Origin: a phage | Direction: 5' to 3' (one strand) | Length of the DNA: 64,000 bases | Sequence record: PX915677.1 | Shown here: positions 1-64,000 of the stretch, in pieces | Layout of the letters: each line of letters begins with the position of its first letter | How positions within the stretch are numbered: position 1 is the stretch's first letter | Position numbers and translations under genes: made by a program | Notes under the pieces: model-generated | Database searches by the model: none | Told to the model about the DNA's origin: nothing | Seen by the model: the letters and a program-made list of their open reading frames with translations, nothing else

Positions 1-198
1 CCATCAATGCCATCTTTACCATCAATGCCATCTTTACCATCAATGCCATCTTTACCATCAATGCCATCTTTACCATCAATGCCATCTTTACCATCAATGC
101 CATCTTTACCATCAATGCCATCTTTACCATCAATGCCATCTTTACCATCAATGCCATCTTTACCATCAATGCCATCTTTACCATCAATGCCATTAGCG
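1..198. repeat. Perfect 18-bp tandem repeat (ccatcaatgccatcttta), about 11 copies, running off the window start
   Basis: Direct reading of positions 1-198; unit repeats without mismatch; encodes (GIDGKD)n on the minus strand. Confidence 0.95.
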
Positions 199-383
199 CC
201 AGTGTCGCCTTTCTCTCCCTGATCACCTTTTTCACCTTTAAACCAATCTCCGATACCGCAACCATTGGTAGATTGACCTACACCACAACCTCCATTGCCA
301 TTGCCATTGTTTCCACTTTTAGCAATAACAGGCGATGCCATTACGGACAGAGCTAGGATTGAGGATAATACAATTGCTTTCAT
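1..383 (-). CDS. Secreted collagen-like (Gly-X-Y) repeat protein, partial (C-terminal part lies beyond window start)
   Basis: Minus-strand ATG at 383..381 with AGGAA upstream; translation MKAIVLSSILALSVMASPVIAKSGNNGNGNGGCGVGQSTNGCGIGDWFKGEKGDQGEKGDTGANGIDGKDGIDG...; Sec-type signal peptide then uninterrupted Gly-X-Y triplets; absent from ORF track because no stop inside window. Confidence 0.6.
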   Translation of the reverse strand, partial: MKAIVLSSILALSVMASPVIAKSGNNGNGNGGCGVGQSTNGCGIGDWFKGEKGDQGEKGDTGANGIDGKDGIDGKDGIDGKDGIDGKDGIDGKDGIDGKDGIDGKDGIDGKDGIDGKDGIDGKDGID

Positions 384-410
384 TTCATAGATTCCTATAC
401 AGTAGACATA

Positions 411-435
411 AAAAAGCCCCAGCCGTAGCCGGGGC
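411..435 (-). terminator. Candidate intrinsic terminator (5-bp GC stem, then T-run on minus strand)
   Basis: GCCCC(10 nt)GGGGC at 416-435 preceded on plus strand by AAAAA 411-415. Confidence 0.3.
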
Positions 436-600
436 AAACCTGAAAGCAACACATGACCGTTGCTATAAATACACTCGCAAATGCACTTACAGCAACGCAA
501 AAAGCCGCTCAAAGGCGGCTATGCGGAAGCTTCAAATGGGGAGAGGGCACGACGCTACAGAAAGAGCGTCACAGTACTAAAAGAGGGGGCTATATTCCTA

Positions 601-1044
601 CTACTTAACCCTTGCCTCTTTGATGGGGTCAATGTATTTCTCAACGCCCCACTTGTGTTTACTATCTGCGTAGAAAACATCAGGTGCACACTGGCTTGTC
701 TTAGGGAAAGCCTGCGGGTCTTTCGTGCTACCTTTAAACTTCTGTTTACCACGGGTGCGACCATTACAGAAGATTTCTAACTTCTTCTCCTCTTCTGTTT
801 TAGCTCCCCCGCTCTGTAACAAAGAACGTTTATGATCAGCTAACAACAACGCATCAGCCCGATGGACACGATGGCCTACACGCTTTGCAACACTGGAAGG
901 AACATGGGATTCAGCCTCAGCTTTTGCAGCACGACGTTTTAAACTACGCTTACTAATGTGATTAGTTGCCTTCGGTTTCTCTTTCTCCAGTTCAGAGATA
1001 GAAAAACAACGCCCGCCCTTCATGCTGATTTTAGATTTAGCCAC
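601..1044 (-). CDS. Hypothetical basic protein (147 aa)
   Basis: ORF track; GTG start at 1044 with AAGGAA 7 nt upstream; Lys/Arg-rich. Confidence 0.5.
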   Translation of the reverse strand: MAKSKISMKGGRCFSISELEKEKPKATNHISKRSLKRRAAKAEAESHVPSSVAKRVGHRVHRADALLLADHKRSLLQSGGAKTEEEKKLEIFCNGRTRGKQKFKGSTKDPQAFPKTSQCAPDVFYADSKHKWGVEKYIDPIKEARVK

Positions 1045-1113
1045 AATCTTATTCCTTTTAGTGATAAGTTATATCGGGCAAGCCCATCAAGGCGATAGGC
1101 TTGAACAAATAAC

Positions 1114-1323
1114 TTAATCAAGTAAACTAAACGATTTCCAACTACGTAGAAGGATTGTACCGTCATCCATAGTTACACATAATTTTAGTAGTTTCTTATT
1201 GGCACTACTCACCGTTGTAATTCGTCCGGTTGTACATTTACCTTTATTGCTATAAAGATACACTACACGACGGCCTAACAGACGAGAGGGAGCTTTCTTA
1301 AACTCTGAAATATTAGTGATCAT
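1114..1323 (-). CDS. Hypothetical protein (69 aa)
   Basis: ORF track; start overlaps stop of upstream gene (ATGA coupling at 1320-1323). Confidence 0.5.
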   Translation of the reverse strand: MITNISEFKKAPSRLLGRRVVYLYSNKGKCTTGRITTVSSANKKLLKLCVTMDDGTILLRSWKSFSLLD

Positions 1324-1544
1324 GATGCTTGATACCTTTGAATGTGTTCAATACGGGTGGATTGAGCAAATGACGCTTTAACAGCCATTTTCCTAACTTC
1401 TTCTTTACGCTGGTTAGTGTGTACAGTATCCCAATGTTTGTTATCACGTTGGCGCTGTAATATCTTACTACATTTGCGATGGTTTCCCGTGCTGCGATGT
1501 TTCTCACAAATAGGACACTTGCCAAAATTACTACTGAATATCAT
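1320..1544 (-). CDS. Hypothetical Cys-containing small protein (74 aa)
   Basis: ORF track; CPIC motif; ATGA coupling on both sides favours this frame over overlapping 1313..1525. Confidence 0.5.
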   Translation of the reverse strand: MIFSSNFGKCPICEKHRSTGNHRKCSKILQRQRDNKHWDTVHTNQRKEEVRKMAVKASFAQSTRIEHIQRYQAS

Positions 1545-1768
1545 TTTCTCAATCCCAGCTTTCTTAAGATACGGCCTAACGTTGTTTCTTGCGTGATAAT
1601 ATAACTGATCGCTTCACGTTCCAGCGTTTCAATCTTCATTGGCGACGGATACCATTCACCGGTAATAACACATTTACATTCAACGCCATATTTTTTAGAT
1701 AGGCGGTAATGTTGACCGTTGACAAGATTCCGATAAATCGTGGTATGCGTAATTAACATGATCATCAC
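1541..1768 (-). CDS. Hypothetical protein (75 aa)
   Basis: ORF track; translationally coupled to 1320..1544. Confidence 0.5.
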   Translation of the reverse strand: MMIMLITHTTIYRNLVNGQHYRLSKKYGVECKCVITGEWYPSPMKIETLEREAISYIITQETTLGRILRKLGLRK

Positions 1769-1870
1769 CTTTGATTAGATTCTTTGATTAATGCACTGAA
1801 TCAATGCACTGATAAAAGAAAAGGCGCTACCCGTTAAGATAGCGCCTTATGTTTATTCAAATTGTCTTAC

Positions 1871-2779
1871 TTATGCCGCCTGACGTGCCGCCATAATTTC
1901 AGCCGCTTTACGCAATACTTCTTCCTCTTCTGCTTTCGCCGCTTGTTCACTACGGGTAGCAACCGTTGAAGAGATACGACCGCGCAGACTTTCTAACTTC
2001 TCCTGCATAGCTGCAACAGTCTTTTCCATTTCATCAGCGTATGAATCGAGTGATTCTAATTCCTTGCTTGATGCGTTCATCAGATAATCATCCGAGATCG
2101 CTACCGTTGAGGCCGTGACTTTCTTGATGAGTGAGTCGAAAGATTTTTTAACCTTGCCAACTTCTTCACTTAAGGCGATAGTATTATCGCTGGTAGCGCC
2201 ATTGCGCTCATCAGCCAGTAATTTGGCTTCAATACGGATTGCATTCAAGCGTTCAACTAAAGCGTAAATATCCTGATTAAAATCTTCCTTGTTTTTCGCC
2301 GGAATTTGCAGATGTGCCGCCACGTTGTCATTACAACCCTTGTAAAAGTTAGGGTTATCAACTTCAATTTCACGGCCTAAAGCAAAGTTTTCGAAAGCGT
2401 TTGACCAGCGAGCGCGGTTTTGTTCCATTTTGGCCTTAATTTGTGCTTCTTTCGCGTCTTCTTTAGCTTTCGCCTCACCTTCCAGATTAATCCACTTTTT
2501 ACGACCATTTGCCGCATCGGTGTTAAACTTGATAGGAGTTAAGAAAGTAATTGCAGTGGCAATCACATCCATATCACGAAAACGTTCAGTTAACAAGAAG
2601 TCAACCGCCGTCTGCAATACGTCCAGCTTTTTACCGTTACTGCGGAAGTGCTGCAAGTGCCCTAACAGGAAGTTAGAAACATCTTGTTTGATCGCCGCGT
2701 TATTGCTACGAATGTTGTTAGCCAGTGCGTTAAAACCAGATTCTTTTACCAGATTAAAGATTTTAGCCATGATATTCAC
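1871..2779 (-). CDS. Hypothetical protein, coiled-coil rich (about 300 aa)
   Basis: ORF track; long ORF with AAGGTG upstream of the MAKIFNL start; Ala/Glu/Lys-rich C-terminal region. Confidence 0.6.
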   Translation of the reverse strand: MNIMAKIFNLVKESGFNALANNIRSNNAAIKQDVSNFLLGHLQHFRSNGKKLDVLQTAVDFLLTERFRDMDVIATAITFLTPIKFNTDAANGRKKWINLEGEAKAKEDAKEAQIKAKMEQNRARWSNAFENFALGREIEVDNPNFYKGCNDNVAAHLQIPAKNKEDFNQDIYALVERLNAIRIEAKLLADERNGATSDNTIALSEEVGKVKKSFDSLIKKVTASTVAISDDYLMNASSKELESLDSYADEMEKTVAAMQEKLESLRGRISSTVATRSEQAAKAEEEEVLRKAAEIMAARQAA

Positions 2780-2789
2780 CTTTCAATTG

Positions 2790-4272
2790 TAAGGGCGCTA
2801 TTGCCCCGCTCTCTATGAGCTTGTTTAAGTCACTATTAACTTAACTATAACCGCTAACTATTCAGTAGTTATAGGTAAGTGGGGCGGTCTTATCAGGAGT
2901 TAACCTTGCCGCCCCCTTATCCGTGATGTTTCATCTGGTATCTTTAATTAGTCGCTATAAACGAAGCCGACCTGATAGCGATGATCAATCATCACAATAA
3001 GGCTATGCGTCCGACTCTATTTAATTACATTACTGTAACCGTCGGCAATATCGTCTACTTTGTTTTCGCTCCCGCTTATCCTTTTGTATCAGCTCTCTAT
3101 CGCTAGTCATCGCCCACTACGGGATACTATTGCGAAAGAGTCACTAACCGCCTAGTATTCCGGCGTTTTATATCTTTCAGCAGGTTTACTACATAACCCG
3201 ACTATGTACTTTCATCTTGTGATGAATCTCAAGCCGTTCACATCGTAAACGTTCGCATTAAACCTTATTGTTAAATAGCAATTTGCCACTTTTTAACCAC
3301 TCCCCGCCGCCCTCAATTGGGCGTTAATTCTTCGGGATTGCCTACCCTGATTAACTTCTTTCACTGTAGCACCTTGTTAGCGATGGCCGCCGCTACCCTT
3401 AACCGTGGGCGATTAGTTTAAGCCGTTGCGTGTACTCAATGAATCCGTTTATCAATGGTGACGTTTCCAGTAAGGGAATGTAAAACTGTTTACCCTGATA
3501 ATTTAGGGAGTTTTACGCCGTTTTATCTGGTATGCTTTCCGATGGTTATTATCATCAAGCATATTCAACCGATATAGGAGAATGTTTAAATTATTAAAGA
3601 GCGGTAAATCTATCAGTGTGCTTTCTCACACTATGCAACTGTTAGCCGTTGTTACGCTTTTCACTGAAGCGATGATTTGCTTAGTGAGTGCTCATTATGA
3701 ATCATGTTGTTTTCGCTGTCAACCGCTTTTTAGTCTTTTTTCGTCGTTCCCGCTATTGGGAGGATATATCAATCAGCTTTATTTGATTGAAGATTAAGCG
3801 GTGAGGCTTAACTTATGACTCATATTGTTAAAGAGCGTTTAGCCTTTTAAAGTGTCTGCTAATCACTGTCACATTGAAGGCTTACTGATTCATTAACAGG
3901 CCGCCTACACCTGAACTAATCGCTGCACTATGTGCCACCTTTCCCGCGATACGTTGATTTGGGAACTAGTTAGCGATGTTTTGCTAACTTGTGGTTAGTA
4001 TGGACTACTTTAACCACGTTTGCAACTCTTTTTATCATCTTCTTTTAATTCCTTTCCCTTATCTCGCGTGAATCTATGCGAAAGGGCAAGATGATAAGTT
4101 TTTAAAGAGCGGGATTTTTTAAGTCATCGCTGACTATGCTCACTATATATCAGGCTTTTTCCGGTGTCAATACTCTTTTTTGAGAATATTTTCACTTTCT
4201 AGCCTGATTTTTAAAGAGCGGGGGCAAGTTTCCTTGCCTTGTATGTTTTACATCGTACCCGATGAATTGAAG
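2790..4272. other. Large ORF-free region (about 1.5 kb) with four direct copies of TTAAAGAGCG(G)
   Basis: No ORF of 60 aa or more with a credible RBS on either strand; motif copies near 3591, 3823, 4097, 4210; lies downstream (minus orientation) of a TAATGTATA motif at 4273-4281. Confidence 0.6.
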
Positions 4273-4281
4273 TATACATTA
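4273..4281 (-). promoter_or_regulatory. TAATGTATA promoter-like motif, minus orientation
   Basis: Plus strand tatacatta at 4273-4281; same 9-mer found upstream of four other genes in this window. Confidence 0.35.
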
Positions 4282-4456
4282 ACCAATGATGGTTGCAATA
4301 GGGTAAAGCAAATTATTTTAAACTTTTTTATAGTGGGATAGATAAAAGAACGGGCGCGCGTGATACATCATAGGAAACGGCTTGTAAAGCAACAATAAGC
4401 GTCCTAAAACGCATCACAACGAGCTAAAAGGGAGTAAGGCATACAATCACCTCATA

Positions 4457-4482
4457 AAAGAGAAAAGCCTCACTAGGAGGCT
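4457..4482 (-). terminator. Candidate intrinsic terminator after the 6265-4559 operon
   Basis: AGCCTC(actag)GAGGCT hairpin 4466-4482 flanked on plus strand by an A-rich run 4457-4465 (T-rich on minus strand). Confidence 0.4.
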
Positions 4483-4558
4483 TACAGGAAGGATTAGAGA
4501 ATCAGATAAATTATGACCATAGGCATGACTACGGCACAATACAGGAGAAAGATTAAGC

Positions 4559-4933
4559 CTATGGATTTACACATTGACCGTTACCGGATGCCATTTCATT
4601 CATGGACTCATCAAAGAGCGTCAACGATGAGCGCATCAAGTGATCGACCGTAATTTGCTTACCAGTGGTTTCATTTACCAGTTGAATAGTTTTATCATAT
4701 GATTGTACATGTTCAAAATCATTTACATGTAAAATAATAACCTTAGGTGACTTTTTACCAGTTTCATAGTTTTCTACAATATAGGTGCACTGTAAACCGT
4801 CAACCGTAGCAGGGGAGAACGTTGCAGCCTTAACGCTACCCATAGATGACAGCAGGACACCTAACAGGAGAACAACCAGAAAGAAGCCTACAAATACTTT
4901 CACTACGAATTTAATAATACCCATGATAATCAA
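4559..4933 (-). CDS. Membrane-anchored small protein (N-terminal hydrophobic segment)
   Basis: ORF track; N-terminus IIKFVVKVFVGFFLVVLLLGVLLSSMGSVKA is signal/anchor-like. Confidence 0.55.
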   Translation of the reverse strand: MIIMGIIKFVVKVFVGFFLVVLLLGVLLSSMGSVKAATFSPATVDGLQCTYIVENYETGKKSPKVIILHVNDFEHVQSYDKTIQLVNETTGKQITVDHLMRSSLTLFDESMNEMASGNGQCVNP

Positions 4934-5023
4934 CCTTTAGTTAGAGAATGTAAGAATACAGCATATCAGCGACGAATAACGCCACCGTAGCAACGAACAA
5001 GCAACGCCAAAAATAATCATGAA

Positions 5024-5299
5024 TCATTGGTTGCTATCCTCGCCAAAAAATGATACGCTGATTTGTTCCACTTCTTCCAGCGACAGAAGAATCCCGCGTT
5101 GGGCTAAATACTTCCCAATAGTTAGATAATCTTGCACTAAGCAGACAATAGGAAAGCGTATATTTTGTATCTCACCTTTGGAAAGAAAAGACAAATAACC
5201 AACGTCGGTTGATTCATCAAAGGATAGTGTAACGCCACCGTAATTATGCGTGTCAATCAGCGCAATAGTTTCATTCCCCATAACGTTTCCAATCCTCAT
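5024..5299 (-). CDS. Hypothetical protein
   Basis: ORF track; in operon with neighbours, short overlaps. Confidence 0.45.
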   Translation of the reverse strand: MRIGNVMGNETIALIDTHNYGGVTLSFDESTDVGYLSFLSKGEIQNIRFPIVCLVQDYLTIGKYLAQRGILLSLEEVEQISVSFFGEDSNQ

Positions 5300-5501
5300 A
5301 ATGATTAACTAGTGCCTGATAATCGTCAGATGATAACTCACCGCCTAAATAGGCAACGGTTATGCGTGCTTTGTATTCTGACAAATTGCATAGCGCGGGA
5401 GCGGATAACCTGCTTTCGCCATAACATCCTAGCACTTCAACGATACAACCGTTTAAAGATACTGATTTATTAATCACGATACGGTTAGCCATTAATATCA
5501 T
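5271..5501 (-). CDS. Hypothetical protein
   Basis: ORF track; operon context. Confidence 0.45.
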   Translation of the reverse strand: MILMANRIVINKSVSLNGCIVEVLGCYGESRLSAPALCNLSEYKARITVAYLGGELSSDDYQALVNHYEDWKRYGE

Positions 5502-5748
5502 CCTTAATTAGCCCATGATTGAGCAGGTTAGCCAGCGACAAATCACCGTCAATATAGATTGATTTGAAATCTTCACGGGTAATTTCGAAATCAGCAAAGG
5601 CTAGCCAATCTTTAAGAGGCTGATATTCCATCCTGCAAAAAGTGATAACAGGCAAGATTATCTGACCATCAAGTGTATTAAACAGGATAGATTGCCCACC
5701 AACAAAACAAGAAAAGCCGTTTGATAACTTAACTTCTTTGATAGCCAT
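5485..5748 (-). CDS. Hypothetical protein
   Basis: ORF track; operon context. Confidence 0.45.
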   Translation of the reverse strand: MAIKEVKLSNGFSCFVGGQSILFNTLDGQIILPVITFCRMEYQPLKDWLAFADFEITREDFKSIYIDGDLSLANLLNHGLIKDDING

Positions 5749-5773
5749 TTTTACACTCCTGAAAATAGGTTAT

Positions 5774-6265
5774 TTACTTACTAGCCTTAATACAGTTGGC
5801 TAAATTAACGTGAACGGTATAAACAGCGTTATTAGCGTTATTATAAACAGTTGTAGCAATCATCGACTCATTGATCGGGCCATAACTCACTAGATTGGTT
5901 ACAGCTTTAACGTCTCCGTAACGTTGTACAGTGCCAAATGTCACCATATCCGCATCGTTATCGGTACGCTTAAGCACCAAATCATTGTTAGGCTGATTAT
6001 CTAACGTTTTAGATTGAAAGAGAACGCCATCATTAGTAACGTTGCTAAATTTCATCTTTAGCACGATATTATTGCTGTCACTATCCGCACCGTTGCAAAT
6101 CATCCAACCCTTATTGATGGAATTAGAGAAGACACTAGCCGCATCAGTTGCAGGAGCAGGACTAGCGATAGCCTTATCAGAAAGAGATGTGACCAGTGCA
6201 CTAACACCGATCGCGGCAATCAGTGCATAACTTGCCAGATTAACTACCTGCATTGCTTTAGCCAT
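5774..6265 (-). CDS. Secreted protein with Sec-type signal peptide (163 aa)
   Basis: ORF track; AAGGAA RBS; N-terminus MAKAMQVVNLASYALIAAIGVSALVTSLSDKAIA then polar mature region. Confidence 0.6.
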   Translation of the reverse strand: MAKAMQVVNLASYALIAAIGVSALVTSLSDKAIASPAPATDAASVFSNSINKGWMICNGADSDSNNIVLKMKFSNVTNDGVLFQSKTLDNQPNNDLVLKRTDNDADMVTFGTVQRYGDVKAVTNLVSYGPINESMIATTVYNNANNAVYTVHVNLANCIKASK

Positions 6266-6303
6266 TTCGTTATTCCTTAGATAGATTCAATCAACTGTCA
6301 TCA

Positions 6304-6331
6304 ACTATATAATAAAGGAAAAGACTGTCAA
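6304..6331 (-). promoter_or_regulatory. Sigma70-like promoter for the 6265-4559 operon (-35 TTGACA, 16-bp spacer, -10 TATAGT)
   Basis: Minus-strand TTGACA = plus 6326-6331; TATAGT = plus 6304-6309; about 35 nt upstream of start codon at 6265. Confidence 0.4.
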
Positions 6332-6439
6332 CCATCTATTTTCTAACTTTCTTGCATCCTACTGAAAACTAAAGGAATTTAATTTGCTAAACTTTCCATA
6401 CTCAGAGAATCAGCTTACTTCTTATTGTTACTTTATAAC

Positions 6440-6900
6440 ACTACGGGTAACAGACCAACAGACCAGGACAAACGGGGATACAACAACCGCAGGACAGACC
6501 ACGGGGAAACATAGCAAGATAGTGCGGTAATAATATACCACTTAAATAATTGTATAACTCAAACATCAAAGACGTTCGTACTTCGTACTCACAAAGGCAC
6601 GCTGAAAAAGGAAAGTAATAAAAGAATAATAACATACAACCATTATCCACTTAATTAATACATATATCATTATTGCACTCATAATCATTACTATTGAAAC
6701 TATTTACACTCAAACTATGGGGAGCTGTGACCATCATTAATGGCATTATTAGTATGCTAATTAGTTGGCCTGTACAGTGCTAGCCTTTCTCTCACTCTTT
6801 AAAGGGGAACTAAATAAACGGGTAGGTAATGTATTGGGTAGTATACACGGGGAAAGAATAACGGGGAGTAGGCACGGGGAAAGGTGGAACGTTGAAAGGG
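6440..6900. repeat. Short direct repeats in control region: ACGGGGA (5 copies) and CAGACCA (3 copies)
   Basis: Read directly near 6448-6510 and 6845-6885. Confidence 0.4.
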
Positions 6901-7033
6901 AAGGTAAAGGCATTGCCAATAACCCTTTTTTAAATGAGGACTCCCCCTTTTTGAGAAACACGCGGCGAGCGGCTAGCCCCACTCGGTCAAATCAGAATTT
7001 TAAACTCTTATATATAAGGTTGAAAGAGAACTT

Positions 7034-7198
7034 ATGTGGAAAATTAAGTTAATCATTAAGCAATTCAAATGTGATCATGAGTACTATCGGATACGCAAAG
7101 CTTACGGGGATGAAAGAGTTCACACCCTTTATAAGTCCACTTGGAGATGTAGTAAATGTGGTAAGCTTAAACACAGCACATGGATGGACAGGCCTTAA
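7034..7198 (+). CDS. Small zinc-ribbon-like protein (54 aa), below ORF-track size cutoff
   Basis: ATG 7034, stop TAA 7196-7198; MWKIKLIIKQFKCDHEYYRIRKAYGDERVHTLYKSTWRCSKCGKLKHSTWMDRP; C-x-H and C-x2-C pairs. Confidence 0.3.
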   Translation: MWKIKLIIKQFKCDHEYYRIRKAYGDERVHTLYKSTWRCSKCGKLKHSTWMDRP

Positions 7199-7385
7199 CG
7201 TGACATAGCCTTTATGGGGGTGCCTTAATGTGAAGTAGTCATCAAAGATGACGTCCCCTTTATGTCTTAACTTTATCAGAGGGATGTATGACAGAAGATG
7301 AATACGGTAGCTTCTCTGAAGAAGACTACGAAAATGAATACAGGTATTCTCACGGGTGTTAATGTGAGGTGGCCTTTACGGGTAG
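7193..7385 (+). promoter_or_regulatory. Three copies of a ~30-bp element, CCTTAA(C/T)GTGA..T.G followed in copies a and c by GCCTTTA(T/C)GGG
   Basis: Copies at 7193-7220, 7223-7238, 7357-7385; located just upstream of the first plus-strand genes. Confidence 0.35.
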
Positions 7386-7430
7386 GTCTTATGATGTGCC
7401 CTCTATACTCTTATTCAGAGGAGAAGAATT

Positions 7431-7685
7431 ATGAATTTAGTATTAGACTTTTTATCAGAGATGGTGCCTCGGTTTAGAACGGAGACATACGCTTTCGTGG
7501 TCAACAGTGACTCTGAAGAAGGGATGGAAGCTACATGCTTAGGTCGACTTGTTGATTTAGATGATGAAACAGATTTCGATATTACAATTGATGTGAGTAG
7601 CTTAGGTTGGCTCTTCTTCAGAGCATTCCGCACTTACAAAGTAGAAACATACAAAGATTATAGCAAGGGAGAGACAGATGAATAA
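7431..7685 (+). CDS. Hypothetical acidic protein (84 aa)
   Basis: ORF track; AGGAGAAG RBS; Asp/Glu-rich. Confidence 0.55.
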   Translation: MNLVLDFLSEMVPRFRTETYAFVVNSDSEEGMEATCLGRLVDLDDETDFDITIDVSSLGWLFFRAFRTYKVETYKDYSKGETDE

Positions 7686-8310
7686 TTTAATCAAAGCGAT
7701 GGACCTTAACGAGTATAATTCACAGCTGTGTCGCTCTGGTTGTAGCTTACAGCATTTAGAGACTATGGGAAATGTTTCAGGATTGGCTGTACAAGATTTA
7801 TATAGTGGAAGTATTCTTAAACCAACTATTACGGAGAAGAAAGATATGATGAGTTTAGTAGAACAATACCGTGGACTTCAAGTCGGTACTATTGGTGATA
7901 AATATGAGAACTACTACAAAGATCGCTCAAAAGTACTTGAAGAAGTTGCACGGGCTAAGCCTTCTACTCTGGAGGTAGTTGAATATGAATCTACTAAACA
8001 TGATCACCTCCCTGACTACGCTCGTGCAATGATTGAGATGATTGAAGAAGCTGAATATGAAATGCTCCATGATTACATTACCTCCAAAGACGAATGGCAT
8101 CGTGATGTTCGAATCGAAGAAGATGGTACAGAAACTATTACGTGGATTCACAAGAGTGAGTTAGTAGACGACGCACTGCGAGACTACGAAAAATTTTTGG
8201 TCGACGGCTCTATTCTTTTAGAGGAAGAGAAGGGTGCAGAACTTCCGTGGGAAGGTGAGACGATTGCTCTAGGTAAGATGTTTAACCTGTCCGTTGGTGA
8301 TTGTAAGTAA
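7678..8310 (+). CDS. Hypothetical acidic protein (210 aa)
   Basis: ORF track; AAGGGAGAG RBS. Confidence 0.6.
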   Translation: MNNLIKAMDLNEYNSQLCRSGCSLQHLETMGNVSGLAVQDLYSGSILKPTITEKKDMMSLVEQYRGLQVGTIGDKYENYYKDRSKVLEEVARAKPSTLEVVEYESTKHDHLPDYARAMIEMIEEAEYEMLHDYITSKDEWHRDVRIEEDGTETITWIHKSELVDDALRDYEKFLVDGSILLEEEKGAELPWEGETIALGKMFNLSVGDCK

Positions 8311-8315
8311 TATTT

Positions 8316-8336
8316 GCCTCCGTTGGGAGGCTTTTT
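8316..8336 (+). terminator. Intrinsic terminator
   Basis: GCCTCC(gttg)GGAGGC then TTTTT. Confidence 0.6.
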
Positions 8337-8366
8337 GTGTTGTTGATAATGTAGAAGGAGTATAAA

Positions 8367-8837
8367 ATGTTTGGAGAAAACGGAGAACTCACGCCTGCAC
8401 AGGTAGCTGAGATTACAGGAAGATTACCCGGAGTAACGGAAGAACTTGAAGGCCGTGGTATGAACCCAAGCAATGGGAAGTTTCAAAAGGGAAATAAATT
8501 CGGACGACCCAGAGGTAGTAGAGGTAAACTGACACAATTAATGTTGGACCGTGTTGCTGCAAGTCATTTGTCTCCTGATGAAGTGTTAATTCAAATTTAC
8601 GAAGATCCTAATATTCCACCTGATCTTAGATTCAAGGCTGCATCAAAAGTTGCAGATCTGGTATATCCTAAGGCGGCCTCTGTTGAAGTTAAGATTGAGG
8701 AAGAGAATGTAATCAACGAAGAATCATTGAATGCACAAATCAAGGACTTCTTGACTGGAGCACTTGGTATCGACGTTATGCCTCCAGAAGATAACTCTGA
8801 GGACGCTGAAAAGGGGGAGGAAGCGGACGAGAGTTAA
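8367..8837 (+). CDS. Candidate terminase small subunit (156 aa)
   Basis: Position immediately upstream of terminase large subunit; basic central segment, acidic C-terminus; call by position only. Confidence 0.4.
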   Translation: MFGENGELTPAQVAEITGRLPGVTEELEGRGMNPSNGKFQKGNKFGRPRGSRGKLTQLMLDRVAASHLSPDEVLIQIYEDPNIPPDLRFKAASKVADLVYPKAASVEVKIEEENVINEESLNAQIKDFLTGALGIDVMPPEDNSEDAEKGEEADES

Positions 8838-8906
8838 GTAAAGGAAAGAAGGGGAGGTTCTTTGACGAAGGGACTTTCCCTTTTCTATTTTTAAACTGGA
8901 GGAAGT

Positions 8907-10448
8907 ATGTCATTAGATAAACAAATTTATGAAGCTCTAACTGGTAACAATCTTAGTGTAGATGAAAAGAAAGCACTATTGAATATGTTGAAAGAGCGTG
9001 ACCAATGGAGGAAGTATAATAAGATTTTGTCTTTCAAGGCGTATGACTTCCAAAAGAAATTTTATGCAGCAGGATTGAAGCATCGCTTTAGATTCTTGTG
9101 TGCAGCGAACCGTGTTGGTAAATCTTATAGCGAGGCATACGAGTTTGCTTGTCATGTCACAGGTCGCTACCCAACTTGGTGGACAGGATATAAATTTAAA
9201 AGACCTATCTTAGCATGGGCAGTTGGTATTACAGGGGATTCCACAAGGAAAGTATTGCAAAAGGAATTGTTTGGTACACCTATCGGAAAGGATACAAACT
9301 TATTGGGGACAGGTGTCATTCCTCGTGATGCTATCGTCATTGACACGATAGAACGAGATGGTAACAAACTTCAAATCGTACAAATCAAACATCAAAACGA
9401 AAGAGGGGAGTTTGACGGTTTAAGTACATTAGAATTCCGTTCAACCCAACAGGGTGAACACACATTGATGGGTGCAACAGTTGACTACATTTGGTTAGAC
9501 GAAGAAGATCCATACGAGTCTATGGCTATATTCGCACAGTGCGTCACACGTACACTCACAACTAAAGGTCTAGTTACAATTACAGCTACACCAGAGAACG
9601 GTTTAACTGAACTGGTAGATAAATTTATGAAAGGTGAAGGGGATGAGAACACAGGTTCTCTATATTTCCAGAATGCTTCTTGGTGGGATGCTCATGCAGA
9701 CCTAGGTGGACATATCACTGACCAAGATATAAAAGATATGACTGAAGGTATTCCAGCGTGGCAGTTAGAGATGCGTTCGAAAGGTATGCCATTGTTAGGA
9801 AGTGGTTTGATTTATGATGTATCGGATGACACAATTAAATGTGAACCATTCGAAATTCCTGATACGTGGAAACGTGTCTGTGCAATTGATATTGGTATTG
9901 ATCACCCAACTGCTGCTGTTTGGACAGCTTACGACGCAAACACGGATACTATCTATGTTTACGACTCATATAAAGAAGGTGGCTTTACTCCAGTGTATCA
10001 TGCTCCAGCTATTAATGGTCGTGGTCAGTGGATTCCTGTCATCCTGCCGCACGATGCGGACAATATTGAGAAAGGTAGTGGCTCATCTGTTGCTCAATTC
10101 TATAAGAATGCAGGAGTTAACGTACAGAGTGAGACCTTCTACAACAAAATTGGAATGGATGGTAAAAAGAACTTCTTTGTAGAACCGGGAATCACAGATA
10201 TCCGAGAAAGAATGATGAGTGGACGCTTTAAAATCTTTAACACAGCCACTAATGCTAAGCTATTCGAAGAGAAAGCTAGATATCACCGTAAGGTTGGTAA
10301 GATTATTAAAGAACATGATGACTTAATGGATGCAATGCGCTATTCAGCGTGCTCTGTTACACATCGTGGTCGCTCTAAGCATGACGTTAGCTACGGAAGT
10401 GCTTCTCTGTATGAGGCAAACGTAAGCAGATGGAATCAGAGCTACTAA
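8907..10448 (+). CDS. Terminase large subunit (513 aa)
   Basis: P-loop-like NRVGKS, acidic Walker-B-like IWLDEED, C-terminal nuclease-like region (CAIDIGIDHPT); directly precedes portal. Confidence 0.8.
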   Translation: MSLDKQIYEALTGNNLSVDEKKALLNMLKERDQWRKYNKILSFKAYDFQKKFYAAGLKHRFRFLCAANRVGKSYSEAYEFACHVTGRYPTWWTGYKFKRPILAWAVGITGDSTRKVLQKELFGTPIGKDTNLLGTGVIPRDAIVIDTIERDGNKLQIVQIKHQNERGEFDGLSTLEFRSTQQGEHTLMGATVDYIWLDEEDPYESMAIFAQCVTRTLTTKGLVTITATPENGLTELVDKFMKGEGDENTGSLYFQNASWWDAHADLGGHITDQDIKDMTEGIPAWQLEMRSKGMPLLGSGLIYDVSDDTIKCEPFEIPDTWKRVCAIDIGIDHPTAAVWTAYDANTDTIYVYDSYKEGGFTPVYHAPAINGRGQWIPVILPHDADNIEKGSGSSVAQFYKNAGVNVQSETFYNKIGMDGKKNFFVEPGITDIRERMMSGRFKIFNTATNAKLFEEKARYHRKVGKIIKEHDDLMDAMRYSACSVTHRGRSKHDVSYGSASLYEANVSRWNQSY

Positions 10449-10454
10449 AGTAGG

Positions 10455-10479
10455 GGGAGGTTTGTCCTCCCTTCTTTTA
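10455..10479 (+). terminator. Hairpin with T-rich tail after terminase gene
   Basis: GGGAGG(tttgt)CCTCCC then TTCTTTTAT. Confidence 0.5.
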
Positions 10480-10508
10480 TTTAAGCTATCAACCGAGGGA
10501 GAGAATAG

Positions 10509-12752
10509 ATGGCTAAGCAAAAATATAGTGAAGAGGTGTTGGACGAGTTACGTGTTGACCTTCAACGTCGTTTTAATTACGCTCAAGGCTACGTGGACAT
10601 GGCTGTTAAGGGCTATGCTCGTGAAGCTTGGGAATATTTCTATGGTAACTTACCTGCACCAGTAACTGCTGGCAGCTCTAGTTGGGTAGATCGTACTGTT
10701 TGGGAATCTGTTAACGGTACATTGCAAGATATTATTAACGTATTCTGTTCTGGTGATGAAGCAGTTACTTTCGTAGCTGACAACCAACAGGATTCTGACG
10801 CTGCTGATGTAGCAACTAAATTAGTTAACCAAATTCTTCTGCGTGATAATCCGGGATACAATATTATCTCTTCTGCTGCACAAGAATGTCTGGTTACTCG
10901 TAACTCTTTTATCAAGTATTATTGGGATGAGCAAACTTCTACTCAAACTGAAGAGGCTGAAGGTGTACCACCGGAAGCATTGGCTGCATATGTTCAGGGA
11001 TTAGAAGCTGGTGGACTCAAGAATCTGGAAGTCTTCACTGAAGAAAATGAAGACGGTACAGTTGATGTTAAAGTTACTTACGAACAAACTGTTAAACGTG
11101 TGAAAGTTGAATATGTTCCTTCAGAGCAAATCTTTGTTGATGAACATGCTACCTCTTTTGCAGATGCACAATACTTCTGTCATCGTGTACGTCGTTCTAA
11201 AGAAGATCTGGTTGCTATGGGCTTCCCTAAAGATGAGATTGAAGCATTCAACGACTGGACAGATACGATGGATACCACTCAATCTACAGTTGCTTGGTCT
11301 CGTACTGACTGGCGTCAGGATATTGATGCTGATATTGGTACAGATACCGAAGATATCGCTTCTATGGTTTGGGTTTATGAGCACTATATTCGTACTGGTG
11401 TTCTAGATAAGAATAAAGAGTCTAAACTCTATCAGGTTATTCAAGCTGGTGAGCATATCCTTCACACTGAAGAAGTAACTCACATTCCGTTTGTAACCTT
11501 CTGCCCGTATCCGATTCCGGGTTCCTTCTATGGTCAATCGGTCTATGACATTACGAAAGATATTCAAGATTTACGTACCGCGTTAGTTCGTGGTTATATT
11601 GATAACGTCAACAATGCTAACTATGGTCGATACAAAGCTCTTGTTGGTGCATACGACCGTCGCTCTCTGCTTGATAACCGTCCCGGTGGAGTGGTTGAAA
11701 TGGAACGTCAGGACGCTATTGACCTGTTCCCATACCATAACCTACCTCAAGGTATTGATGGCCTCCTAGGCATGTCTGAGGAGCTTAAAGAGACACGTAC
11801 AGGTGTAACCAAACTAGGCATGGGTATCAACCCTGATGTGTTTAAGAATGATAACGCTTATGCAACTGTAGGCTTGATGATGAATGCTGCACAGAACCGC
11901 CTCCGTATGGTATGTCGTAACATTGCTCACAACGGTATGGTTGAATTGATGCGTGGTATTTACAACCTTATCAGAGAAAATGGTGAAGTTCCTATCGAGG
12001 TACAAACCCCTCGTGGTATGATTCAGGTAAATCCGAAACAGTTGCCAGCTCGTCATAATCTTCAAGTTGTTGTAGCTATCTCTCCTAACGAGAAAGCAGA
12101 ACGTGCACAGAAACTGATTAGCTTGAAACAGCTGATTGCAGCAGATGCACAGTTAGCACCTCTCTTTGGTTTGGAGCAAGACCGTTACATGACTGCACAG
12201 ATCTTTGAGTTGATGGGTATTAAAGATACACATAAATACCTTCTGCCTCTGGAACAGTATCAGCCTCCTGAACCTTCTCCGATGGAAATCCTCCAGCTCG
12301 AGATGACTAAAGCTCAGGTTGAGAACGTACAGGCTTCTTCTCAGAAGATGATTGCTGATGCATTCGACCAACGTGAACGTACTACATTCGAACAGCAGAA
12401 AGCTGCGGATGAATTAAGTCTGCGTCAGGAAGAGTTGCAGTTCAAGCAAGAAAATGCAGCAGATGCAATGACTCTGGAAAACCGTAAAGAAGATAACAAT
12501 GCTACTCTGGAACAAGCTAAGCACAAGTTAGCTCTTATGCAACAGCAGGTCCGTCAGTATGAATCTGTACTGAAAGAGTTGCAGATGGTTATGTCTCATC
12601 AGGTAGACCAAGAGAAGATTGTTCAGCAAGCTCGTGTTCAGGACAAAACTTTGGAACTCCAAAAGAAAGAAGCTAATGTAACTAAGAAAGAGCAACAAGC
12701 TTCTCTCAAAGATTCACGGATTCCAGGCAAACGTCTTGGAAGTAAAAAGTAA
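10509..12752 (+). CDS. Portal protein (747 aa)
   Basis: Size, position between terminase and scaffold/capsid, C-terminal coiled-coil Gln/Glu-rich tail. Confidence 0.75.
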   Translation: MAKQKYSEEVLDELRVDLQRRFNYAQGYVDMAVKGYAREAWEYFYGNLPAPVTAGSSSWVDRTVWESVNGTLQDIINVFCSGDEAVTFVADNQQDSDAADVATKLVNQILLRDNPGYNIISSAAQECLVTRNSFIKYYWDEQTSTQTEEAEGVPPEALAAYVQGLEAGGLKNLEVFTEENEDGTVDVKVTYEQTVKRVKVEYVPSEQIFVDEHATSFADAQYFCHRVRRSKEDLVAMGFPKDEIEAFNDWTDTMDTTQSTVAWSRTDWRQDIDADIGTDTEDIASMVWVYEHYIRTGVLDKNKESKLYQVIQAGEHILHTEEVTHIPFVTFCPYPIPGSFYGQSVYDITKDIQDLRTALVRGYIDNVNNANYGRYKALVGAYDRRSLLDNRPGGVVEMERQDAIDLFPYHNLPQGIDGLLGMSEELKETRTGVTKLGMGINPDVFKNDNAYATVGLMMNAAQNRLRMVCRNIAHNGMVELMRGIYNLIRENGEVPIEVQTPRGMIQVNPKQLPARHNLQVVVAISPNEKAERAQKLISLKQLIAADAQLAPLFGLEQDRYMTAQIFELMGIKDTHKYLLPLEQYQPPEPSPMEILQLEMTKAQVENVQASSQKMIADAFDQRERTTFEQQKAADELSLRQEELQFKQENAADAMTLENRKEDNNATLEQAKHKLALMQQQVRQYESVLKELQMVMSHQVDQEKIVQQARVQDKTLELQKKEANVTKKEQQASLKDSRIPGKRLGSKK

Positions 12753-12761
12753 GGACGTCGA

Positions 12762-12998
12762 ATGAACATTAGGCATCAATTCAATAAAGAGCACGCCGCC
12801 GCTTTGGCGGCTCTCAATCTTAACGGCAGTCTTGACGCAGCATTAGAGGCATTGAAAGAAAGACTCATGACAGAGATAGTTCAAACCGAACCTCATGAGA
12901 ATAAGAAACGCGAAGATTGTTATCAAAAGTATAAAATGGTGGGTAGCTTAAAAGAGGTCATAAAAGCTGCTATCAATAGTGCAGGAGATGTTTCATAA
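12762..12998 (+). CDS. Hypothetical small protein (78 aa)
   Basis: ORF track; ATGA coupling to scaffold gene. Confidence 0.5.
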   Translation: MNIRHQFNKEHAAALAALNLNGSLDAALEALKERLMTEIVQTEPHENKKREDCYQKYKMVGSLKEVIKAAINSAGDVS

Positions 12999-14074
12999 TG
13001 CCACAAGATAATTATATTGACCCGAACGATTTTAAATCTTTCCTCCAACTGGATGACCTGAAAGGTTCTTTCAAAGAAGAACTCGGTCGATTAGAATCTG
13101 AACAAGAACCAGAAGTGGACATTGACGATGAGTTCCCGGAAAAAGACGGTGACGATTTCGACTTTGATACCGACCTTCTCGGTGAAAGCGATGAGCTTAA
13201 GTTCGAAGATGAAGATGGTTGGGAAGATCGTGAAGAGGAAGGCGAAGTCGAAGAAGATGAAGATGAATCCTCTGAAGCAGAAGAACAAGAGGAAGAAGAT
13301 TCAAGCGATGCAGAGTATGAAGATGATTCTGCTGACGGTGAAGGTGAAGTCTTTGATGTAGACTACGAAACCGTTATCACCCTTCCTGATGGACGTGAGA
13401 TGACTATTGAAGAACTTTCTAATGGCTATCTTACTGGTGCTGATATGACAGAACGAGAATCAACTCTTCAGCGTCATATGGAAGCATTCGAGGAACGTGT
13501 AGTAGGTTTGAAGGATGTATTAGAACTAGCGTCTTTAGAAGCAGACCGAGTAATTGAAGATTATAACGGTTTTGATTGGGACAAGCTTGCAGTAGAAGAT
13601 CCTCAAGCATATGTTGAAAACAAACGTTTCCTAGAGAAGTACACAGCTCGCCGTCAACAGCTTGAACAGGCTCAGGTCCGTATTAAGCAGGAAGCAGCAG
13701 CTAAAGAGCAGGAAGCTTTCCAAGCCAAGAGTATTGAATGTGTTAATATTCTGAAACGTGAGATTCCAAATTGGGATGAAAACTTATATCAAAACTTAAT
13801 GCAATACGCAATTGACTTAGGTGCTACTGAAGAAGAAGTATTGAAGGAAAACCGTCCGTCTATTTTCCTAGCTCTCCATAAAGCATACCAATTTGATAAA
13901 GGTAAGCAACAGGTGATGGCTAAGATTAAACGTCCCGGTGCTCCACGCAAGGTTGTGAAGTCTGATGCTGCAAAGTCTCGCACTTCCAATAAGCCCGACA
14001 ACGCTAAGGTTGCCAAGGCATTCGCAGAGGGTCGCGTTAGTCACGAAGACGCATTCAAATTCCTCGTAGATTAA
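12998..14074 (+). CDS. Scaffolding protein (358 aa)
   Basis: Very acidic N-terminal region, helical coiled-coil character, located immediately upstream of major capsid gene. Confidence 0.6.
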   Translation: MPQDNYIDPNDFKSFLQLDDLKGSFKEELGRLESEQEPEVDIDDEFPEKDGDDFDFDTDLLGESDELKFEDEDGWEDREEEGEVEEDEDESSEAEEQEEEDSSDAEYEDDSADGEGEVFDVDYETVITLPDGREMTIEELSNGYLTGADMTERESTLQRHMEAFEERVVGLKDVLELASLEADRVIEDYNGFDWDKLAVEDPQAYVENKRFLEKYTARRQQLEQAQVRIKQEAAAKEQEAFQAKSIECVNILKREIPNWDENLYQNLMQYAIDLGATEEEVLKENRPSIFLALHKAYQFDKGKQQVMAKIKRPGAPRKVVKSDAAKSRTSNKPDNAKVAKAFAEGRVSHEDAFKFLVD

Positions 14075-14115
14075 TCGACAAATTAAATTATTAATAGTAT
14101 AGGAGCTAACATAAC

Positions 14116-15174
14116 ATGGCTAATCCAACTTTATTTGTATCGTATGACCAGAATGGTAAAAAACTTTCTTTTGCTAACTGGATTTCTGTTCTGTCCCCTC
14201 AGGATACCCCGTTCGTATCTATGACCGGTAAAGAGTCTATCAACCAGACTATCTTTAGCTGGCAGACCGATGCACTGGCAAGCGTTGACGGTAATAACGC
14301 ACACGTCGAAGGCTCTCGTGCTGAAGACGGCGAAATGAAACCGACTGTTATCAAATCTAACGTTACTCAGATTCTGCGTAAGGTTGTTCGTGTTTCTGAT
14401 ACTGCTAACACCACCGCTAACTACGGTCGTGGTCGTGAACTGATGTATCAGCTGGAGAAGAAAGGTAAAGAGATCAAGCGTGACCTCGAGAAAATCCTTC
14501 TGTCCGGTCAGGCTCGTACCGACGTTCTGGCTGACCAGTACCTGACTAACTCTGCAACTGATCCTGCTGTTGTTGGTCTGAATGACACCCATGCAGCTCG
14601 TAAGACTGGTGCATTCCAGTTCCTGTGTGCTCACGGTGGTCTGGCTGGTGGCGTTGTTGACAAGACCAAGAATGGTCCTGCTGACCCGGATACTGGTGCA
14701 GTAACTGTTAAAGTTGCACAGAATGCTTCTAACCCGACCACTAACATTGGTTTTGATGAAGCTGATATCTTTGATATGACCCTGCAACTGTATACCGCTG
14801 GTTCTGAAGCAGATATCATCATGATTAACCCAGCTCATGCTAAGATCTTCGCTGGTCTGCAAGAAAATACTCAGGGTTCACGTAAGCGTATCTTTGAGAA
14901 CACCAAGCAGTTCATCTACGAAGTTAACAGCATCACTGACCCGCTGGGCCAGAGCTACAAAATCATCGTTAACCGTTGGATGCCTACCGATGCAGTTTAC
15001 TTCTTCCGTAGCGCTGACTGGACTCAGATGGTTCTGCGTGCTCCGAAACGTACTGAACTGGCTAAAGACGGTTCTTACGAGAAGTGGATGATTGAAATGG
15101 AAGTTGGTCTGCGTCACCGCAACCCGTATGCTTCCGGCGTTCTGTTCACTGCTGCGGGAAAGGTGGCGGCGTAA
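14116..15174 (+). CDS. Major capsid protein (352 aa), short isoform
   Basis: Position after portal and scaffold; strong RBS; followed by frameshift site and Ig-like domain ORF. Confidence 0.75.
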   Translation: MANPTLFVSYDQNGKKLSFANWISVLSPQDTPFVSMTGKESINQTIFSWQTDALASVDGNNAHVEGSRAEDGEMKPTVIKSNVTQILRKVVRVSDTANTTANYGRGRELMYQLEKKGKEIKRDLEKILLSGQARTDVLADQYLTNSATDPAVVGLNDTHAARKTGAFQFLCAHGGLAGGVVDKTKNGPADPDTGAVTVKVAQNASNPTTNIGFDEADIFDMTLQLYTAGSEADIIMINPAHAKIFAGLQENTQGSRKRIFENTKQFIYEVNSITDPLGQSYKIIVNRWMPTDAVYFFRSADWTQMVLRAPKRTELAKDGSYEKWMIEMEVGLRHRNPYASGVLFTAAGKVAA

Positions 15175-15698
15175 CAGTAGACAGTGTGACTGTTAGCCCT
15201 GCGTCTTTAGCAAGTCTAGAGACAGGGGCTACTCGGCAGTTCACTGCAAGCGCGGAGAAAAGTGATGGTTCTACCGAAACAACTGGCTTTACTTGGTCAG
15301 TGACAGGAGGTGGTTCTATCACTCAGTCGGGTTTGTATACTGCTCCGAGTGCGTCTCAATCCACTGATGTATCCATTACTGCAACTTTAGAAGGTGTTTC
15401 TGGTACAGCAACCATTTCTGAAATTGTTGCTCCTGCTCCTACTATTGTGAGTCGTGGGCCAATTACAGGTAAAGTAGGTGGTACTACCACTAACTTCAAC
15501 ACCATGTTTACTGTAACTAATTCTATTGCTGATGATTACACACTTGTTGTAACTCCCGCAGAAGCTGGTACAATAAGCGCTAATAATTCGTTAAAATTAG
15601 ATGCTGCTGCAAGTGGCGAAGTTACTGTTCAAGCTAGTTTGACAGCTGACCCGTCCATCAATGCAACATGCACTTTTACTGGTGTAACACCTGCTTAA
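14116..15698 (+). CDS. Major capsid protein long isoform: predicted -1 frameshift at G GGA AAG (15156-15162) fusing an Ig-like (Big_2-type) domain
   Basis: Slippery heptamer in capsid frame 4 codons before stop; -1 frame open 15096-15698 with no ATG; junction ...TAAGK/GGGVTVDSVTVSPASLASLETGATRQFTA. Confidence 0.55.
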
Positions 15699-15705
15699 AA
15701 TTAGA

Positions 15706-15729
15706 CCCTGCCTTCGGGCGGGGTTTTTT
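15706..15729 (+). terminator. Intrinsic terminator
   Basis: CCCTGCC(ttcg)GGCGGGG then TTTTTT. Confidence 0.7.
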
Positions 15730-15757
15730 CGTTTTAAGACCTATACAAGCTAGTGTG

Positions 15758-15766
15758 TAATGTATA
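15758..15766 (+). promoter_or_regulatory. TAATGTATA promoter motif (phage sigma factor-type, by recollection of phiEco32 literature)
   Basis: Exact 9-mer 34 nt upstream of start codon at 15800, just after a terminator. Confidence 0.45.
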
Positions 15767-15799
15767 TTCTTTGTCTACATATAACAAGGAGGACAACCT

Positions 15800-16312
15800 A
15801 TGGCAATGCCAGATTTCAGAGGGGCTTTTACATATAACCCAAATACAGGGCATCTTTTCTGGTCTATGAGTAACGTATTCAATAAACAGAAAGGGAAACG
15901 TGCTGGATGTATTAATAATAAAGGATATCGTGTATTAACCTTCAAGAAGAAATCATACCTAGAGCATAAGGTCATAGCTGAACTCTTTCTTCCTAAAGTA
16001 GAAGGGAAGGATTATGTCAACCATAAGAATGGAATAAAAGACGATAACAGGATTGAGAATCTAGAGTGGTGTACTCAACAAGAAAACTGTACACATGCTT
16101 TTGAAACAGGCCTCTCAACACCTAGGAGTCTTGAGGATAACCCTAATTCCAAACTCACTAAAGAGCAAGTTCTCTTTTGTTTGGAGAACTACAAACCGAG
16201 AGATAGAGAGTTTGGAGCTAGAGCCTTAGCTAGAAAGTTTGGGGTCTCTAAAAGCACAATATCTCTCATTACTAAAGGCGTAAACTGGAAGGAGGTTTAT
16301 TATGATGCCTGA
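15800..16312 (+). CDS. HNH homing endonuclease (170 aa)
   Basis: HNH motif region VNHKNGIKDDNRIENLEWCTQQENCTH; inserted between capsid and downstream virion genes. Confidence 0.7.
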   Translation: MAMPDFRGAFTYNPNTGHLFWSMSNVFNKQKGKRAGCINNKGYRVLTFKKKSYLEHKVIAELFLPKVEGKDYVNHKNGIKDDNRIENLEWCTQQENCTHAFETGLSTPRSLEDNPNSKLTKEQVLFCLENYKPRDREFGARALARKFGVSKSTISLITKGVNWKEVYYDA

Positions 16313-17051
16313 CGTCCAATACCCCATCAATACCTATGGGTGGCTAAAGAAGGCCGTGGCCCTCTGGGCAGATAGGGACGATGACGAATTTGTTAATCAA
16401 ATTCCAAACTTTATTAACTTTGCAGAGAAAGAGATTTATCGTAACTTACGAATCCCTCCTCTGGAAAAAGAAGTGTATTTAGATATCAAAGATGGAGTAG
16501 CTTATATTCCTCCTGATTACTTAGAAGCTCAATGGATGATGAGAGCCAAAGATGGTACAATCTTCCAAGTAACCTCTCCTGAGGAGATTAGCTATCGTAG
16601 ACAGCATGGAACAATTAATCCATCTCACTGGAATAACCAACCTGTTAACTTTGCTCGTTTCGGGAGTCGTTTCATTTTCTACCCTAGTATTGAAGCAGAT
16701 ACTCCTGTTTATCCTGATGATGGAAGCCCTTTAATTCCAGCAGAAAACTCAGTGATTCTTAGCTATTATGCAGACCCACCGGAATTCCACGAAGATACAG
16801 ATACCAGTGCTATTCTTACTATCGCACCAGAACTTCTTCTGTACTTCACCCTACGTCATGCTTGTCTCTTTGTTCAAGATGATAACGGTGTTCAGAAATG
16901 GTCAGCATTAGGAAAAGCTATCCTTGATGAAATGGTAGAGCAGAATAAGAAACAAGAGTACTCAGGTTCACCTATCGCAATTCCGAATAACATGACTCGG
17001 CTTCAGAGCAGCTTGCCTGATATTTATGGTATTCGTACTTCTCGTGTATAA
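16302..17051 (+). CDS. Hypothetical virion protein (249 aa)
   Basis: ORF track; GGAGG RBS; structural module context. Confidence 0.55.
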   Translation: MMPDVQYPINTYGWLKKAVALWADRDDDEFVNQIPNFINFAEKEIYRNLRIPPLEKEVYLDIKDGVAYIPPDYLEAQWMMRAKDGTIFQVTSPEEISYRRQHGTINPSHWNNQPVNFARFGSRFIFYPSIEADTPVYPDDGSPLIPAENSVILSYYADPPEFHEDTDTSAILTIAPELLLYFTLRHACLFVQDDNGVQKWSALGKAILDEMVEQNKKQEYSGSPIAIPNNMTRLQSSLPDIYGIRTSRV

Positions 17052-17060
17052 GGAGATAAT

Positions 17061-19337
17061 ATGATCGTTTATAATAACCAAGCACCTGATGCAGTGAATA
17101 ACGTTGGGCAGTTTGGTGCTACTGAAGGCTCTATCGGAGCTTACAAGCAAGCAGCAGAATATGCAGCTGACTCCAAATATTGGGCACTGCTAGCAGAATC
17201 TAAGTTTGGTACAATTGATGATTTAACCGCTGAAGTAGAACGTCTATATCAACAGGGTGTTCTGATGAAGCAGGATATTGAAGATCTTAAGCAGGATTTT
17301 AAGGATCAAGATGCTCGTTTGATGACTCTGATTGCCCAAACCAACGCAGCAGTATCGGATGCTAATAATGCCGTTGCTCTCATTAACCAAAAACTTATTG
17401 AAGTCCAGAATCAGCTTGATGTTCTGTTAGGAATGTCTGTTGATGTAACAACTCTCCCTCCGGGAACTCCGGCTACTGGCTCTTTTAATCCTAACACTGG
17501 TGTAATCTCTTTAGGTATTCCAGAAGGTGATCCCGGAAAAGATGGTTCTGTTAAGGATTTGGATACAGCACCTACAGGTGTTCCAGAGCTAGGTGATTTA
17601 GGTTTCTATGTTGACAAAGATGACAATACCGTCCACAAAACTACTCTAGATAACATTGCTAACTTAATCCCATCTGTCCGTTCTGTCTCTATTAACGGCG
17701 GTCCAGCTCTTGATGGAGAGGTTGCTCTAACGCTTAACAAAGAGACGGTAGGTTTAGGAAATGTTCTGAACGTTGCTCAGTACAGTCGTCAAGAGATTAA
17801 TGACAAGTTTGATAAAACCACCAAGACATATCAATCTAAAGCAGAAGCTGATGCTGACGCTCAATATCGTCAAGTTGGAGAGAAAGTCTTAGTTTGGGAA
17901 GCTACTAAGTATGAGTTCTACACTGTTGCTGCTAACAAAACATTAACTCCTGTTAAAACTGAAGGTAGAATTCTTACTGTTAATTCCCGTTCTCCAGACT
18001 CCAGTGGTAATATTGACATTACCATTCCAACAGGAAACCCTTCTCTATATCTTGGTGAGATGGTAATGTTCCCTTATGACCCAACAAAGAATATCTCCTA
18101 TCCGGGCGTTCTTCCAGCCGATGGTCGTCTAGTGTCTAAAGAGTCTGCTTCAGATTTAGGCCCATCCCTTGTCAGTGGACAACTTCCTGTTGTTTCTGAA
18201 ACTGAATGGCAAGCAGGGGCTAAACAATACTTCTCTTGGGGTAAATTGGCAGATGGTATTACCGATGCAGATTCTACTAATTTTATCAACATTCGACTTC
18301 CTGATTGGACTGGAGGGGAGGCAATAAGAGCACCAGATTCTGATAAAGACTCTCAGTACAATGGGTCTGTACAGGCTCAGAAACCTTATGTTGTTACTGT
18401 AAATAACCAAGCTCCTGATGAGATTACTGGTAATGTGAACATCTCCAGATCAATTTTAGGTGCTGCCGCTTCTGGTACAAACTCTGATATAACATCCCTC
18501 ACGGGACTCACTACAGCACTGTCTGTCACACAAGGAGGCACTGGAGCTAAAAATGCTGCTAGTGCTCGTTCTAATCTAGGGTTGGGAAGTGTTTCTACTC
18601 TGGATAATGTACCTATTGCTAATGGTGGGACAGGGGCTGGAGATGCTGCTGGTGCAAGGTTCAATATTGGAGCGCTAAGTAACACCCCAGCAAATTCAGG
18701 CGTAGGTGGTACTGGGGATCGTGTCCAACATGCCTCCGGGAACGGCCTGTTTACTTTAGACTTGTTTAACTGCTACTGGTATATGCAGCCAGAGGATACT
18801 AACTTCTGGATTGCCCACGGTGTGTCATATGCAGGGTCTGGTGGCGAAGCCTCACAATACGGTCGCATATCTTACGCAATAAAGATTGCAGACGGAACAA
18901 TAAAATATGTCCATTGTCTTACAAACAAAAACACCACTGTTGATGTAAACGGATTTATCAAAGCGGCATCTCCGGTAGTTCATATTTACTCCGACGGTCG
19001 ATATGAGACGAACGAGGAATCTGAGGGGGTTAATGTCATTCGGCAAGGTGTTGGTGAGTACTTGATTACCGGTTGCCTTGGCTTAAACGCAGATGCAAAA
19101 TGGGGAGGCATTGACGGCGGCTTTGAAATCCCTACTGACCGCAACAAACAACCTAGGGTTTGGCTGGACTATGAGATTAAAGAAGATGGTTCTATTTTAG
19201 TTAAAACCTATCACAGAACCCATCCAACCTCTCCGGTTTTTGCTAGAAATGAGATAGAAGGTTTTTCTGACGGTGATCCTATTGATATCCCGAGTGATGC
19301 TTTTATTTCAGTTCGTGTTGAAATGCCTTCTGAGTAA
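17061..19337 (+). CDS. Tail fibre protein (758 aa) with phage tail-fibre repeats
   Basis: Repeated GGTGA...ARSNLGL-type motifs (TQGGTGAKNAASARSNLGLGS, ANGGTGAGDAAGARFNIGA). Confidence 0.7.
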   Translation: MIVYNNQAPDAVNNVGQFGATEGSIGAYKQAAEYAADSKYWALLAESKFGTIDDLTAEVERLYQQGVLMKQDIEDLKQDFKDQDARLMTLIAQTNAAVSDANNAVALINQKLIEVQNQLDVLLGMSVDVTTLPPGTPATGSFNPNTGVISLGIPEGDPGKDGSVKDLDTAPTGVPELGDLGFYVDKDDNTVHKTTLDNIANLIPSVRSVSINGGPALDGEVALTLNKETVGLGNVLNVAQYSRQEINDKFDKTTKTYQSKAEADADAQYRQVGEKVLVWEATKYEFYTVAANKTLTPVKTEGRILTVNSRSPDSSGNIDITIPTGNPSLYLGEMVMFPYDPTKNISYPGVLPADGRLVSKESASDLGPSLVSGQLPVVSETEWQAGAKQYFSWGKLADGITDADSTNFINIRLPDWTGGEAIRAPDSDKDSQYNGSVQAQKPYVVTVNNQAPDEITGNVNISRSILGAAASGTNSDITSLTGLTTALSVTQGGTGAKNAASARSNLGLGSVSTLDNVPIANGGTGAGDAAGARFNIGALSNTPANSGVGGTGDRVQHASGNGLFTLDLFNCYWYMQPEDTNFWIAHGVSYAGSGGEASQYGRISYAIKIADGTIKYVHCLTNKNTTVDVNGFIKAASPVVHIYSDGRYETNEESEGVNVIRQGVGEYLITGCLGLNADAKWGGIDGGFEIPTDRNKQPRVWLDYEIKEDGSILVKTYHRTHPTSPVFARNEIEGFSDGDPIDIPSDAFISVRVEMPSE

Positions 19338-19346
19338 TTTAACAAT

Positions 19347-19365
19347 GCTCCCTTCGGGGGGCTTT
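19347..19365 (+). terminator. Hairpin with TTCG loop (weak T-tract)
   Basis: GCTCCC(ttcg)GGGGGC then TTTAA. Confidence 0.35.
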
Positions 19366-19377
19366 AAGGAGATTTAA

Positions 19378-21576
19378 ATGTCTAGAGAATTAATGCCCAA
19401 ATCTGGTATAATGATGCCTCATGTGGTTGTAACCAGAGACGCGGCTGTTGTTGGGGTTTCTACTGTAGATGGACAGGCTGGAGCTATTAACCTCACCGGA
19501 AAATATTTACAGAAAACCGACGCAGCTGCTACCTATCAAACTAAAACAGAGGGTGCATCTAAAGATTTTGTGCTGGATTCGATTCAACCTATTATGTCTG
19601 GTGCGCTGTTCCGAGAAGACCCTTGGGTTGTTAATGATACCCCATTCCGTTCTACTGGAGCTAATGGTGTAGAATCAGTTGATATGATGAAAGTTACTAC
19701 TGATAACTCAATCAAGATTGGTAGTTATGCCTCTTCAGTTCAAGGTGTAGAGATTCATTCTGCTGGTCGTCTTCAGGTTGTTGACCAGAATGACTCTGGG
19801 GTAGAAACTAAGTATCCAGTTTATTCTAAACGTTACCGTCCTGAGATTGAGGATTTGCCTTTTGCTGCAATTGGTTCTTATGTTAAAGACTCTAAAGGTC
19901 GTACGGTAGGTGTTACTCGTACAGGGATTAACTCTGATATCAAACAGCTCACACAGAAAGTTACTTTCACTCAACCAGTAACTGTCCCTGATGCAGTTGG
20001 TGATCATGATGCGGTTACTTTGAGACAGCTTCGAAACAGTGGTGGTGGCTCTGGTGGTCCTACGATGAGCGGTATCTCTAACTTTGGTATTGGTGATTTC
20101 CATTTACGTGACAGTCGAGCTTTTATTCCAGCTTTTGAGGTAACGTCAGACGGTCAGCTTCTTAATCGTTCAGAGTACCCAGATCTCTGGGCTTATGCAC
20201 AGCTGTTATCCCCTATCTCAGATTCTGAATGGCTTAGTGATGCCCAAAAACGTGGACAGTACTCTACTGGTGATGGTTCTACTACTTTCCGCGTTCCAGA
20301 CCGCAACGGGGTTCAGGTCGGTTCTATTAGGGAGCTATTTGGTCGCGGTGATGGTGGTACATCATCCAACGATGGTGTTATCTATGATTCTGCTGCACCT
20401 AATATCAAAGGTAAGGTCGCTGGTGTATCAGCCGGGACTTATGCAGGGATATTCGGGACGTCTGTGCAAGATTCATTCTATACGGATAACAGTTTGTATC
20501 CGGCTGGTGGAGGGGACACTATACCTCCGGGGTCCGGTGCAGTTGATGGACGTAATAATACTCTAGTCTTCGACGCAAGCCAGTCCAACCCAGTTTATGG
20601 TCGTTATAGTATCTCTGACAACATTATACCGAGAAACTTTGTGGGGGTTTGGACTATTCGTGCTCATGGTGGATTTGTTGCTGCTAATACTTCTTGGTCT
20701 GTTATTAATAGTGACACCACACGACCTTCCAACGGAACGAAAGTTTCTAGTGGGTCAGTTGTCTCTGAGTATAAAATCGGTTCAGAAGTAGAAGCTTCTA
20801 CTACTCTCAAAACTGATGCCTACATCAACGGAGCTTACTATGGAATCATTGACGTCTACAATAAAACTAAAGGAGTTACCAAGCAGTTAGCTTTCGACGA
20901 TTCTGGTACACTGAATTCTGATAGGTATGTTTCTAGATTTGGCACTTTGATGTCTTGGAGTGAAACAGGAGCTAGGAAAGGAACATTCTCCATGGACAAC
21001 CAAGGGCTAGGGTCTAACTTCTCCTTCAATTCCATACTAAGTGCTTCTCAATCATCTAGTGGGGGATACAAGACCACCACTCATGTTGGCATGATTCACA
21101 ACGACGCCGGAACTTTTGCCGATTCTTGCTGGCACGTTGCAGGTGATGAAGACAACAAATACGGTTGCCGTCTAACACTTCGACCAAACAGGAATGAGAT
21201 TTTATATTATACTTGGCAACCCGGCTCTACTGGAACATACACTCTTGCTCTGAATCCCGTGTCAGATGAAAGATTAAAACATGATATCCAAGATATTTCC
21301 CCTGAGAAAGCTATCAAAGCTATTAAAGGTTTGGATTTCAAATCATTTGTGTATAACAATGATGAGCAAGGAAGAACTCGTCGTGGTATTATTGCACAGC
21401 AAGCAGAAAAGGTAGAACCTCTTTATGTTAAGACTCGTAGGTTCCACGACAATGATGGTGTAGAGCAAGAACAGAAAGAGCTAGACTCAGCTCCTATGCT
21501 CCTTGATACTATGCAGGTTGTTCAAGACCTTCTGAAGCGTATTGAAGTTCTAGAAGCAAAACTAGCAGAGAGGTAA
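19378..21576 (+). CDS. Tail fibre/spike protein (732 aa) with C-terminal intramolecular chaperone (peptidase S74-like) domain
   Basis: C-terminal SDERLKHDIQDI motif matching the SDxRxKxNI signature of self-cleaving chaperone domains, followed by coiled coil. Confidence 0.7.
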   Translation: MSRELMPKSGIMMPHVVVTRDAAVVGVSTVDGQAGAINLTGKYLQKTDAAATYQTKTEGASKDFVLDSIQPIMSGALFREDPWVVNDTPFRSTGANGVESVDMMKVTTDNSIKIGSYASSVQGVEIHSAGRLQVVDQNDSGVETKYPVYSKRYRPEIEDLPFAAIGSYVKDSKGRTVGVTRTGINSDIKQLTQKVTFTQPVTVPDAVGDHDAVTLRQLRNSGGGSGGPTMSGISNFGIGDFHLRDSRAFIPAFEVTSDGQLLNRSEYPDLWAYAQLLSPISDSEWLSDAQKRGQYSTGDGSTTFRVPDRNGVQVGSIRELFGRGDGGTSSNDGVIYDSAAPNIKGKVAGVSAGTYAGIFGTSVQDSFYTDNSLYPAGGGDTIPPGSGAVDGRNNTLVFDASQSNPVYGRYSISDNIIPRNFVGVWTIRAHGGFVAANTSWSVINSDTTRPSNGTKVSSGSVVSEYKIGSEVEASTTLKTDAYINGAYYGIIDVYNKTKGVTKQLAFDDSGTLNSDRYVSRFGTLMSWSETGARKGTFSMDNQGLGSNFSFNSILSASQSSSGGYKTTTHVGMIHNDAGTFADSCWHVAGDEDNKYGCRLTLRPNRNEILYYTWQPGSTGTYTLALNPVSDERLKHDIQDISPEKAIKAIKGLDFKSFVYNNDEQGRTRRGIIAQQAEKVEPLYVKTRRFHDNDGVEQEQKELDSAPMLLDTMQVVQDLLKRIEVLEAKLAER

Positions 21577-21580
21577 TATA

Positions 21581-21598
21581 AGCCCCTTCGGGGGCTTT
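21581..21598 (+). terminator. Hairpin with TTCG loop
   Basis: AGCCCC(ttcg)GGGGCT then TTAG. Confidence 0.4.
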
Positions 21599-21668
21599 AG
21601 TAGTGAGTACCCTTAGTAAGTAATGAAACTAATATATCCCAAGAGGTTAATATATAGGAGACACTCAA

Positions 21669-21887
21669 ATGAAAATGATGAAACAAGCTGCATATGGTTT
21701 AATATGTTTAGGCGCAGGTGTTGTGGTATCCACCGCAGTTCCTGTAGGCGCAGTTCATCCATTAGTAACTGTCCCTGCTCCAGTAGAGAAGCTTAGCTCT
21801 CAATGCAAGCAGAGAACAATTCAAAATAACTTAGTTGTTATTTGCCCTGATGCTGAATCTAACGCTCTGAGAAAGATACTACCTTAA
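21669..21887 (+). CDS. Small protein with one N-terminal hydrophobic segment (72 aa)
   Basis: ORF track; RBS AGGAGA; immediately upstream of lysozyme gene. Confidence 0.45.
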   Translation: MKMMKQAAYGLICLGAGVVVSTAVPVGAVHPLVTVPAPVEKLSSQCKQRTIQNNLVVICPDAESNALRKILP

Positions 21888-21916
21888 TTTAAAGGGACTA
21901 CAAAAGGAGGTTAGAA

Positions 21917-22408
21917 ATGGATAACGTCGCATTGCCACCTGTACAACTAAACTTAAGCCCAGCTGGAATGGAATTCATCATGAAGCATGAGGGTATGAGA
22001 ACAAAGGCTTATAAAGATTCCGCAGGTATCTGGACTATATGTGTAGGGGCTACGCGCGATATGAATGGTTATCCGGTTAGACAAGGATTAACGTATTCTA
22101 TAGAGGATTGTCTAGCTCTGCTAGATAGAGACACACAAGACTCTGTTCGTGCTACTCAGAAGAACATAAAGGTTCCTTTACTGGTTCATGAGTTTGATGC
22201 ACTCACTTCTTTCAACTTCAATGTTGGCAGTGGGGCTTTAAGCACATCTAAGTTAAGGAAGGTAATCAATGGAGATGTTAAGGGGGATGTTTATTCCGAA
22301 TTTCTTCGTTGGGATAAAATAACGGTCAAGGGAGAGAAGCAGAGAAGTCAGGGTCTTCATAATAGAAGAGTTGCAGAAGCTAATCTTTACACCGAAGGTA
22401 AATATTAA
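21917..22408 (+). CDS. Lysozyme, T4/P22 gp19-type (glycoside hydrolase family 24)
   Basis: HEGMRTKAYKDSAGIWTICVGAT matches the E...D...T catalytic region of GH24 lysozymes; no SAR-type N-terminus. Confidence 0.8.
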   Translation: MDNVALPPVQLNLSPAGMEFIMKHEGMRTKAYKDSAGIWTICVGATRDMNGYPVRQGLTYSIEDCLALLDRDTQDSVRATQKNIKVPLLVHEFDALTSFNFNVGSGALSTSKLRKVINGDVKGDVYSEFLRWDKITVKGEKQRSQGLHNRRVAEANLYTEGKY

Positions 22409-22420
22409 TGGAGGTGCCTT

Positions 22421-23224
22421 TTGGCTATCGAAACTAATGCGGTAGTTATTACCGACTTAAACCCACTCTATCCTAGAGACAGGGATTACATCTACGAAGG
22501 GGCGGCTCAAATCCGCCTCATTAAACAAACGTTACAGAACACATTCCCCAATGTTACAGAGCCAGTTGATATAGATTCTGACACCTTTAAGATCATGTCA
22601 GAGAAGCTCAAATTTACTGGTGATGCAATGGATGTTGGTGGTCTTATGATCAAGAACGTTACTCCGGGAACTGGTGACAAGGACGTTGTTACTAAAGGCC
22701 AGATGGAAGCGTTCATGAAGAACTGGATGGAGAATAAAGTATTCCGTATTGGTGCTTACTATATCACTGAAGAAGACATTAACCCCGGTGATTCTATCTC
22801 CTTAGGGTTTGGTTCTTGGGCTAAAGTGACTGGTGTCATTATGGGTACTGGTGTAGTAAACCCTGATGGTTCTGTCCCTAATGCTCAGAGAGTTGAGTTC
22901 CAAGCAGGTGGTACTGGTGGTCGTGTCTTCAATACCATTCGAACAGAGAACGTACCTTTGATGACAGTTAATGGCTCCAGCTTCTCTCTGTCCAGTAATA
23001 CTCATAGTCACAATATGGTGTTTGGTCGTGGAGATGCTAGTGGTCATAACAGCTCGCCAAACTGGTATAGTCCGGGTGGTGGATATAGTCAGAGAACTGA
23101 TAATGACACACATACTCATACAATCTCTGGTAGTGTAAGTCTTGGTCGTGATGATATTTCTCGTCAACCTATTAACACTTTGCCACCATTCAGAGCAGCT
23201 CACATTTGGAGACGTATTAGCTAA
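22421..23224 (+). CDS. Tail fibre tip-like protein with His-x-His repeats (267 aa)
   Basis: TTG start with GGAGGTG upstream; C-terminal SNTHSHNMV, THTHTISG motifs. Confidence 0.5.
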   Translation: MAIETNAVVITDLNPLYPRDRDYIYEGAAQIRLIKQTLQNTFPNVTEPVDIDSDTFKIMSEKLKFTGDAMDVGGLMIKNVTPGTGDKDVVTKGQMEAFMKNWMENKVFRIGAYYITEEDINPGDSISLGFGSWAKVTGVIMGTGVVNPDGSVPNAQRVEFQAGGTGGRVFNTIRTENVPLMTVNGSSFSLSSNTHSHNMVFGRGDASGHNSSPNWYSPGGGYSQRTDNDTHTHTISGSVSLGRDDISRQPINTLPPFRAAHIWRRIS

Positions 23225-23233
23225 GGAGGAATT

Positions 23234-26200
23234 ATGGCGCTGTATCCAATAAAGTCACTAGGTGCTGTAGGCGTTATCGCTGACCAAGCTCCGACAGACT
23301 TAGCTCCTAATGCTTTCACTAATGCTATAAATGCTCGATTTGTTGAGCAGAGAGTATTTAAGACGGGGGGCAATGCCCCTCTTTCTTATGTAGATGAAGA
23401 TAAGGATTTAACCCCTCTGTCTTTCGTTTCTATGCCTTTCGATTATTATAGCGCAGGTAATAGCTTTCTTGTTGTAGGTACTAATAAGAAGTTATATAAA
23501 CTGACAGATGAAAGCTTGACTGATATTAGCCGTAAGGTTGCTACAGTCACTAAGAAGGCTTCTGCCTCAATTAAGATTTATCCAGTTGTTTCTCAGATCG
23601 TTCCTAAAGAATCAACTATCTCAATGAACTTCAATCAGACCAAGAATCTAGAGGTTTCTCTTCTCCCTGCTGATGCTAACAATACCGATCTTATTTGGGA
23701 GGTTAGTAACTCATCCTATGGAAGTATTACGGTAGACCCTAGTGACTCTAAACTTGCTACTCTAACATCTTTTGAGAAAGAGGGTAATCTTGTAGTAACT
23801 ATCTCTACTGCCAATGAATCCGTAGTGGCTCAGATTGCTGTTAATATCATCGATGGTGATTCAGGCATCTTCTTGAGTCAAGATACTGTTACAATTCGTA
23901 AAGGAGGGACTACTACTCTCACGGCTGTTACTGGTAAAACTCCTGTAACTTGGTCCAGCAATAATGCTTCTATTGTATCCGTAACCCCTAACGCCAACTC
24001 TTTAACTGCTGTCATCACAGCGAACGGAGAAGGTAATGTAACAATCACTGCTGATAACGGGACTAAGACTGCTTCTTGTGAGATTGTTTCTATCCCTCAG
24101 ATTGATAGTATCTCTTTAAGCCAGTCAGATGTTACTGTGAGTAGAGGTTCTCAGTATATCTTAACTGCTACCCTTTCTCCTGCTAACGCCCCTAATCAAA
24201 ATATTACTTGGACCTCTTCTAACCCAAATATTGCAACAGTATCAGGGACTAGCACACAAGGGACGATCAACGCTCTGCTTGCTGGTTTTACTGAGATTAC
24301 AGCTACCACTGAAGAAGGTAACAGAGTTGCTGTCTGTACTGTACGTGTGGATTTAGCTGGAAGGACAATGAGAACAAGTGCTATGGCATTTGCCGCTCCT
24401 GTGTCAGAGTCAGTAGAAACTCAAGAGGAAGAAGTAGTAACTCCTCCTGAAAGTGAAGAGACGGTTTATTTTGCTGAGCCTACATCCGGTATTGATACGT
24501 CAGGGATGTATGAAGGTAACAACTTCTATGACTACTCTAACGTGAATGATATTGAAGGTTTTGCAAGAGCTTCTTTACTGGCAACCCCTTTGTCATCTGT
24601 AACCTTAGATATTGTCAGCGCTTCTCTTGATGTTGGTGAAGAGATTGTCATTACAGCCACAGCTTCTCCAGAAGGTGAGTACTCTTATCAGTGGTCTGTT
24701 GATAAAACTGGTTATGTTTCTACAACTTCAGTTACTGGTAAATCTATCAAACTGGTTGCTCTTCGTAAAGGAGAGATTAACGTAACATGTACTGTCAGTC
24801 AGATGACTCAGAAAGATTACGATGCTTTTGATGACTATCCTTGGTATCACGCTGTTATCTCTAACTGTGCAGTTGCTACAACTCACTATGAAACTCCTCA
24901 GGTAAAAGAATTCGAATCAGAATACTTTGTAGATCTTCCGGGATGGGGTGAGCAAACAGTTGTTGATAATGACGGAAACCCTTCAGTCAAGAAGTTTAAC
25001 TGGAAATGTGAGAGAGTAAGATCTTTTAACAACCGTCTTTTTGCTCTGAATATGAGAGAGGCTAATGCTTCTGGTGTTACCACTAACTACCCGCTTCGTC
25101 TTCGTTGGTCTAACTTTGCCAATGAGAACAAGGCTCCTACACTGTGGGATGACTTTGCCTATGATCGAGTTGTGTCTTCGGACTTAGCTTCTAACATCGT
25201 AGGGCAGACTCAGGCTCTAGAGAATGGGTATGCTGGTTACATTGACTTAGCAGATTCTAATGGTAGCTTGATTGATATCCTACCTCTTAAGGATTACTTG
25301 TTCGTTTATACAGAGTTTGAAACGTATATTGGTTCTCCGACTAATAACACGTACCAACCTCTAATGTTCAAGAAGCTCTTTAACGACTCTGGTATCCTTG
25401 CTCCCGAGTGTGTGGTTGAAGTAGAAGGTAGTCACTTCGTAGTTACTCAGAACGATGTAATCTTACACAACGGTGCAACTAAGAAGTCAATTGCATCTAA
25501 CCGTGTCAAGAACATGCTGATTAACGAGGTGTGTCTGGTTAATCCTTTAGCAACTCGAGTACACTTGCATCAGGATAAGAAAGAAGTTTGGGTTCTCTAT
25601 GTAGGACCGGGGGAGCCAAAAGAAAGCTTCGCTTGTACTAAAGCTGCTGTATGGAATTACGAGTTTGATACTTGGTCTTTCCGTACTATCCCATATGCTC
25701 AGTGTATTGGTCTGGTTGATCCTCCTGTTTTAGAAAGAGGTCCAATCTGGTCTGACTTCCAAGAAATCACTTGGGATGACCCATCTATTAAAGAACTCGT
25801 TTGGAGAAAGGATGCAACAAACTTTAGACAGAGGGTTACGATAGTAGGTTCATTCTTGAAGGGATTCTATCAGGTGGATGTAGGCGCTCTTGATTATTTC
25901 TATGACAGGCTAAATGATGTTGTTATAGAGAAGCCTCTGGAAATGAGGTTGGAGAGGACTGGTATAGATTTTGATAATGTGACGAATGAGTGGAATCAGA
26001 AGCATATTAATAGATTCCGACCTCAGACAACTGGTTCAGGTACTTACATATTTGAAGCTGGTGGTAGTCAATTCTCAAATGAATATGGACACCCACACAC
26101 ATCTAAGACATATACGATCGGTGTTGACAGGCATGTCTCGGTGAGACTGAACCATCCATACCTTTTCTATAATGTTATAGATAATGATGTTAACAGTAAT

Positions 26201-26251
26201 GCTGCTATCAATGGTTTAACGATAGAGTTTGCTGTTGGCGGGCGGAGATAA
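23234..26251 (+). CDS. Large virion/tail protein with multiple bacterial Ig-like (Big_2-type) domains (1005 aa)
   Basis: Several segments of the form VTxSxxxxTLxxGxTxxLTATxxPANA. Confidence 0.65.
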   Translation: MALYPIKSLGAVGVIADQAPTDLAPNAFTNAINARFVEQRVFKTGGNAPLSYVDEDKDLTPLSFVSMPFDYYSAGNSFLVVGTNKKLYKLTDESLTDISRKVATVTKKASASIKIYPVVSQIVPKESTISMNFNQTKNLEVSLLPADANNTDLIWEVSNSSYGSITVDPSDSKLATLTSFEKEGNLVVTISTANESVVAQIAVNIIDGDSGIFLSQDTVTIRKGGTTTLTAVTGKTPVTWSSNNASIVSVTPNANSLTAVITANGEGNVTITADNGTKTASCEIVSIPQIDSISLSQSDVTVSRGSQYILTATLSPANAPNQNITWTSSNPNIATVSGTSTQGTINALLAGFTEITATTEEGNRVAVCTVRVDLAGRTMRTSAMAFAAPVSESVETQEEEVVTPPESEETVYFAEPTSGIDTSGMYEGNNFYDYSNVNDIEGFARASLLATPLSSVTLDIVSASLDVGEEIVITATASPEGEYSYQWSVDKTGYVSTTSVTGKSIKLVALRKGEINVTCTVSQMTQKDYDAFDDYPWYHAVISNCAVATTHYETPQVKEFESEYFVDLPGWGEQTVVDNDGNPSVKKFNWKCERVRSFNNRLFALNMREANASGVTTNYPLRLRWSNFANENKAPTLWDDFAYDRVVSSDLASNIVGQTQALENGYAGYIDLADSNGSLIDILPLKDYLFVYTEFETYIGSPTNNTYQPLMFKKLFNDSGILAPECVVEVEGSHFVVTQNDVILHNGATKKSIASNRVKNMLINEVCLVNPLATRVHLHQDKKEVWVLYVGPGEPKESFACTKAAVWNYEFDTWSFRTIPYAQCIGLVDPPVLERGPIWSDFQEITWDDPSIKELVWRKDATNFRQRVTIVGSFLKGFYQVDVGALDYFYDRLNDVVIEKPLEMRLERTGIDFDNVTNEWNQKHINRFRPQTTGSGTYIFEAGGSQFSNEYGHPHTSKTYTIGVDRHVSVRLNHPYLFYNVIDNDVNSNAAINGLTIEFAVGGRR

Positions 26252-26257
26252 CAACAA

Positions 26258-26277
26258 GGGGCTTCGTGCCCCTTTTA
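26258..26277 (+). terminator. Intrinsic terminator
   Basis: GGGGC(ttcgt)GCCCC then TTTTATTG. Confidence 0.55.
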
Positions 26278-26294
26278 TTGTTTTGGAGGAACTT

Positions 26295-27263
26295 ATGGGT
26301 GCAGGTGGTTTTCGTAAGAACACTGGTCGCAACAACACCACACTCCCGTACAACGTTGGGTTTCTCAATAATGTACAGGACACAGAAACATATAACGTAG
26401 CCGTATATGATGAGCTACAAAAAGTCAGTACAGCTACTAACCAAATGTTCCAAGCTATTGATGAGATTCACGATGAGATTGATGTTCGTATCAAAGCTCT
26501 CCATGCGATGAACTTACAATTTGATGAGCTTGAGAATAGAATTACTACAGAGATAGAGACAGCTATTGCCGATATCCAAACACAGATGGGGAATCTCTCC
26601 ACTGAAGATATTTGGGATAATTCTGTTCAACCTCCTGTGAAATTAGAAAGCACTGTATCTGGTTTTAAAACAAGTATTGAAGGTAACACAACCAAGATTC
26701 AAACGGTAGAAGGTATTGTCAACGATCAAGGTCAAGAGATTGCTTTTGTTCAGACAGAGATTCAAAATATTAATGGAAGCCTATCTCAGTATATGAAGCT
26801 CTCTGAGTATGAAGCTACGTGGGGTGTTAACTCTACAGTCAACGGAAGATATGCTGGGGTCAAGTTAACTAACAACGGAACAAACAGCCAATTCCAAGTA
26901 ACAGCTAACAAATTTATTGTTGGTGATGGCAACTCTGGTAATACTCCCTTCGTGTTTGAAGGTGGGCGAGCTAGGATGGAATTCGCTGATATAAAGAACG
27001 TCAATATCACAACAGCTCAGATTGCTAACGCTAGAATCCAATGGGCACAGATTGATAACGTATCCATCTCCAACGCCCAGATTCAGAACTTATCAGCGGA
27101 TAAAATCACTGCTGGTTCTATGTGGGGTTCTAACTGGAGACTAACTGTTGGTGGTGACTTTGTTATGGGTGGTACAGGTGGGGCGCAGTTGTGGATGAAT
27201 GGTAACAGAATCGACTTCTACGATGGAAGTGGTGCTCTGAGAATTAGAATAGGGAGTTGGTAA
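26295..27263 (+). CDS. Tail fibre-like protein (about 322 aa; start moved to ATG 26295 with GGAGGAA RBS)
   Basis: ORF-track start 26229 overlaps upstream gene and terminator hairpin; internal ATG has strong RBS. Confidence 0.55.
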   Translation: MGAGGFRKNTGRNNTTLPYNVGFLNNVQDTETYNVAVYDELQKVSTATNQMFQAIDEIHDEIDVRIKALHAMNLQFDELENRITTEIETAIADIQTQMGNLSTEDIWDNSVQPPVKLESTVSGFKTSIEGNTTKIQTVEGIVNDQGQEIAFVQTEIQNINGSLSQYMKLSEYEATWGVNSTVNGRYAGVKLTNNGTNSQFQVTANKFIVGDGNSGNTPFVFEGGRARMEFADIKNVNITTAQIANARIQWAQIDNVSISNAQIQNLSADKITAGSMWGSNWRLTVGGDFVMGGTGGAQLWMNGNRIDFYDGSGALRIRIGSW

Positions 27264-27264
27264 T

Positions 27265-28284
27265 ATGGCATATGGAATATGGTGTCAACCTGTAGGTCCG
27301 GGGCCAGCTGCCCCTGCCCCTCTTTTTATTGACAGTAATCTAACATTTCCACAATACCTAGGGGCATACAGCATATCCCCTTCGTGGAGTGCTAGAAACG
27401 CTTCATTTAATGTCGGCTCTTTTGATGGTCAAGGAGAGTTATTAATTGTCCCAACTAGTAGACTTATTCAAGACTATTACGTAGGGACGGATTTAATGCC
27501 TAGTTTTAGCTATGTAACAGGTATAGGGACTTCTGGACAAACAGTAAATATTAACATAGAGCCTGCTGGAGCTAGCGGTAATAACAATAGAAGCTTCCCA
27601 ATGTCTTTCCAAGCATATAAACTATGGCCTAGAGGTAATAGAAGTTATGGAATAACTTTCTCCAACTCAGCAGATTTCTTCTCTATCTCTGATAGTGGGG
27701 TTGTTGGTCAATGTGTTTGGGCGTACAGAGGGGCTGTAGGAGATGGTTTTACTGTTCCTAATGCTGGTCCTAACGCTCTTGTGTTTGCTAATTGGAATCA
27801 GGGTGGGGTGTGTGCTTCTTACAATGCAAGCAATGGTCAAATGATCATAACCCACAACAGATCAAACCAGTCCGGAAGTAACAGGGGTGCAGTAATAAAT
27901 GATATGAGGATCGCTGTTTTTGCCAGTGGAGTGGGTGTGCCAGAACATAATGGGGGTTTGAATATTTATTCTCCCGGAACTACTGCTTGCGTATTCTCTA
28001 CTTACAGGACTCCTTTTGCTATTAGCAGGTTCTTCCCATCTAGTGGGGGTGATACAGGTCTAGGTATTCCTATGATGTGTATGAACGTTACCAATGGAGC
28101 TATAACAGCGCAAGGGGGTGGGTGGATGTGGGTTCATGAAAGATCCCATACAATGAGTGGTACATCGGTAGGAACAGGATTTGGACCACTTGTGGCTAAC
28201 TGGACTGATCAATACCCAATCAATGTTAACATAAACCTAGGATTCAATTACCCAATGTTGGAAGGTTCTTTAATTTATGCATAA
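27265..28284 (+). CDS. Hypothetical tail protein (339 aa)
   Basis: ORF track; structural module. Confidence 0.55.
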   Translation: MAYGIWCQPVGPGPAAPAPLFIDSNLTFPQYLGAYSISPSWSARNASFNVGSFDGQGELLIVPTSRLIQDYYVGTDLMPSFSYVTGIGTSGQTVNINIEPAGASGNNNRSFPMSFQAYKLWPRGNRSYGITFSNSADFFSISDSGVVGQCVWAYRGAVGDGFTVPNAGPNALVFANWNQGGVCASYNASNGQMIITHNRSNQSGSNRGAVINDMRIAVFASGVGVPEHNGGLNIYSPGTTACVFSTYRTPFAISRFFPSSGGDTGLGIPMMCMNVTNGAITAQGGGWMWVHERSHTMSGTSVGTGFGPLVANWTDQYPINVNINLGFNYPMLEGSLIYA

Positions 28285-28293
28285 GGAGATATT

Positions 28294-29076
28294 ATGGCAA
28301 TCAGAATGGGTATCGAAGAACTAGACCCAATGGTTCAACAGGCTTCAAAGAAGTATGGGATTCCTGCTGCTTTAATTCATGCTGTCATCCAAAGAGAGTC
28401 CAGTGGTCGTCCTACAGTGGCCTCTGGAACTGGTCCTGTAGGTTTAATGCAGATCAGTAAAGGGTTGGCTAAAGATTACGGTTACAAACTAGAAGATAGA
28501 CTTGACCCAGCAAAGAATATTGATATGGGCGCTCGTTACATAAGAGATAACTTAAAAGCTTTTAATGGTGATGTTAAGAAAGCAATGGTTGGTTATTCAG
28601 AAGGTATCGGTGGAGCTAAGCAAATGTTCGCTGGTAAAAAGGGGTTTACTCCACAAGCTCTTGACTCCATGAACAATAAACACTTTCTTCCTTTCTATGG
28701 TGATGCAGCCTCTCAGATTGCTAACCCTGTTGGAGCTTTGCAAGCTGTTCAACCAGTCAATCAGTTTAGTCCTGACTTGTTAGATAGAGAGAAGGCCGCA
28801 CAAGCTCCAACTCAGGCAGAGATTGCTGCTTCTAAGACAGGTGCTTTAGGTGGAAATCCAGTAGAGTTTTACTCTGATGAAGTGCAGGAAGGCGAAAATC
28901 AGAAACCTCAACAGAACTTTGGTAATGCAGTATTAGGGGTAGCTGCTATGCTTGCTGGTAAACCTCCCACTTCTCAAACAGTTCAGAGGGCAAGTGCACC
29001 ACATGCAGCAGGTTCTCAGTACAGTCCACAAACACAAGCAGTGCTCAGACGTCTGGCTAGCATTGGTGTAAAGTAA
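28294..29076 (+). CDS. Virion-associated lytic transglycosylase (SLT domain)
   Basis: QRESSGRPTVASGTGPVGLMQI matches SLT catalytic region (ES...GLMQ). Confidence 0.75.
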   Translation: MAIRMGIEELDPMVQQASKKYGIPAALIHAVIQRESSGRPTVASGTGPVGLMQISKGLAKDYGYKLEDRLDPAKNIDMGARYIRDNLKAFNGDVKKAMVGYSEGIGGAKQMFAGKKGFTPQALDSMNNKHFLPFYGDAASQIANPVGALQAVQPVNQFSPDLLDREKAAQAPTQAEIAASKTGALGGNPVEFYSDEVQEGENQKPQQNFGNAVLGVAAMLAGKPPTSQTVQRASAPHAAGSQYSPQTQAVLRRLASIGVK

Positions 29077-29095
29077 TAATCTTTAAGGAGGACTT

Positions 29096-30148
29096 ATGTC
29101 TTTATTTGGAAAATCAGCTTCTAGCAAAACCACAGTGGCCCCTTCCTCTCAGGTTGATGCCCTGCTGAAGCAGATTGTTGCTAATGCTCAGAATATGCAG
29201 AACAACGATCCGGGATTCATCTCCCAACAACTGGCTGGGTTTAATGGCAACCAACAGGGTGCTCTGAACAACTTAGCAGCTTCTACTACTCAGAAGAAAC
29301 TAGCTGATATGTATACACCACGTACACAGCAAGGGTTGGACCAATTAAACTCTCTTGCACAGCAGTATCAGAATATTGTCAATGGTGGTGGTCTAACTGC
29401 TGATGGTGTTAATAACTTCAGTAAAGGACTAAACAGCTCAGCTCTTGCTCAAGCGACTAGTAAGGCAGCTTCCAATGTATCTCTCGGAAATGGTTCTGAT
29501 TCAGGTTCTCTCCGTAGAGCTGCTGCTCAAGGTGCTGCTCTGAACAGTGCTAATACAAACTTAGCTCGTACTATCAGTGGCAAGAATATGGGAATCAGTG
29601 CTCTTCAACAAGACCAAAACTTCCAGAGGGGGTTACTTGGTGCTCAGTCAGGATTGGCTGGACAGAATCTCAATCTTGGTGCTCAAGGTGTTCAGGCAAC
29701 TCAACAAGCTATCCAGAATCAACTCATGGCTGGTAATCTACAACAGCAACAAGCCCAAGCTCAAGCTGATATTAATTGGCAGAACGCTATTGGCTCTCAA
29801 CAGTATGGGTGGAATCAGCTTAACAACCAACTTAATGTATTAAATAGTGTAAGCCCAATGGCTGGGTACACGATTAAGAATGCTGCTCCGGGGGTTAATA
29901 CTGGACAACAGCTCCTAGGTGCTGGTATCACTGGATTAGGTATTGCAGGTCGTATGGGTGCTTTCTCTCCTAATCAACAGACTCAGAATGCTTGGAGTTC
30001 CTATAACAACTCAGGTGGGCAATCTGGAATGGCTGGTCCTATGATTGGTGGTTCTAATCTTTCTCAACAGAAAGGTCAGTCTAACTGGTTATCCACAGCA
30101 GGTAGTAATATCTTAGGTGGTGTCTTAGGGGCATTTGGAGCAAACTAA
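29096..30148 (+). CDS. Gln/Asn/Gly-rich low-complexity internal virion protein (350 aa)
   Basis: ORF track; Gly-rich hydrophobic C-terminus; paralogous to next gene. Confidence 0.55.
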   Translation: MSLFGKSASSKTTVAPSSQVDALLKQIVANAQNMQNNDPGFISQQLAGFNGNQQGALNNLAASTTQKKLADMYTPRTQQGLDQLNSLAQQYQNIVNGGGLTADGVNNFSKGLNSSALAQATSKAASNVSLGNGSDSGSLRRAAAQGAALNSANTNLARTISGKNMGISALQQDQNFQRGLLGAQSGLAGQNLNLGAQGVQATQQAIQNQLMAGNLQQQQAQAQADINWQNAIGSQQYGWNQLNNQLNVLNSVSPMAGYTIKNAAPGVNTGQQLLGAGITGLGIAGRMGAFSPNQQTQNAWSSYNNSGGQSGMAGPMIGGSNLSQQKGQSNWLSTAGSNILGGVLGAFGAN

Positions 30149-30160
30149 AGGAGATTTGAT

Positions 30161-31129
30161 ATGGGACTTTTCGGAGGCGGGGGTAGTAAAACTACTTCCC
30201 AAATGATTCGCCCTGAATACATTCAACAGTATATTGACCAGCTTAACCAACAGATTGGTAATACTAGTTCAGGGGATTATGTTTATCGTGACAGTGTAGG
30301 GTTTAATAACAATCAGACAGAGGCACTTAACAACCTAGCACAATCTGGCGCTCTAGGTACTCTCTCACAGCAGTATATGGATGCAGCAGGTCAAGGCTTG
30401 GGTTATCTAGATAATGCCTATAAAGGTTATCAGAGCCTCTCTGGACAAGGTGGGATTACTGGAGAGCAGATTGGTGCTCTCGCTGGTCAACTGTATGATG
30501 ATGACGCTGTGCAAGCAGCCATTACAGCTAATAATGAACAGGTTCAACAGAACTTGGCACGTAATGCTCTTCCTCAGTTGGCTCAACAGTTTGCCGGTCA
30601 ACAAGGTTCAGGTGCTCGTATGGCTAAGTCTTTTGCCCAAGGTGATGCTCTGAATCAGATGCAAGGGCAAGCAACAGATATTACCAATAGTGCATATAAC
30701 TCGGCTATCAGCCAAGCTGAAAGCATCCTCTCTGGTAATAGACAGAATCAGGCAGCTGCTCTCTCTGGTCTTTCTAATATTGGTTCTAACCTTTCTAACC
30801 TAGGTCAGCAGGGTGCTAATTTGTCTCAACAGCAAATAATGAATCAATGGAATGCAGGGTTGCAGCAACAACAGCAACAACAGAATGAATATGATAATGC
30901 CTACCAGAATGCTCAGAACGCAGCTAATTGGGGATGGCAAGATATCAATAACCAACTCGGTGCAGCAGGTGTACTTAACGGTGCTCTCGGACAAACTACA
31001 ACTACTAAAACATCTGGTGGCAAAGGTGGTTTCCTTGGTGGAGCTATGAGTGGTGCAGCAGCTGGCTCTTCCTTTGGACCTTGGGGTGCATTAGCTGGGG
31101 GTGTAATCGGTGGGTTGGCTAGTACTTAA
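30161..31129 (+). CDS. Gln/Asn/Gly-rich low-complexity internal virion protein, paralogue (322 aa)
   Basis: Shared N-terminal motif (FNxNQxxALNNLAxS) and glycine-zipper-like C-terminus with 29096..30148. Confidence 0.55.
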   Translation: MGLFGGGGSKTTSQMIRPEYIQQYIDQLNQQIGNTSSGDYVYRDSVGFNNNQTEALNNLAQSGALGTLSQQYMDAAGQGLGYLDNAYKGYQSLSGQGGITGEQIGALAGQLYDDDAVQAAITANNEQVQQNLARNALPQLAQQFAGQQGSGARMAKSFAQGDALNQMQGQATDITNSAYNSAISQAESILSGNRQNQAAALSGLSNIGSNLSNLGQQGANLSQQQIMNQWNAGLQQQQQQQNEYDNAYQNAQNAANWGWQDINNQLGAAGVLNGALGQTTTTKTSGGKGGFLGGAMSGAAAGSSFGPWGALAGGVIGGLAST

Positions 31130-31142
31130 TTAGGAGATAAAT

Positions 31143-32792
31143 ATGCAACAGACAACTTACGCTCAGGTCAGAAGTCGTGACCCGAGAAATACTTTCTATG
31201 GTGTTAATCCGGGAGCGGCTTCGGCCTCTCCTTATATGGCTAGACCAACTCAGACAGCAGATATTTCTATGTATCAACGTCCTGCTATACCTGCTGGGCT
31301 TTCCTCTCTTGTAGGTCAAACTTCAGTAGATTATCAGAATATGTTGAATCCTGTTCAGAGTAATGGTCTTCCTTCTGATATCCCAAATGATGTACAACCT
31401 CAAGCACAACAGGCTGTAACTCTTCCTGAGTTTGAGAATCAAGAAACCATGCAAACTGCTGGACTTTCCCCTTCTTCTATTCCTCCAGAATCAGAACCTC
31501 TTCCGGTAACACCTCCTACTAAACCGTTAGAAGCTGGTCCTATGGAGTTTACTCCTTCTCAGGTGGAACAGGCACAAGGTGTGATTAATACTCTTGCTCA
31601 AGGACAAGACGCTGGTGATGGAATGACTGCTGCTACTCGTGCTAAAGATCAGGAACGTGTTAACAACGATATCTTGCAAGTTGCGAAAGCTAAAGACCCT
31701 TCGGAAGCTTGGAACAAACTACAGAAAGAACCATTCTATCAGAACTCTAGTTTCTACACAGGTTTGATGGGTGTAGGTCTTTCCATTATGTCAGGTAAGT
31801 CTCCTATTGAAGCTTTCCAGATTGGTCAGGGAATGGCTAATCAAGATGAGACTAAGAAGCAACTGGAAGCTAACCGTGATGCTCTGATTGAACAAGGCTT
31901 CTCTCAAGACTCGATCGCAGCTGCTATTGCTAACGGAGATCCATCTCTACTGAAGATGAGAGCTGTAGACCCTGCTCAGAAAGAAGCGCTGTATGCTGCT
32001 CGTGAAGAACGACAAAATGCTGAATGGGATAGACGTCAACAGATTCAAGAGCAAACTATGCGTGAGCGTGCTGATGAAACTCGTCGTGCCGCTGAAGAAA
32101 GGGCTAACATGAACTTTGAACGTCAGAAAGAGTTGATTGGTTATCGTGATAAGGTTAAGGCTGAACGTGCTGAACAAGCTGCTCAGAGTTTTAACTTTAA
32201 CCCGAAAGAAGTTCGTCTTGCTCAGAATACAGCTGAAGGTACGGTTGCTAAGCAGTGGGCAGAGAAAGGTGGCCTGTTTAACCAGTCTAACAAAGACTTG
32301 GATTTGGCTGATAAGGCTGTTAAGGATAAAGACTATCAGACAGCTCGTTCTGCTTACATGCAGGCTATCATGAACTCCGCAAGGGCTGAAATCGGTGCTA
32401 CTCGTTCTCTTACCGAAGAAGACTTGGGGCACTTTGCAGAAGACCCATCAATCTTCGTTCGTGTTGGCAACAAGTTTGCACTGAAATCTGGATGGCGTCC
32501 TACTGATTCTGCTCTTGCTTATGCTCGTAAGCAAGCTAACGTTGGTCACACCTCTGCAATGAAAGGTGTTGCTGATGCTAAGAGAGCTACGATTGAAGCT
32601 TACATCGGTTCTGGTATGGATAAGAAGAGAGCTACTGCATTGGTTAACCGTGCAATCCCTTCTGGTGGTTTCTATGACCCTCTAGGTGTTTTCTCTGAAC
32701 AAGCAGAAGAAGCAGTTGGTGGTGCAGCAACCAATCCTAAGCTTAATGGTGCTTTATCAGCTGTCGAAGACACTAGCTGGTTTACTCAATAA
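31143..32792 (+). CDS. Hypothetical internal virion protein (549 aa)
   Basis: ORF track; strong RBS. Confidence 0.55.
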   Translation: MQQTTYAQVRSRDPRNTFYGVNPGAASASPYMARPTQTADISMYQRPAIPAGLSSLVGQTSVDYQNMLNPVQSNGLPSDIPNDVQPQAQQAVTLPEFENQETMQTAGLSPSSIPPESEPLPVTPPTKPLEAGPMEFTPSQVEQAQGVINTLAQGQDAGDGMTAATRAKDQERVNNDILQVAKAKDPSEAWNKLQKEPFYQNSSFYTGLMGVGLSIMSGKSPIEAFQIGQGMANQDETKKQLEANRDALIEQGFSQDSIAAAIANGDPSLLKMRAVDPAQKEALYAAREERQNAEWDRRQQIQEQTMRERADETRRAAEERANMNFERQKELIGYRDKVKAERAEQAAQSFNFNPKEVRLAQNTAEGTVAKQWAEKGGLFNQSNKDLDLADKAVKDKDYQTARSAYMQAIMNSARAEIGATRSLTEEDLGHFAEDPSIFVRVGNKFALKSGWRPTDSALAYARKQANVGHTSAMKGVADAKRATIEAYIGSGMDKKRATALVNRAIPSGGFYDPLGVFSEQAEEAVGGAATNPKLNGALSAVEDTSWFTQ

Positions 32793-32812
32793 GACCTAAG
32801 TCCTGCCTTCTA

Positions 32813-32821
32813 TAATGTATA
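32813..32821 (+). promoter_or_regulatory. TAATGTATA promoter motif
   Basis: Exact 9-mer 39 nt upstream of ATG 32860. Confidence 0.45.
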
Positions 32822-32859
32822 TAGGGGGTAGGACATTTTTATTTATAAAAGGAGACGTT

Positions 32860-35800
32860 ATGGCTAACATTAAACCGTGGGAAGAAGCTTCCAAAGCTCC
32901 TGCGTATCTGAATGCCTCTCCGGAGCAACAAGCTCAAATGAGAGAACAATATAAGGCAGCAGGTGGCTCTATTCCTGAGGAACAACCAGTAGCACAACCA
33001 CAACAAGAAGAACGTGGTGCTATAGGTGAGTTTGCTCAAGGTGTGTCAAATGCTCTTCAATCTGGTGGTGCAAATATTGCAGCTAGTGCTGCTAAAGGTA
33101 TTGGTGGTTTAGTTGAGATTGGTGAGAATCTAGCTGGAGCACAAACTAGTTATGGTAAGCGTATCCAAGAGAACTCTCAGAACCTTCTGAAAGAACGTAT
33201 GGATAAGATTGAGGATGGGATTGGTAAAACTGTCGGTCAGTATGCTGGCGTTGCTGGTGATATCGGTTTGACAGTTGCTAACCCATTGGCTGCTGCTGCT
33301 ATCATCGCAGGTCGTGAGACAGGTCGTGCATATGCAGACCAAACCCCTGAAGAGGGAGAGGATAAGTCTATTCTAGATGCAGCCTTAGTTGGTGGTGCTA
33401 ACTATGCAGCTCAGAGAATCCTTCCGGGTGCTGTTGGTACAGCTGAGTCCACACTTGGACGTATTGGTCAGAACGTTGCTAGTAACGCAGTGGCTGGTGC
33501 TAAAGGTGGTGCTCTTGTGGGTGCTGCTGAAGTTCAGAACAAGTATGGCGACGACAACGATCTAGCTAAGACATTGGAAGGTGTTATCGAAGAAGGGGCT
33601 ATGGGTGCTGCATTTGGTGGCGCAGTTGGTGGGGTTCATGGTTTGATTAGCCGTCCAGATTCTGCTGTCTTCAAGAACACTCCAGAGTATGCGAAGACTG
33701 ATATTGCTGCTGATGATGAACTGATTCGTAGTGCTAAGAATATTGATGAACTGAAAGAAGCTTATTCTAAAGCTGAAACTGCTAATGCTGCTTCTGCTCT
33801 GAACCTTCTGGATGAGAATGGATTCCGTATTACAGATGCTGTTGCTGTAGACTCCCCTGCTGCTCAGCGTATTCTTAATACTGACCAAGCTCGTGCTGAG
33901 AAAGCTGCTTCCGTTCAGAAAGAACATTCCAACATTCCGGGCCTCAACCCTTTAGCTTCTCCTGCTAAGACTCGTGGTAAAGCATTCGCTGACAACGAGC
34001 ACAACCAGAAGCAGGCTGTTGCTATGAAGGATGCAATGGCTGATTACACCAAAGACAATACGAAAGCTCTTACAGATGTTCTAGATAACCTAGACCGTGA
34101 ATTAACTTCTCTCCGAGCTTCTGGTGATTTTACTGGTAGTCCGATTGATATTAAGAACCGTACACAAGCCGACCGTGATTTCATTGATGCTTACAAGACT
34201 TTCTACAATGAAGCAAATCGATTCAAAGCTCGTGATGGTGAAGACTTTAATAACTTTGTAGAGAAAGCTGCTGAACTACAGAAGATGGCTGATAATGTTT
34301 CTCCAGAGATGAAGAAAGCTATCGGTGGGTTGAAGAAACTGAAAGGTATGCCTGAAGGTTTTAATCCTATCCAAGATGCTTACACTCTGAACAATACAGC
34401 TAAGTTCATGAGCAATCAAGACCGTGGTTGGACTTCCCTGACTGATGATGGATTCCGTGAGGCTTCTTCACCTAGTCTGGTAATGAACACTCTCGGTGCT
34501 GCTAAGTATGCTCTGAATCGCTTCTCTTCTCAGCGTGCTCGCTCTCAACGTGTTAAGCAACAAGAATCTAACAGTGAAGCTATCCGCTCTCTAGCTCGCG
34601 GTGATTTGGAAGTTGCTCGTGCTAAGTCTACTGCTGATGAAGCTCGTGCTAAAATGGAAGAAGAACCAGTTGTTGATGACATTAAATTTAAGACGCAAAA
34701 TGACGTGGAAACCGAACCGGTTCGGGAGTCTTCTTCTAGTACTGTGACGGAAGAAAATCTTCCTTCTTCTGCTCCTCAAGAAGCCCCTCTTACAGCTCGT
34801 GATTTAGTTGCGCAAAGACGTGCTATCCGTCAGGCTGAACAGCGTCGCGCTGAAGAAGAGGCATTGGCTGCTCAAGAAGCTCCGGTCGAACAAGCTCCAC
34901 AGGCTGAACCTCTCCCTGCTCGTAACCCTTTAGAGGAACGTCGTGCAATGGAACAGCAACGTGCTCAAGAAGAGGCCGCACAGGCTCCAGAACCAACCGT
35001 AGAGGAACCAACAGTCAAAGCTGAGCCATTACCTGCCCGTGCTCCTAAAGCTCCTAAGGAAGCTGTACAGGACGTTAAACCGGCAAGTGGTGTAGAACGT
35101 TTAGCTGCTATGTCTAGTGCTGCTCGTCAGGCTACTAAAGATCGTGCAGAACGTTTTGCTCGTTCTCTGTACTCTAAGGCTGCTAAAGCTAAAGCTACTG
35201 CTGAAAACTTCTTGGCCTATAAAGGTGATCCTAAGGAACTGATGCGTCGTATTCGTCAGGAAGATAATGCTATCAACACTGAACGTCATGAAGAAATGGC
35301 TCGTAACCAGCTGGCCTCTCAGCAAGGTATTGCTACTGCTAAGAACAACACTGTACGAACTAATTTTGCTGAATGGGTTAAAGAACGTGGTCTGCCAGAA
35401 GACATTGCTACTAAGGCATTACGTGCTGAAGAGAAAGGTTTAGGTGGGAACGTAACTAACTTGGATAGTCTGAAACGTCGTGCTGAAAGGTTGTATCAGA
35501 AGCAGCGTGAGGATGAGTTTGATAGGCTGTACCAACAGGCTCTAGAAGAGAACAAAGCTTTCGATAATAAGAATGCTCCTAAACTGGTTGACCAGAAGAA
35601 AGAGCTTCAGTCTGAGATTGATGCTTTGATTGATTCAGAACCTTTACGTCCTGCTCAGAAAGATGCTATGCGTAAGCTGATGAATGACTTTGTAGATGGG
35701 AAGTTTAAATCTTCAGAGAAGGCTGGTAGGGAAGAGGCTTTGGAAGTTGGTCAGATGAAGGATATTTGGGATGGGTTTATTAACACCTATAACAGAGAAG

Positions 35801-37281
35801 TGAATGCCTTCAACAAAGCTAACAAGAACTCTCAGTACGAAGCTGCTGCTAAGCATTTACAGGCTCGTGAAGAACGTCTTGCTACACTCAGGAAAAAGGC
35901 TCAGGCTCGTTCGGATGCTAAAGCTGCTGTTGAGAATGAACGTAAAACTCTAGAGGCTATTGCAGCTCAGAAGAGTGAGATTGAGAAGATGATGGAAGGT
36001 TTACCTAAACCTGTTCGTGAGGCTCAGGAATCTCGTACATTGAAACAGTTGGCTGCTCACCACGATAAGAACTCTCCAGTTCCTCCAGAGAAGTTCCGTA
36101 GTTACATTGAACGTATCCATAACGCCGAGTCAGACTACCTTGATCGTCAGCGTCGTTTAACTGATGCAGAGGAAGATGCTCGTCAGGCTAAGTGGAACAA
36201 GATGTATGAGCAAGCGGAAGAGATGAACCGTAAGTTTGATGTGGACAAGAGAGTTAAGCGCAGTGAAGAGCTTAAAGCGGCCCAAGAGCGTGAGAATGAC
36301 CTTATGGCAGTACAACGTCAACGTGATGACATTCATCGCCGCCTGATGCGTACTATGGAAGATAAGGGCATATCTAGAGAGGATGCTGAAGCATTTGCTG
36401 GTTCCTATATGGATAACCGTTATGCACTTCTTGAGAAGCCTATGACTCCTACTGAACATCAGAATGCTCGTTCTCGTATCGAAGCTGATGTTGAGAAGTT
36501 TGCTAAGAAGTACGAATCAATGACTCCTATCGAGAAAGAGATTGTTAAGGTTACTGGAGATACTGAAGGTAAGCTTGATAACTTGGATGCGGATACTAGG
36601 AAGGCTATTGAGGAGGCTCAGAAGGTTGACTCTGATATTAAGAAACTGCAAGAGGAAGAGTTGGAGATGGAGAAGATTCGTTCTGCTCTGCCTGATGATG
36701 AAAGATCTCAAGCAAATTCTGATATCTTGGAAAGCATTAAACAACAGGAAGAGGTCTTTGCTGATAAAGTAGAGAAAGCTTTCTTGAGTGGGAAGAGCTT
36801 GGATGAGTTGGCTAGTGTGGCTGAAGTTTTAGACAGGGTTCATGGTGCAGATAAGGCTGGTAACAACCGTCGCTTTGTACGTGCATTGCAGACTGCTGCT
36901 AAAAACAAGAAGAAGTATGGTGATAATCCAGTAGCTTGGTTTAGTGCTGATGATTACTCTGCCATTGCTAAACTTGGTGCTTCTTCCGCAGGTGGTAACA
37001 AATCCAGAGCACTGGAGAAGATCTTTGGTTCTACAGCTGAACAGGCTAAGAGTAAGTTGCTTGGTAGGGATGATGTAGCGAAGATGAGACGTGTGATTGA
37101 AGAGAACCCTGATATCAAGATTCCTTCTTACAAGACAACAAATCGTACTGAGTACTTGCAGTTCTTGGAGAAGTTTAATGACGAAGGGAAGCCTAAGATT
37201 AAACGTGGCTCATTGTCAGAGAAGCTTGAACGCAGTAAGCGTCAATCGAGACTCCGTGTAAGAGTTCGACCTAAGGAGTGA
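32860..37281 (+). CDS. Very large coiled-coil-rich virion protein (about 1470 aa), likely internal/ejection protein
   Basis: Start moved to ATG 32860 (AAAGGAGA RBS); internal AEPLPAR repeats; long Ala/Glu/Lys/Arg-rich helical regions. Confidence 0.6.
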   Translation: MANIKPWEEASKAPAYLNASPEQQAQMREQYKAAGGSIPEEQPVAQPQQEERGAIGEFAQGVSNALQSGGANIAASAAKGIGGLVEIGENLAGAQTSYGKRIQENSQNLLKERMDKIEDGIGKTVGQYAGVAGDIGLTVANPLAAAAIIAGRETGRAYADQTPEEGEDKSILDAALVGGANYAAQRILPGAVGTAESTLGRIGQNVASNAVAGAKGGALVGAAEVQNKYGDDNDLAKTLEGVIEEGAMGAAFGGAVGGVHGLISRPDSAVFKNTPEYAKTDIAADDELIRSAKNIDELKEAYSKAETANAASALNLLDENGFRITDAVAVDSPAAQRILNTDQARAEKAASVQKEHSNIPGLNPLASPAKTRGKAFADNEHNQKQAVAMKDAMADYTKDNTKALTDVLDNLDRELTSLRASGDFTGSPIDIKNRTQADRDFIDAYKTFYNEANRFKARDGEDFNNFVEKAAELQKMADNVSPEMKKAIGGLKKLKGMPEGFNPIQDAYTLNNTAKFMSNQDRGWTSLTDDGFREASSPSLVMNTLGAAKYALNRFSSQRARSQRVKQQESNSEAIRSLARGDLEVARAKSTADEARAKMEEEPVVDDIKFKTQNDVETEPVRESSSSTVTEENLPSSAPQEAPLTARDLVAQRRAIRQAEQRRAEEEALAAQEAPVEQAPQAEPLPARNPLEERRAMEQQRAQEEAAQAPEPTVEEPTVKAEPLPARAPKAPKEAVQDVKPASGVERLAAMSSAARQATKDRAERFARSLYSKAAKAKATAENFLAYKGDPKELMRRIRQEDNAINTERHEEMARNQLASQQGIATAKNNTVRTNFAEWVKERGLPEDIATKALRAEEKGLGGNVTNLDSLKRRAERLYQKQREDEFDRLYQQALEENKAFDNKNAPKLVDQKKELQSEIDALIDSEPLRPAQKDAMRKLMNDFVDGKFKSSEKAGREEALEVGQMKDIWDGFINTYNREVNAFNKANKNSQYEAAAKHLQAREERLATLRKKAQARSDAKAAVENERKTLEAIAAQKSEIEKMMEGLPKPVREAQESRTLKQLAAHHDKNSPVPPEKFRSYIERIHNAESDYLDRQRRLTDAEEDARQAKWNKMYEQAEEMNRKFDVDKRVKRSEELKAAQERENDLMAVQRQRDDIHRRLMRTMEDKGISREDAEAFAGSYMDNRYALLEKPMTPTEHQNARSRIEADVEKFAKKYESMTPIEKEIVKVTGDTEGKLDNLDADTRKAIEEAQKVDSDIKKLQEEELEMEKIRSALPDDERSQANSDILESIKQQEEVFADKVEKAFLSGKSLDELASVAEVLDRVHGADKAGNNRRFVRALQTAAKNKKKYGDNPVAWFSADDYSAIAKLGASSAGGNKSRALEKIFGSTAEQAKSKLLGRDDVAKMRRVIEENPDIKIPSYKTTNRTEYLQFLEKFNDEGKPKIKRGSLSEKLERSKRQSRLRVRVRPKE

Positions 37282-37285
37282 TAAA

Positions 37286-37326
37286 AGAAAAGCCCTCAAG
37301 GAGAAATCCAAGAGGGCTTTATTTGT
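37286..37326. terminator. Bidirectional terminator at convergence of plus and minus modules
   Basis: AAAGCCCTC(14 nt)GAGGGCTTT flanked by A-run on left and T-run on right. Confidence 0.6.
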
Positions 37327-37373
37327 TTCTAAGTTTTAAAAACCATCAAATTCGTCATACATCCCAATTCTCT

Positions 37374-37466
37374 TCAGAAGTCTGGATGTTCATCTTCAAA
37401 GCATCCTGAGATGCCTCCATAGAACCAATCCGATTTACTTCCAAGGATAACAACTTCTTCATTCAT
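37374..37466 (-). CDS. Small ORF (30 aa) with strong RBS
   Basis: AGGAGG 5 nt upstream of ATG 37466; MNEEVVILGSKSDWFYGGISGCFEDEHPDF. Confidence 0.3.
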   Translation of the reverse strand: MNEEVVILGSKSDWFYGGISGCFEDEHPDF

Positions 37467-37474
37467 ATACCCTC

Positions 37475-37636
37475 CTAGATTGTGTTTATAAAATTAGTAA
37501 GTTTCTCTTCACTTTCATCAAAAGCTTTTCCAGCTGCTTCCATCTCCCAAGTATCGGCATTATCAATAAAGCTCTGAGCTTCTAGTAGGTCATGGATTAA
37601 GTCGAAGAGCTTGTTTTTATCTGCTTGTGTGATCAT
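37475..37636 (-). CDS. Small ORF (53 aa)
   Basis: AGGAA upstream of ATG 37636; acidic helical peptide. Confidence 0.3.
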   Translation of the reverse strand: MITQADKNKLFDLIHDLLEAQSFIDNADTWEMEAAGKAFDESEEKLTNFINTI

Positions 37637-37644
37637 GTCAGTTC

Positions 37645-37872
37645 CTAGATTAAATCGTAATACTGAATAATGTCAGAGAGTTTGAACTCTCGAATCTCAT
37701 CTTTCTCTACATCTATCGCTGTCATAATCCAACAAGGTTTGCCACCGTTATGAAAACGGGAGCTAGCAACGGAGGTTCGGAGTGGAATAACGGACCGGTC
37801 AGCAACCTCGCCTCTCCAATTGCGATAGCGAAAGCGAAGCACTTGTTGCGTAGATTTTTGATCATCACTCAT
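37645..37872 (-). CDS. Hypothetical small protein (75 aa; start moved to internal Met)
   Basis: ORF track 37645..38007 trimmed to MSDDQK start to remove long overlap with HNH gene. Confidence 0.4.
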   Translation of the reverse strand: MSDDQKSTQQVLRFRYRNWRGEVADRSVIPLRTSVASSRFHNGGKPCWIMTAIDVEKDEIREFKLSDIIQYYDLI

Positions 37873-38266
37873 TTCCTTTTTTGAATTGTTTTCTTGCATC
37901 ATTCTCTTCTTTTGTTTTAATCTTATGACAAGGGTCTTTACACAGAACTTGAAATCCCTCTTTCTCACACAGAGCACGAGAGATGATTTCATCCCAAGTT
38001 GCTTCATGATCTAAGGGAACTATAGGTTCTATGTGGTCAATAGCCATATCCTTTACAGGGTGGTCAGAACCACACATGGCACACTTAAAGTGCATTGCCA
38101 ATCTACCTGTCTTTGGATTAATCTTCTGCTCTGTCTTGGCGTCTGCTAGTGCATCGAACATGGGCTTCCACTTTCTAGTCAGAGAACGAATCCCTGACTT
38201 GATGAAAGAGTTATAACGAGCTTCAGTCCACATTCCACTACAGCGTATCTTCTCAGACTTCGCCAT
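37865..38266 (-). CDS. HNH endonuclease (133 aa)
   Basis: HFKCAMCG...AIDHIEPI zinc-finger HNH pattern. Confidence 0.65.
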   Translation of the reverse strand: MAKSEKIRCSGMWTEARYNSFIKSGIRSLTRKWKPMFDALADAKTEQKINPKTGRLAMHFKCAMCGSDHPVKDMAIDHIEPIVPLDHEATWDEIISRALCEKEGFQVLCKDPCHKIKTKEENDARKQFKKGNE

Positions 38267-38432
38267 AATCAGCTTCTTCCCAAACTCGTTTGTTTACACG
38301 ATGACTTACTTTGCCCTCACGAGGAATACGACCAGTCCGCTGATCAAACAGTTGGTGCTTAATCTTTTGGTCTTTACGAGATTCACGATTAGAGGAGTTT
38401 TCATCATATGAACGATAATCAAATTTACCCAT
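38256..38432 (-). CDS. Small basic ORF (58 aa)
   Basis: AAGGA RBS; stop overlaps HNH start. Confidence 0.3.
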
Positions 38433-38442
38433 TATAATATCC

Positions 38443-38955
38443 TTATTTTATCCAGTCTCTTTCTATATAGGAGGTTGTGAGCTTACGTCTCTCTGCTTCA
38501 GTGGAGAAGATGACTACTACACTTCCTTTAGTGTTACCACTAACACTTTGCTGTGTATCTGCTCTTGTGAAACTCACACGACCACCTGTTATGAAAACAA
38601 TCTCATCAGCATGGTTTATACACTTAGTAAACCACTTAACAGAAGTATCAGCTGGTAGCAATAAAACTGTACCAACTTTAAGTTTCTTGTTTTTGATTGC
38701 CAAGTCAACCCAAGGAGTTATGTCTGAATATGGAGGATTACACCAAGTGTAAGTGTTTCTGAACTCAGAGAAATCATAGGTTAGAGAATCCATTTCCTCT
38801 GTTATATATTTTTCTAGTAGATGATTCTTGTCACTAGATGCTATATCACAGGAGAATTCAAACCTTGTGTTAAAGAAATCAAACAGCCATTTAGGGGTTT
38901 GCCATAAATCTCTAATGTCTTCTGGGGTATTACTAGATCTATAATCTGTTACCAT
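38443..38955 (-). CDS. DNA N6-adenine methyltransferase, phage Dam type
   Basis: WQTPxxLF N-terminal motif, catalytic NPPY (WCNPPYSDI), conserved LLLPADTSVKWF block. Confidence 0.8.
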   Translation of the reverse strand: MVTDYRSSNTPEDIRDLWQTPKWLFDFFNTRFEFSCDIASSDKNHLLEKYITEEMDSLTYDFSEFRNTYTWCNPPYSDITPWVDLAIKNKKLKVGTVLLLPADTSVKWFTKCINHADEIVFITGGRVSFTRADTQQSVSGNTKGSVVVIFSTEAERRKLTTSYIERDWIK

Positions 38956-39791
38956 TCTCTATCCAACCATGTCCAATCAAATAAATCTTCCGGAGTTTGA
39001 CCAACAAAGAGCAGCCGAGCATTCTCAAGCATCTTCTCTTCATCTTCAGTATCGAACTTCTTATAATATTCCATTCGTACTATATGATACATGGTCCACT
39101 TATCTGTAACATCAGCTAGTAATTTAGCTGCTGCCTTCTTCCCTATACCTTGACGTCGAAGCTGAAGCTTACCACCCCACATAACCTCTTTACGTTCCCC
39201 ACATCCGGGGATATTATCCGTACCGTCTCCAATCAACATTTGATAGAAGAAGTTTTGCCATGAGATTAAATCAGATACGTAGTGAGGGGGAACCTCTTTC
39301 TGCCTTTCTCCACAAGCCCAGCGATAATGCCATCCGGGAGTTATCAACAAATCCTTGTCTCTAGTACAGATGATAGTATTCTTATCCCTACGTTGTCTTT
39401 CAGCTAGTGCATCATCAGCTTCTCTCCCAAAGACCTCAATGTATTCGTACTTGGCTTTAATGTAATCACCAACGTTTTGCCAGTGAAAAGGTCTTTCTCC
39501 GGGAGGTCTGTTTGCCTTGTAATCTTGCTGCTTAGCAACATCAAAACGGAAGTTACCACCTTCGCTGAAGTAGAACACAACCTTACTGCAACCTGAGCGA
39601 GCAATGATTGTATCTATCTTGTACTGAAGTCGTTCAATCATGAAATTGTAATCAACTGGAACACGTCCTGTGTCAAGAAAGGGATGCTCCTGAGTAAGAG
39701 CACCCACTTCATATCGAAGAACGTCAGCATCCACTATAGCAACTTCAGGGAGCTTAACTTCTTCCATAAATATCATCCTGAGCTTGAGCAA
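38949..39791 (-). CDS. 5-prime to 3-prime exonuclease / flap endonuclease
   Basis: IVDADVLRY, EADDALA, TRDKDL, GDGTDNIPG acidic clusters typical of FEN/Pol I 5-prime nuclease domain. Confidence 0.8.
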   Translation of the reverse strand: MLKLRMIFMEEVKLPEVAIVDADVLRYEVGALTQEHPFLDTGRVPVDYNFMIERLQYKIDTIIARSGCSKVVFYFSEGGNFRFDVAKQQDYKANRPPGERPFHWQNVGDYIKAKYEYIEVFGREADDALAERQRRDKNTIICTRDKDLLITPGWHYRWACGERQKEVPPHYVSDLISWQNFFYQMLIGDGTDNIPGCGERKEVMWGGKLQLRRQGIGKKAAAKLLADVTDKWTMYHIVRMEYYKKFDTEDEEKMLENARLLFVGQTPEDLFDWTWLDREW

Positions 39792-40643
39792 TAATCCAAT
39801 CTAGATCTGAGACTGCTGATTCGATGGTTGAGTCATTAAACAGTAGATATGTTTTTCTCTGTTCGCCTTCAATATATGAACGAGAGTCTCCATCAAAAGA
39901 GCAACCATCTCTAAGAACTTGGACAACTTGGACATGGAAATTCTTTTCTAGTTCTCGTACCTCTGCATCAAAACCTCCGTCAGTAAACACGACAATATCA
40001 TCCTGACCTAGCCCTTCTTGTTTGATACTTTTTACAGCAAGATTCCCCATATGATTGTTGCCAAACATAGGTTTTAAGAAGTCTTCACTTGTAGAAATCA
40101 TCAAATCTCTTACAGACTTCCCTCCCCATTCTGGTCTAGGTTTTTCTTTCCATTCACGATCTTCATAGCGTGCTAGAAAATTTTCTAGAGGTATTCCTAG
40201 TGCAGCAGCAGCTACTCTGTACATTGGCTCCTTGAAGGATTTGGTTGAATATCCGTGGTGGTATGAATGGGCATTGACCCAAGCATTGGCTATCGTATCT
40301 TTACCACAACCCGGAGGCCCATTAAGAATTACTACTAAAGGCTTATAGTGGGAATCTCCCACCATATTGGTCAGTGTTGGATTGCCTTGAGATTCCATTT
40401 CTAATTGCTCCGTGTGGTCATGTGAGTAATCTACTGGAGAAGTTTTGTTACCAGTAACTTTAGGTAAAATCGCTCTAGTTGTTTCTACGTACCTACCGCC
40501 ATCAACATTGATTTGAAACTCTACAAGTTCATTCTGTAATTCATACCCTGATAAGTTGGATAGCTCCTCCAACTCATCTCTGACGAAATTTAAATGTTTG
40601 ATTTTAATTGCAAGAGCTTTCTTTAAAGCTTTTACCTCTTCAT

Positions 40644-40653
<10 letters not shown>
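39754..40653 (-). CDS. P-loop kinase, dNMP-kinase-like, with N-terminal coiled-coil extension
   Basis: Walker A GPPGCGKDT; specificity not assignable from sequence alone. Confidence 0.55.
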
Positions 40654-42139
<1,486 letters not shown>

Positions 42140-42140
<1 letters not shown>

Positions 42141-42406
42141 TATTCTATTCCACGCTCTTTAAGAGCTTCTAACAATCCGTTGTGATTAGCAGCACATTCT
42201 GTGTACTGGTCCTGATACCACTCCAACGTAGTGGCTAGTGCTTTTCCTTGAGCACTCTCTAAAAGAGGTAGGTCAACCCTACATTCAGCTTTTAGGTTTG
42301 TTGGTAAGGGCATTGATTGCCTGCTGTTGTCGCTCGTTGAACAAGCTGATAAACTAAAAGCTAGCAAAATCCCCGTACAACTCAATAGCTTTTTCTTTAT
42401 ATGCAC
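42140..42406 (-). CDS. Lipoprotein (lipobox LSAC), candidate outer-membrane spanin subunit
   Basis: GTG start at 42406 with GGAAGGAG RBS; signal MHIKKKLLSCTGILLAFSLSAC; N-terminal coding overlaps 3-prime end of HNH gene. Confidence 0.5.
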
Positions 42407-42812
42407 ACCTAGCTCCTTCCAGTGTATCATGAAAACCAAGCCAAATAACCTTATCCTCGAATCCTATTCGAGCAGTCCATTTGTTAACATCCTTCCTATA
42501 CCCGACACCTTTTATGCCTGTTATAGAATTCTTCTGAGCAGATGTATTCATCTGATTCTGCGCATTGGTTGCTTTTCTTAGGTTAGTCCAAGAGTTGTTA
42601 GATTTAATCTGATCTTTGTGGTCAATATCAGTATCAGGGATTTCCCCTGTTTTTAAATACCAAGCCACTCTGTGCGCTTTATGCGCTTTTCCATTAAATC
42701 TAATAATAATGTATCCAGCATCTATCAAACAACCGGCTTCTTTTCCAGCAAACCTAGAGTTCCATTGATTGCTCTTCTTTTCAGAGCTTCTCCATGTTAG
42801 CTTTCCTGACAC
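42354..42812 (-). CDS. HNH homing endonuclease with AP2-type DNA-binding domain
   Basis: HNH region DIDHKDQIKSNNSWTNLRKATNAQN; AP2-like C-terminus (GVGYRKDVNKWTARIGF...LGFHDTLEGARCAY). Confidence 0.7.
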   Translation of the reverse strand: MSGKLTWRSSEKKSNQWNSRFAGKEAGCLIDAGYIIIRFNGKAHKAHRVAWYLKTGEIPDTDIDHKDQIKSNNSWTNLRKATNAQNQMNTSAQKNSITGIKGVGYRKDVNKWTARIGFEDKVIWLGFHDTLEGARCAYKEKAIELYGDFASF

Positions 42813-42835
42813 TTCATCATAGGATAAAAACTCTT

Positions 42836-43180
42836 CTATTCCTTCGATTTTAAAACCCTCTCAGCTTCTTTCTGTCTCTGGTTAAATAGAGAGACATACT
42901 CATCACTAGCGCAGACATTATAAAAAACTGGTTTAGTTTTCTCATAATGCATCTCTTTATAAATGGTTTCCGTGTTCTTCTTCCAGTTAGATAAACCGGT
43001 AAGAACCCTCTGAGCAACTTCATCAGCTGCTCTATTTCTTTCAATCTCTAACTCTTGTTGATGTTTCTCTTTGTCCAGATTACTGCTGTCTGTTTGATAT
43101 TCGTTAAACTTCATACCACCAAAGAATACAAGAGCTGAGAAAACGATAAACCCTAAGTTATCACTTAATGTGTTTTGCAT
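42836..43180 (-). CDS. N-terminal TM plus periplasmic coiled-coil protein, candidate inner-membrane spanin subunit
   Basis: Start moved to ATG 43180 (GGAGA RBS; track start lies inside terminator hairpin); TM segment GFIVFSALVFFGG. Confidence 0.45.
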   Translation of the reverse strand: MQNTLSDNLGFIVFSALVFFGGMKFNEYQTDSSNLDKEKHQQELEIERNRAADEVAQRVLTGLSNWKKNTETIYKEMHYEKTKPVFYNVCASDEYVSLFNQRQKEAERVLKSKE

Positions 43181-43193
43181 GTTGTCTCCAACG

Positions 43194-43215
43194 AAAAAAG
43201 CCACCCGGAGGTGGC
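43194..43215 (-). terminator. Intrinsic terminator after SSB-like gene
   Basis: GCCACC(cgga)GGTGGC hairpin followed on minus strand by TTTTTT. Confidence 0.6.
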
Positions 43216-43237
43216 TAAGCTATAACAAGGAGAGTTA

Positions 43238-43984
43238 TTAGAATGGGCTATCGTTGTCGTCTTCGTAAGTAGAAGCAGGCTCTTTATCAATCGTAGGGAT
43301 TGAAGGAGTAGCTTCTTTCTGCTCTGTTTCAGAAGCACGAGTAATTTCACGACCAGCCAGAGGCATGTTCTTAGCGTCATTAGCTTGAGTAAGCAGGTTG
43401 CGCTGGAACGGGAACATCAGTTGATAGGATGCTACGTTCTCATCGGTTTCCGCATACGGTTCGAAGAATACCAGAGGACTACGAGCTTCACCAACTGCTG
43501 CACGATATTTGGTTGGGATTGGAGAAATGGTCTTGATGGAGTTTTTAACTTCACCAGCTTTGTTAGTGTAAGAGTTAACCAGAATGTTAACAGGCTGACC
43601 TAACAGAACATCCTTGAACCAAGACAGATCACCTTTCAGTGCTTGAATGCTTGGGTCAATCATCTTGCAAAGATCAAGAATACCAGAGTTCTTAGCTCGT
43701 GGGTTTACATCATAGCTCTTGAACTGGCAAGCCGGACGTGGTTCTAATGCCTTACCATCGGAATCTTTACCAGTAGCATCAACACCAATCAGCTCGAAAG
43801 CCAAATCCATACGGAAAGCCGGATTCTTAGGAGTTACTGCTTTGGTCTTCGGGTCAATCCAAGGGTCACGATTGTGAACACCCAAACCTACTACACGAAC
43901 GATACGAGCTTCGTATTCACCATCAGGGATTACATCGTAGTTGGATTTACGAGAAGAAGTTGCGATAGTTGGAATCATAGACAT
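43238..43984 (-). CDS. Candidate single-stranded DNA-binding protein (T7 gp2.5-like), 248 aa
   Basis: Acidic C-terminal tail ending in Phe (YEDDNDSPF); dedicated promoter motif and terminator; adjacent to replication genes. Confidence 0.5.
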   Translation of the reverse strand: MSMIPTIATSSRKSNYDVIPDGEYEARIVRVVGLGVHNRDPWIDPKTKAVTPKNPAFRMDLAFELIGVDATGKDSDGKALEPRPACQFKSYDVNPRAKNSGILDLCKMIDPSIQALKGDLSWFKDVLLGQPVNILVNSYTNKAGEVKNSIKTISPIPTKYRAAVGEARSPLVFFEPYAETDENVASYQLMFPFQRNLLTQANDAKNMPLAGREITRASETEQKEATPSIPTIDKEPASTYEDDNDSPF

Positions 43985-44043
43985 ATTTTAATTTCCTTAT
44001 TTAATTTGAAAGATTGTTGCTCTCTTTGAGCGGTTATGTATAG

Positions 44044-44052
44044 TATACATTA
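44044..44052 (-). promoter_or_regulatory. TAATGTATA promoter motif, minus orientation, within a near-palindrome
   Basis: Plus strand TTATGTATAGTATACATTA at 44034-44052; 60 nt upstream of start at 43984. Confidence 0.45.
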
Positions 44053-44115
44053 CGCTTATACCGATAAGAGTACTATATAATATAAGTATCTTTGGTAGTA
44101 GATATAACACACTAA

Positions 44116-44124
44116 TAATGTATA
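44116..44124 (+). promoter_or_regulatory. TAATGTATA motif, plus orientation, pointing into an ORF-free 280-bp region
   Basis: Exact 9-mer; no plus-strand ORF downstream. Confidence 0.3.
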
Positions 44125-44400
44125 TATTGTATAGCTGATAAAGTTATTGCAGGCTTGTATATTGGGCAATTCACAGAATCCCTTGCAAGTACCGAAGGGC
44201 AGGAGCCACCTGCGAGATAAAAATAGAGAATTAAGGAATCCTTGATTTAGGTTGTAGGGACTCCTAGGGACTTTGATTCTCTATTTAAAAGAATATTAAT
44301 TACTTATTACCTAAATAATTAACTAACTTACTTAAACCAAATTCAAGAATAATAGATAAAAAGATTATTCCTAAGAAAGCTAAAAAGTAAAGGATATAAG

Positions 44401-44649
44401 TTACCATTCAAGTAAACCTTTAAAGTTAGATTGTTCTACTATCCTCTGATAACGAAGATTAGAGTCAGCTTGTTTCTTTAACATCTCATTATATTTATCT
44501 CTGATAGAGTCTTTATATACTACAGGTTCTTTAAATAACGAGATCTTGTTCTTTTCTTCTTTCATCGAAAACCTTCCTAATCTCTTGCAGAGAAACAGCT
44601 TTATAATTAATTTGCTCCATTGATGTACAGAAATATCTCCAATCATCAA
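44401..44649 (-). CDS. Hypothetical small protein (true start likely internal)
   Basis: ORF track; overlaps 3-prime end of upstream gene. Confidence 0.4.
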   Translation of the reverse strand: MMIGDISVHQWSKLIIKLFLCKRLGRFSMKEEKNKISLFKEPVVYKDSIRDKYNEMLKKQADSNLRYQRIVEQSNFKGLLEW

Positions 44650-45034
44650 TTACATGATTATGGGTATGAGCATAAATATTAAACCTTCCTCTCATTTCAT
44701 CAGCGTGGATAGGAATATGAGTTACCCAAAACTCTTTATATTTATAATCACCAGAGATTCTACGGAAGACTTTCATCATATCAGGGAGAAGTTCTAACCT
44801 GTCATGGTTTCCTAAGACTAGATGCTTCTCTCCTTTTACTTCAGCGATGATATCAAGGGCATACTTTTCAAACACCCAATCACCGGTAAAGAAGATTTTA
44901 TCTCGCTTAGTTACATGATCAAATGCAGCTAGGATTGCTTTGTCATGTTCTTCGATGGTTTTAAATTGCTTACGAAAACTACAGATGTTGCGATGACCTA
45001 AGTGACCATCTCCTGCAAAATAAACTTCAGCCAT
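44531..45034 (-). CDS. Calcineurin-like metallophosphoesterase
   Basis: GDGHLGH, GDWV, GNHD motifs in order. Confidence 0.7.
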   Translation of the reverse strand: MAEVYFAGDGHLGHRNICSFRKQFKTIEEHDKAILAAFDHVTKRDKIFFTGDWVFEKYALDIIAEVKGEKHLVLGNHDRLELLPDMMKVFRRISGDYKYKEFWVTHIPIHADEMRGRFNIYAHTHNHVIDDWRYFCTSMEQINYKAVSLQEIRKVFDERRKEQDLVI

Positions 45035-45043
45035 AAAGACCTC

Positions 45044-45259
45044 TTAGATAGTGCACCCATCGCAAGTTAAATCACCTAGAAGGGATAGAGAAAGTAATCT
45101 GGATTGCTCATCACTATATAATTGATCAATCTCTTCTTTAAGTTTTGCCAACTCTATGAAATTGATAAGTTGACCATGTTCAAGACAGTCTGTTTTTAGT
45201 ATAAATAAAACTTCAGCGTCTGTTGAATCTTCACTTGAATATTTATCAATGTATTCCAT
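45044..45259 (-). CDS. Hypothetical small acidic protein
   Basis: ORF track. Confidence 0.45.
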   Translation of the reverse strand: MEYIDKYSSEDSTDAEVLFILKTDCLEHGQLINFIELAKLKEEIDQLYSDEQSRLLSLSLLGDLTCDGCTI

Positions 45260-45261
45260 TT

Positions 45262-45483
45262 TTATGCCACATCTCCTTGTTTGTTGTTAATAACATCCAG
45301 TGCTGTATAAGCTTTACCTGTTCCTAAGTATTCCAAAACTGGAGGACTCTTCTTTTCTTCAGCGACTACATAAGGTGTGATCTTCCCTTTCAGTACAGCC
45401 TGAGATGCTTTAGCACTGTCTTCAGAGGTATGAATAGTGGTAAGCTCTTTCTTTCCAATCTTATAAGTGTGAATCCAAATCAT
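45262..45483 (-). CDS. Hypothetical small protein
   Basis: ORF track. Confidence 0.45.
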   Translation of the reverse strand: MIWIHTYKIGKKELTTIHTSEDSAKASQAVLKGKITPYVVAEEKKSPPVLEYLGTGKAYTALDVINNKQGDVA

Positions 45484-45647
45484 ACTTCTTCCTTATATTC
45501 CCAATTTCTTTCATAATACCCAGAGTTGTAGTTTAGGGCGCACTTCTCGGCCTCTTCTATATCATCAGTGTTTAGAATATTCACCCATCCTCCGGCTTCA
45601 TCAAAACCTTCTTCTTCCTCATTAATCCATACACTATATTTCTTCAT
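45480..45647 (-). CDS. Hypothetical small acidic protein (start moved to MKKYSVW)
   Basis: ATGA coupling with upstream small membrane-protein ORF. Confidence 0.4.
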   Translation of the reverse strand: MKKYSVWINEEEEGFDEAGGWVNILNTDDIEEAEKCALNYNSGYYERNWEYKEEV

Positions 45648-45820
45648 CGAGAAGTTCTTCCCCAATCTTTTACATAGCATCGACCGTTAACCCACTTTGT
45701 CTCTGACTTAAATTCCTGAGACAATCTCACCTCACAGTCTTCTCTACTGGCATCTCCTCCGATATCAATCAGATACAGGAATAGAGCTATACCTAAAGCC
45801 CAAAGAATTATCTTCTTCAT
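45644..45820 (-). CDS. Small membrane protein (58 aa), below ORF-track cutoff
   Basis: ATGA coupling at both ends; MKKIILWALGIALFLYLIDIGG hydrophobic N-terminus. Confidence 0.4.
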   Translation of the reverse strand: MKKIILWALGIALFLYLIDIGGDASREDCEVRLSQEFKSETKWVNGRCYVKDWGRTSR

Positions 45821-46209
45821 CGAATCACCAAAGGCTCTTCAGAGTACACAGGAGCGGCTATTTCTACAGGAGGTGCTGCCCTAAGGTCATTAAGTCTTAC
45901 GCCCTTCAGCATGCCGTCTAGGTGGTCCTTTTTGGGGATTCCAACAGGGAAGTCGTCAATCCAGATATCGACGAAGAAACCTAGCTGTCGACAGACCTCA
46001 TCCTTCTGCACACCATTACAAAAGATAATAGGAATCTGCAAACACTCTGCATCAATCTTAATGTCGTGGTTATCGTACCCATTAGGCTCTGCAAAGCGAT
46101 AAGTTACAAAGCGTACATCGTAGCCCTTTTCTTGCATTAATGCCACCACAGAGCGCCACAGCTTTTTATCTGAGGTGTAAGTGTCATCGTAATCTAAACC
46201 AATATTCAT
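45817..46209 (-). CDS. HAD-like phosphatase/nucleotidase (start moved to ATG 46209)
   Basis: DxDxT motif (GLDYDDT) near N-terminus; AAAGGA RBS. Confidence 0.5.
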   Translation of the reverse strand: MNIGLDYDDTYTSDKKLWRSVVALMQEKGYDVRFVTYRFAEPNGYDNHDIKIDAECLQIPIIFCNGVQKDEVCRQLGFFVDIWIDDFPVGIPKKDHLDGMLKGVRLNDLRAAPPVEIAAPVYSEEPLVIR

Positions 46210-46224
46210 GTCAAATCCTTTAGA

Positions 46225-46249
46225 CAAGAAAAGCCGCCCGAAGGCAGCT
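46225..46249 (-). terminator. Hairpin with TTCG loop and T-rich tail (minus strand)
   Basis: AGCTGCC(ttcg)GGCGGCT on minus strand with one G-U pair, then TTTTCTT. Confidence 0.4.
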
Positions 46250-46255
46250 TCTTAT

Positions 46256-46432
46256 TTAACTGTTCACTTTAGCTTCAAGTGTTTCGTTTTCAATACTCAA
46301 GTCAATCACTACACCAGTAAGCTCAACGACTGCTTGGCGAAGGGCATCTTTACCCATAGAGTGTACTTGAGATAAGAAGAAAGCTTTACCTTCTTCAGTG
46401 GATAGGGTTTCTTTTAATTCAGAAGCAGTCAT
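46256..46432 (-). CDS. Small ORF (58 aa)
   Basis: AAGGAA RBS; MTASELKETLSTEEGKAFFLSQVHSMGKDALRQAVVELTGVVIDLSIENETLEAKVNS. Confidence 0.35.
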   Translation of the reverse strand: MTASELKETLSTEEGKAFFLSQVHSMGKDALRQAVVELTGVVIDLSIENETLEAKVNS

Positions 46433-46441
46433 TGATATTCC

Positions 46442-46636
46442 TTATGTTATGTTATAAATTCGCATGATTGTACCACCATTGGCTTCAATAGCAGCAACCA
46501 TTTGGTTTCGTTCTTCATCCGTGTAAACTAACACACTTCTAAACTCGCCTGTTGCATCAGTATAAAGGATGTTATATTTTGGAGGCGGTTTACGGTAAAT
46601 ACCTTCCATCACTCTTTCTCCTCTCGTTCTTTCCAC
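46442..46636 (-). CDS. Hypothetical small protein
   Basis: ORF track; likely true start at internal MEGIYRK. Confidence 0.45.
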   Translation of the reverse strand: MERTRGERVMEGIYRKPPPKYNILYTDATGEFRSVLVYTDEERNQMVAAIEANGGTIMRIYNIT

Positions 46637-46792
46637 AGTTCGGCTAGCTCTAGATAGAACTCAGCCTCATCAAGACGACCTTGTTCATTACAGATGGCGC
46701 TCTGACGATAACACCAATCCGATGGCATCTCTTCCACTTCAATCTCCTTGTTACGAACCAATCAATAAGAATAGTTCATTCGTCTTATTTAT

Positions 46793-46987
46793 TCACTCTA
46801 CCAATGCAGGTACTTCTATCCTTTTAACTGTGAATGTCTTGTTTGGAAACTTTCGAACTAGCTCTGCTGCTTTGGTTATTGCTAAGTTCTCTGTCTCAAA
46901 GATACACAGTTGACCATTTAATGCTACGAGAGTGGAGCCACCACTGAAGACGGCCCAAGATTCATAATAACCACGAACACTCATCAC
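46793..46987 (-). CDS. Hypothetical small protein
   Basis: ORF track; ATGA coupling. Confidence 0.45.
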   Translation of the reverse strand: MMSVRGYYESWAVFSGGSTLVALNGQLCIFETENLAITKAAELVRKFPNKTFTVKRIEVPALVE

Positions 46988-47352
46988 TCAACCTCAATAT
47001 TATATAGAGTTTTCAGTGTATCTTTAATCCAAGCACGTCGTTTTGGATTCTTATGATGTGCCCCGTTTTCCCTATCTCTAAAATATTGATCACATCCGAA
47101 TGGGTATGTTGGGTCAAAAAACTTTTCTTGATTAAACATATTCTTCATGTCGTCAATATCTAAATGCTTTGTGAAATAGTAATACCTCTTATAACAGCGA
47201 AAGTTGAAGCATAATCCTTGATCTTCACTAAACCATTTTGGATAAATTCCAGTCTTAGCTATTTCATAATATTGGAGGAGGAAATCCTCCATCCCCCTCT
47301 CTTTAGCTAAACATCTCAATGTTCTGTAGATGATATTGGTTTCTTTCATCAC
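46984..47352 (-). CDS. Hypothetical protein (122 aa)
   Basis: ORF track. Confidence 0.5.
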   Translation of the reverse strand: MMKETNIIYRTLRCLAKERGMEDFLLQYYEIAKTGIYPKWFSEDQGLCFNFRCYKRYYYFTKHLDIDDMKNMFNQEKFFDPTYPFGCDQYFRDRENGAHHKNPKRRAWIKDTLKTLYNIEVE

Positions 47353-47357
47353 TCACC

Positions 47358-49202
47358 TTAGTGTGTATGCATCCAGTTAAGTCCAATCTGACAATCAGAT
47401 GCCAGAGGACATTCCATATTCAGATACTCGCCAGCTTTCTTAACACAAAGCTCGGTGTGCTCTTTGAGTTTCTGTACATCATTACGGTTTACTGAGAATT
47501 GACCTTCATCGTGCATATCAATTACCTTAGCACAACGAACCTTATCTTTCTCAATCCACTTGTTAAGGAACATCATAGCATATTTCATAACAACAGCACC
47601 AGCACATTGCAGGAGTGTGTTAAGGGCTTTATGAACCATAACCTTACCAGTGGCATCCCGTCTCATTGTAATCTTACGACCATCAACTCCAATCAAGTAT
47701 CCTTGAGCAGCTTTCTCTGTCATACGATCAATGAGGATTGCAATACATGGGTTCTCTGCTAAGAAACGTGCTCGCATCACTGAACCTTCGTCAGCCCCAC
47801 CACCTACAATTGAACCAAGCTTAGCATCACCAGCACCATAGTTGAATGCGTAGATAAACGTCTTAGCGTTGTCACGAGTAGGAAGACCAGCAAGTTTCTG
47901 GTTGTGGGAGTGGATATCACCTTCAAGGAGAATATCACGATACATAATAGCAGAAGCTAAACCACGTTCTGCCAGAGCTTTCTTAGCTGGGTTGTTCTCT
48001 TCAATTGCCTCAGCAAGCATATCCCTACACTCTTTAATGAGGTAGTGAGCGAGCATACGAAGTTCAAGTCCAGAACCATCATACCCTAAGAATACTTCTT
48101 TACCAGCGGGTATGTAATATTTGTAAGCACCTATAGGTTTATCTTTCTTCCCCGGCTTACCTTTCTCGTAAATTACGTTAGTACCTTTTCGTATATAACA
48201 ACCATCAGGAACAACGTTAGTAATAACGAAAGGACGAGAGTGATCACTGTCTGAGTTATAGTCAGACTCAAACAAACTGCGACACTCGTGACCAAACAGA
48301 CCACGGGAGGGAATATTAACCACGATACGATGTTTGAATCGAAAAGTCGGCGTAGCGCAGCTGTTAGCTTCTGCCGAAAGTTTACCATCTTCGCGTTCCT
48401 TTGCTATGAGTCCACTGATAAGACCTAGCCTGTGAGCCGCTACAACGCGTCTCTTAAGCAAACTTCCGACACTCCCTAGCTCACCCCCTAACCCTTCTTC
48501 AAGAGTCTCCTCGAGGTTTGTAGGAGCTGTAGGCCACTTGTTTGATGTGGCTAGTGCTTTCTTAATCTCATCAAACGTTACAGGATTACGGCGATTAGGG
48601 TTCAACCCCAAACCAAATACGTAAGCCTTCATGTAATTCTTAGTCTTAAACCTGAAATGCTTTTCTAAGAACTTCTTAATATCAGCGTCAACCATCTCGG
48701 CTGTCTGCTTCTGCTTAGCATTGCCTCGCATCCAAGCAGTATACCATGCTTGGTATGTTCCATACTTTCTCATATCTTTCTTAATTTCGAAAGTATTCCA
48801 AGGCTTCTTAGATACGTTAAACTCTGGAGGAAGGAAGCCCTCATCCATAAGAGCTTCTTTAACTCGTGCATCTTTAGATGGGTCAAAGTCTACATATTCG
48901 ACACAGGTGAAAGCTCCACCAATATCTTCTCTCTTCAGCCCAACCCTATCACAATAGGCTTGAGGCCACTTCTGTAAAGCTCCAGACTTCTTAAACGGCT
49001 TCATATAAGTAGAGCCATCTAATCTCATCTTAGGTAAGAGAGGAATCAACTCTCTGTCAATATTAACAATAATCTCTTTAAGGAGGTGAACATACCACCG
49101 AGCATTTCTTCGGTTGAAACTCACTCCGTGCTTTGCTTGCTTAGAGATTATATCAGCGACAGTCATCTCTGTCAAAAATGGAAGAGCGTCCGGGTTGCTC
49201 AC
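47358..49202 (-). CDS. DNA polymerase, family A, polymerase domain only (614 aa)
   Basis: Motif A region LGYDGSGLELRMLAHY, motif B RDNAKTFIYAFNYGAG, motif C VIDMHDEGQF; no exonuclease motifs in this ORF. Confidence 0.85.
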   Translation of the reverse strand: MSNPDALPFLTEMTVADIISKQAKHGVSFNRRNARWYVHLLKEIIVNIDRELIPLLPKMRLDGSTYMKPFKKSGALQKWPQAYCDRVGLKREDIGGAFTCVEYVDFDPSKDARVKEALMDEGFLPPEFNVSKKPWNTFEIKKDMRKYGTYQAWYTAWMRGNAKQKQTAEMVDADIKKFLEKHFRFKTKNYMKAYVFGLGLNPNRRNPVTFDEIKKALATSNKWPTAPTNLEETLEEGLGGELGSVGSLLKRRVVAAHRLGLISGLIAKEREDGKLSAEANSCATPTFRFKHRIVVNIPSRGLFGHECRSLFESDYNSDSDHSRPFVITNVVPDGCYIRKGTNVIYEKGKPGKKDKPIGAYKYYIPAGKEVFLGYDGSGLELRMLAHYLIKECRDMLAEAIEENNPAKKALAERGLASAIMYRDILLEGDIHSHNQKLAGLPTRDNAKTFIYAFNYGAGDAKLGSIVGGGADEGSVMRARFLAENPCIAILIDRMTEKAAQGYLIGVDGRKITMRRDATGKVMVHKALNTLLQCAGAVVMKYAMMFLNKWIEKDKVRCAKVIDMHDEGQFSVNRNDVQKLKEHTELCVKKAGEYLNMECPLASDCQIGLNWMHTH

Positions 49203-49218
49203 TTTATACTCCTTTAAA

Positions 49219-49641
49219 TTATTGGTAAAGTAAATCTGTAAATGCTTGATTATCTTCTACTACATTCAGCATAGTTGCTTCATCACTATAAGCCCTAACC
49301 GTCCCATTGACAACTGTCCAAGGAGGGGGCGGAGGGGGTGTATGTGTAGCTCTGGCTTCACGAGGTTGTTCTCGTACCAGATGAGCCACTACTCTCTGAT
49401 TAGCAACCTCTTCCCTTTCTCGAATAGCTCTTTGAATGTAAGCCAGCTTCATACCCCAAGCTTCTTCAAACTCCTGAGGGTGCTTATCACTGATAACCAC
49501 ATACTGACGTTCAGGAATACCAGAGCGAATCTCTGATAATAATTCATGAAACAAATCCAGTTCATGCTCAGTGAGATTCATTTCAATATCATCCCACTTT
49601 AGAACTAGGAAACGGTTTTGGTGTCTAGCTGGTAATGGCAT
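49219..49641 (-). CDS. Hypothetical protein with poly-Pro linker
   Basis: ORF track. Confidence 0.5.
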   Translation of the reverse strand: MPLPARHQNRFLVLKWDDIEMNLTEHELDLFHELLSEIRSGIPERQYVVISDKHPQEFEEAWGMKLAYIQRAIREREEVANQRVVAHLVREQPREARATHTPPPPPPWTVVNGTVRAYSDEATMLNVVEDNQAFTDLLYQ

Positions 49642-49644
49642 AAC

Positions 49645-49929
49645 TCAACCTCTTGGGAATGGCATCAAAAATTCCACAGCAGATTTAATTTCATTATTGA
49701 TTCTTGAATCACGATAAGAGATAAACTTACCTTTACTATCACGTAACATTACATGGGTTCTGGCTGTTTTGTGAGGGAGCAATGTGATACTAGTTGGAAT
49801 GGCATCAATCCCTACAGCGTATTTGTCAATAGTCTTACTTTCAGCCAACAGATAAGACCAAGTACGCGGTTTCTGCTCCGGGCGGTTAGGGTATGTGTCC
49901 CGAATCTGAACCATAGCTAATTTATTCAT
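49645..49929 (-). CDS. Small protein, paralogue pair member A
   Basis: Shares KTARTxVxLRxxxGKFISY...AVExLxPFP with 49931..50185. Confidence 0.55.
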   Translation of the reverse strand: MNKLAMVQIRDTYPNRPEQKPRTWSYLLAESKTIDKYAVGIDAIPTSITLLPHKTARTHVMLRDSKGKFISYRDSRINNEIKSAVEFLMPFPRG

Positions 49930-49930
49930 A

Positions 49931-50185
49931 TTAAACTCCTTTAGGGAATGGGATGAGATTTTCTACTGCAACACGGAAAGATTTTTCTACGTTCTTATTC
50001 TTATAAGAAATGAATTTACCATCAGCACCACGAAGGATTACATTAGTGCGAGCTGTTTTTGGGTTAATCCCAATCATCCGTTCGATGATCTTGTTTGATT
50101 TGTTGTGGTGGTTAGTGAAAGTCCACTTAACAATCTTGCCATCTCTGGTTACATCAAAAATATTTACGATTTTTACAATAGACAT
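49931..50185 (-). CDS. Small protein, paralogue pair member B
   Basis: See 49645..49929. Confidence 0.55.
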   Translation of the reverse strand: MSIVKIVNIFDVTRDGKIVKWTFTNHHNKSNKIIERMIGINPKTARTNVILRGADGKFISYKNKNVEKSFRVAVENLIPFPKGV

Positions 50186-50220
50186 ATTTATTACCTAAGA
50201 AGTTTATTTTGGTTTATATA

Positions 50221-50248
50221 AAAGAAAAGGCCACCCATTTGGGTAGCC
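50221..50248 (-). terminator. Intrinsic terminator (minus strand)
   Basis: GGCTACCC(aaat)GGGTGGCC with one G-U pair, then TTTTCTTT on minus strand. Confidence 0.5.
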
Positions 50249-50253
50249 TCATA

Positions 50254-50571
50254 TTACGATGAGCTTAAAGCTCCTTTGCGTGCTCCAGCTGCTTTTCCAG
50301 CTCGATCACCACTTTTGCCGCCGTTTGAACGGTTTGAGCTGACTGATTCAACACGTAAGTTGCTTGACGCATTAGAGCCTCCAGACTTGACAGCTCGTTT
50401 GTGTCCAACGTCTTTACCTCTGACAGCAGCTTTTCCATCGCGCTTTTCAACGATGCGACGTGCACGGTGGCGCTGAGCATCTCCGCTCTTGCTCCCAACG
50501 CCTGTTTCACCACGGGCAATTGCGGTACGTCTTTCTTGTGCATAATCTCTCTTTCCTACATGATCTGCCAT
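50254..50571 (-). CDS. Highly basic Gly/Ser/Arg/Lys-rich low-complexity protein (105 aa)
   Basis: AAGGAG RBS 7 nt upstream; own promoter motif and terminator; resembles KGG-repeat stress proteins (weak, by eye). Confidence 0.6.
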   Translation of the reverse strand: MADHVGKRDYAQERRTAIARGETGVGSKSGDAQRHRARRIVEKRDGKAAVRGKDVGHKRAVKSGGSNASSNLRVESVSSNRSNGGKSGDRAGKAAGARKGALSSS

Positions 50572-50607
50572 TTAAAACTCCTTAATATATCAGTGTACAC
50601 TAAGGAG

Positions 50608-50616
50608 TATACATTA
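50608..50616 (-). promoter_or_regulatory. TAATGTATA promoter motif, minus orientation
   Basis: Plus strand tatacatta; 37 nt upstream of start at 50571. Confidence 0.45.
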
Positions 50617-50627
50617 TAAGTTACTGT

Positions 50628-51365
50628 TTAAGCTTTCTTTTCCATTGCTTTAACAATCGCCTTACAGAAACCAGAACGAACAATATCATCTGATTCACCA
50701 TCTACAATCTCAGCAAACTCATACAGATCGTGTTCATCAATAAAGTTAGTAGCCCAAGTTAGACCACTCTCGCGACCACGCATATCATGCTGGTTTGTAT
50801 CACCCATACAGAACAATTGAGAGGTTTCTCCCAATCGAGTCATGATGGAGAAGGCTTCATCCTTAGTTGTGTTCTGGAACTCATCAACAATAACAATAGC
50901 ATCATTGAAAGAACGACCACGGAGATATTCCAGAGGTACAAACTCAATGTTACCATTTCCGATTTGGCATTCATAGAATCCCTTACCATATCGCTGAGTA
51001 ATAACATCAATGATAGGCATCAGGTAAGGCTCAAACTTCTCACGCATTCCTCCCGGAAGTAACCCAAGAGAGTTTCCCATGCCAACCGAAGGGCGACTCA
51101 GAATGATCTTCTGAATCTTACCACTCTTCAGTGCATCGATAACCGTGGAAGTGATTACAAAGGTCTTACCACAGCCCGCAGGAGCGTCTGTGAACACAAC
51201 TTGTTTAGTCTTAATAGCATTGAGTAGCTCAGACTGAAACTGGTTCTGAGGGACTACAGGCTTTGCTAAAACCACCTCTTCATACTCTCGCTTACCTTTA
51301 CGAGTAACAAGTGCTTCCCGACGAAGGTCTTTCCGTGATTCTTTCCGTGATTGACGACGACTCAT
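50628..51365 (-). CDS. phoH: PhoH-like ATPase
   Basis: Walker A APAGCGKTF, Walker B IVIVDEFQN, size and pattern typical of phage PhoH. Confidence 0.7.
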   Translation of the reverse strand: MSRRQSRKESRKDLRREALVTRKGKREYEEVVLAKPVVPQNQFQSELLNAIKTKQVVFTDAPAGCGKTFVITSTVIDALKSGKIQKIILSRPSVGMGNSLGLLPGGMREKFEPYLMPIIDVITQRYGKGFYECQIGNGNIEFVPLEYLRGRSFNDAIVIVDEFQNTTKDEAFSIMTRLGETSQLFCMGDTNQHDMRGRESGLTWATNFIDEHDLYEFAEIVDGESDDIVRSGFCKAIVKAMEKKA

Positions 51366-51547
51366 TTACGCTCTCCAATTTCTTCGTAATGACACTCAGT
51401 AGTTAAGCAGTCTTTACAGATTGCTGTATAAACCCTGACGTTAGTAAATCGTTTGTTCTTCCCTTTGGTTGGAGAGCCTTTGGCAAGCTCTCTGATAACC
51501 TTGTTACTTAAGTGAAGGTTTGTTCCTTCACATTTAGAGCACTTCAT
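51362..51547 (-). CDS. Small zinc-ribbon protein
   Basis: CSKCEG ... CKDC pairs. Confidence 0.5.
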   Translation of the reverse strand: MKCSKCEGTNLHLSNKVIRELAKGSPTKGKNKRFTNVRVYTAICKDCLTTECHYEEIGERK

Positions 51548-51863
51548 GGTTCATATCTTTATGAATCCTGTAAACAGCTGTCGCCATACAAGCAACAGCC
51601 TCGTTGTGTGGGAGGTGCATCCCTGTAGAACCATCCCAATCTTTGAACTCATTGTCAAAGACTCCGGTAGGCTCTGGATATAGAGCTTGCAGCTCCACTA
51701 GATCATTAGCAACTTGTTGCCATTTATCATCAGACCAGATAGGGTCATCCAACCAGTAATACAAATAGGAATGGATGATCAATTGCCTTCTATGCCGATT
51801 TATTACTTCAGCGGGACTTATCTCACTTCCATTTGAAGTCCTAAATGTATTACTGTCAATCAT
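51534..51863 (-). CDS. Hypothetical protein with segment resembling NAD-dependent ligase domain Ia
   Basis: HSYLYYWLDDPIWSDDKWQQVANDLVEL compared by eye with LigA N-terminus [28 protein letters not shown]. Confidence 0.45.
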   Translation of the reverse strand: MIDSNTFRTSNGSEISPAEVINRHRRQLIIHSYLYYWLDDPIWSDDKWQQVANDLVELQALYPEPTGVFDNEFKDWDGSTGMHLPHNEAVACMATAVYRIHKDMNHEVL

Positions 51864-52114
51864 TTTACAACCTTAAATTTGAATGTTGTTGGGTGGTAAT
51901 AGTGCAATCTATTGATAGTGTGCTTTGTTTCAAGGTATATCCTGCAAGAGTGGCACATGACATGGGTCAGACCAGTTACAGGGTTAGGTTTGAAGTTGGC
52001 GACAGGCTTCTCTTTCTTACAGAAGCTACAGACTTTCTTTTCCATCTTTTCTCCAGTGGTCAACGAATTGCTGAAACACTTTATGGTCGAATGTGAAACC
52101 GCGAGCAATCCCAC
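51860..52114 (-). CDS. Small zinc-finger protein (true start probably internal)
   Basis: CSFC...CHSC pairs; ORF-track start overlaps neighbouring gene. Confidence 0.45.
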   Translation of the reverse strand: MGLLAVSHSTIKCFSNSLTTGEKMEKKVCSFCKKEKPVANFKPNPVTGLTHVMCHSCRIYLETKHTINRLHYYHPTTFKFKVVK

Positions 52115-52259
52115 ATTCTACGAAAGTAGAAGGCATATAGTCTACATCATCTTTAGATGTATGACCATAAACTTGAATAAGCTTTTTAATCTTATCCTTC
52201 TCTCTTCGAGGAAGCATCCTAAATGCCTCCTGAATATCTGTAATATGTTTGATTTTCAT
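52026..52259 (-). CDS. Hypothetical small protein
   Basis: ORF track; AGGAA RBS. Confidence 0.5.
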   Translation of the reverse strand: MKIKHITDIQEAFRMLPRREKDKIKKLIQVYGHTSKDDVDYMPSTFVECGIARGFTFDHKVFQQFVDHWRKDGKESL

Positions 52260-52271
52260 CAGAAATTCCTG

Positions 52272-52406
52272 CTAATCCTCTGGATTATGAGAACAGCAAT
52301 ACTCACATACCCCGCAACATGGACAAATTTCTACACTTGGGTCATATGCATCATCCACTGTCATTCCGCACTTGGTACAGAACACGTCGTCATCTTCTTC
52401 CAACAT
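52272..52406 (-). CDS. Cys-rich mini-protein (44 aa), below ORF-track cutoff
   Basis: TAATG stop-start coupling with upstream gene; MLEEDDDVFCTKCGMTVDDAYDPSVEICPCCGVCEYCCSHNPED. Confidence 0.4.
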   Translation of the reverse strand: MLEEDDDVFCTKCGMTVDDAYDPSVEICPCCGVCEYCCSHNPED

Positions 52407-52654
52407 TAATTCTCCAAACAAGAATCATTCATCAGTAGCTCCAAACTATCAAGTGTGTAGTAATAACCAAAGAATGGGGCTGTTGACTTGGAAACCTTTT
52501 TATCAAAAAGAGATTGAGAAAGATTTATTTCTACTCCAGCATCTTCAAGCTGTTGTTTTGTAGGGTAGTCAGTGAAAGAGCAAAGTACTTCTCTGTCCTC
52601 CCCTCTGTCCGTTTCTTCGACACGACTCAGAATCCAAATACTTTTACTAGCCAT
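52406..52654 (-). CDS. Hypothetical small protein (start moved to MASKSIW)
   Basis: GGAGAG RBS; sits 2 nt after ThyX stop. Confidence 0.45.
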   Translation of the reverse strand: MASKSIWILSRVEETDRGEDREVLCSFTDYPTKQQLEDAGVEINLSQSLFDKKVSKSTAPFFGYYYTLDSLELLMNDSCLEN

Positions 52655-52656
52655 TT

Positions 52657-53313
52657 TTAACTCTCCACAGTTTTCTTCAGAGCTGCCCATGAGATTGGGT
52701 AGAGTTTAGCCATCTCTTCATCCAGAGATTTAGCAAACACTCGAACTTCATATTGAGCGTGAGATGAGAGTCGCTGACGACACAACTCAAACCAGCCATA
52801 CAAAGAACCAGTCCACACCCACTCAGTGATCATCCCCTGAGGAAGAACAAATCGAGCTTGCTCTGGTGCAATAAATTCAATCAACTTGTCATATGCTGCT
52901 AGAGAAGCTTCATATGCATCGTTAATCAGCATTAATGCTTCAGCTCGCTCTCCGTTGATGAGTTGAATCCCTGAACCTGCATGGAGGTCCGAAGGTCTCG
53001 CAAAAATCTCTTTAGGGATGAAGACTTCAACTGCTCCATCTTTATACCGCCGGGACATTTCGTTCCACGAGAATCCAACCTGATGCTTCTGTAGTTGACG
53101 AGCGATTGCAATTGGAGCCTTACAACGAAAGGACACTTGTGGGTGACGGAACGGAGTGCAGTGTTTCTCTCTAGCCAAGAAGTTAATCAGCCTAGTATCA
53201 CGATCATTCAAATCACCCTCTCGTACAACACCAAAAGAAACTCTTGCAGCATTAACAACAGTTTTATCACTGCCCATAGCTTCAATCAATGTTGCTTGCA
53301 ATTGTTCATTCAT
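52657..53313 (-). CDS. thyX: ThyX-like (flavin-dependent thymidylate synthase family) protein with altered signature motif
   Basis: VNAARVSFG, TPFRHPQVSF, KAPIAIARQL, SHAQYEV blocks align with ThyX; signature position reads KHQ-x8-S where ThyX has RHR-x7-S. Confidence 0.65.
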   Translation of the reverse strand: MNEQLQATLIEAMGSDKTVVNAARVSFGVVREGDLNDRDTRLINFLAREKHCTPFRHPQVSFRCKAPIAIARQLQKHQVGFSWNEMSRRYKDGAVEVFIPKEIFARPSDLHAGSGIQLINGERAEALMLINDAYEASLAAYDKLIEFIAPEQARFVLPQGMITEWVWTGSLYGWFELCRQRLSSHAQYEVRVFAKSLDEEMAKLYPISWAALKKTVES

Positions 53314-53785
53314 ACTTCAACTTCTCCTTGTTATAAGCAATCTCTGCTTCCTCTGGAGTATGGAAAGTTCCTAAATGCTTAGTCTTTCCGTTAACTCCGA
53401 TTATAGCTCTGAATTTTGTACCACTAGCCGTCTCTCTGATGTAAACACCCATTGGAAGTTTTCCAGCTTTTCCGGCTCTATTGTATTGTTTTCTGTTATG
53501 ACAGTTTGTAGATGGGTCAACATCTCTTAGGTTTTTAAGAGAGTCATCCAGTTTAATCTGGTTGATGTGATCAATCTCAAACTCAGGCATCTTTCCATAA
53601 GAGAAAAACCAAGCTAATCGACATGCTCTGTAAGATTTCCCTTCATAATAGATGTACCTGTAACCTAATGTTGAGACACACCCAGCAATGTTCCCTGATA
53701 CTCTCCTACCTTTGGTATTCTTCCACCTAAAGATTCCAGTATCAGGGTCATATGCTAAGTCTTCTTTTATCTTATCAGTTAACAC
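53306..53785 (-). CDS. HNH homing endonuclease with AP2-type domain
   Basis: FEIDHINQIKLDDSLKNLRDVDPSTNCHN plus AP2-like C-terminus. Confidence 0.7.
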   Translation of the reverse strand: MLTDKIKEDLAYDPDTGIFRWKNTKGRRVSGNIAGCVSTLGYRYIYYEGKSYRACRLAWFFSYGKMPEFEIDHINQIKLDDSLKNLRDVDPSTNCHNRKQYNRAGKAGKLPMGVYIRETASGTKFRAIIGVNGKTKHLGTFHTPEEAEIAYNKEKLKYE

Positions 53786-54050
53786 CTAAAGCTGTATCCA
53801 AAAATGCTTTCAGGTTTGCTTCAGTCTGCATACCAGAGAGGCTGTAATGTGTTCCACTGTTACGGTCAGGTACAACAAAAGCAGGGATGCTTCGTACACC
53901 ATACTTAACAGCTTGTTCACGACCATCACCTTCAAGGATGTTAATCTCTTCCACTTCTACATCAAACTCCTTAACAACCTTCTCAAAGGTAGGAGCCATT
54001 GCTTTACATGGAGCACACTGATCACTATAAAACTTAATTACTTTAGGCAT
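53775..54050 (-). CDS. Thioredoxin-fold protein (CxxC = CAPC)
   Basis: KFYSDQCAPCKAMAP near N-terminus, about 90 aa. Confidence 0.65.
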   Translation of the reverse strand: MPKVIKFYSDQCAPCKAMAPTFEKVVKEFDVEVEEINILEGDGREQAVKYGVRSIPAFVVPDRNSGTHYSLSGMQTEANLKAFLDTALGVN

Positions 54051-54058
54051 GTAAATCC

Positions 54059-54238
54059 TTATGCAGTCAGGAGGTGAAGCAGGAATGGGATAACAACAGC
54101 TACGATAACCATGATAGTTGATGCTGTTTGAATCTCACCTTTCTTATCAGGAGTTTCTTCAATAAGCTTACCAGAAGCCCAATAAATACCACCACCAATA
54201 AAGATAGCCCAAATACCCCATACGATTGCTGATAACAT
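54059..54238 (-). CDS. Small two-TM membrane protein (59 aa), below ORF-track cutoff
   Basis: AAGGA RBS; MLSAIVWGIWAIFIGGGIYWASGKLIEETPDKKGEIQTASTIMVIVAVVIPFLLHLLTA. Confidence 0.35.
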   Translation of the reverse strand: MLSAIVWGIWAIFIGGGIYWASGKLIEETPDKKGEIQTASTIMVIVAVVIPFLLHLLTA

Positions 54239-54298
54239 ATATCTATATCCTTATAAATAAGTTCGCCCCACCTCGGGTTAGGAGACAGGGCGGAGGTT

Positions 54299-54862
54299 TT
54301 AGTAAGACACGTCACCACTTGAATGGGACATGTTGCTCTTGACGAAGTAGCAATACTTGCCAAGACCTTCATTAATTTCTTGAAGCATACTCTGATCGAC
54401 AGGGTAAGTGGCTAAATCGCCATCAAACTCATCCATCTTCTCAATAATACACATCAAGGTCATGCACATATCAGAGAGCATACCGTCCATGTCTAGATCA
54501 GCATTACCCTCTGAGAACCAAGCGTGGGATAGGTAGTTAGCTGCTGTAGCATCCACTTTAACACAGTGGTATCGCATACGTTCAGCAATACGATCTCCTA
54601 CTTGTCGTGCGTAATCTTCCAGCTCATCAAACATACCATGAACACCCTGAAATCCTGCACCAGAAACGTTCCAGTGGTAGTTCTTAGCTTTGATATGCAA
54701 GAGTTCCATGTTAGCTTGTAAGCAGCTCAGGATGTGTTCTAGGCTGTTTGCACTAATCATGCCTTGCATTGTTTCAAGGCGAGAGATTGAAAGCTCAGAC
54801 CGGTCTAACATACTATAACTGTCACGACCAATCTCAGGTAAATCAAAGACATTCTTATGCAT
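54299..54862 (-). CDS. Dps/ferritin-like protein (start moved to Met with GGAGAA RBS)
   Basis: NYHWNVSGAGFQGVHGMFDE matches Dps ferroxidase-site region (E. coli Dps AHWNMRGANFIAVHEMLDG, from memory). Confidence 0.55.
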   Translation of the reverse strand: MHKNVFDLPEIGRDSYSMLDRSELSISRLETMQGMISANSLEHILSCLQANMELLHIKAKNYHWNVSGAGFQGVHGMFDELEDYARQVGDRIAERMRYHCVKVDATAANYLSHAWFSEGNADLDMDGMLSDMCMTLMCIIEKMDEFDGDLATYPVDQSMLQEINEGLGKYCYFVKSNMSHSSGDVSY

Positions 54863-55184
54863 TTGGGTTTTCTCCATCAAGTTCAACTGAGTTAGCAACA
54901 TTACGTGCAATATTATCCATTACCTGCTGGGTAATTACGATGCAGTTCTGTGGGTCTACTGACTTAGAACGCCCCATTTCAGGGTCATACACCTTAACTC
55001 GCTTAGCAGTTGAACCTGTGACCTGAAGAACCTTCAACAGATATCCCTGATTACCAATAGACCAAGCAACAACATCACGATTCTTGATAAAGCGACCAAG
55101 CATATCACGATGATAAAACTGTTGCATCACCTTGGATTTTGTAATCTCTTCAGTGGGCGGGGCCACTTTACTCAAATCTAACAT
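54855..55184 (-). CDS. Hypothetical protein (109 aa)
   Basis: ORF track; AAATGTATA variant motif about 45 nt upstream. Confidence 0.5.
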   Translation of the reverse strand: MLDLSKVAPPTEEITKSKVMQQFYHRDMLGRFIKNRDVVAWSIGNQGYLLKVLQVTGSTAKRVKVYDPEMGRSKSVDPQNCIVITQQVMDNIARNVANSVELDGENPNA

Positions 55185-55256
55185 AACTCTCTCCTGTAAA
55201 ATACAAATTCTTATTGTACTCTATATACATTTGAGAGTTATCATATCTACTACCAA

Positions 55257-55466
55257 TCAGTAGTAAATTACTTTAGACATAAAAGAACCAGTGTTAGGGT
55301 CTTCATACCAGCGATGTATGTCAGCGCTTTTTACTATTGTGCCCAGAGTCTTCAACTGTTTCTTAGCAATACGAGCCTCTTTGCGAGTGTCAAACAATTT
55401 GATGTTATCTTTTCTCATGTGTTGCTCAAGATTCCAAACAACATGAATAGCCCACATCTTTTTCAT
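55257..55466 (-). CDS. Small protein, member 3 of tandem triplicated family
   Basis: Shared TRxxARxxKK core and C-terminal SKV(I/Y)Y. Confidence 0.55.
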   Translation of the reverse strand: MKKMWAIHVVWNLEQHMRKDNIKLFDTRKEARIAKKQLKTLGTIVKSADIHRWYEDPNTGSFMSKVIYY

Positions 55467-55675
55467 TAGTAATGTACCTTTCCGCTAATATAAACACGAC
55501 CAGAGGAATACTCTCTGGCCTTATGAATACTGATGCTCTTGATCATATCCATATTAAACATAGATTTTTTAAAATCTCGAGCTTGTTGGCGAGTGGGTAG
55601 TGCAGTCATAGTCATGCCACCTGATGCCCACTTAATCTTTGCTAACCAAAATTGTCTCATGGTGATTGGTCTCAT
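55466..55675 (-). CDS. Small protein, member 2 of tandem triplicated family
   Basis: Shared core, C-terminal GKVHY. Confidence 0.55.
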   Translation of the reverse strand: MRPITMRQFWLAKIKWASGGMTMTALPTRQQARDFKKSMFNMDMIKSISIHKAREYSSGRVYISGKVHY

Positions 55676-55872
55676 TAATAATAAACCTTACTGTTAACAC
55701 AAAAAGCACCTTCACTATTCACGATAGCTTTTCCTAGTGTAACCTTATTAAGTCTAAAAGTAGATTTGTATTGATTTTTGACCCTACGTGCGTGCTCTCG
55801 AGTCTTAACAAAATCTACAGCTACTAACTCTCCAGTCGTGTTGTCATGTACACGAACAATCCACTTTTTCAT
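55675..55872 (-). CDS. Small protein, member 1 of tandem triplicated family
   Basis: Shared core, C-terminal SKVYY; translationally coupled to dcd. Confidence 0.55.
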   Translation of the reverse strand: MKKWIVRVHDNTTGELVAVDFVKTREHARRVKNQYKSTFRLNKVTLGKAIVNSEGAFCVNSKVYY

Positions 55873-56406
55873 TTACACACCTTTAGATGCAACCACACCT
55901 TCAGAGTTATTATAACGACCCTTCACTGCGTAGGAATGTTCCCCTGCATGAGAGTGCTCAAACATAACCATTTGACCAACACGCATACCAGCACGAACTC
56001 GTAAGCTGTGGTGCTTGGTTACGTTATGGAATTCAAATGTCAGCTTACTGCTATTAAATCCTGCATCTGCCCAACCGGCGTGAAGGTGGTTCAAACCACA
56101 ACGAGCCATAGACGAACGCAAAACAAACAGGCTTGAGATGTTATCTGGAAGGTTAAACTCCTCCATAGAGTGAGCCAAGAAGAACTGACCCGGAGTGATA
56201 ACCAAACCCTCTTCAGGAATCTTTACTTCCTTCCACTGAAGATTCTCTTTCGCATCAATATCAACGATGCCATCAGCCTGTTCTTCAACAAGGATAGTAT
56301 CACCAATACGGATATCCACACTAGCAGCGTTAACATATTTATGCTCCGCATCCAGATAACCATTGTCAATTACATCGTGCAGTTCAATACTTCCTAGTAA
56401 ACCCAT
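55873..56406 (-). CDS. dcd: dCTP deaminase family protein
   Basis: NAASVDIRIG and GWADAGFNSSKLTFEFHN match Dcd-family motifs. Confidence 0.75.
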   Translation of the reverse strand: MGLLGSIELHDVIDNGYLDAEHKYVNAASVDIRIGDTILVEEQADGIVDIDAKENLQWKEVKIPEEGLVITPGQFFLAHSMEEFNLPDNISSLFVLRSSMARCGLNHLHAGWADAGFNSSKLTFEFHNVTKHHSLRVRAGMRVGQMVMFEHSHAGEHSYAVKGRYNNSEGVVASKGV

Positions 56407-56415
56407 TCTTATTCC

Positions 56416-57729
56416 TTAGTTATTTTCGTCTATTTCAAAAGAGATTCCACGACCCGCTTCATCGGCAAACCGAACTGTACGGGTTTGAGGCTGCAACACT
56501 TCAGGGTTGTTGGCAACAAATTGATCAGCGAGACTATCTCCCAAATCCTGTTCCATATCTTCATCAGTCCACACAGCCCTAACAGGTGCGTTGATATCAC
56601 CAACAGCGAAACCCTGACCAGAGAACTGACGTGCGCTAACAGTTAAGCCGTTTGGTCGACCACGAGAGGGTCTAGCCATCCATCGCTCCATAGAATCACT
56701 TGTAATACCAAGAGCTTCTTCAAAAGATGTTCTACGAGTAGGGCTTTCTCTTCGTGACTCTTGTGCTCGACGCATTGCAGGGGCTACAAACACCCCTTCA
56801 ATTGCATTGTGTCGGTTAGGTTCCTCTTCTCGACCAAGCAGATCACCACCCGTGTTAGTCGTTAAATTTGTCAACCCCTCAGACCAATACGCATGAATCT
56901 GACCAGAACCGTGAAGACTAGACATAATCTGAATCTCTTCATAAGGGATTCCAAAGAATCGACTCATGTCTCGGTTAACACAATATAGAGCACTTGTTGT
57001 ATCTTCAATAAGAGAAACCTGACCTAATCCATTGACTAGATGACTAACTGGCTGAGGTGTGGGAAGATATCGAGTTTGGGCCATGTATTGATGCGCAACT
57101 GCTGGAGAGGAAAATCTCAACACTTGTGAGTTAGGCCACTTCTTGTGAACATACCTGATTTCACGACTAGAAACAACCACTGGACAAGGGGAAGTCATAG
57201 CCAAATATCCGTGAGAAGTCATGAATAAGTTGTCAAGAGTCATCGCACCACGGCACATCATAGGAAAATTATCCAATACCTCTTCAATAGAAGTAGGATA
57301 ATTAAACATGAATTGGATACGAACCCCATTCCACTGAAACTCAATAATATCAGTGAATGTTAATTGAGAACCCCCAGCATAGGATTCGTTTGTAGCTTCA
57401 GCAAGAAGTGATGCATATTCAATATCTTGTGACTCTAGCCATTCCTTCACATTACTTTCAATCTCCCGTCCAAGCTCTTGCCAACGATCAGTTGGGATGA
57501 AAGTGTTTTGAGTTCTTGGTGTTTGTCCTCTGACAATAAAGATATCAATGTCATGTGGAGCTATGTTATTAAGGACAGCATCACGAACAGCCCCACCAGT
57601 AATGATGGGACAGATACCATCTGGAATCAAGTTGTTGTTAATCAACTGTTCAATGAAGTGACGACCAACAGTGATATCAGGTTGTTGAGCAACCTTATCT
57701 TCAATTTGGTTAATCGGGATAACAATCAT
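56416..57729 (-). CDS. Pol-beta superfamily nucleotidyltransferase with CCA-enzyme/poly(A)-polymerase-like head motif
   Basis: ITGGAVRDAVLNNIAPHDIDIF (GGxVRD ... DxD); remainder lacks recognisable CCA-enzyme neck/body motifs; Arg-rich C-terminal region; start moved to ATG 57729. Confidence 0.6.
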   Translation of the reverse strand: MIVIPINQIEDKVAQQPDITVGRHFIEQLINNNLIPDGICPIITGGAVRDAVLNNIAPHDIDIFIVRGQTPRTQNTFIPTDRWQELGREIESNVKEWLESQDIEYASLLAEATNESYAGGSQLTFTDIIEFQWNGVRIQFMFNYPTSIEEVLDNFPMMCRGAMTLDNLFMTSHGYLAMTSPCPVVVSSREIRYVHKKWPNSQVLRFSSPAVAHQYMAQTRYLPTPQPVSHLVNGLGQVSLIEDTTSALYCVNRDMSRFFGIPYEEIQIMSSLHGSGQIHAYWSEGLTNLTTNTGGDLLGREEEPNRHNAIEGVFVAPAMRRAQESRRESPTRRTSFEEALGITSDSMERWMARPSRGRPNGLTVSARQFSGQGFAVGDINAPVRAVWTDEDMEQDLGDSLADQFVANNPEVLQPQTRTVRFADEAGRGISFEIDENN

Positions 57730-57730
57730 T

Positions 57731-58288
57731 TTACATTTTCCAATATAATGAAGGTGGGTCGTAAGGGTCAAATCCCGTGAGTTCACACAAGAAAAGATAA
57801 ACCTTAACAGTCAAGTTAACGTCCTGTTCACAATAAGTAAACATATCTTCAGTGAAAGCATCCCATGCTTCCTCTTGCTCACCGTAGTCACCTTTAAGTT
57901 CCTCTAAGAACTCACCCCATTGCTTCAAGCCGTGACCTCTTGGGCCACGTCTAGGGTCGCCTTTCGGATACTCAGGACTGTCGCCAATACGGTCAGGTTT
58001 AAGATATCGACTAAGACATAAAGTGTCAAAGACGTTAAAATTATATTTAATCAAAGAGGGATACATCTTCTTCAGAGCAGGTAAGTCGAAGTCAATAATA
58101 TTATGACCCACTAGTACATCTGCTTCTGTCAGTTTACGAATCCCGTCTTCAATTTGGTGAGGCCGATAGCCCCACCTTTCACCAGTTTCAACATCGAAGA
58201 TATAAATACACCATACTTTAGTTATGTCATCGTACAGTGCATTACTCTCGATATCGAATGCAAACACTTTCTTCTTTTTCTTTACCAC
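57731..58288 (-). CDS. Stand-alone DEDD (DnaQ-like) 3-prime to 5-prime exonuclease
   Basis: Exo I FAFDIESN, Exo [12 protein letters not shown], Exo III YCEQDV. Confidence 0.8.
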
Positions 58289-60072
58289 GGTGAAGCTCCA
58301 TCTGCTTGGTTGACGAGAGAAGCTGCATCCTCTCCGTTAGTTAAAACGAATGGATTATCTTCATCAACTTCAAAGTCTTCCCTTTCTACAAGTCTACCGG
58401 TTTCGCTGATATACTTAGTATAACAGACACCTGTCTGACCGTAGTTACGTTCTTTCAGTAATCGAATGACTGAGAGGTTCTTAGCTAAGCCGTCAGCTTG
58501 CTTATCACGCTCAAAGCCAATGATACACTGACACCAACGCATAAGAGAACGAGAGCCAGTGAACTGTACTTCACGTACCTGTCCACCTTCTTCATGAGGA
58601 GCACCACCTGCCGGAGCATTAAGGTGAGATAACACGAAAGCGGTAAAGTCTAATTCTTTACACATACCAGCAAGCTCGGAAGCAATCTTACTGATTTCAG
58701 TGTTAATCTCTGAAGGTGTTAAATGAGATACCAGAGCGGTAATGTTATCAAGGATGATGAACTTACACTGGTTTTCAACTACCCAGAAACGGATACACTG
58801 TTTAATGTCTTCCCATTCATTCTGTCCGAAGTTGTCATACAAGAAGAATTTGTCTGCATAACGAAGTGCTTCATTACGCAAATCTTCCTCGTCATATTCA
58901 ACATCAGGTCGGTGGAAAGGAATTGATGCTGACTTACCAGCAATGTTCTTAACAGACATGCCTACCTTCTCTTCCAAGAAGAAGCCACCTCCATTAAAAC
59001 CATGCTCTAAGCACAGATGAGCAACCAGCTCGTGAGCAATGAGTGTTTTACCACTCCCTACTCCACCACCAATTGCTACCACCTCTCCCCATCGAATACC
59101 GAAGGTCATCTCATTCAGAGTCTTCCACGGATACGGGATACCCCACTCCGCTTTCTTCAGAGCATCATCAAGACAATCAAAGATTGTTACAGCACCAGCA
59201 GGAGATTCCCGCTTTGCTGAATACTTGAGAATGTTGAATAACTCTTGACCACGACCAGACAGAAGCATGTCATTCGCATCCTTAATCTCTTTCTCCACAC
59301 CGTTGTATGGGAAGGTTCCTTTAGGAATACGAGCAAACTTGACATGAGGGAATAAAGAACGACCTTTTGTTAAAGCTATCTCACCTGCATCATCGTTGTC
59401 CATGCAGAGCACAACCTCCTCAAAACCATTTACGAAGTCTCGGTTACGAGACAACACAGAAGAGATTGAACCTGCACCGAACGGTAAAGAAACACATGCT
59501 GGTTTAATGTTTGTTGCATTTGTAAAAGCTGTAAGGACATGGAAACCTGACATACAGGATAGCGGGTCTTCAAAAATGAAGAGCTTCTTGTTGTACACAT
59601 CTCCACGTTGAGCTTGTGCCATACCAAACAAATCTGCTTCTTTCACACTGCCGACGTAATAGAACTTCTTACTATCTAGCAGCTTAACCTCGTACCCGAC
59701 AATGTTTCCATCACGTTCACGAGGAAAGAAGTAACTGTCTGGTGTCTGACCATCAGTTTGACTCAGACCAATGCGACACTCAAACCGCTCTGATACAGCT
59801 TTAGGGATTAAACGGCGAGTGAGTTCACCCTGAGGAAGCTCTAAGCAATCATCTAAGACTTCTCTCAACTCTTCAGGGGATAACTCTTTCTTCTCGTTTG
59901 GAGTAGGTGTAGTGCCCTTTTCGAACACTTCGTAATTCCCACAACGGTTACAACTTCCCCACTCCTCACCAGTCTCTTCGTTACGGAAGAGAATCATGTG
60001 GTTGTGGGTTTTATCACGACCATGAGAGATACATTCCTTACAACCTGTGTCTCCCAAAATGATCTTTGACAT
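58282..60072 (-). CDS. Primase-helicase (T7 gp4-like)
   Basis: N-terminal Cys4 zinc finger, TOPRIM-like acidic motifs (EDPLS, DNDDAGE), DnaB-type Walker [10 protein letters not shown] and Walker B IILDNI. Confidence 0.85.
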
Positions 60073-60098
60073 GCTCTTCCTCCTTGGAATCCTTGAGC

Positions 60099-60302
60099 TT
60101 AGTAGAACGAACGAATTTCATCCCACACTTGTTCCTGTTCTTTCCTATAAAAAGAAAGTTGGGTCTTGAACATCTCCACTGATGATTCAAAGTTTTTGGT
60201 TTGTGCAGCTTCAACGAAACGTTCATGTCGGTTGATTTTGCACCGTAGCATTAAATACTTGGCTTCAAGTCTCCGAAGAGCCTGCCTTTTCTCAAGATTC
60301 AC
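60099..60302 (-). CDS. Hypothetical small protein
   Basis: ORF track. Confidence 0.45.
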   Translation of the reverse strand: MNLEKRQALRRLEAKYLMLRCKINRHERFVEAAQTKNFESSVEMFKTQLSFYRKEQEQVWDEIRSFY

Positions 60303-60711
60303 TTTTCAGATACTCTGACCAGTCGCCAGATTCAACCAGAACATCTTGTTCTTCGTCGATGTGATAAATCCAAGCGATAACAGTTTCACCTGAGTCCATC
60401 TTAACAGCAATCTGAGTACGCTGATAGAAGCTGTCTTCAGGGCTACGTTTGTTGTAACCTTCCAGACGGTCATACGGACCTTCCAGACCTGCTTTGTCAG
60501 TAGCAAACACTTCTACACGAACAGGCTTATTGTTATTGCTGTGTGCGAGAGAGATGCTCGGGAAGTAGGAACCACCATAACGGAACAGATCAAAGTTGTC
60601 TTCAGTCCAACCTTCACCAATCGACTTAGCACCAGCTCGGTCATTAACTAAATAGTTAGCTTGACCACGACGAAGAGAACCATAAGTTGCTACGTAAATT
60701 ACTTCTGACAT
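60292..60711 (-). CDS. Gamma-glutamyl cyclotransferase-like (AIG2/GGCT fold) protein
   Basis: N-terminal VATYGSLRRGQANY matching the YGSL motif of GGCT/AIG2 family; 139 aa. Confidence 0.6.
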   Translation of the reverse strand: MSEVIYVATYGSLRRGQANYLVNDRAGAKSIGEGWTEDNFDLFRYGGSYFPSISLAHSNNNKPVRVEVFATDKAGLEGPYDRLEGYNKRSPEDSFYQRTQIAVKMDSGETVIAWIYHIDEEQDVLVESGDWSEYLKSES

Positions 60712-60712
60712 T

Positions 60713-60922
60713 TTAAATACCTTTCCAGTCTTTCATGATGTTTTCAATGTAAGCACACTGCTGATCAGTGGCTCCTGTTACAAACACTTCTAACCCCAAC
60801 TGCTCACAGAAGGGATTAAGAATCAATATTCTGGTTTGCCCATACGAGTGATGCTCTCGGTAGATAACACACCCAGCATCCCATACAGAATCAATGGCTT
60901 TACTCAATCTTTCATGTTTCAT
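60713..60922 (-). CDS. Hypothetical small protein
   Basis: ORF track. Confidence 0.45.
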   Translation of the reverse strand: MKHERLSKAIDSVWDAGCVIYREHHSYGQTRILILNPFCEQLGLEVFVTGATDQQCAYIENIMKDWKGI

Positions 60923-60975
60923 AAAACCTCCAGCTTATCCGAACTAGCCTCCTCTTTCGAAGAGGCTAAAGCAGA

Positions 60976-61161
60976 TTACTCTGTAATAAAGATTTTGATT
61001 ACACCACAGATTGCTGCACTCTCAAATACTGCAACAGCTTCACTCCCCTGAAAGAAGGCCACTTTGCCGTCAGAGAAGTTAAACATGTCAGCATCTAGGT
61101 CCATAGCTCGCATATCACCAGCGTCGTTAGTATCTTTAAACAGAACTTTATACTTATTCAC
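60976..61161 (-). CDS. Hypothetical small acidic protein
   Basis: ORF track. Confidence 0.4.
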   Translation of the reverse strand: MNKYKVLFKDTNDAGDMRAMDLDADMFNFSDGKVAFFQGSEAVAVFESAAICGVIKIFITE

Positions 61162-61406
61162 AGATAGGTCACTCCTTTGTCTTGTTGTGCTTCAGAGATG
61201 ATACGTTCTACACATTCCATAGAATACTTATCACCACGTTTCAGGAAAGTTACAATTGCAGAGAATTGATTACCAATCATTCGCTGATTAGTAATACCCC
61301 ACTCCTCACACAACTTACGCAACTCTTTACGAGAGCCTACAATCAGAGGCTCTTTTTGTTCCATCATTCCATTTTGTACTAGATCTTCCAATGAAAACAT
61401 ATCCAT
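61158..61406 (-). CDS. Hypothetical small protein
   Basis: ORF track; ATGA coupling. Confidence 0.45.
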   Translation of the reverse strand: MDMFSLEDLVQNGMMEQKEPLIVGSRKELRKLCEEWGITNQRMIGNQFSAIVTFLKRGDKYSMECVERIISEAQQDKGVTYL

Positions 61407-61412
61407 ATATCC

Positions 61413-62615
61413 TTAGTAGTTTACAACAGTGCCATCGTTCAGGGTAAGGCTATTAATCTGCAACACACGACCAAGCTGACGATCACTAATTGGTGCGTTC
61501 CATCCAGAGCGGTAGAAGTTACGACCACAGAAGAACAAGATCACATTACTTGCTACAGTCGAACCGTTTTCAGGATGCTTGATGTTAGCGATATAATAAC
61601 CACGACGCAGATTACGACGGGTTACTGGGTTGATCTCTAACCCTTGCTCTTCAACTTGCATTGTTTCAGGAACAGGTTCCGAAGATTCTTCAGCAACTGG
61701 CTCGGAGCTTTCCCCTGATAGTGCGTAATCCTCATCACCTGCTGGTGAAAATGTTTCTTCTACTTCTTCCACAGGAAGTTCGTATGCAACACGATAGTCA
61801 GGCTCAACACCAGAGAAGCTCTTAACAAACTCAACGATGTTGTGAGTGTAAGTTTCCAGAGTTGTTCCAGTCAGTCCCGGAGCTGTGTTAACTTCCAGAA
61901 CCCAAGCGTTAGTATTTTTACTAATCAGGTCAACAGCACCAAAGTTCAAACCCAGAGCAGATACAGCTTTGTGAGCTTGAATCAGAACTTGATCAGGAGG
62001 CGCGTCAGTGAAGGCGTTAGAATAAACCCAACCAGTATGATGGTTACGAATATCTTCACGATAGGTTGACAGATCGCGGTAACCGTTACGACGAATCTTC
62101 TTCTGAACGTAAGTGATAACACCTTCGAACACATGAACACGCCATTCACGACGTGGGCCTTGGATGCCTTTGGTGTACAGAGGAGCATCCGCAACACCTT
62201 CTCGCGCAAGACGAACAGTAATACCTTCTCCAGAGTGACCAGTTAAGGTTCCACGTTCATAAACAATTTCATTCCGGTTCCAGTTCTGAGCTACTTCACG
62301 ATCGACGGTGTATTCAACAGTTTTGACTTCAGCTAAACGCAGTGCGTTAAATGCTGCAACTTTGTTAGCCGCTCGGTTCAAGGCAACCACAGAGTTCAAC
62401 ACAGTTGCGCCACCGAAGAAAGCATCATTGTATCGACGGTTTCCGTAGTTGACAACAATATCACCAACACGAGAACGGTAACGAGAACCCTCTGATACCA
62501 GAGACATTACGTTAGCATTTAAGCGAAGTTCCTGAATCTTAGTGTTAATTGCAGAAGTAAGTTCACGAACTGAATCAGAAGGGCCATAAGGAAGAACACG
62601 GATACGAGTAGTCAT
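61413..62615 (-). CDS. ATP-grasp family ligase with acidic linker and extra C-terminal domain (400 aa)
   Basis: GAVDLISKNTNAWVLEVNTAPGL matches ATP-grasp C-terminal signature; substrate unknown. Confidence 0.6.
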   Translation of the reverse strand: MTTRIRVLPYGPSDSVRELTSAINTKIQELRLNANVMSLVSEGSRYRSRVGDIVVNYGNRRYNDAFFGGATVLNSVVALNRAANKVAAFNALRLAEVKTVEYTVDREVAQNWNRNEIVYERGTLTGHSGEGITVRLAREGVADAPLYTKGIQGPRREWRVHVFEGVITYVQKKIRRNGYRDLSTYREDIRNHHTGWVYSNAFTDAPPDQVLIQAHKAVSALGLNFGAVDLISKNTNAWVLEVNTAPGLTGTTLETYTHNIVEFVKSFSGVEPDYRVAYELPVEEVEETFSPAGDEDYALSGESSEPVAEESSEPVPETMQVEEQGLEINPVTRRNLRRGYYIANIKHPENGSTVASNVILFFCGRNFYRSGWNAPISDRQLGRVLQINSLTLNDGTVVNY

Positions 62616-62617
62616 TG

Positions 62618-62842
62618 TTAGATACCTTTAAGTTTAAGAATTTCGTTACGAGTTTTTTGAATCTGAGCTTCAATTTCGAAGTAGTCATTGAACGCATCGT
62701 TCTCTACTTCATCGGATGGTGCATCAATCAGACCGAAAGCGAACGGATACAGCTTTCGCTGCTCCGTTACTAATTCGATATGAACTCCTATGTAATACTG
62801 TAGGAGAGTAATCTTCGGTTTCTTAGGAACCAGATTTGACAT
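62618..62842 (-). CDS. Hypothetical small protein
   Basis: ORF track. Confidence 0.45.
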   Translation of the reverse strand: MSNLVPKKPKITLLQYYIGVHIELVTEQRKLYPFAFGLIDAPSDEVENDAFNDYFEIEAQIQKTRNEILKLKGI

Positions 62843-63056
62843 GAGGTTCTACCTTAATGCCTTTGATTTTTACATAATCAGCAAGCACGTTGTTGATCAC
62901 TGTTGGGAAAGGAACCTCAACCTGTGTTTCAAGTACTTGACCAATACCAGCTTGCATCCACTTTTGGATTGCACGAAGGTTATCACATCCTGTGCTCGTC
63001 ATCGGGATACGTCGAGTAGTTACAACGTTATCCAGCATCATCTTACGAATTTCCAT
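62823..63056 (-). CDS. Hypothetical small protein
   Basis: ORF track. Confidence 0.45.
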   Translation of the reverse strand: MEIRKMMLDNVVTTRRIPMTSTGCDNLRAIQKWMQAGIGQVLETQVEVPFPTVINNVLADYVKIKGIKVEPHVKSGS

Positions 63057-63058
63057 AC

Positions 63059-63952
63059 TTAACCTCTATTCAATGAACATTTAGGAGAATTACAATAAAC
63101 TTGATTCATAGAACCAAGCGTACAACTTTCAGCATCGCGCCACGGAATCTGCTTAAAACACTCTGAGCAGTATCCGAGGGTTGACCACATGGCTTTGGTG
63201 AAGTCAGTGCTTCGGTTTCCGTCGAAGCTGACAACAGTTTTTCGGAGAGCTGTTCGTGATTCAGGAAACACACCTGCTTTCTCAGCAGGTTCCTCCTTTT
63301 TTGGCTTAGTTGAGATTGCAAAAATACTGTTGCTACGTTTCTCAACATAAGCATCAACAACATCCTCCAGAGTGATGCCTGTCTGTTTCGCTGATGAAGG
63401 TAATATAGTCATACGACCAATCATTTCTTCAGTTACACGTAAAGCAAACTCGGGACGACGGGCGTTTGTTGTATCTGTTGCTTTAATCCATACATAACCA
63501 TCTTTGATCGTAGCATTAGATACTTTCTTCTTTACTTCTACAGCGCAGACTTTACAGATATCTTCACCACGAAGACGACTAAGTTCATCATCGAACTCAT
63601 TCTCTGTTTTAACTTCACCACAGATTTCACAAACACCAATAGGAGTTTCCTCCTCTTCTTCCTCTTTAGGTTTAGTCAAACCTTCCAGACATTCAGGATG
63701 CCAATAGCACTGATATGCGAAGACTGCTTTAGGTGCATCCTTCCAATCAATGTGTTTGTCACAACCACCACAATCACCATGAGAGTGTGCTTCCCAGAAT
63801 TTACGAGTGATAGTAACGCCGTTCTTGTTGACGAAACTATCATTCATATCAAAAGGGATATCATCATCGAAGTCAGCAGTAGTTGACTCAGGCTCCTTTT
63901 TCTCCAGAGATGGGTCAACAAAACGACCTGCTGTGATCACTAAGCGAACCAT
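63059..63952 (-). CDS. Cys-rich protein with multiple CxxC pairs (297 aa)
   Basis: ORF track; several zinc-finger-like Cys pairs. Confidence 0.55.
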   Translation of the reverse strand: MVRLVITAGRFVDPSLEKKEPESTTADFDDDIPFDMNDSFVNKNGVTITRKFWEAHSHGDCGGCDKHIDWKDAPKAVFAYQCYWHPECLEGLTKPKEEEEEETPIGVCEICGEVKTENEFDDELSRLRGEDICKVCAVEVKKKVSNATIKDGYVWIKATDTTNARRPEFALRVTEEMIGRMTILPSSAKQTGITLEDVVDAYVEKRSNSIFAISTKPKKEEPAEKAGVFPESRTALRKTVVSFDGNRSTDFTKAMWSTLGYCSECFKQIPWRDAESCTLGSMNQVYCNSPKCSLNRG

Positions 63953-64000
63953 AGCATTAACTTCGGAGATGCAGGATACTGTCCCACGGTAAACAATTTT

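Follow-up and report, generated by a model that had tools for sequence, protein, structure and literature searches.

We propose that the 116-nt overlap of a phage spanin gene pair was invaded, at the lipobox codons of the o-spanin, by a free-standing HNH-AP2 homing endonuclease gene, which changed the pair from overlapped to separated genes without destroying either. We put the probability of this reading at roughly 0.83. At the level of sequence, the comparisons establish the anatomy of the locus, the overlapped state in HNH-free relatives, conservation of the arrangement in three alleles, purifying selection on the endonuclease gene, and a recombinant with its breakpoint at the site.

The window (the whole 64,000-nt stretch of PX915677.1) comes from a phiEco32-like phage (Kuravirus, Gordonclarkvirinae), as judged by megablast, in which 98 records matched and only KM01 covers at least 80% of the query. 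A sequence-only reading of the window had described a membrane protein and a lipoprotein on either side of an HNH gene, on the opposite strand from the lysozyme gene and about 20 kb from it. All elements of the spanin/HNH locus lie on the minus strand where that reading had placed them, and its estimate of the distance also holds (Table 1). Its suggestion of a split i-spanin/o-spanin pair invaded by a homing endonuclease gains support from PHROG 1152, the Paul and phiEco32 annotations and the curated spanin families. A holin gene of 219 nt directly 5' of the endolysin gene has been reported for Kuravirus (PMC12733307).

Table 1. Features of the spanin/HNH locus and of the remaining lysis genes in the window.
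Feature	Coordinates	Strand	Evidence and remarks
Candidate holin, 72 aa, one hydrophobic segment	21669..21887	+	ORF list; immediately 5' of endolysin
Endolysin gene	21917..22408	+	PF00959 Phage_lysozyme, 3.7e-32; about 19.7 kb from spanin locus, opposite strand
o-spanin lipoprotein gene, 88 aa, GTG start	42140..42406	-	PHROG 2425 at 1e-25; lipobox; annotations in Paul, SU7
Insertion relative to HNH-free Kuravirus genomes, 545 nt	42350..42894	-	Alignment with Paul, phiEco32, SU10; exact coordinate count
Dual-coding stretch, 53 nt	42354..42406	-	Last 17 HNH codons plus stop (42354..42356); o-spanin in +1 frame
HNH_3 + AP2 homing endonuclease ORF, 152 aa from GTG	42354..42812	-	Pfam and PHROG matches; invariant motif
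o-spanin Shine-Dalgarno (SD) AAGGAG	42413..42418	-	Within HNH codons L-E-G-A, 6 nt 5' of GTG; read directly
i-spanin gene, 114 aa	42836..43180	-	PHROG 1152 'Rz-like spanin', E=4e-35; TMD; homologue annotations
Relic of ancestral embedded o-spanin start	42850..42945	-	MRKLNQFFIMSALVMSM, then cassette DNA (SLYLTRDRKKLRGF, stop)
Intrinsic terminator	43194..43216	-	Between upstream gp40-like gene and i-spanin gene; GC-rich stem-loop AGCCACCTCCGGGTGGCT, then T-run

The i-spanin ORF begins at an ATG preceded by GGAGA, just 3' of a terminator whose counterpart in phage Paul is annotated as such. A longer ORF from the GTG at 43204 was rejected, as this start lies inside the terminator stem and homologues are annotated from the ATG with the SD site. 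The protein has a hydrophobic segment, LGFIVFSALVFFGGM (residues 9-23, mean Kyte-Doolittle 2.23; a TMD is annotated at 8-23 in the Paul homologue), and the remainder is 36% charged, the layout of a type II protein with a single N-terminal transmembrane segment and its bulk in the periplasm. A single-sequence AlphaFold2 model, with a mean pLDDT of only 68.6 and a pTM of 0.32, places helices at residues 3-25, 36-76, 83-90 and 93-112. Overall identity to the MN03, phiEc_1 and Paul proteins is 91-92%, and the differences lie nearly all past the junction with the inserted DNA.

In addition to its PHROG 2425 match, the o-spanin weakly matches PHROG 456 (Rz-like spanin, 1.5e-3). Its signal peptide, called solely by a PROSITE PS51257-type pattern rule, comprises residues 1-21, with the n-region HIKKK (three K within the first seven residues), the h-region LLSCTGILLAFSL and the lipobox L-S-A-C; the sequence GILLAFSLSAC fits the pattern, the Cys22 codon is at 42343..42341, and positions +2/+3 are Ser-Thr. 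By the same rule, the protein has an SPase II lipobox without the Lol-avoidance Asp at +2, consistent with outer-membrane sorting. The mature o-spanin (66 aa, with two further Cys) is identical to those of Paul and the HNH-free Kuravirus genomes.

The sequence-only reading had also allowed that the two could be membrane proteins unrelated to lysis, with the HNH gene flanked by them incidentally. They are encoded far from the endolysin and holin genes, on the other strand, with early or middle genes as neighbours (sigma factor, macro domain, dNMP kinase), and neither matches a Pfam family, the Rz/Rz1 families included, at E<=0.1. The i-spanin is nevertheless assigned to a PHROG of Rz-like spanins, and the Felix O1-like and 9NA-like homologues are annotated as i-spanin and o-spanin. 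phiEco32 is listed in both of the relevant curated families (the JH2 i-spanin family and the NJ01, ECBP2, KBNP1711, PhiEco32 o-spanin family), as overlapped (PMC6139136). The pair is linked in every relative examined, overlapped or HNH-separated, so the non-conservation that would have spoken for unrelated proteins was not found. Nor is the distance from the endolysin gene peculiar: spanins far from the endolysin are reported in other phages, and the Shivani pair lies about 2.2 kb from the holin/endolysin genes, beside a dNMP kinase gene as here. We reject the idea of proteins unrelated to lysis and regard it as the least probable of the explanations considered.

Aligned with HNH-free genomes (alignment A1), the locus shows a single 545-nt gap between ...GATGAGTATG and TCAGCTTGTTCAAC..., with boundaries that are ambiguous by 2 nt (a shared TC). 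The uninterrupted site in HNH-free genomes reads ...GCTAGTGATGAGTATGTCAGCTTGTTCAACGAGC..., and the insertion point lies within codons M-S-A-C of the o-spanin signal peptide, between S and A, that is, in the lipobox codons. In these relatives (Paul, phiEco32, L011-L015, SU10) the spanin genes overlap by 116 nt, and Felix O1-like i-spanin relatives of the same family are also listed as overlapped. The insertion proposed by the sequence-only reading therefore stands, but it did not fall between adjacent genes: the pair was overlapping beforehand, and the insert lies inside the overlap. The description of an insert merely flanked by spanins also needs refinement, as it replaces the 3' end of the i-spanin gene and almost the whole o-spanin signal peptide.

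We identified the insert by blastn in nine records, representing seven phages, among about 99 matching records; the HNH gene is absent from about 90% of relatives. The seven phages, the window and one metagenome contig have it at the identical site, a presence/absence polymorphism at a fixed position. The sequences form three alleles: A (window, KM01, EK010, E20-1), B (SU7, PAS59, Bas86, Bas87) and C (metagenome contig L017). Relatives with overlapped spanin genes and no HNH gene exist for every one of the three lineages (phiEco32 and Paul; L014; L013). The spanin pair is HNH-separated in nine genomes, and the two genes never occur apart in any relative examined, with or without the HNH gene.

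The inserted cassette contains diverged versions of the last 19 i-spanin codons, the HNH gene, a new SD, a GTG start and an o-spanin signal peptide. i-spanin codons 1-95 (43180..42896) are ancestral DNA, and the last 19 codons plus stop (42894..42836) belong to the cassette, with the break after ...GATGAGTATG in alignment A1. The C-terminus here is VSLFNQRQKEAERVLKSKE and the ancestral one is VSLFNERQQQAINALTNKPKS, each followed directly by a stop. At the o-spanin N-terminus, VHIKKKLLSCTGILLAFSLSAC stands in place of the ancestral MRKLNQFFIMSALVMSMSAC, and the new version passes the lipobox rule. In allele B the cassette's i-spanin end aligns in DNA with the downstream ancestral copy (49 nt, score 38, reached by 0/500 shuffles); the same DNA comparison is not significant in allele A (82/500 shuffles) or allele C (488/500). 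Because the DNA match is significant only in allele B, a duplication origin in A and C rests on protein-level similarity (VSLFN.RQ..A...L..K). A consensus promoter scan for signals inside the insert gave six sites where 6.4 were expected from shuffles, which is shuffle level. Terminator-like sites were above shuffle level (seven counted, 1.8 expected); the sole one that we find convincing is the known terminator 5' of the i-spanin gene, and the short stems within the insert are weak (5 pairs).

The overlap of about 17 codons between the HNH and lipoprotein genes, as described from the sequence alone, proved accurate. The shared stretch encodes the AP2 C-terminus, ...CAYKEKAIELYGDFASF and stop, in one frame and the o-spanin n-/h-regions (VHIKKKLLSCTGILLAFS) in the other. 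The same dual-coding layout occurs in allele B (MLTKKKQKSCLVIFLASSLMAC) and allele C (VHTKKKLLSCLGILLAANLTAC), and the +1-frame signal peptide is open and signal-like in all three alleles. In a distant homologue (L018/P0004; n=1), the +1 frame of the AP2 C-terminal codons is charged and non-hydrophobic, which leaves a general signal-peptide predisposition of these codons unsupported. The AAGGAG SD is kept in KM01, EK010 and E20-1; allele C has GAGGG 8 nt 5' of its o-spanin GTG, and the SU7 record annotates a ribosome-binding site (RBS) for the o-spanin. The ancestral arrangement has also left a trace. In HNH-free relatives the frame of the embedded start within the i-spanin gene is that of the o-spanin, reading MRKLNQFFIMSALVMSMSAC and then STSDN...; a relic of this embedded signal peptide is kept in the HNH-containing genomes. 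Here it no longer matches the PS51257-type pattern, and the lipobox Cys is lost.

The 545 nt could instead be a self-splicing group I intron carrying the HNH gene, with the spliced mRNA restoring the overlapped pair through a ligated-exon junction of GATGAGTATG joined to TCAGCTTG. In the GenBank records of Bas86 and Bas87 the annotated Rz-like spanin is a join of two pieces with the HNH gene left out, and the ancestral i-spanin C-terminal frame is still open downstream, necessarily so because it overlaps conserved o-spanin coding sequence. However, no intron family in Rfam 15 matched at E<=10 in 41900..43400, where the four matches found were at chance level and to unrelated families; on this result we rejected the intron reading. 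The HNH ORF leaves only about 86 nt of the insert free, far below what a ribozyme core needs. Further, in all three alleles the i-spanin frame runs on into the insert and ends there in a homologous, conserved C-terminus and stop, and the insert supplies an SD, start and signal peptide for the o-spanin that would be needless if it were spliced out; both flanking genes are complete ORFs without splicing. An intron is thus very improbable.

As an observation on the public annotation, the o-spanin is cut to a 57-aa 'hypothetical protein' or mislabelled in most records, those of phiEco32, KM01, EK010 and Bas86/87 among them, and the i-spanin is annotated as a spliced join in two (Bas86, Bas87). The SU7 GenBank record already annotates an overlapping O-spanin. 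The HNH/spanin arrangement is not discussed in the SU7 genome paper (PMC8399022), the BASEL-II paper (PMC11990801) or the Kuravirus paper (PMC12733307).

The HNH gene product matches HNH_3 (PF13392; 8.4e-16, 57.8 bits, over the cut-off of 24.8) and PHROG 99 (3.6e-57). The AP2 match (PF00847; E=4e-6, 27.4 bits) is under the gathering score of 33.3, and precomputed Pfam assignments give AP2 for the HNH homologues P0001, P0002 and P0004. Residues D76, H77, N89, L90, R91 and N98 (the D-H...N-L-R...N motif) are invariant across the alleles and distant homologues. A protein search with the HNH sequence returned at least five clusters and yielded allele C and the N-terminal homologues. The frame is open upstream to 42860, and the added part is homologous to the N-terminus of family members. 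Alleles B and C have no canonical start codon before this conserved N-terminal segment, and in allele A a start at the first GTG/ATG would drop about 16 conserved residues. Expression of the HNH gene is uncertain because its conserved N-terminus is either without a canonical start (B, C) or cut short (A).

All nine genomes have an indel-free ORF of 471 nt from SYD to the stop. Comparisons between alleles gave pS of 0.69-0.80 and pN of 0.15-0.22, and those within alleles gave dN/dS of 0.045 and 0.118. As judged from these substitution patterns, the ORF is under purifying selection. Recurrence of the gene arrangement in three alleles at saturated synonymous divergence indicates that it is not a product of chance. 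Divergence is greater between the HNH alleles (pS 0.7-0.8) than in the flanks (0.45-0.6), a pattern as compatible with long vertical co-residence and an occasional precise loss as with active homing.

EK010 and E20-1 bear on mobility. Up to the junction both are SU7-like, with pS for gp40 and i-spanin of 0.16-0.26 versus SU7 and about 0.5 versus the window. Rightwards of it, for about 1.4 kb, they are Kuravirus-like, with o-spanin pS of 0.11 versus the window and 0.55 versus SU7. The recombination breakpoint lies within 10 nt left of the insert. Judging by this mosaic, the cassette has moved horizontally with co-conversion of its flank. The window's own flanks have one SNP (-70) in common with the EK010 and SU7 types and no clear co-conversion tract.

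We also considered that the HNH gene might be an old, immobile resident, kept only for the o-spanin RBS, start and signal peptide, with the HNH-free genomes arising by precise loss via the duplicated segments. The three alleles do track three host lineages and equal or exceed their flanks in divergence, alleles B and C are without a canonical start before the conserved N-terminus, the window's flanks lack a clear co-conversion tract, and direct repeats flanking the HNH gene would permit a precise excision that restores the overlapped pair. If the gene were kept for the signal peptide alone, however, the constraint would reach just its final 53 nt; all 471 nt of the ORF are free of indels, with dN/dS of 0.05-0.12 and an intact HNH motif. 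In EK010 and E20-1, allele A sits in a backbone that is SU7-like and breaks at the junction, which shows that the cassette has moved between lineages, and the patchy presence (the seven phages in nine records among about 99) fits the gain/loss cycle of an active element. We consider an immobile resident unlikely.

Under the homing reading, the element would have arisen with a duplication of about 45-63 nt of its target. When an HNH-free genome is present in the same infected cell, the endonuclease may cut it at the uninterrupted site or close by, and recombinational repair would then bring in the cassette along with spanin sequence from its flanks. The cassette supplies the i-spanin gene with a diverged version of its final 19 codons and a stop, and the o-spanin restarts at the SD and GTG lying in the AP2 codons of the endonuclease. 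The positively charged and hydrophobic parts of the new signal peptide lie in the +1 frame relative to the last 17 codons of the endonuclease and join the old lipobox in frame. Both rebuilt spanins are probably functional, and the old embedded start inside the i-spanin gene would now be a relic. Culture collections contain phiEco32-like phages of both kinds, carrying the element and lacking it, which makes homing and spanin function directly testable.

More tentatively, and at slightly less than even odds in our judgement, the endonuclease gene and the o-spanin may be mutually entrenched, given that the o-spanin RBS, start and n-/h-regions exist only as an overprint on AP2 codons. If so, the element could be lost only by a precise, repeat-mediated excision that revives the relic embedded start, and could not otherwise decay; every homing event would drag spanin sequence between genera, as in EK010. 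The locus would then be a natural case of a selfish gene stabilising itself by capturing an essential piece of a host gene, and a testable case of switching of spanin gene architecture.

Two-component spanins are needed for outer-membrane disruption, and their subunits interact via their C-termini. Lambda Rz/Rz1 are embedded spanins and T4 PseT.3/PseT.2 are separated ones. Like both, the pair described here is predicted to combine a type II protein of the inner membrane, whose periplasmic domain may likewise be helical, and a small outer-membrane lipoprotein; like those of T4, its genes are remote from the endolysin gene. It differs from them in the lack of a match to any Pfam family, Rz/Rz1 included (at the threshold above), and in its 66-aa mature o-spanin with two further Cys. 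The closest comparison is with the overlapped spanins of phiEco32 (gp39/gp38) and Paul, to which the pair is 91-92% identical, and those of the Felix O1-like phages: the proteins are the same, but the genes here are separated, and the i-spanin's last 14 residues and, in the o-spanin precursor, residues 1-19 have been replaced.

Free-standing ('intron-less') homing endonucleases are carried by T-even phages (seg and mob genes), in which they spread by double-strand-break repair and co-convert flanking markers; mobE splits nrdA in Aeromonas phage Aeh1. The element resembles seg and mob genes in that a nuclease ORF sits inside conserved genes or between them, is present in some close relatives and absent from others, and leaves the host function apparently retained, with homing here being the probable route. 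In contrast to seg and mob, the unit interrupted here consists of two genes that overlap out of frame, so that the element has to repair two frames at once, and the nuclease's own coding sequence carries an overprinted part of a host gene.

A similar case is already known. In the T5-like phages Shivani and phiR201, the pair of spanin genes is split by a GIY-YIG homing endonuclease gene, whereas in T5 it is overlapped, a situation described as 'caught in the act' (Kongari et al. 2018, PMC6139136). For the i-spanins the differences are confined to the extreme C-terminus, and for the o-spanins to the lipoylation signal sequence (PMC6139136). The ORF between the two genes in the Shivani record shares 20 nt with the end of the i-spanin gene and 13 nt with the start of the o-spanin gene. 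The present locus differs in its nuclease (HNH_3-AP2 rather than GIY-YIG), in phage family and in its unrelated spanin families; here 53 nt (nearly the whole n-/h-region) plus the SD and start are dual-coded inside the nuclease gene. The direction of change, left open for T5 and Shivani (PMC6139136), can be read from sequence in this case as overlapped to separated, because three diverged alleles, nuclease-free counterparts and a relic start exist. We therefore regard the locus as a second, independent and better resolved example of a homing endonuclease turning overlapped spanin genes into separated ones, in which a mobile gene entered two out-of-frame overlapping genes and killed neither, by duplicating the shared segment for one and overprinting a signal peptide for the other.

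The homologues of the two membrane proteins in phage Paul (a Center for Phage Technology annotation) and phiEco32 carry i-spanin and o-spanin annotations. The o-spanin start in each phage lies, in the +1 frame, 116 nt ahead of the i-spanin stop, and phiEco32 has been placed in an 'overlapped' i-spanin family, along with Felix O1-like phages, as well as in an 'overlapped' o-spanin family (Kongari et al., 2018, PMC6139136). Such overlapped pairs, lacking a spanin-locus endonuclease gene (HNH-free), occur in each of three host lineages, represented by phiEco32 and Paul, IMG/VR contig L014 and IMG/VR contig L013. Of the 98 phage records matched in a megablast search with 41600..43700, nearly all belong to Escherichia phages in the phiEco32 group (here Kuravirus and Suseptimavirus, subfamily Gordonclarkvirinae). 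Identity of the listed records is 93-99%, with query coverage of only ~74% in all but KM01 (100% coverage, 97.3% identity), and the uncovered quarter is the HNH gene. In a five-way alignment the difference resolves to one insertion of 545 nt, shared by the window and KM01, between ...GATGAGTATG and TCAGCTTGTTCAAC.... The insertion point in the ancestral o-spanin frame is M-S|A-C, and is therefore within the overlap, exactly at the lipobox.

These comparisons support the proposal of the sequence-only reading that a split i-spanin/o-spanin pair was invaded by a homing endonuclease; its alternative, unrelated membrane proteins, is rejected. Its observations are also confirmed: all three minus-strand open reading frames have the coordinates it reported, the HNH 3' end overlaps the lipoprotein start in another frame, and the lysozyme gene is on the opposite strand, about 20 kb away.

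Positions of the spanin, endonuclease and other lysis genes
Feature	Position	Strand	Details
i-spanin gene	43180..42836	-	114 aa; PHROG 1152 'Rz-like spanin' 4e-35
HNH endonuclease gene	42812..42354	-	Pfam HNH_3 8.4e-16; PHROG 99 3.6e-57
o-spanin lipoprotein gene	42406..42140	-	88 aa; GTG start, AAGGAG 6 nt upstream
Phage_lysozyme gene	21917..22408	+	PF00959 3.7e-32; ~19.7 kb from spanin locus
Candidate holin	just upstream of lysozyme gene		72 aa
Second HNH-AP2-type endonuclease gene	53306..53785	-	159 aa; HNH_3 6.7e-7
Third HNH_3 endonuclease gene	15800..16312	+	170 aa; 1.1e-11; structural-gene region

The i-spanin has one hydrophobic segment (residues 9-23, mean Kyte-Doolittle 2.23) and is otherwise charged; a single-sequence AlphaFold2 model places helices at 3-25, 36-76, 83-90 and 93-112 with moderate confidence. 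The first 59 nt of the cassette extend its frame as VSLFNQRQKEAERVLKSKE and a stop codon, a diverged version of the ancestral end, VSLFNERQQQAINALTNKPKS and stop. At the other side, 53 nt are dual-coded (42406..42354): they carry the last 17 codons and stop of the HNH gene and, read in the +1 frame, give the o-spanin its Shine-Dalgarno (SD) site, its GTG, and the n- and h-regions for a new signal peptide, which meets the retained S-A-C codons in frame. The resulting N-terminus, VHIKKKLLSCTGILLAFSLSAC, conforms to the PROSITE-type lipobox rule, with Ser-Thr following the Cys, and the mature o-spanin is identical in amino acids to that of Paul. The +1 frame of one distant HNH homologue (L018/P0004, n=1) encodes nothing signal-like, so the overprint seems to be a specific feature and not a generic one. 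Within the i-spanin gene, the old embedded start, MRKLNQFFIMSALVMSM, persists at 42945, its frame entering cassette DNA with loss of the Cys. This relic (42850..42945, minus strand) keeps its ATG and upstream context, and could still yield a hydrophobic 31-aa peptide, MRKLNQFFIMSALVMSMSLYLTRDRKKLRGF, that has no lipobox. The relic in allele B comes to a stop 17 codons in, precisely where the junction lies.

The cassette was found by blastn and tblastn at the identical site in several phage groups, as three alleles. Allele A (KM01, EK010, E20-1) is 94-99% identical in nucleotides to the window and allele B (SU7, PAS59, Bas86, Bas87) 68% identical; allele C, reached via a protein database, is on a metagenome contig of 76,953 bp. 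Alleles A, B and C have recoded i-spanin ends (...QRQKEAERVLKSKE, ...ERQQQAAEALKLKN and ...TRQEEAKRVLKSKE, respectively) and +1-frame signal peptides (VHIKKKLLSCTGILLAFSLSAC, MLTKKKQKSCLVIFLASSLMAC and VHTKKKLLSCLGILLAANLTAC). Thus, the arrangement is conserved and not a one-off. Counted from SYD to its stop codon, the HNH frame measures 471 nt in each of the nine genomes, with invariant catalytic D-H...N-L-R...N residues; for the window's protein, an AP2 match in Pfam falls below the gathering score. Between alleles, HNH pS is 0.69-0.80 (synonymous sites saturated) and pN 0.15-0.22, versus pS of 0.45-0.6 for flanking genes between lineages, so the alleles are no younger than the lineages, or else evolve faster. 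Within alleles, dN/dS is 0.045 (window vs EK010) and 0.118 (SU7 vs Bas86), and therefore the protein is maintained.

EK010 and E20-1 are SU7-like across the gp40-like gene and i-spanin, up to GATGAGTATG; starting with the cassette's first base, they are Kuravirus-like for ~1.4 kb, a stretch that takes in the o-spanin and half the sigma-factor gene. Homing initiated by a double-strand break would be expected to leave this pattern, a breakpoint exactly at the insertion site and a one-sided conversion tract. The window's own flanks offer just one SNP hinting at such conversion. An immobile, domesticated HNH gene kept for the signal peptide alone is possible, but is disfavoured by the EK010 mosaic and by purifying selection that spans the entire ORF.

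In allele B, the i-spanin end of the cassette aligns in DNA with the downstream ancestral copy over 49 nt, taking in the codons immediately left of the lipobox (0/500 shuffles reach the score). This suggests that the element comprises the HNH ORF plus a target duplication of ~45-63 nt, after which each copy would have been able to evolve for one gene only, the left for the i-spanin and the right for the o-spanin. Alleles A and C retain the similarity at the protein level only. The Bas86 and Bas87 records instead give the i-spanin as a join of two pieces across the HNH gene, implying an intron. However, a group I intron is not supported, given that Rfam yields no intron match, only ~86 nt of the insert lie outside the HNH ORF, and the insert by itself completes both spanin genes.

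Other public annotations of the locus are also inconsistent. The SU7 GenBank record already has an 'O-spanin' with RBS overlapping the HNH 3' end. The records of phiEco32, KM01, EK010, E20-1, PAS59 and Bas86/87 shorten the o-spanin to a 57-aa ORF from internal Met32, without signal peptide (L001 2888..3061; L004 2343..2516; L006, L007, L009, L010 2107..2280), and in KM01 this is labelled 'Appr-1-p processing enzyme family protein', a label shifted from the adjoining gene.

A conserved HNH N-terminal segment, EEFLSYDEVSGKLTW, with homologues at the N-termini of distant members of the family, sits upstream of any canonical start codon (window 42812..42860, minus strand; L005/L007 ~1560..1600; L017 1402..1420). 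Allele A has GTG/ATG only at residue 17 and no SD site, and allele B has GGAGG-N7-ATT. The allele C ORF is in the i-spanin's own frame, immediately past its TAG, with AAGGA-N7-ATT. Every allele has a candidate start at most ~25 nt from the i-spanin stop, suggesting either that initiation is weak and non-AUG or that re-initiation is coupled to translation of the i-spanin.

The spanin neighbourhood looks like a landing site used repeatedly. A different, 137-aa HNH gene is found just upstream of the pair, between the gp40-like gene and a terminator, in SU10 (L003 1973..2386; directly after the last gp40 codons), CHD5UKE1, 1-6af and FH3, and the window does not have it. The macro-domain gene downstream of the o-spanin (Appr-1-p processing; window 41700..42140 region, Pfam Macro 2.8e-9) gives way to an unrelated 112-aa gene in EK010 and E20-1 (L006, L010 2280..2618) and a different 74-aa gene in SU7-type phages; thus, this slot is a variable cassette. 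Upstream, a 248-aa gene (43238..43984, minus strand; PHROG 6599, function not assigned there; no Pfam match) has an acidic C-terminal tail, ...YEDDNDSPF. The bacterial SSB tip is DDDIPF, and by this likeness the product may be a phage single-strand-DNA-binding protein. Elsewhere in the window, the second HNH-AP2-type protein is 33% identical to the spanin-locus HNH, and its gene is wedged between thioredoxin (53775..54050) and ThyX thymidylate synthase (52657..53313) genes, overlapping both by 8-11 nt. The third HNH_3 gene overlaps the start of a downstream 249-aa gene by 11 nt. The holin-endolysin layout matches a published Kuravirus genome (PMC12733307).

Published accounts examined for SU7, the BASEL collection and other Kuravirus phages do not discuss the arrangement. 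T5-like phages provide a published equivalent: in T5 itself the spanins overlap by 70 bp, and those of Shivani and phiR201 are ~700 bp apart, with a GIY-YIG homing endonuclease gene in the gap and differences from T5 only in the i-spanin C-terminus and o-spanin signal sequence (Kongari et al., 2018, PMC6139136). Those authors noted that the new N-terminus must still specify a lipoylation signal, and left the direction of change undecided. The insertion is thus a clean, multi-allele example of an already known kind of event, of interest mainly as a tractable system and for corrected annotations. It differs from the T5/Shivani case in nuclease family (HNH_3-type rather than GIY-YIG), phage family and spanin family, in its dual-coded stretch of 53 nt (the intervening ORF and o-spanin start overlap by only 13 nt in the Shivani record), and in that the evidence here resolves the direction of change.

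Follow-up and report, generated by a model that had tools for sequence, protein, structure and literature searches.

A probable antisense gp36-type promoter and a candidate structured RNA in the gene 40/41 spacer of phiEco32-like phages

INTRODUCTION

Among phages that put a sigma factor of their own in the place of the host's, phiEco32 serves as the reference, with gp36 and gp79 as the proteins involved; transcription from its promoters depends on the gp36 holoenzyme and is stimulated by gp79. For the promoters used by E. coli RNA polymerase (RNAP) together with gp36, a single element, tAATGTAtA, has been published (PMC8948821, PMC4331800, PMC4281155), and the start sites lie 6-8 bp downstream of it (PMC8948821, PMC4331800), with 6-9 bp given in another passage of PMC8948821. 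Six such promoters have been described, the late P6, P13 and P26 and the middle P40, P58 and P68 (PMC8948821, text and Table S3; PMC4331800; PMC4281155). In a cryo-EM structure published in 2025, with RNAP-gp36-gp79 bound to P68, AATG occupies -14 to -11 and the C-terminal domain of gp36 reads a G at -37 and an A at -34; transcription was abolished when these two bases were mutated (PMC12276001).

The window, by which we mean the whole 64-kb stretch of DNA that was analysed, is a Kuravirus (phiEco32-like) genome, and the locus considered here is the spacer between genes 40 and 41 (phi32_40/phi32_41). In phiEco32 this spacer is part of a long minus-strand gene block that includes the sigma factor gp36 (window positions 41033-41680) and the DNA polymerase. 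The initial annotation of the window had singled out near-palindromic, divergently oriented motifs in this region, followed by a structured stretch, and had proposed either a bidirectional promoter with a small RNA or a replication origin. Here we compare the locus with the known gp36 promoters and with its counterparts in related phages.

RESULTS

The gene 40/41 spacer and its surroundings

The 416-bp region was found, at 80-100% identity, in 99/99 matching phage records, of which practically all belong to phiEco32-type phages (Kuravirus, Suseptimavirus) of Escherichia or Shigella. Existing records leave the stretch unannotated or give it a spurious ORF. Conservation was assessed over 29 distinct versions drawn from phage records, IMG/VR, metagenomes and Logan assemblies, in which gene 40 is at least 71% identical at the amino acid level. 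The features of the locus, in window coordinates, are as follows.

43199-43216, minus strand: terminator-like canonical hairpin and T-run right after gene 40 (AGCCACCTCCGGGTGGCT, then TTTTTCG)
43238-43984, minus strand: gene 40 homolog, 248 aa, OB-fold, SSB-like, with an acidic C-terminal tail (...DDNDSPF) at its end
44034-44042, plus strand: near-copy TTATGTATA, the other arm of the palindrome, not read as a promoter (T at -14, T at -34)
44044-44052, minus strand: P40 -10 element TAATGTATA (PMC8948821 Table S3, PMC4331800)
44092-44104, plus strand: putative P_as -35 block TTGGTAGTAGATA, positions -39 to -27 (G44094 is -37, A44097 is -34)
44116-44124, plus strand: putative P_as -10 element TAATGTATA, positions -15 to -7
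44131-44147, plus strand: predicted 5′ end (A44131) and hairpin H1, AUAGCU-GAUAA-AGUUAU
44148-44193, plus strand: exchangeable central module, of type A here and of type B, C or D in relatives
44199-44213, plus strand: hairpin H3, GCAGG-AGCCA-CCUGC
44221-44286, plus strand: predicted long hairpin H4, 66 nt, with an 11-bp inverted repeat and two copies of TAGGGACT
44270-44369, no strand: 100-bp stretch with the highest A+T content in the 64-kb window (17% G+C), directly past H4 in the direction of P_as
44300-44407, minus strand: gene 41 homolog (phrog_24970), a hydrophobic 35-aa single-helix peptide, convergent with P_as

Gene 40 displays both hallmarks of an SSB, the OB fold and the acidic C-terminal tail, and fold searches grouped it with SSB-type OB folds and not with initiators. 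A weak NCBIfam match to 'phage replication initiation protein, NGO0469 family' (E 2e-5, 24 bits, cut-off 75) was also obtained. As the terminator-like hairpin and T-run lie directly 3′ of the gene, gene 40 is taken to be a one-gene unit. Besides gene 40, the replication genes around the locus comprise the DNA polymerase (47358-49202) and a 5′-3′ exonuclease. Gene 41 is missing or replaced in several relatives that retain the RNA element described below.

P40 and the near-palindrome

Six exact copies of TAATGTATA occur in the 64-kb window against 0.65 expected, and six were reached in 0/100 shuffles. The six published promoters were placed at 8347+, 15758+, 32813+, 44044-, 50608- and 55224-, and because one of these positions is that of the minus-strand copy in the spacer, this copy is P40. 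Both the motif and P40 had thus been described before (PMC8948821, PMC4331800). When the window copies are numbered as in the P68 structure, a purine at -37 and an A at -34 are present in 6/6 known gp36 promoters. In P40 the corresponding bases are AGTA at -37 to -34 (44074-44071), the predicted start is A44037, and the -10 element is unchanged in 19/19 aligned relatives. Two exact copies fall outside the published six, at 44116+ and 4273-. The latter was rejected as an eighth promoter: it has CCCT at -37 to -34, and thus neither the -37 purine nor the -34A. Its position in the early control region overlaps that of a sigma-70-like promoter.

The near-palindrome TTATGTATAGTATACATTA is present at 44034-44052 as initially described and carries the exact minus-strand 9-mer at 44044-44052; it forms a 10-nt inverted repeat with 90% complementarity. 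Its plus-strand arm had been noted as a near-copy of the promoter motif. That holds for the sequence, but not for promoter function, given a T at -14, a T at -34 and a 9-mer that is not kept in relatives: TTATGTATA becomes TTTGTATAC or TGGTATACT in L005, L013, L014, L016, L017 and L021. The idea of a bidirectional promoter therefore does not apply to the palindrome itself; it survives in another form, as two separate promoters back to back, P40 and a putative antisense promoter, P_as, whose predicted starts are 94 bp apart.

A probable second promoter on the plus strand

The exact plus-oriented TAATGTATA of P_as was located where the initial annotation had placed it, 63 nt from the minus-strand copy. 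Upstream of it lies the 13-mer TTGGTAGTAGATA, which P_as has in common with P68 (55244-55256, minus strand) at the same distance from the 9-mer and which has just two exact occurrences in the 64 kb, those at P_as and P68. Because this block is shared with P68 at equal spacing, P_as has the -37G and the -34A, in a GGTA at 44094-44097. The -10 bases are likewise those expected (A-14, A-13, T-12, G-11). P_as differs in orientation, in that it faces the minus-strand block and has no conserved plus-strand ORF downstream. A tandem TATTGTATA (44125+) was discarded as a promoter, its -13A being lost.

Among the 29 versions the -35 box of P_as is always GGTAGTA or GGTAGTG (29/29). GGTA and the 9-mer are separated by a spacer of N18 in 24 versions and of N17 in five, with a freely varying sequence. 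The 9-mer reads TAATGTATA in 23 versions, TAATGAATA in four, GAATGTATT in one and TAATaTATA in one (L053, a single assembly); AATG is retained in 28/29. The assembly L053 shows -11G>A in P_as, and five relatives with TAATGAATA have a spacer that is 1 bp shorter. The initial annotation had named beforehand a motif not conserved in relatives as one point that would speak against it; both boxes are kept in 28 of the 29 versions. Since conserved boxes flank a spacer that is variable in sequence and fixed in length, P_as looks like a working promoter, and judged by its sequence the copy at 44116+ is very probably a seventh gp36 promoter.

More distant relatives, with gene 40 at 64-70% amino acid identity (L007-L009, L069, L070), have no divergent promoter and no RNA element; they possess their own gene 40 promoter, GGTA-N18-TAATGGATA. 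P_as is not among the six promoters of PMC8948821 and PMC4331800; the original promoter study (Pavlova et al. 2012) may have noted or tested the site. Our literature search returned nothing relevant on a phiEco32 small RNA, origin or transcriptome, and an RNA-seq data set found in a Kuravirus-mentioning paper concerns a different phage.

A candidate structured RNA downstream of P_as

The stretch beyond the plus-strand 9-mer had been described as about 280 bp with no ORF. An ORF-free stretch does exist, but it measures about 175 bp (44125-44299), because the homolog of the annotated gene 41 (35 aa) occupies 44300-44407 on the minus strand. A plus-strand ORF at 44147-44245 (32 aa, TTG start) was dismissed, as its module is replaced in relatives. 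The proposal of a small RNA gains comparative support from the two-box plus-strand promoter of the gp36 type, from compensatory changes in hairpins and from G-U pairs that can form on the plus strand only.

The clearest case is H1, which starts exactly 6 nt past the 9-mer, at the expected +1, in 29/29 versions. Its nine sequence versions form 45/45 standard pairs, and at 4/5 positions there are at least two Watson-Crick pair types, so that the changes are compensatory: position 2 shows U-A, G-C, C-G and U-G, position 3 A-U and C-G, position 4 G-U, G-C and U-A, and position 5 C-G, U-A and A-U. When the 3′ partner was slid by 1-3 nt, only 11-26 of the 45 pairs were standard, and 45 was reached in 0/5000 shuffles of the 3′ arm. 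Three versions of H1, the commonest included, contain a G-U or U-G pair that becomes an A.C mismatch on the minus strand, which argues for selection on a plus-strand RNA; the G-U pairs of module C and of H4 likewise turn into A.C mismatches there.

Between H1 and H3 lies a central module that occurs in four unrelated forms, type A in 87/99 and type B in 12/99 phage records, and types C and D in assemblies. Because module type departs from the phylogeny of the flanks, the modules must have been exchanged by recombination. Compensatory changes read from the sequences are found within modules too, one pair in module B (CUG/CAG versus CCG/CGG) and two pairs in module C (UCCUU/AAGGA versus UCGUC/GGCGA, where the second form includes a U-G pair possible on the plus strand only). 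In H3, one pair is exchanged from A-U to U-A in L063 (GCUGG...CCAGC), and the loop varies between C and A (AGMCA). A long-range helix, UUGCAGG/CCUGCGA, proposed by minimum free energy folding and by RNAalifold, was abandoned: it is broken in L063, which compensates the local GCWGG/CCWGC hairpin.

The repeats reported in the initial annotation are in place. The inverted repeat AAATAGAGAAT/ATTCTCTATTT, at 44221-44231 and 44276-44286, extends to 14 nt with 93% complementarity and would form the stem of H4; the direct repeat TAGGGACT lies at 44255-44262 and 44265-44272, 10 bp from start to start. No pair of H4 undergoes a two-sided compensatory change. Its changes are one-sided, A-U to G-U in L015 and U-A to C.A in L017, and the latter breaks a predicted plus-strand H4 pair and fits a pair of the minus-strand inner stem. 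In the 96-nt core at 44192-44287 identity stays at 94-100% in comparisons that give 81-83% for gene 40 DNA; for H4 and most of this core the sequence is almost invariant and the fold is a prediction. The consensus fold is more stable on the plus than on the minus strand, with -38.9 versus -29.3 kcal/mol for type A and -48.7 versus -40.9 kcal/mol for type B. Part of this plus-strand edge is due to the usual advantage of a G+U-rich strand.

Hairpin H4 and the predicted 3′ ends of two opposing transcripts

Where would such an RNA end? A terminator scan gave no match to H4 on either strand, and no canonical intrinsic terminator follows H4 on the plus strand, where just 2-4 U are found. As a canonical plus-strand terminator is lacking, the P_as RNA may continue as a long antisense transcript. 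In the plus direction we read H4 as a 3′ hairpin, a pause site or a processing site of the P_as RNA. The H4 stem is A/U-rich with a loop of 38-44 nt. A conserved U5 (44223-44219) comes after it on the minus strand, for which reason H4 probably terminates the upstream operon there. The corresponding A5/T5 run is invariant in 28/29 versions, and a minus-strand terminator explains this conservation better. Terminators also precede P6 and P13 as terminator-then-promoter units. Because the U5 is conserved on the minus strand, P6 and P13 are preceded by terminators and gene 40 is itself closed by one (43216-43199), we read H4 as a two-way element. If H4 ends the upstream minus-strand operon as well, the two transcripts would be convergent, with overlapping 3′ ends.

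Searches for a known function

The region could not be assigned to a conserved ORF, a tRNA or an Rfam family. A tRNA/tmRNA scan found none, and Rfam returned no gathering-level match in the window and only chance-level hits in the region under permissive settings (E 0.3-8.7). For the gene 40 leader, the DUF2815 RNA motif (RF03084) scored 15.2 bits versus a threshold of 41.2 (E 2.2-7.4), the match consisting mostly of the ribosome-binding site and ATG, and gene 40 itself gave no DUF2815 Pfam match. The RNA region had no match in 5,426 E. coli genomes. Within the window, possible trans targets amounted to one 12-mer and eight 11-mers of complementarity, approximately the number expected by chance. 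In IMG/VR the core pattern was confined to the five Kuravirus contigs, a metagenome scan added few versions, and a scan of the composite promoter pattern outside the group returned mostly unrelated random matches and was uninformative.

Base composition was inspected with regard to the proposed origin. A putative promoter reading into an AT-rich tract, the arrangement of transcription-primed origins, was found at the locus. The GC skew shows no switch at 44 kb; the cumulative skew turns at ~7 kb and ~37.5 kb, where gene orientation turns.

DISCUSSION

Based on these observations, we propose a model for the gene 40/41 spacer. The explanation that we regard as probable is that two gp36 promoters stand back to back in this spacer and that the antisense one, P_as, makes a structured non-coding RNA of ~155 nt. 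P40 would read leftwards into the SSB-like gene 40, while P_as, with its -35 GGTA at 44094-44097 and its -10 element at 44116-44124, would read rightwards against the minus-strand block from a start at about A44131. The product is predicted to be a folded RNA that begins at +1 with a 5′ hairpin, continues through the exchangeable central module and the GCAGG/CCUGC hairpin and closes with the near-invariant 3′ hairpin; its length would be ~155-160 nt if the 3′ end coincides with H4. In the reverse direction H4 would probably terminate the upstream operon of the minus strand, so that the P_as RNA and the transcript of that operon would converge and overlap at their 3′ ends. The motifs, their spacing and conservation, the compensatory changes and the strand asymmetry are observed directly; what we infer from the sequence is the firing of P_as by gp36-RNAP with middle or late timing, the position of the 3′ end and a regulatory or antisense role of the RNA. 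A regulator and a replication primer are both candidate roles.

How do other explanations fare against the same data? The palindrome TTATGTATAGTATACATTA could itself be thought a bidirectional promoter or an operator, given its 10-nt inverted repeat of 90% complementarity and a TGTATA..TATACA pair that is kept in relatives with a spacer of 1 or 3 nt. Its plus-strand arm, however, lacks the -14A and the -34A and is altered to TTTGTATAC or TGGTATACT in six relatives, and the palindrome sits in the initially transcribed region of P40, with the real P_as following downstream on the plus strand; we consider this explanation extremely improbable. A more serious contender is an element that works in the minus direction only, as a terminator or 3′-UTR of the upstream operon ahead of P40, with the plus-strand 9-mer silent or incidental. 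The H4 stem followed by U5 on the minus strand, the A5/T5 run invariant in 28 of 29 versions, the terminator-then-promoter units at P6 and P13 and the L017 change that suits the minus-strand inner stem would all agree with it. Yet it leaves unexplained the -35 and -10 boxes held at fixed spacing over a freely varying spacer, the 13-mer common to P68 and the compensatory hairpin that is fixed at +1 and whose commonest version is A.C-mismatched on the minus strand; moreover, H4 is not a match in the canonical terminator scan. Overall, a purely minus-strand element seems improbable. The layout of gene 41 and P_as also invites comparison with type I toxin-antitoxin loci, in which the RNA would be an antitoxin-like antisense RNA to the hydrophobic gene 41 peptide, with convergent transcripts and a shared 3′ hairpin. 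The 35-aa single-helix peptide gene is convergent with P_as and H4 lies in between, and L002 has, as read from its sequence, a different 26-aa hydrophobic ORF in the place of gene 41. The two components do not co-occur as such a pair should, since L005, L011 and L015-L017 keep P_as and the RNA nearly unchanged without gene 41 or any small ORF there. As relatives lacking gene 41 retain the RNA, the RNA is independent of this gene, and the type I interpretation is very unlikely.

Back-to-back promoters with an antisense RNA are compatible with an origin at the same site, because the RNA would then be the primer. In such a transcription-activated or -primed origin, the P_as RNA would run through a structured, G-containing segment into the AT-rich tract, where a primer or R-loop would form, or the duplex would open for the phage replisome. 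The order of promoter, structured RNA and most AT-rich 100 bp fits this scheme, as does the AT-rich tract that lies past H4 in all variants, be it with gene 41, with a different small ORF or without any ORF at that place. The site lies amid replication genes (gene 40, DNA polymerase, 5′-3′ exonuclease), two direct repeats occur 10 bp apart, and gene 40 has its weak, below-cut-off match to the NGO0469 family. Against this, there is no change of GC skew at 44 kb, the AT-rich tract is partly coding and its sequence is not conserved, the fold of gene 40 is that of an SSB-type OB protein and not of an initiator, and the repeats number just two. To our knowledge, selection on RNA hairpins is no requirement of T7- or T4-type origins, which also weighs against an origin. 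We therefore hold an origin at this locus to be unlikely. A further elaboration of the RNA model, which we rate as rather unlikely, is that of a modular small RNA in which a fixed scaffold (5′ hairpin, GCAGG hairpin and invariant 3′ hairpin) presents one of at least four unrelated central modules, A-D, as a specificity cassette. The cassettes would be swapped by recombination independently of the flanking backbone and expressed through gp36 from mid to late infection, and they might, for instance, choose host or phage RNA targets, or evade or neutralise RNA-sensing host defence.

What would the proposed arrangement of P40 and P_as mean? If it is correct, a seventh natural promoter carrying the P68 -35 block would lend independent support to the new -35 contacts, and P_as would provide the first antisense non-coding output of the gp36 transcription system. 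In these phages, which have no known origin, the RNA would also offer a concrete candidate for origin priming or, alternatively, for an RNA regulator. The element is conserved in the matching phage records, many of which are isolates studied as therapy candidates.

Among known promoters P_as most resembles P68, with which it shares the -10 core AATGTA, the 13-bp block TTGGTAGTAGATA at equal spacing with -37G and -34A, and an A at the predicted +1. Unlike P68 and the other five published promoters, P_as opposes its gene block, has no ORF downstream and is known from sequence. The phage T7 primary origin, T4 ori(uvsY) and ori(34), and ColE1 RNA II are systems in which a phage- or plasmid-specific promoter directs transcription into an AT-rich tract that unwinds easily, and the primer RNA of ColE1 is folded. 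Like these transcription-primed origins, the locus has a probable phage-specific promoter directed into an AT-rich tract; in contrast to them, it lacks a skew signal and its tract is partly coding and variable. In the par locus of pAD1 (Fst RNA I/RNA II), a convergent type I locus, a peptide gene and a small RNA share a two-way 3′ hairpin. The gene 41 region is similar in its small hydrophobic peptide gene, its convergent predicted RNA and its putative shared two-way 3′ hairpin, and differs in that the RNA is retained in relatives that lack the peptide gene.

The OOP RNA of phage lambda is a sigma-70-dependent transcript of 77 nt that overlaps the cII coding sequence; historically, both antisense regulation and the priming of replication have been debated as its role. 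The predicted P_as RNA would likewise be a short RNA whose promoter opposes the main operon, within the replication-gene region; it would be convergent with the upstream transcript, overlap the 3′ end of that transcript and finish at a hairpin, and the same two readings, antisense regulator and replication primer, apply to it. It has no sequence or structure similarity to OOP, possesses an exchangeable central module, and its overlap would consist of the 3′ hairpin, reaching gene 41 only with read-through. Set beside these systems, P_as would very probably be a further gp36 promoter, and its RNA would be one more phage small RNA.

The -35 region and further copies of the -10 9-mer

The late promoters P13 and P26 of the phage sigma factor gp36 share a block at positions -37 to -30:

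15721-15728, plus strand: AAGACCTA block of P13
32776-32783, plus strand: AAGACCTA block of P26

In parallel with this pair, TTGGTAGTAGATA is common to the middle promoter P68 and to P_as, the predicted plus-strand gp36 promoter antisense to the gene block. Judged from these shared blocks, the -35 region of gp36 promoters may come in class-specific versions. A one-mismatch copy of the -10 9-mer, TAATGTTTA, is found just before the sigma gene (41744-41752, minus strand), with AAGACCTA immediately upstream. Another such copy, TAATGTATT (6827-6835, plus strand), has GGGA at -37 to -34, the same as P6; it lies in AT-rich surroundings with few ORFs, close to a strand switch, and could be an additional gp36 promoter.

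The early control region, which is poor in ORFs, contains an eighth exact TAATGTATA (4273-4281, minus strand). Because CCCT occupies its positions -37 to -34, this copy is devoid of the gp36 -35 contacts, and a sigma-70-like TTGCAA-N16-TATACT overlaps it. On sequence grounds, it probably belongs to an early host-type promoter, not to a gp36 promoter.

As in the predicted P_as RNA, small hairpins at +1 were recognized by eye in the predicted transcripts of the middle promoters P58 (AGUGUACACU, 50601-50592, minus strand) and P68 (ACAA-UAAGAAU-UUGU, 55217-55203, minus strand). Given this visual assessment, gp36 middle transcripts may generally start with a 5' stem-loop.

Variation around P40 and P_as

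In the relatives L002 and L018, approximately 130 bp of extra sequence, inserted relative to 44064/44065 of the window, separates P_as from its minus-strand neighbour P40. This block has small inverted repeats of its own, CTACCGGAAGGTAG and TTTGTCCAAACAAA. Both promoters are intact despite the insertion and, therefore, their adjacency is not required. In the record of phage 101114UKE3 (L021), a 53-amino acid 'hypothetical protein' is annotated over the promoter and RNA region (596-757 of L021, minus strand); this ORF is most likely an over-call.

Immediately upstream, on the minus strand, of H4, the long hairpin in the 3' part of the predicted P_as RNA, is a slot whose tiny hydrophobic ORFs differ between phages:

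44300-44407 of the window, minus strand: 35-amino acid gene 41
2480-2560 of L002, gene 40 orientation: 26-amino acid hydrophobic ORF MSIYKKFLVFVSICLVLDIIIIYSFK
phage LAMP: 62-amino acid gp40.1

In some phages, the slot is empty.

Gene 40 and neighbouring genes

The SSB-like gene 40 (43238-43984, minus strand) is a one-gene unit, with P40 upstream and a clean terminator (43216-43199) at the other end. Its product has no sequence match in Pfam or PDB; the predicted structure is a confident OB fold, and the NCBIfam model 'phage replication initiation protein, NGO0469 family' matches below threshold (E 2e-5). The gene 40 leader (43982-44023, minus strand) matches the DUF2815 RNA motif of Rfam weakly, at 15 bits versus a gathering score of 41, and the match covers mostly the ribosome-binding site and ATG. 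The leader also harbours a small conserved hairpin, GCUC-AAAGA-GAGC, which in L006 reads GCUCA-AAG-UGAGC.

Two further features lie nearby:

42836-43204, minus strand: Rz-like spanin family match, adjoining the HNH endonuclease gene
42354-42812, minus strand: HNH endonuclease gene, 152 amino acids, located between homologs of genes 37 and 39

Since phiEco32 has only ~145 bp and a 57-amino acid ORF at the corresponding site, the HNH gene is probably a mobile insertion.

Follow-up and report, generated by a model that had tools for sequence, protein, structure and literature searches.

The stretch of DNA analyzed here (the window, 64,000 nucleotides of sequence record PX915677.1) comes from a Kuravirus (phiEco32-like, Gordonclarkvirinae) coliphage and carries two small genes for basic proteins in tandem, designated A and B, whose open reading frames were reported in an earlier note and are borne out at the positions given there, on the minus strand. 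The features at and around the pair are listed below in order of position.

47358..49202, minus strand: family A DNA polymerase without exonuclease domains (Pfam DNA_pol_A, E=2.5e-23; phiEco32 annotation)
49219..49641, minus strand: gp54-like gene, 140 aa, acidic, pI 5.2, charge -7.9 (phrog_11427, E=2.5e-83)
49645..49929, minus strand: copy B, 94 aa, pI 9.99, net charge +6.7 (open reading frame, phrog_6814, identity to gp56)
49648..49770, minus strand: constant C-terminal module of B, residues 54-94 (family alignments, dN/dS)
49927..49941, minus strand: A/B junction (read directly from the sequence)
49931..50185, minus strand: copy A, 84 aa, pI 10.45, net charge +9.7 (open reading frame, phrog_6814, synteny with phiEco32)
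49934..50059, minus strand: constant C-terminal module of A, residues 43-84, KTARTNVILRGADGKFISYKNKNVEKSFRVAVENLIPFPKGV (near-invariant alignment columns)
50060..50185, minus strand: variable N-terminal half of A, residues 1-42 (divergence, dN/dS, sequence types)
50250..50217, minus strand: intrinsic terminator between the gp58-like gene and A (ten-pair stem and its folding energy)
50254..50571, minus strand: gp58-like gene, 105 aa, pI 11.5, with an HNH-like motif (phrog_4590, E=7.7e-41)
50616..50608, minus strand: middle/late promoter element of the phage sigma factor (gp36), exact match TAATGTATA, upstream of the gp58-like gene

The pair had been placed between the DNA polymerase region and a terminator. 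Both do flank it, but on the coding strand the terminator precedes the pair (5') and does not follow it, and the polymerase gene, which is indeed downstream (47358..49202), is not directly adjacent, as the gene at 49219..49641 intervenes. The terminator consists of a ten-pair stem with six G-C pairs followed by TTTTCTTTT (-17.9 kcal/mol, z=-3.65), and the annotation of phage SU7 has a terminator at the equivalent place. No separate gp36-type promoter was found between the terminator (50250..50217) and A, and A and B are therefore presumably expressed by read-through of this upstream terminator. A consensus for gp36 promoters and a mapped promoter upstream of gene 58 of phiEco32 have been published (PMC8948821), and CDS25-68 of phage SU10, a range that covers the counterparts of A and B, constitute a middle class of genes (PMC4281155).

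At the A/B junction, the stop codon of A (TAA, 49933..49931) is followed by one spacer base (49930) and the ATG of B (49929..49927), and AAGGAG (49941..49936), the ribosome-binding site of B, lies within the Lys-Gly-Val codons of A. The same spacing of stop, 1 nt and ATG is found in phiEco32, in SU7, and in a divergent metagenomic lineage (L016/L017). The junction of B with the gp54-like gene is built alike: the gp54-like gene starts 3 nt past the stop codon of B, and its AGAGG lies within the last codons of B. Thus, the junctions point to translational coupling, and the SU10 gene class together with the exact gp36 element upstream of the gp58-like gene points to middle-gene status; taken together, this arrangement shows A and B to be apparent co-transcribed, translationally coupled middle genes of Kuravirus, with the read-through step being the inferred part.

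Over the 2.5 kb around A and B, the phage is 96-97% identical to Ec3-ASingh, LorandFenyves_Bas91 and vB_EcoP_DE5. A is the ortholog of phiEco32 gp57 (phi32_57, YP_001671802) and of Bas91_0050, and B is the ortholog of phiEco32 gp56 (phi32_56, YP_001671801) and of Bas91_0049, all annotated as hypothetical proteins. The phiEco32 genome has gp57 and gp56 in the same order, again one base apart, and flanked likewise by gp58, gp54 and the polymerase gene. It differs in a further small gene, gp55, which separates gp56 from gp54 and is absent from the phage analyzed here, and in the N-terminal half of its gp57, which is another allele than that of A. The proteins A, B and gp54 are 67%, 92.6% and 84% identical to their phiEco32 counterparts, versus 99.6-100% for the flanking PhoH, gp58 and polymerase proteins. 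Hypothetical proteins 96-99% identical to A and B are on deposit from about 100 Kuravirus-like genomes. In a search of the literature other than the primary phiEco32 papers (PMC2587145, PMC3275717), gp56, gp57 and phrog_6814 were not mentioned and no published function was found for them; a paper on prophage sRNA turned out to have no bearing on A and B. Because the two proteins are orthologs of cataloged hypothetical proteins with near-identical deposits, and because their grouping in one PHROG already implies paralogy, the finding of the pair is an already known and ordinary one.

The pair had been proposed to be tandem paralogs sharing KTARTxVxLRxxxGKFISY...AVExLxPFP over their C-terminal halves. 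The motif is present as quoted (KTARTNVILRGADGKFISY...AVENLIPFP in A, KTARTHVMLRDSKGKFISY...AVEFLMPFP in B), and the formal alignment suggested as a check found the similarity of A and B to be significant by every measure: BLASTP (30/93 identities, 32% over the whole length, E=9e-16), Smith-Waterman comparison (score 119; 2000 shuffles with a mean of 24.2, a standard deviation of 4.4 and a maximum of 45; z=21.6), and hhalign profile-profile comparison of A-type with B-type alignments (probability 99.3%, E=1.1e-20). Both proteins also match the same PHROG of unknown function, phrog_6814, from end to end (residues 1-84 of A on positions 1-86 of the 86-position profile, E=2.9e-36; residues 1-94 of B on positions 1-85 of 86, E=1.3e-36). 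The restriction of the similarity to the C-terminal halves holds as well, the signal coming almost entirely from the C-terminal 41 or so residues. The N-terminal halves show no significant pairwise similarity to each other (z=0.8; 21% of shuffles score equally well) and a weak one at the profile level (E=0.0013, probability 19%).

A family signature, T-A-R-T-[NH]-[VI]-x-[LIF]-[RK]-x(3)-G-[KR]-[FL]-x-S-[YF], followed by a helix (AVxxL) and by P-F-P near the C-terminus, is present in both A and B, and its columns are invariant or nearly so in both family alignments. Homologs are found in 99 deposited phage genomes, the hosts of which are all Escherichia or Shigella, and also in contigs of about 77 kb from metagenomes. 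When 1.84 billion cluster representatives were searched with the family profile, approximately 27 small relatives (79-103 aa) and two large proteins were recovered, with no domain fusions that hint at function. A large repeat protein with 'ARGxDGKLIH' units and a kinesin with 'GKEFISYRDSKL' were not accepted as relatives; both are regarded as coincidental matches to the short hairpin motif. Two motif patterns confirmed no relative in bacterial and archaeal genomes (one genome for each of 185,579 species), and the family thus has no prophage or defense-island context there.

Comparative genomics indicates that the family member occupies a fixed place in a block of four genes, encoding an HNH-like basic gp58, the family member itself, an acidic gp54-like protein, and the exonuclease-less family A polymerase. 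The block holds in this phage and in phiEco32 and, counted over the divergent members whose genomic context was retrieved, in eight independent divergent lineages (L008/L009, L010 and L011, which are viral contigs of 82-90 kb; L014; L018; L020; L021; and EP335). The gp54-like gene is located directly downstream of a gp56/gp57 family member in every lineage examined. The HNH assignment of gp58 is accompanied by a sub-threshold match of a distant gp58-like ortholog to the Pfam HNH family (E=0.003), and the SU10 version of gp58 (CDS56) has been seen by mass spectrometry.

Copy number within this block varies. The distribution in related genomes, another check that had been proposed, shows the tandem pair in most Kuravirus genomes, in Suseptimavirus SU7, and in the divergent metagenomic lineage L016/L017, the downstream copy of which is clearly B-like, and a single copy in distant relatives. 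Single-copy genomes comprise the divergent lineages L008/L009, L010, L011, L014, L018, L020 and L021 and, within Gordonclarkvirinae, LAMP and Nieuwekanaalvirus EP335; Bas89 and Bas93 gave one tblastn match each. The environmental single-copy members (L010:5845-6132, L011:5842-6132, L014:2843-3154, L018:6001-6264, L020 and L021) resemble A and B in their C-terminal motif, their length (87-103 aa) and their slot in the genome, but differ from the arrangement here in having one copy instead of two and, in some cases, extra small acidic or DprA/SLOG-like genes interspersed. The single gene of LAMP is of A type up to CCATTCCCTAAAGG and continues with the stop codon and downstream sequence of B, a junction that would fit recombination across the repeated 3' PFP(K/R)G codons having deleted B.

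Beyond these lineages the family fades. The 7-11-like phages, whose polymerase is 47% identical, have only a motif-level match of 23 residues in a small open reading frame near the polymerase, and nothing of the family was found beside the LUZ24-like polymerase. The 7-11-like case is illustrated by Salmonella phage SeKF_80 (Moazamivirus), in which the hypothetical protein CDS0075 (89 aa) is encoded two genes upstream of the family A polymerase, a comparable position, and has a C-terminus, ELFRTNVSVRDTKTGRFVKW, that resembles the core hairpin motif (ARTNVmLRDskGkFiSY). The alignment with A and B covers 23 residues (12.5 bits, E=0.0018 over the open reading frames scanned), with homology unproven, and CDS0075 differs from A and B in its pI of 7.9 and in having neither the C-terminal helix nor the PFP motif.

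Differences in selection were identified between the two genes and between their halves by pairwise comparison of this phage with six relatives. B is under purifying selection in both halves (dN/dS 0.06-0.18 within Kuravirus), and the C-terminal modules of both proteins are similarly constrained (0.04-0.14 in A, 0.02-0.17 in B). For the N-terminal half of A, dN/dS is raised (0.26-0.75) yet below 1; the sole value above 1 (1.18) comes from the saturated comparison with SU7. Since pairwise dN/dS never clearly exceeds 1, positive selection on A or B is not claimed, and relaxed constraint after duplication suffices to account for the N-terminal half of A. The mean pairwise identity of A-type sequences is 0.46 in the N-terminal half and 0.82 in the C-terminal half, and that of B-type sequences is 0.81 and 0.88, respectively. 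On its near-constant C-terminal half, A carries at least seven types of N-terminal sequence (at 60% identity). The SU10 counterpart of A (CDS54) has been noted as the least conserved of the shared middle genes, at 66% identity to phiEco32 (PMC4281155).

The divergence extends beyond A at the nucleotide level. Sliding identity has two sharp troughs, one in the N-terminal half of A (60-68% in 60-nt bins, versus 92-100% in the flanks) and the other in the C-terminal part of gp54 (37-55%). Compared with phiEco32, dS is approximately 0.63-0.65 in A, B and gp54 but 0.04-0.09 in gp58 and the polymerase gene; thus, the island from the terminator to the polymerase has a different and deeper history than its flanks. 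That A and B are real genes and paralogs with the evolutionary history described here is, in our judgment, close to certain.

An AlphaFold2 model of A built with the family alignment (pLDDT 88, pTM 0.77) contains predicted strands at residues 6-12, 18-24 and 49-52 with a short one near residue 58, and helices at residues 30-38 and 68-75. The predicted architecture, beta-beta-alpha-beta-beta-alpha, is a generic two-layer alpha/beta sandwich, and circular permutation would relate it to beta-alpha-beta-beta-alpha-beta, a reading inferred from the model. With its four-stranded antiparallel sheet and two helices, the model is like those of ferredoxin-like or two-layer sandwich proteins (de novo designed folds, PII/ACT-like domains, and the phage inhibitors p56 and Dmd). 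The top Foldseek match of the model in the PDB had E=0.2, and BFVD returned family members only. An internal duplication of two beta-beta-alpha halves was rejected (hhalign probability 0.8%).

Searches by sequence were similarly uninformative. Neither A nor B has a match in Pfam or NCBIfam at E up to 1, and the family profile found only motif-level noise in the PDB (a beta-trefoil-like 'LRGxNGxFIS' repeat and SpoIID). Several more specific identities were considered and set aside. An AbrB/MazE swapped-hairpin domain, suggested by the beta-beta-alpha-beta-beta order, was rejected, no adequate SpoVT/AbrB-type match being found. An OB-fold single-stranded DNA-binding protein was rejected on the grounds that the model of A is a sheet-plus-helices sandwich and that there are no SSB or OB matches in Pfam, PHROG or the PDB. 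The beta-clamp-binding consensus is QL[SD]LF, and the idea that the C-terminal LxPFP is a beta-clamp-binding motif was dropped as it does not fit.

Two database labels were examined in the same way. The label 'autotransporter adhesin' given to A in several GenBank records, among them DE5, CHD5UKE1 and EC.W2-6, looks like an annotation artefact, as A is an 84-aa basic alpha/beta protein with no Pfam or NCBIfam match. The label 'Cas8 protein' that the Ptacy1532 and Ptacy1479 records carry over this region has as its sole counterpart a match of B alone to PADLOC typeIV_Cas8 (E=0.033, 12.1 bits); a large subunit of a type IV CRISPR complex was rejected, B being just 94 aa long with no cas genes nearby. 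The acidic neighbor is no more revealing, as the gp54-like protein has shallow homologs, a poor AlphaFold model (pLDDT 51, pTM 0.32) and no match in the PDB by sequence. In SU10, the counterparts of A and B are absent from the 34 proteins detected by mass spectrometry, whereas the products of the neighboring CDS51, 55, 56 and 57 were detected; this absence is weak evidence, because small basic proteins yield few tryptic peptides.

The reading we favor, with low confidence and a probability of roughly 0.35, is that A and B may work as a dimer and bind nucleic acid or the replisome. The basic charge, the invariant hairpin, the coupling to an acidic neighbor and the strict retention in the polymerase block all point this way, and a gene kept at one position while the polymerase diverges to 72% identity suggests a function tied to the replication block. 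The history of the genes is much firmer than this function: A and B go back to an old tandem duplication of a gene that the more distant phiEco32-like phages have as a single copy, and that gene is a fixed member of the four-gene block of the replication module. Since the duplication B has remained constrained, the N-terminal half of A has drifted, apparently under relaxed constraint, into its seven or more types, and some lineages have lost B again. Each gene encodes a basic alpha/beta protein (about 10 kDa) with a near-invariant C-terminal module (TARTNVxLRxxxGKFxSY...AVxxLxPFP) and a freer N-terminal half. On the favored reading, the conserved hairpin module, rich in Arg, Lys, Thr, Ser and Tyr, may bind nucleic acid or an acidic partner in the replisome, for which the gp54-like protein, acidic and co-translated, is the most evident candidate. 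Single-copy phages would have a homodimer of the protein and this phage a heterodimer of A and B, and the dimer would serve as an accessory factor for the unusual exonuclease-less DNA polymerase.

Three observations argue against a replisome factor, and the absence of both proteins from the SU10 detections counts weakly in the same direction. A core cofactor of the polymerase would be expected to travel further with it, and the family is lineage-specific; the natural loss of B indicates that one copy is dispensable; and the far greater divergence of A, B and gp54 than of their flanks is a pattern more typical of accessory or host-interaction loci. This last pattern bears on another possible and rather more doubtful reading, in which A and B are host-takeover or anti-defense proteins: the constant C-terminal module would act as scaffold or effector, a specificity surface in the variable N-terminal half of A would follow a polymorphic host protein or immune sensor, and with a second copy two targets could be covered. 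The sharp divergence hotspot in the N-terminal half of A, with its many types and raised dN/dS, is what such a protein might have, and the elevated dS of A, B and gp54 points to allele exchange or old polymorphism. The gene content of the island is also plastic: phiEco32 has a gp55 that is missing here, and LAMP and EP335 have lost B. Furthermore, the Gordonclarkvirinae are described in the BASEL study as remarkably resistant to restriction-modification, although neither a known restriction inhibitor nor a pathway for covalent modification of the genome was identified in them (PMC11990801), so that there is an unexplained resistance for such a protein to account for. However, relaxed constraint explains the variability equally well, since dN/dS is never clearly above 1 within Kuravirus, and for anti-defense cargo it is unusual to keep one place in the replication block throughout, as the gene does in every lineage, single-copy ones included. 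The strongly basic charge speaks against a DNA-mimic inhibitor, the defense profiles gave no match beyond one at chance level, and the structural similarities are not significant.

The loss of B raises the question of whether the two copies divide any labor at all. It is unlikely that they are recent, redundant duplicates of which B is a spare copy heading for loss: the existence of single-copy Gordonclarkvirinae in nature (LAMP and EP335, with single matches in Bas89 and Bas93) and the easy route to deletion offered by the repeated 3' ends agree with redundancy, but the duplication is old, as A and B are only 32% identical and A-like/B-like pairs also exist in Suseptimavirus and the divergent L016/L017 lineage. 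B is moreover under strong purifying selection in both halves, and the distinct, lineage-stable N-terminal halves indicate long-term retention of both copies.

Less plausible still is a role for A and B as small sequence-specific DNA-binding regulators of middle-to-late transcription or of origin use, with the paralogs reading related operators. Small basic proteins whose genes belong to a middle-gene cluster and follow a phage-sigma promoter and a terminator could be such regulators, but no helix-turn-helix, ribbon-helix-helix or AbrB-like signature was found by sequence or fold (Pfam, NCBIfam, PDB), and gp36 and gp79 already account for the temporal control of phiEco32 (PMC8948821). Finally, the notion that A and B are chance or wrong-strand open reading frames and not genes, for which one could cite the short plus-strand frames that overlap them (49753..49920 and 50010..50198) and their absence from the SU10 mass-spectrometry detections, is effectively refuted by the purifying selection in the minus-strand frame, by homologs across about 100 phage genomes and metagenomes, by the confident structure prediction, and by the absence of any Rfam RNA family from 49000..50800.

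Two more specific roles can be sketched, each of them a long shot. Together with the gp54-like protein, the family might constitute a small accessory subunit of a new kind, orphan at the level of fold, for the exonuclease-less, split family A polymerase of phiEco32-like phages; or it might be a counter-defense factor resident in the replication module, with a swappable N-terminal half that sets specificity.

The practical weight of the finding is small, because near-identical hypothetical proteins have already been deposited and clustered in one PHROG. What the present description adds is a fixed four-gene block beside an exonuclease-less polymerase, in which a small protein whose C-terminal module is constant and whose N-terminal half is free has undergone one duplication and later losses. 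In addition, 'autotransporter adhesin' and 'Cas8 protein' are misleading as database labels and can be dropped. If a role in replication or counter-defense were true, it would fill one gap among many in a group of phages that is therapeutically used and poorly studied, and if the role were in counter-defense, it could help to explain the resistance of Gordonclarkvirinae to restriction.

The gp58-like gene, which precedes the gp56/gp57 family members in the four-gene block, has its own transcription signals, and the sequence of the window places the following features around and downstream of it:

50616..50608, minus strand: phage-sigma promoter element of the gp58-like gene
50254..50571, minus strand: gp58-like gene (105 aa, pI 11.5, HNH-like motif)
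50265..50543, minus strand: alternative-frame ORF within the gp58-like gene (92 aa)
50250..50217, minus strand: terminator of the gp58-like gene
49219..49641, minus strand: gp54-like gene, acidic product
47358..49202, minus strand: DNA polymerase (Pol), uninterrupted

The possession of both a phage-sigma promoter element and a terminator suggests that the gp58-like gene is expressed separately and at high level as a short transcript; the gp58-like protein of the related phage SU10 (CDS56) has been seen by mass spectrometry. In distant orthologues the HNH-like motif reads DVDHIKPVKSGGSNESSNLRVRSIEANRSDGG, and their match to Pfam HNH (E = 0.003, 18.2 bits) is below the cut-off of 21.4 bits. The alternative-frame ORF is probably not a gene, having only weak, sub-threshold Pfam matches and no match in a PHROG search, although distant relatives also have equivalent ORFs overlapping the gp58-like gene.

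Directly 3' of the family member there is always a gp54-like gene, which encodes a conserved N-terminal domain of approximately 75 aa, to which the protein is reduced in certain distant relatives (L009 and L011, two of the compared stretches of related DNA, each encode a protein of 78 aa), and a proline-rich, hypervariable C-terminal region, in which nucleotide identity falls to 37-55% between near-identical flanks. The AlphaFold model of the gp54-like protein is poor (pLDDT 51). Distant phiEco32-like phages possess an additional gene of approximately 180 aa, absent from the window, between the family member (or the gp54-like gene) and Pol (L010:6474-7022, L011:6368-6904, L009:311-907 and L015:1979-2137); its sequence (YTGIGSRETP...LRSGGAxGADxAFE) weakly matches the DprA and SLOG families (E = 0.004). 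The Pol of several relatives (L004, L006, L007, L012) is found by tblastn as two pieces, split after residue 454 or residue 564 by insertions of approximately 300-800 bp; that of phage LAMP is annotated as a joined CDS, and in phage SU7 a homing endonuclease adjoins Pol.

Other mutually similar genes or ORFs are present in the window:

29096..30148 and 30161..31129, plus strand: tandem paralogue pair, with products of 350 aa and 322 aa, in the late (structural) cluster
15800..16312 (plus strand), 42354..42812 (minus strand) and 53306..53785 (minus strand): three mutually similar ORFs (30-34% identity)

The late pair (31% identity across 275 residues, E = 1e-10) is probably the "first" tandem pair implied by the earlier note. 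The three similar ORFs (E = 1e-7 to 3e-18) are probably dispersed homing endonucleases, because the minus-strand cluster of phage Bas91 contains genes annotated as HNH endonucleases that resemble them in size and in approximate position.

Several GenBank records of relatives label copy A (49931..50185, minus strand) "autotransporter adhesin", and in the Ptacy phages the region of copies A and B is labelled "Cas8 protein" (records with one or other label include MW741821, MZ234028, PP445229, PQ863255 and PQ863256); neither label was supported by any profile search run.

Beyond the phiEco32-like phages, the 7-11-like Salmonella phage SeKF_80 encodes an 89-aa hypothetical protein (CDS0075, L022:3404-3673) two genes upstream of a 7-11-type Pol A. 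Its C-terminal end, ELFRTNVSVRDTKTGRFVKW, matches the core hairpin motif of the gp56/gp57 family (ARTNVmLRDskGkFiSY) with 12.5 bits. CDS0075 may be a remote, truncated relative.

Follow-up and report, generated by a model that had tools for sequence, protein, structure and literature searches.

The 105-aa open reading frame at positions 50254..50571 on the minus strand of the window (the whole 64 000-nt stretch of phage DNA analysed, sequence record PX915677.1) was identified as gene 58 of the phiEco32-like phages, and its product very probably belongs, as far as the fold alone is concerned, to a family of cysteine-free minimal HNH (beta-beta-alpha-metal) nuclease-fold proteins. The expression unit is real, and its gene and promoter are already on record as phiEco32 gene 58 and P58. 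Added here are the assignment of fold and family, a correction of the reading frame in another phage group and two testable hypotheses, a gate at the ribosome-binding site (RBS) and a packaged nuclease.

The window represents a phiEco32-like kuravirus, the region being 94–98% identical to phiEco32-like coliphages (genus Kuravirus). The four elements listed in the initial annotation, a promoter motif, a strong RBS, a basic ORF of 105 aa and a terminator, were all found on the minus strand and all exceed chance expectation; the 56-nt gap between a PhoH-like gene (50628..51365) and the ATG at 50571 holds both TAATGTATA and AAGGAG. The predicted protein is 100% identical to phiEco32 gp58 (phi32_58, annotated as 'hypothetical protein'), and SU10 gp56 is the same protein minus one C-terminal Ser. 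Promoter motif, leader, RBS and terminator are likewise shared with phiEco32 and SU10, as are the neighbours, with PhoH upstream and gp57 through PolA downstream, except that phiEco32 has an additional gene, gp59, between PhoH and P58 which the window lacks. Both gp58 and gp56 are 'hypothetical' in public records, and no function, fold or leader hairpin was found for them in the accessible literature. The features of the unit, all on the minus strand, are as follows.

50608..50616, minus strand: P58 promoter element TAATGTATA, for the phage sigma factor gp36 (motif count and literature).
50600..50602, minus strand: P58 transcription start, about 50601 (inferred from two published spacing rules).
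50577..50608, minus strand: leader hairpin, with 5' arm 50608-50596 (containing the anti-Shine-Dalgarno sequence CUCCUU), loop 50595-50590 and 3' arm 50589-50577 (containing the Shine-Dalgarno sequence).
50578..50583, minus strand: Shine-Dalgarno (SD) sequence AAGGAG with a 6-nt spacer to the ATG at 50571 (read from the sequence).
50254..50571, minus strand: coding sequence of 105 aa, orthologue of phiEco32 gp58 and SU10 gp56, mini-HNH family phrog_4590 (PHROG match, identity, codon test, mass spectrometry).
50265..50543, minus strand: overlapping +1-frame ORF of 92 aa, not a gene but a by-product of composition.
50455..50550, minus strand: residues 8-39, conserved basic N-terminal arm with R8, Y10, E13, RGETGxGSxSxD and RHRARR (invariant alignment columns).
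50317..50418, minus strand: residues 52-85, putative beta-beta-alpha-Me (HNH) core with H57, N71 and N80.
50257..50316, minus strand: residues 86-105, Gly/Lys/Ala-rich low-complexity basic tail (lowest sequence entropy).
50217..50250, minus strand: intrinsic-terminator-like hairpin and U-tract, starting 4 nt past the stop codon.

Exact copies of TAATGTATA number six in the window against 0.65 expected, a count reached in none of 100 shuffles; with one mismatch allowed, the motif is not enriched in the window. In phiEco32, six promoters of RNA polymerase carrying the phage sigma factor gp36 have been located experimentally and share the element tAATGTAtA (PMC4331800, PMC8948821, PMC4281155); they precede genes 6, 13, 26, 40, 58 and 68 (PMC4331800, PMC8948821). 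The element at 50616..50608 is an exact copy upstream of the gene 58 orthologue, where the phiEco32 promoter has been mapped, and the promoter first called here from its motif is the published gp36-sigma middle promoter P58. Transcription from gp36 promoters starts 6–8 bp downstream of tAATGTAtA (PMC8948821), and a 2025 structural paper centres the promoter core AATGTA at -11.5 (PMC12276001). Transferred from this phiEco32 literature, both spacing rules agree on an inferred P58 start at 50601 ± 1. Between motif and RBS the window has the same sequence as phiEco32, SU10 and Bas89, and a strong SD also precedes the orthologues in other genera.

Further promoter-like elements were seen elsewhere. 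Two exact copies of TAATGTATA at 44044-44052 (minus strand) and 44116-44124 (plus strand) stand back to back about 70 bp apart, which suggests a divergent pair of phage-sigma promoters. A copy with one mismatch at 55224-55232 (minus strand) is followed by AGGAG and ATG and is probably the gene 68 promoter. The start of the DNA polymerase ORF (its first ~55 nt) contains, at 49147-49175 (minus strand), a sigma-70 promoter of perfect consensus, with TTGACA and TATAAT separated by 17 nt and a TG upstream. Salmonella phage SeKF_80 has CTCTAATGTATGG, resembling the kuravirus promoter core, directly after the terminator of its gene 58 orthologue (L009 5340-5350); phages of the 7-11 type have been reported to use a different, bipartite promoter (PMC8948821).

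Within the coding region the initial annotation had left room for translation of the overlapping frame 50265..50543. Orthologous genes from eleven loci, representing eight or more genera, were aligned and compared in all frames. In the 105-aa frame, codon positions 1, 2 and 3 showed 0.36, 0.30 and 0.63 differences per site, and amino-acid identity was 0.63 in this frame against 0.26 in each of the others, the +1 frame being conserved no better than the +2 control. In five other genera (the Aeromonas, Vibrio, Photobacterium, Cronobacter and Salmonella phages) the +1 frame contains 2–7 stops. It is open in kuraviruses and LUZ24-like phages, and public records carry it as gp26 or as a 'putative membrane protein', but this openness follows from how seldom T occupies codon position 2 (12% in gene 58 vs 27–35% in neighbouring genes), which leaves few possible +1 stops. 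The protein product itself is on record: mass spectrometry of SU10 identified gp56 (2 peptides, 18.3% coverage) at 10.8 kDa, the mass expected for the 105-aa frame (PMC4281155). This mass and the annotation of gp31 in Pseudomonas phage Pa223 both fit the HNH frame. The 105-aa frame is the real gene, and the chance that the +1 frame is the translated one, as the 'membrane protein' entries of LUZ24 and tf imply, is negligible. The window and Bas89 differ at 7, 4 and 24 sites in codon positions 1, 2 and 3; selection on gene 58 thus persists in the phiEco32 clade.

The same comparison bears on the LUZ24 group. What has been annotated as LUZ24 gp26 ('contains transmembrane domain', L002 3968-4279) and as tf gp29 ('membrane protein') is the mini-HNH gene read in its +1 frame, and both phages lack an entry for the conserved frame; in Ka1 both frames are annotated (L004 3971-4279) and in Pa223 the correct one is. 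That LUZ24 gp26 and tf gp29 annotate the wrong frame is, as far as we found, a new observation, and as a consequence earlier virion proteomics in the LUZ24 group could not have found the mini-HNH protein. A foreign origin of gene 58, considered in view of its GC content (51% vs 42%), was rejected: GC3 is 0.32, as in the neighbouring genes, and the excess stems from amino-acid composition (codon positions 1 and 2).

The encoded protein has a pI of 11.46, with 25 Lys and Arg residues, 45 Gly, Ser and Ala residues and no Cys, and matches phrog_4590 (annotated as function unknown) with an E-value of 7.7e-41. By tblastn the gene was found in 254 phage records, including about 100 kuraviruses and 105 Pseudomonas LUZ24-type phages, besides Aeromonas, Vibrio, Proteus, Salmonella, Cronobacter, Photobacterium and other phages. 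An exhaustive profile search returned 315 clusters (50% identity), almost all of which are stand-alone proteins 80–115 aa long. The description of the protein as low-complexity holds for the last ~20 residues only; this basic tail has a pLDDT of about 60, varies in length across the family and is masked by the BLAST filter, so that matches span residues 1-83 only. Residues 8-85, on the other hand, form a conserved domain with 25 invariant positions among 35 sequences and a mean column identity of 58%. The suggested likeness to KGG-repeat stress proteins was not borne out, there being no Pfam KGG match at E<=1 for the window protein or for 35 family members.

Two parts of the conserved domain stand out. 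The N-terminal arm is predicted to be helical (pLDDT 64–83), with R8 present in 72/72 and E13 in 70/72 representatives of the broad family. The C-terminal half carries the motif D/G-H57 ... GGSN ... N71-L ... N80 ... GG. H57 is invariant among the 72 cluster representatives, as it is in the narrower set (35/35), N71 is found in 65 and N80 in 71, the lone exception having His and hence a classical H-N-H arrangement. Cysteine is absent from 67/72 clusters and the median pI is 11.0. The residue before H57 is Asp in 49/72, Gly in 10/72 and another residue in the rest; the window protein has G56, with D54 nearby. In DH-type HNH enzymes, the acidic residue directly preceding the catalytic His serves as a metal ligand. 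The kuravirus protein, having Gly where most members have Asp, could be catalytically weakened.

The fold assignment draws on both profiles and a structural model. Sub-threshold matches to Pfam PF01844 were obtained for 25/35 members and to HNH_3 for 12/35, the best family member scoring 20.6 against the Pfam HNH cut-off of 21.4, and distant relatives pass the cut-offs (P0220, 24.1 vs 21.4; P0203 with HNH_3, 25.8 vs 24.8). Matches to the IscB HNH domain in NCBIfam and weak matches to HNH and endonuclease VII PHROGs were also seen. The window protein itself gave no Pfam HNH match at E<=1, the family profile had zero matches to PDB sequences at E<=10, and a Foldseek search against the PDB returned nothing significant. 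An AlphaFold (AF2) model has a strand-strand-helix core with pLDDT >80 and the beta-beta-alpha-metal topology; the catalytic His at the end of strand 1 corresponds to H57, and N71-L and the helix residue N80 fit the roles of structural and metal-ligand Asn. The (CxxC)2 structural zinc site is absent from the window protein. Such a site is found in many, not all, HNH subfamilies. Judged by sequence, its absence places the family in a zinc-less branch and is compatible with membership of the superfamily. The Gme HNH nicking endonuclease (4H9D) and GVE2 HNH (5H0O) are similar in size and fold at 13–15% identity but, unlike the mini-HNH family, hold a structural zinc through four Cys; the family also differs in possessing its own N-terminal arm (R8, Y10, E13, RHRARR), and GVE2-type HNH genes adjoin the terminase gene. 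No biochemical data for any family member were found in the searchable literature. The complete module was also observed at the C-terminus of ~790-aa proteins on marine metagenomic phage contigs of up to 128 kb (L013 1547-3907; L062 10001-12409; alignment A3), with the catalytic positions invariant (H57 = H744), whereas the N-terminal 700 residues of these proteins have no match to Pfam, PHROG, cultured phage or PDB fold.

The leader between P58 and the start codon may hold a translational control. An anti-SD sequence, CUCCUU at 50607-50602, is complementary to the SD, and leader RNA that includes the 5' arm is predicted to form a 13-bp stem in which the whole AAGGAG is paired (-14.7 kcal/mol, z -3.3). 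When the RNA begins at 50602 or 50600, the folding energy is only -2.0 or -1.6 kcal/mol and the SD is left free. Since the predicted P58 start lies exactly at the 3' edge of the anti-SD arm, read-through transcripts of the PhoH operon would leave gene 58 untranslated and RNA initiated at P58 would be active. This masking of the RBS on read-through RNA and its release on P58-initiated RNA is a new prediction from RNA folding. The hairpin is kept in 6 kuravirus loci, in which the stretch from motif to RBS is identical or nearly so irrespective of the upstream sequence; it is conserved, but with no covariation. At the other promoter copies in the window CTCCTT is absent after the motif, and in 7-11-like Salmonella phages GGAGG is paired with a different sequence. 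At 15758-15800 (plus strand), CTTTGT...ACAAGGAGG comes after a copy of TAATGTATA, and its anti-SD/SD pairing, though weaker, resembles that of the gene 58 leader; RBS masking may recur at phage-sigma promoters.

The same arrangement of RBS hairpin and promoter has been documented in phage T4 for I-TevI/II/III, segB, the HNH gene mobE and genes e and soc (PMC2988022). There, as predicted for gene 58, a hairpin hides the RBS on read-through RNA and the transcript from a phage promoter lacks the 5' arm (PMC2988022). The two cases differ in phage, sigma factor and promoter class, and the gating here is a prediction; in contrast to the hairpin-gated nuclease genes of T4, moreover, gene 58 is a conserved core gene and not mobile.

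[quoted passage not shown] The same element lies 3' of gene 58 in phiEco32 (z -3.7), and terminator-like hairpins follow the orthologues in Vibrio (z -2.9), Salmonella (-2.6) and Cronobacter (-2.0) phages and in LUZ24 (-1.9). In SU10 and Bas89 an extra gene is inserted between the gene 58 stop and the same terminator, and the SU10 copy of the terminator carries a compensatory C-G to U-A change. The view of the locus as a self-contained unit held in so far as gene 58 has its own promoter, RBS and terminator. Genes 57-41, however, among them the DNA polymerase gene, have no phage-sigma promoter ahead of them other than P58 (PMC8948821); the terminator is therefore probably leaky, and the unit probably not fully self-contained.

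The nucleotides between the gene 58 stop and the terminator are an insertion hotspot, occupied, depending on the kuravirus, by a Cys-rich small ORF or by a gene for a 164-aa HNH homing endonuclease (examples of inserted genes are SU10_055, L003 4372-4665, and Bas89_0051, L011 1809-2303, the latter encoding the homing endonuclease); the same terminator still follows. The two genes directly downstream in the window, 49645-49929 and 49931-50185 (minus strand), are mutual paralogues, both matching phrog_6814 (E about 1e-36). Some GenBank records call the 84-aa phrog_6814 gene 'autotransporter adhesin', apparently an artefact of annotation; this label was rejected for gene 58, as it belongs to the downstream gp57-like gene.

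Gene 58, a middle gene, belongs to the replication module, and a gene for a family-A DNA polymerase usually lies downstream of it. In cultured phages of six genera the mini-HNH gene is co-oriented with such a polymerase gene within about 3 kb. The same was true of 29/46 IMG/VR loci: the order primase/helicase, exonuclease, mini-HNH, PolA was found in 26/46, and three more have a PolA within about 2.6 kb. In a few divergent loci (L052, probably L023) a T7-type terminase gene lies about 3 kb downstream of the mini-HNH gene.

This neighbourhood raises the question of a homing endonuclease, either free-standing or recently domesticated, aimed at the polymerase region. Polymerase genes are a classic homing target. 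Gene 58 adjoins them and encodes an HNH fold, the hotspot directly downstream receives bona fide HNH homing genes, and the combination of RBS-masking hairpin and late promoter is that of T4 homing endonucleases (PMC2988022). Yet the gene is not sporadic, practically every member of several genera carrying it (254 phage records), and it is listed as common to all eight phiEco32-like phages compared. The protein is also strongly conserved (58% mean column identity, 25 invariant positions) and, at about 100 aa, has no extra DNA-recognition domain, all of which makes a homing function quite improbable.

We instead lean towards a composite reading, built from sequence and context, in which gp58 would be a mini-HNH protein that binds phage DNA, nicks or processes it during the middle and late stages of infection and is in part packaged along with it. 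In mid-infection, RNA polymerase with the phage sigma factor gp36 would start at about 50601. The P58 RNA would lack the CUCCUU arm that masks the SD on PhoH-operon read-through, and gp58 would be translated only once the phage sigma factor is active. The hairpin after the stop codon would end or attenuate transcription, making gene 58 the best-expressed gene of the unit. The protein would then bind DNA via its Arg/Lys-rich N-terminal helix and its Gly/Lys tail; H57 would be the general base, N80 together with N71 would act at the metal site, and DNA would be nicked or cut during replication or concatemer processing. Some copies of gp58 would stay on the DNA and be packaged. Nucleic-acid binding, already proposed from composition, seems reasonable for a putative HNH-fold protein with a pI of 11.5.

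Evidence for an association with virions comes mainly from Pa223, a Bruynoghevirus. According to one sentence in a preprint, LC-MS of purified virions detected Pa223 gp31, which was not visible in the cryo-EM map. Pa223_031 is an orthologue of gp58 (98 aa, 10.9 kDa, pI 11.6, 61% identical, blastp 1e-34), corresponding to the unannotated frame under LUZ24 gp26, and the gene numbers in the Pa223 record agree with the numbering in the paper. It resembles the window protein in size, pI, HNH motif and position in the replication block after an exonuclease gene, and differs in having Asp rather than Gly before the catalytic His. For the kuraviruses, the protein is known from a SU10 preparation that was PEG-concentrated only and that also contained polymerase, PhoH and sigma factor (PMC4281155). 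An internal or virion protein, as the initial annotation had it, is therefore in keeping with the preprint's report on Pa223, but less so with the place of a middle gene in the replication module and with the impurity of the SU10 preparation. With its pI of 11.6, Pa223 gp31 could also simply co-purify on DNA.

The virion data could be read differently, with gp58 as a non-catalytic protein that coats or condenses DNA and is packaged with the genome, its HNH fold serving as a DNA-binding scaffold only. The pI of 11.5 and the basic tails, the preprint's placing of the Pa223 orthologue in purified virions while invisible in the map, the occurrence of SU10 gp56 in a phage preparation and the Gly in place of the usual Asp before H57 in the phiEco32 clade would all suit such a protein, and the strong RBS together with its own promoter and terminator suggest high output. 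It is difficult, however, to account for the near-invariance of H57, N71 and N80 across 72 clusters and in the ~790-aa fusions unless the protein is catalytic or binds metal, and as a middle gene of the replication block gene 58 stands outside the late structural operon. We regard a purely DNA-coating role as unlikely.

An HNH protein that assists packaging, of the HK97 gp74 or GVE2 HNH type, would help the terminase to cut concatemers. Size and fold resemble those of GVE2 HNH and Gme HNH, the preprint associates the Pa223 protein with virions and thereby perhaps with packaging, and the few divergent loci named above (L052, probably L023) lie near a T7-type terminase gene. In phiEco32, SU10, LUZ24 and Pa223, by contrast, the gene is distant from that of the terminase and inside the replication module; the genomes have short direct terminal repeats (about 190-bp in kuraviruses) and no cos ends (PMC9965538), and the (CxxC)2 zinc site typical of the HK97 gp74/GVE2 group is absent. 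Such a terminase-helper role is improbable.

Within the favoured reading of a DNA-processing mini-HNH protein, a more specific and decidedly tentative, rather unlikely idea is that it is the long-sought site-specific nickase of this podovirus lineage, behind the localized single-strand interruptions of tf/LUZ24-type virion DNA and stays bound to the DNA. Being trapped on packaged DNA would explain why Pa223 gp31 is, in the preprint's account, present in virions yet invisible in the cryo-EM map. The nicks would be made during or just before packaging, and kuraviruses would have another nick site or an altered enzyme (G56). In Pa223 (L061) the sequence TACTRTGMC occurs 8 to 0 by strand, as the tf paper predicted for LUZ24-group genomes, the one-strand sites being at 1979, 3120, 5480, 9720, 14583, 20996, 25263 and 29944. 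The window, unlike these LUZ24-group genomes, is not enriched, with 2 copies, one per strand, against 1.9 expected. By tblastn distribution, the nicked T5 and phiKMV-type phages are without the mini-HNH family. A de novo search for nick sites in the window with exact k-mers returned only an 18-bp tandem coding repeat at 1-182, and gapped or 2-fold-degenerate scans were swamped by coding-strand bias, the known site being unranked in the Pa223 positive control. The repeat at 1-182 (minus strand) comprises ten perfect head-to-tail copies of the 18-bp unit GGTAAAGATGGCATTGAT (Gly-Lys-Asp-Gly-Ile-Asp), is clipped by the start of the window and presumably lies inside a coding gene.

These results amount to an advance at the level of annotation. 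They assign a probable fold, that of a zinc-less mini-HNH protein, to a core gene which has been 'hypothetical' in about 250 phage genomes, some of them of therapeutic phages, and they correct a recurrent wrong-frame annotation (LUZ24 gp26, tf gp29). The predicted translational gate is a testable proposal that would tie gp58 synthesis to the phage sigma factor. A candidate for a packaged DNA-acting enzyme is also named and, should the nickase idea prove true, the old question of localized genome nicks would become testable.
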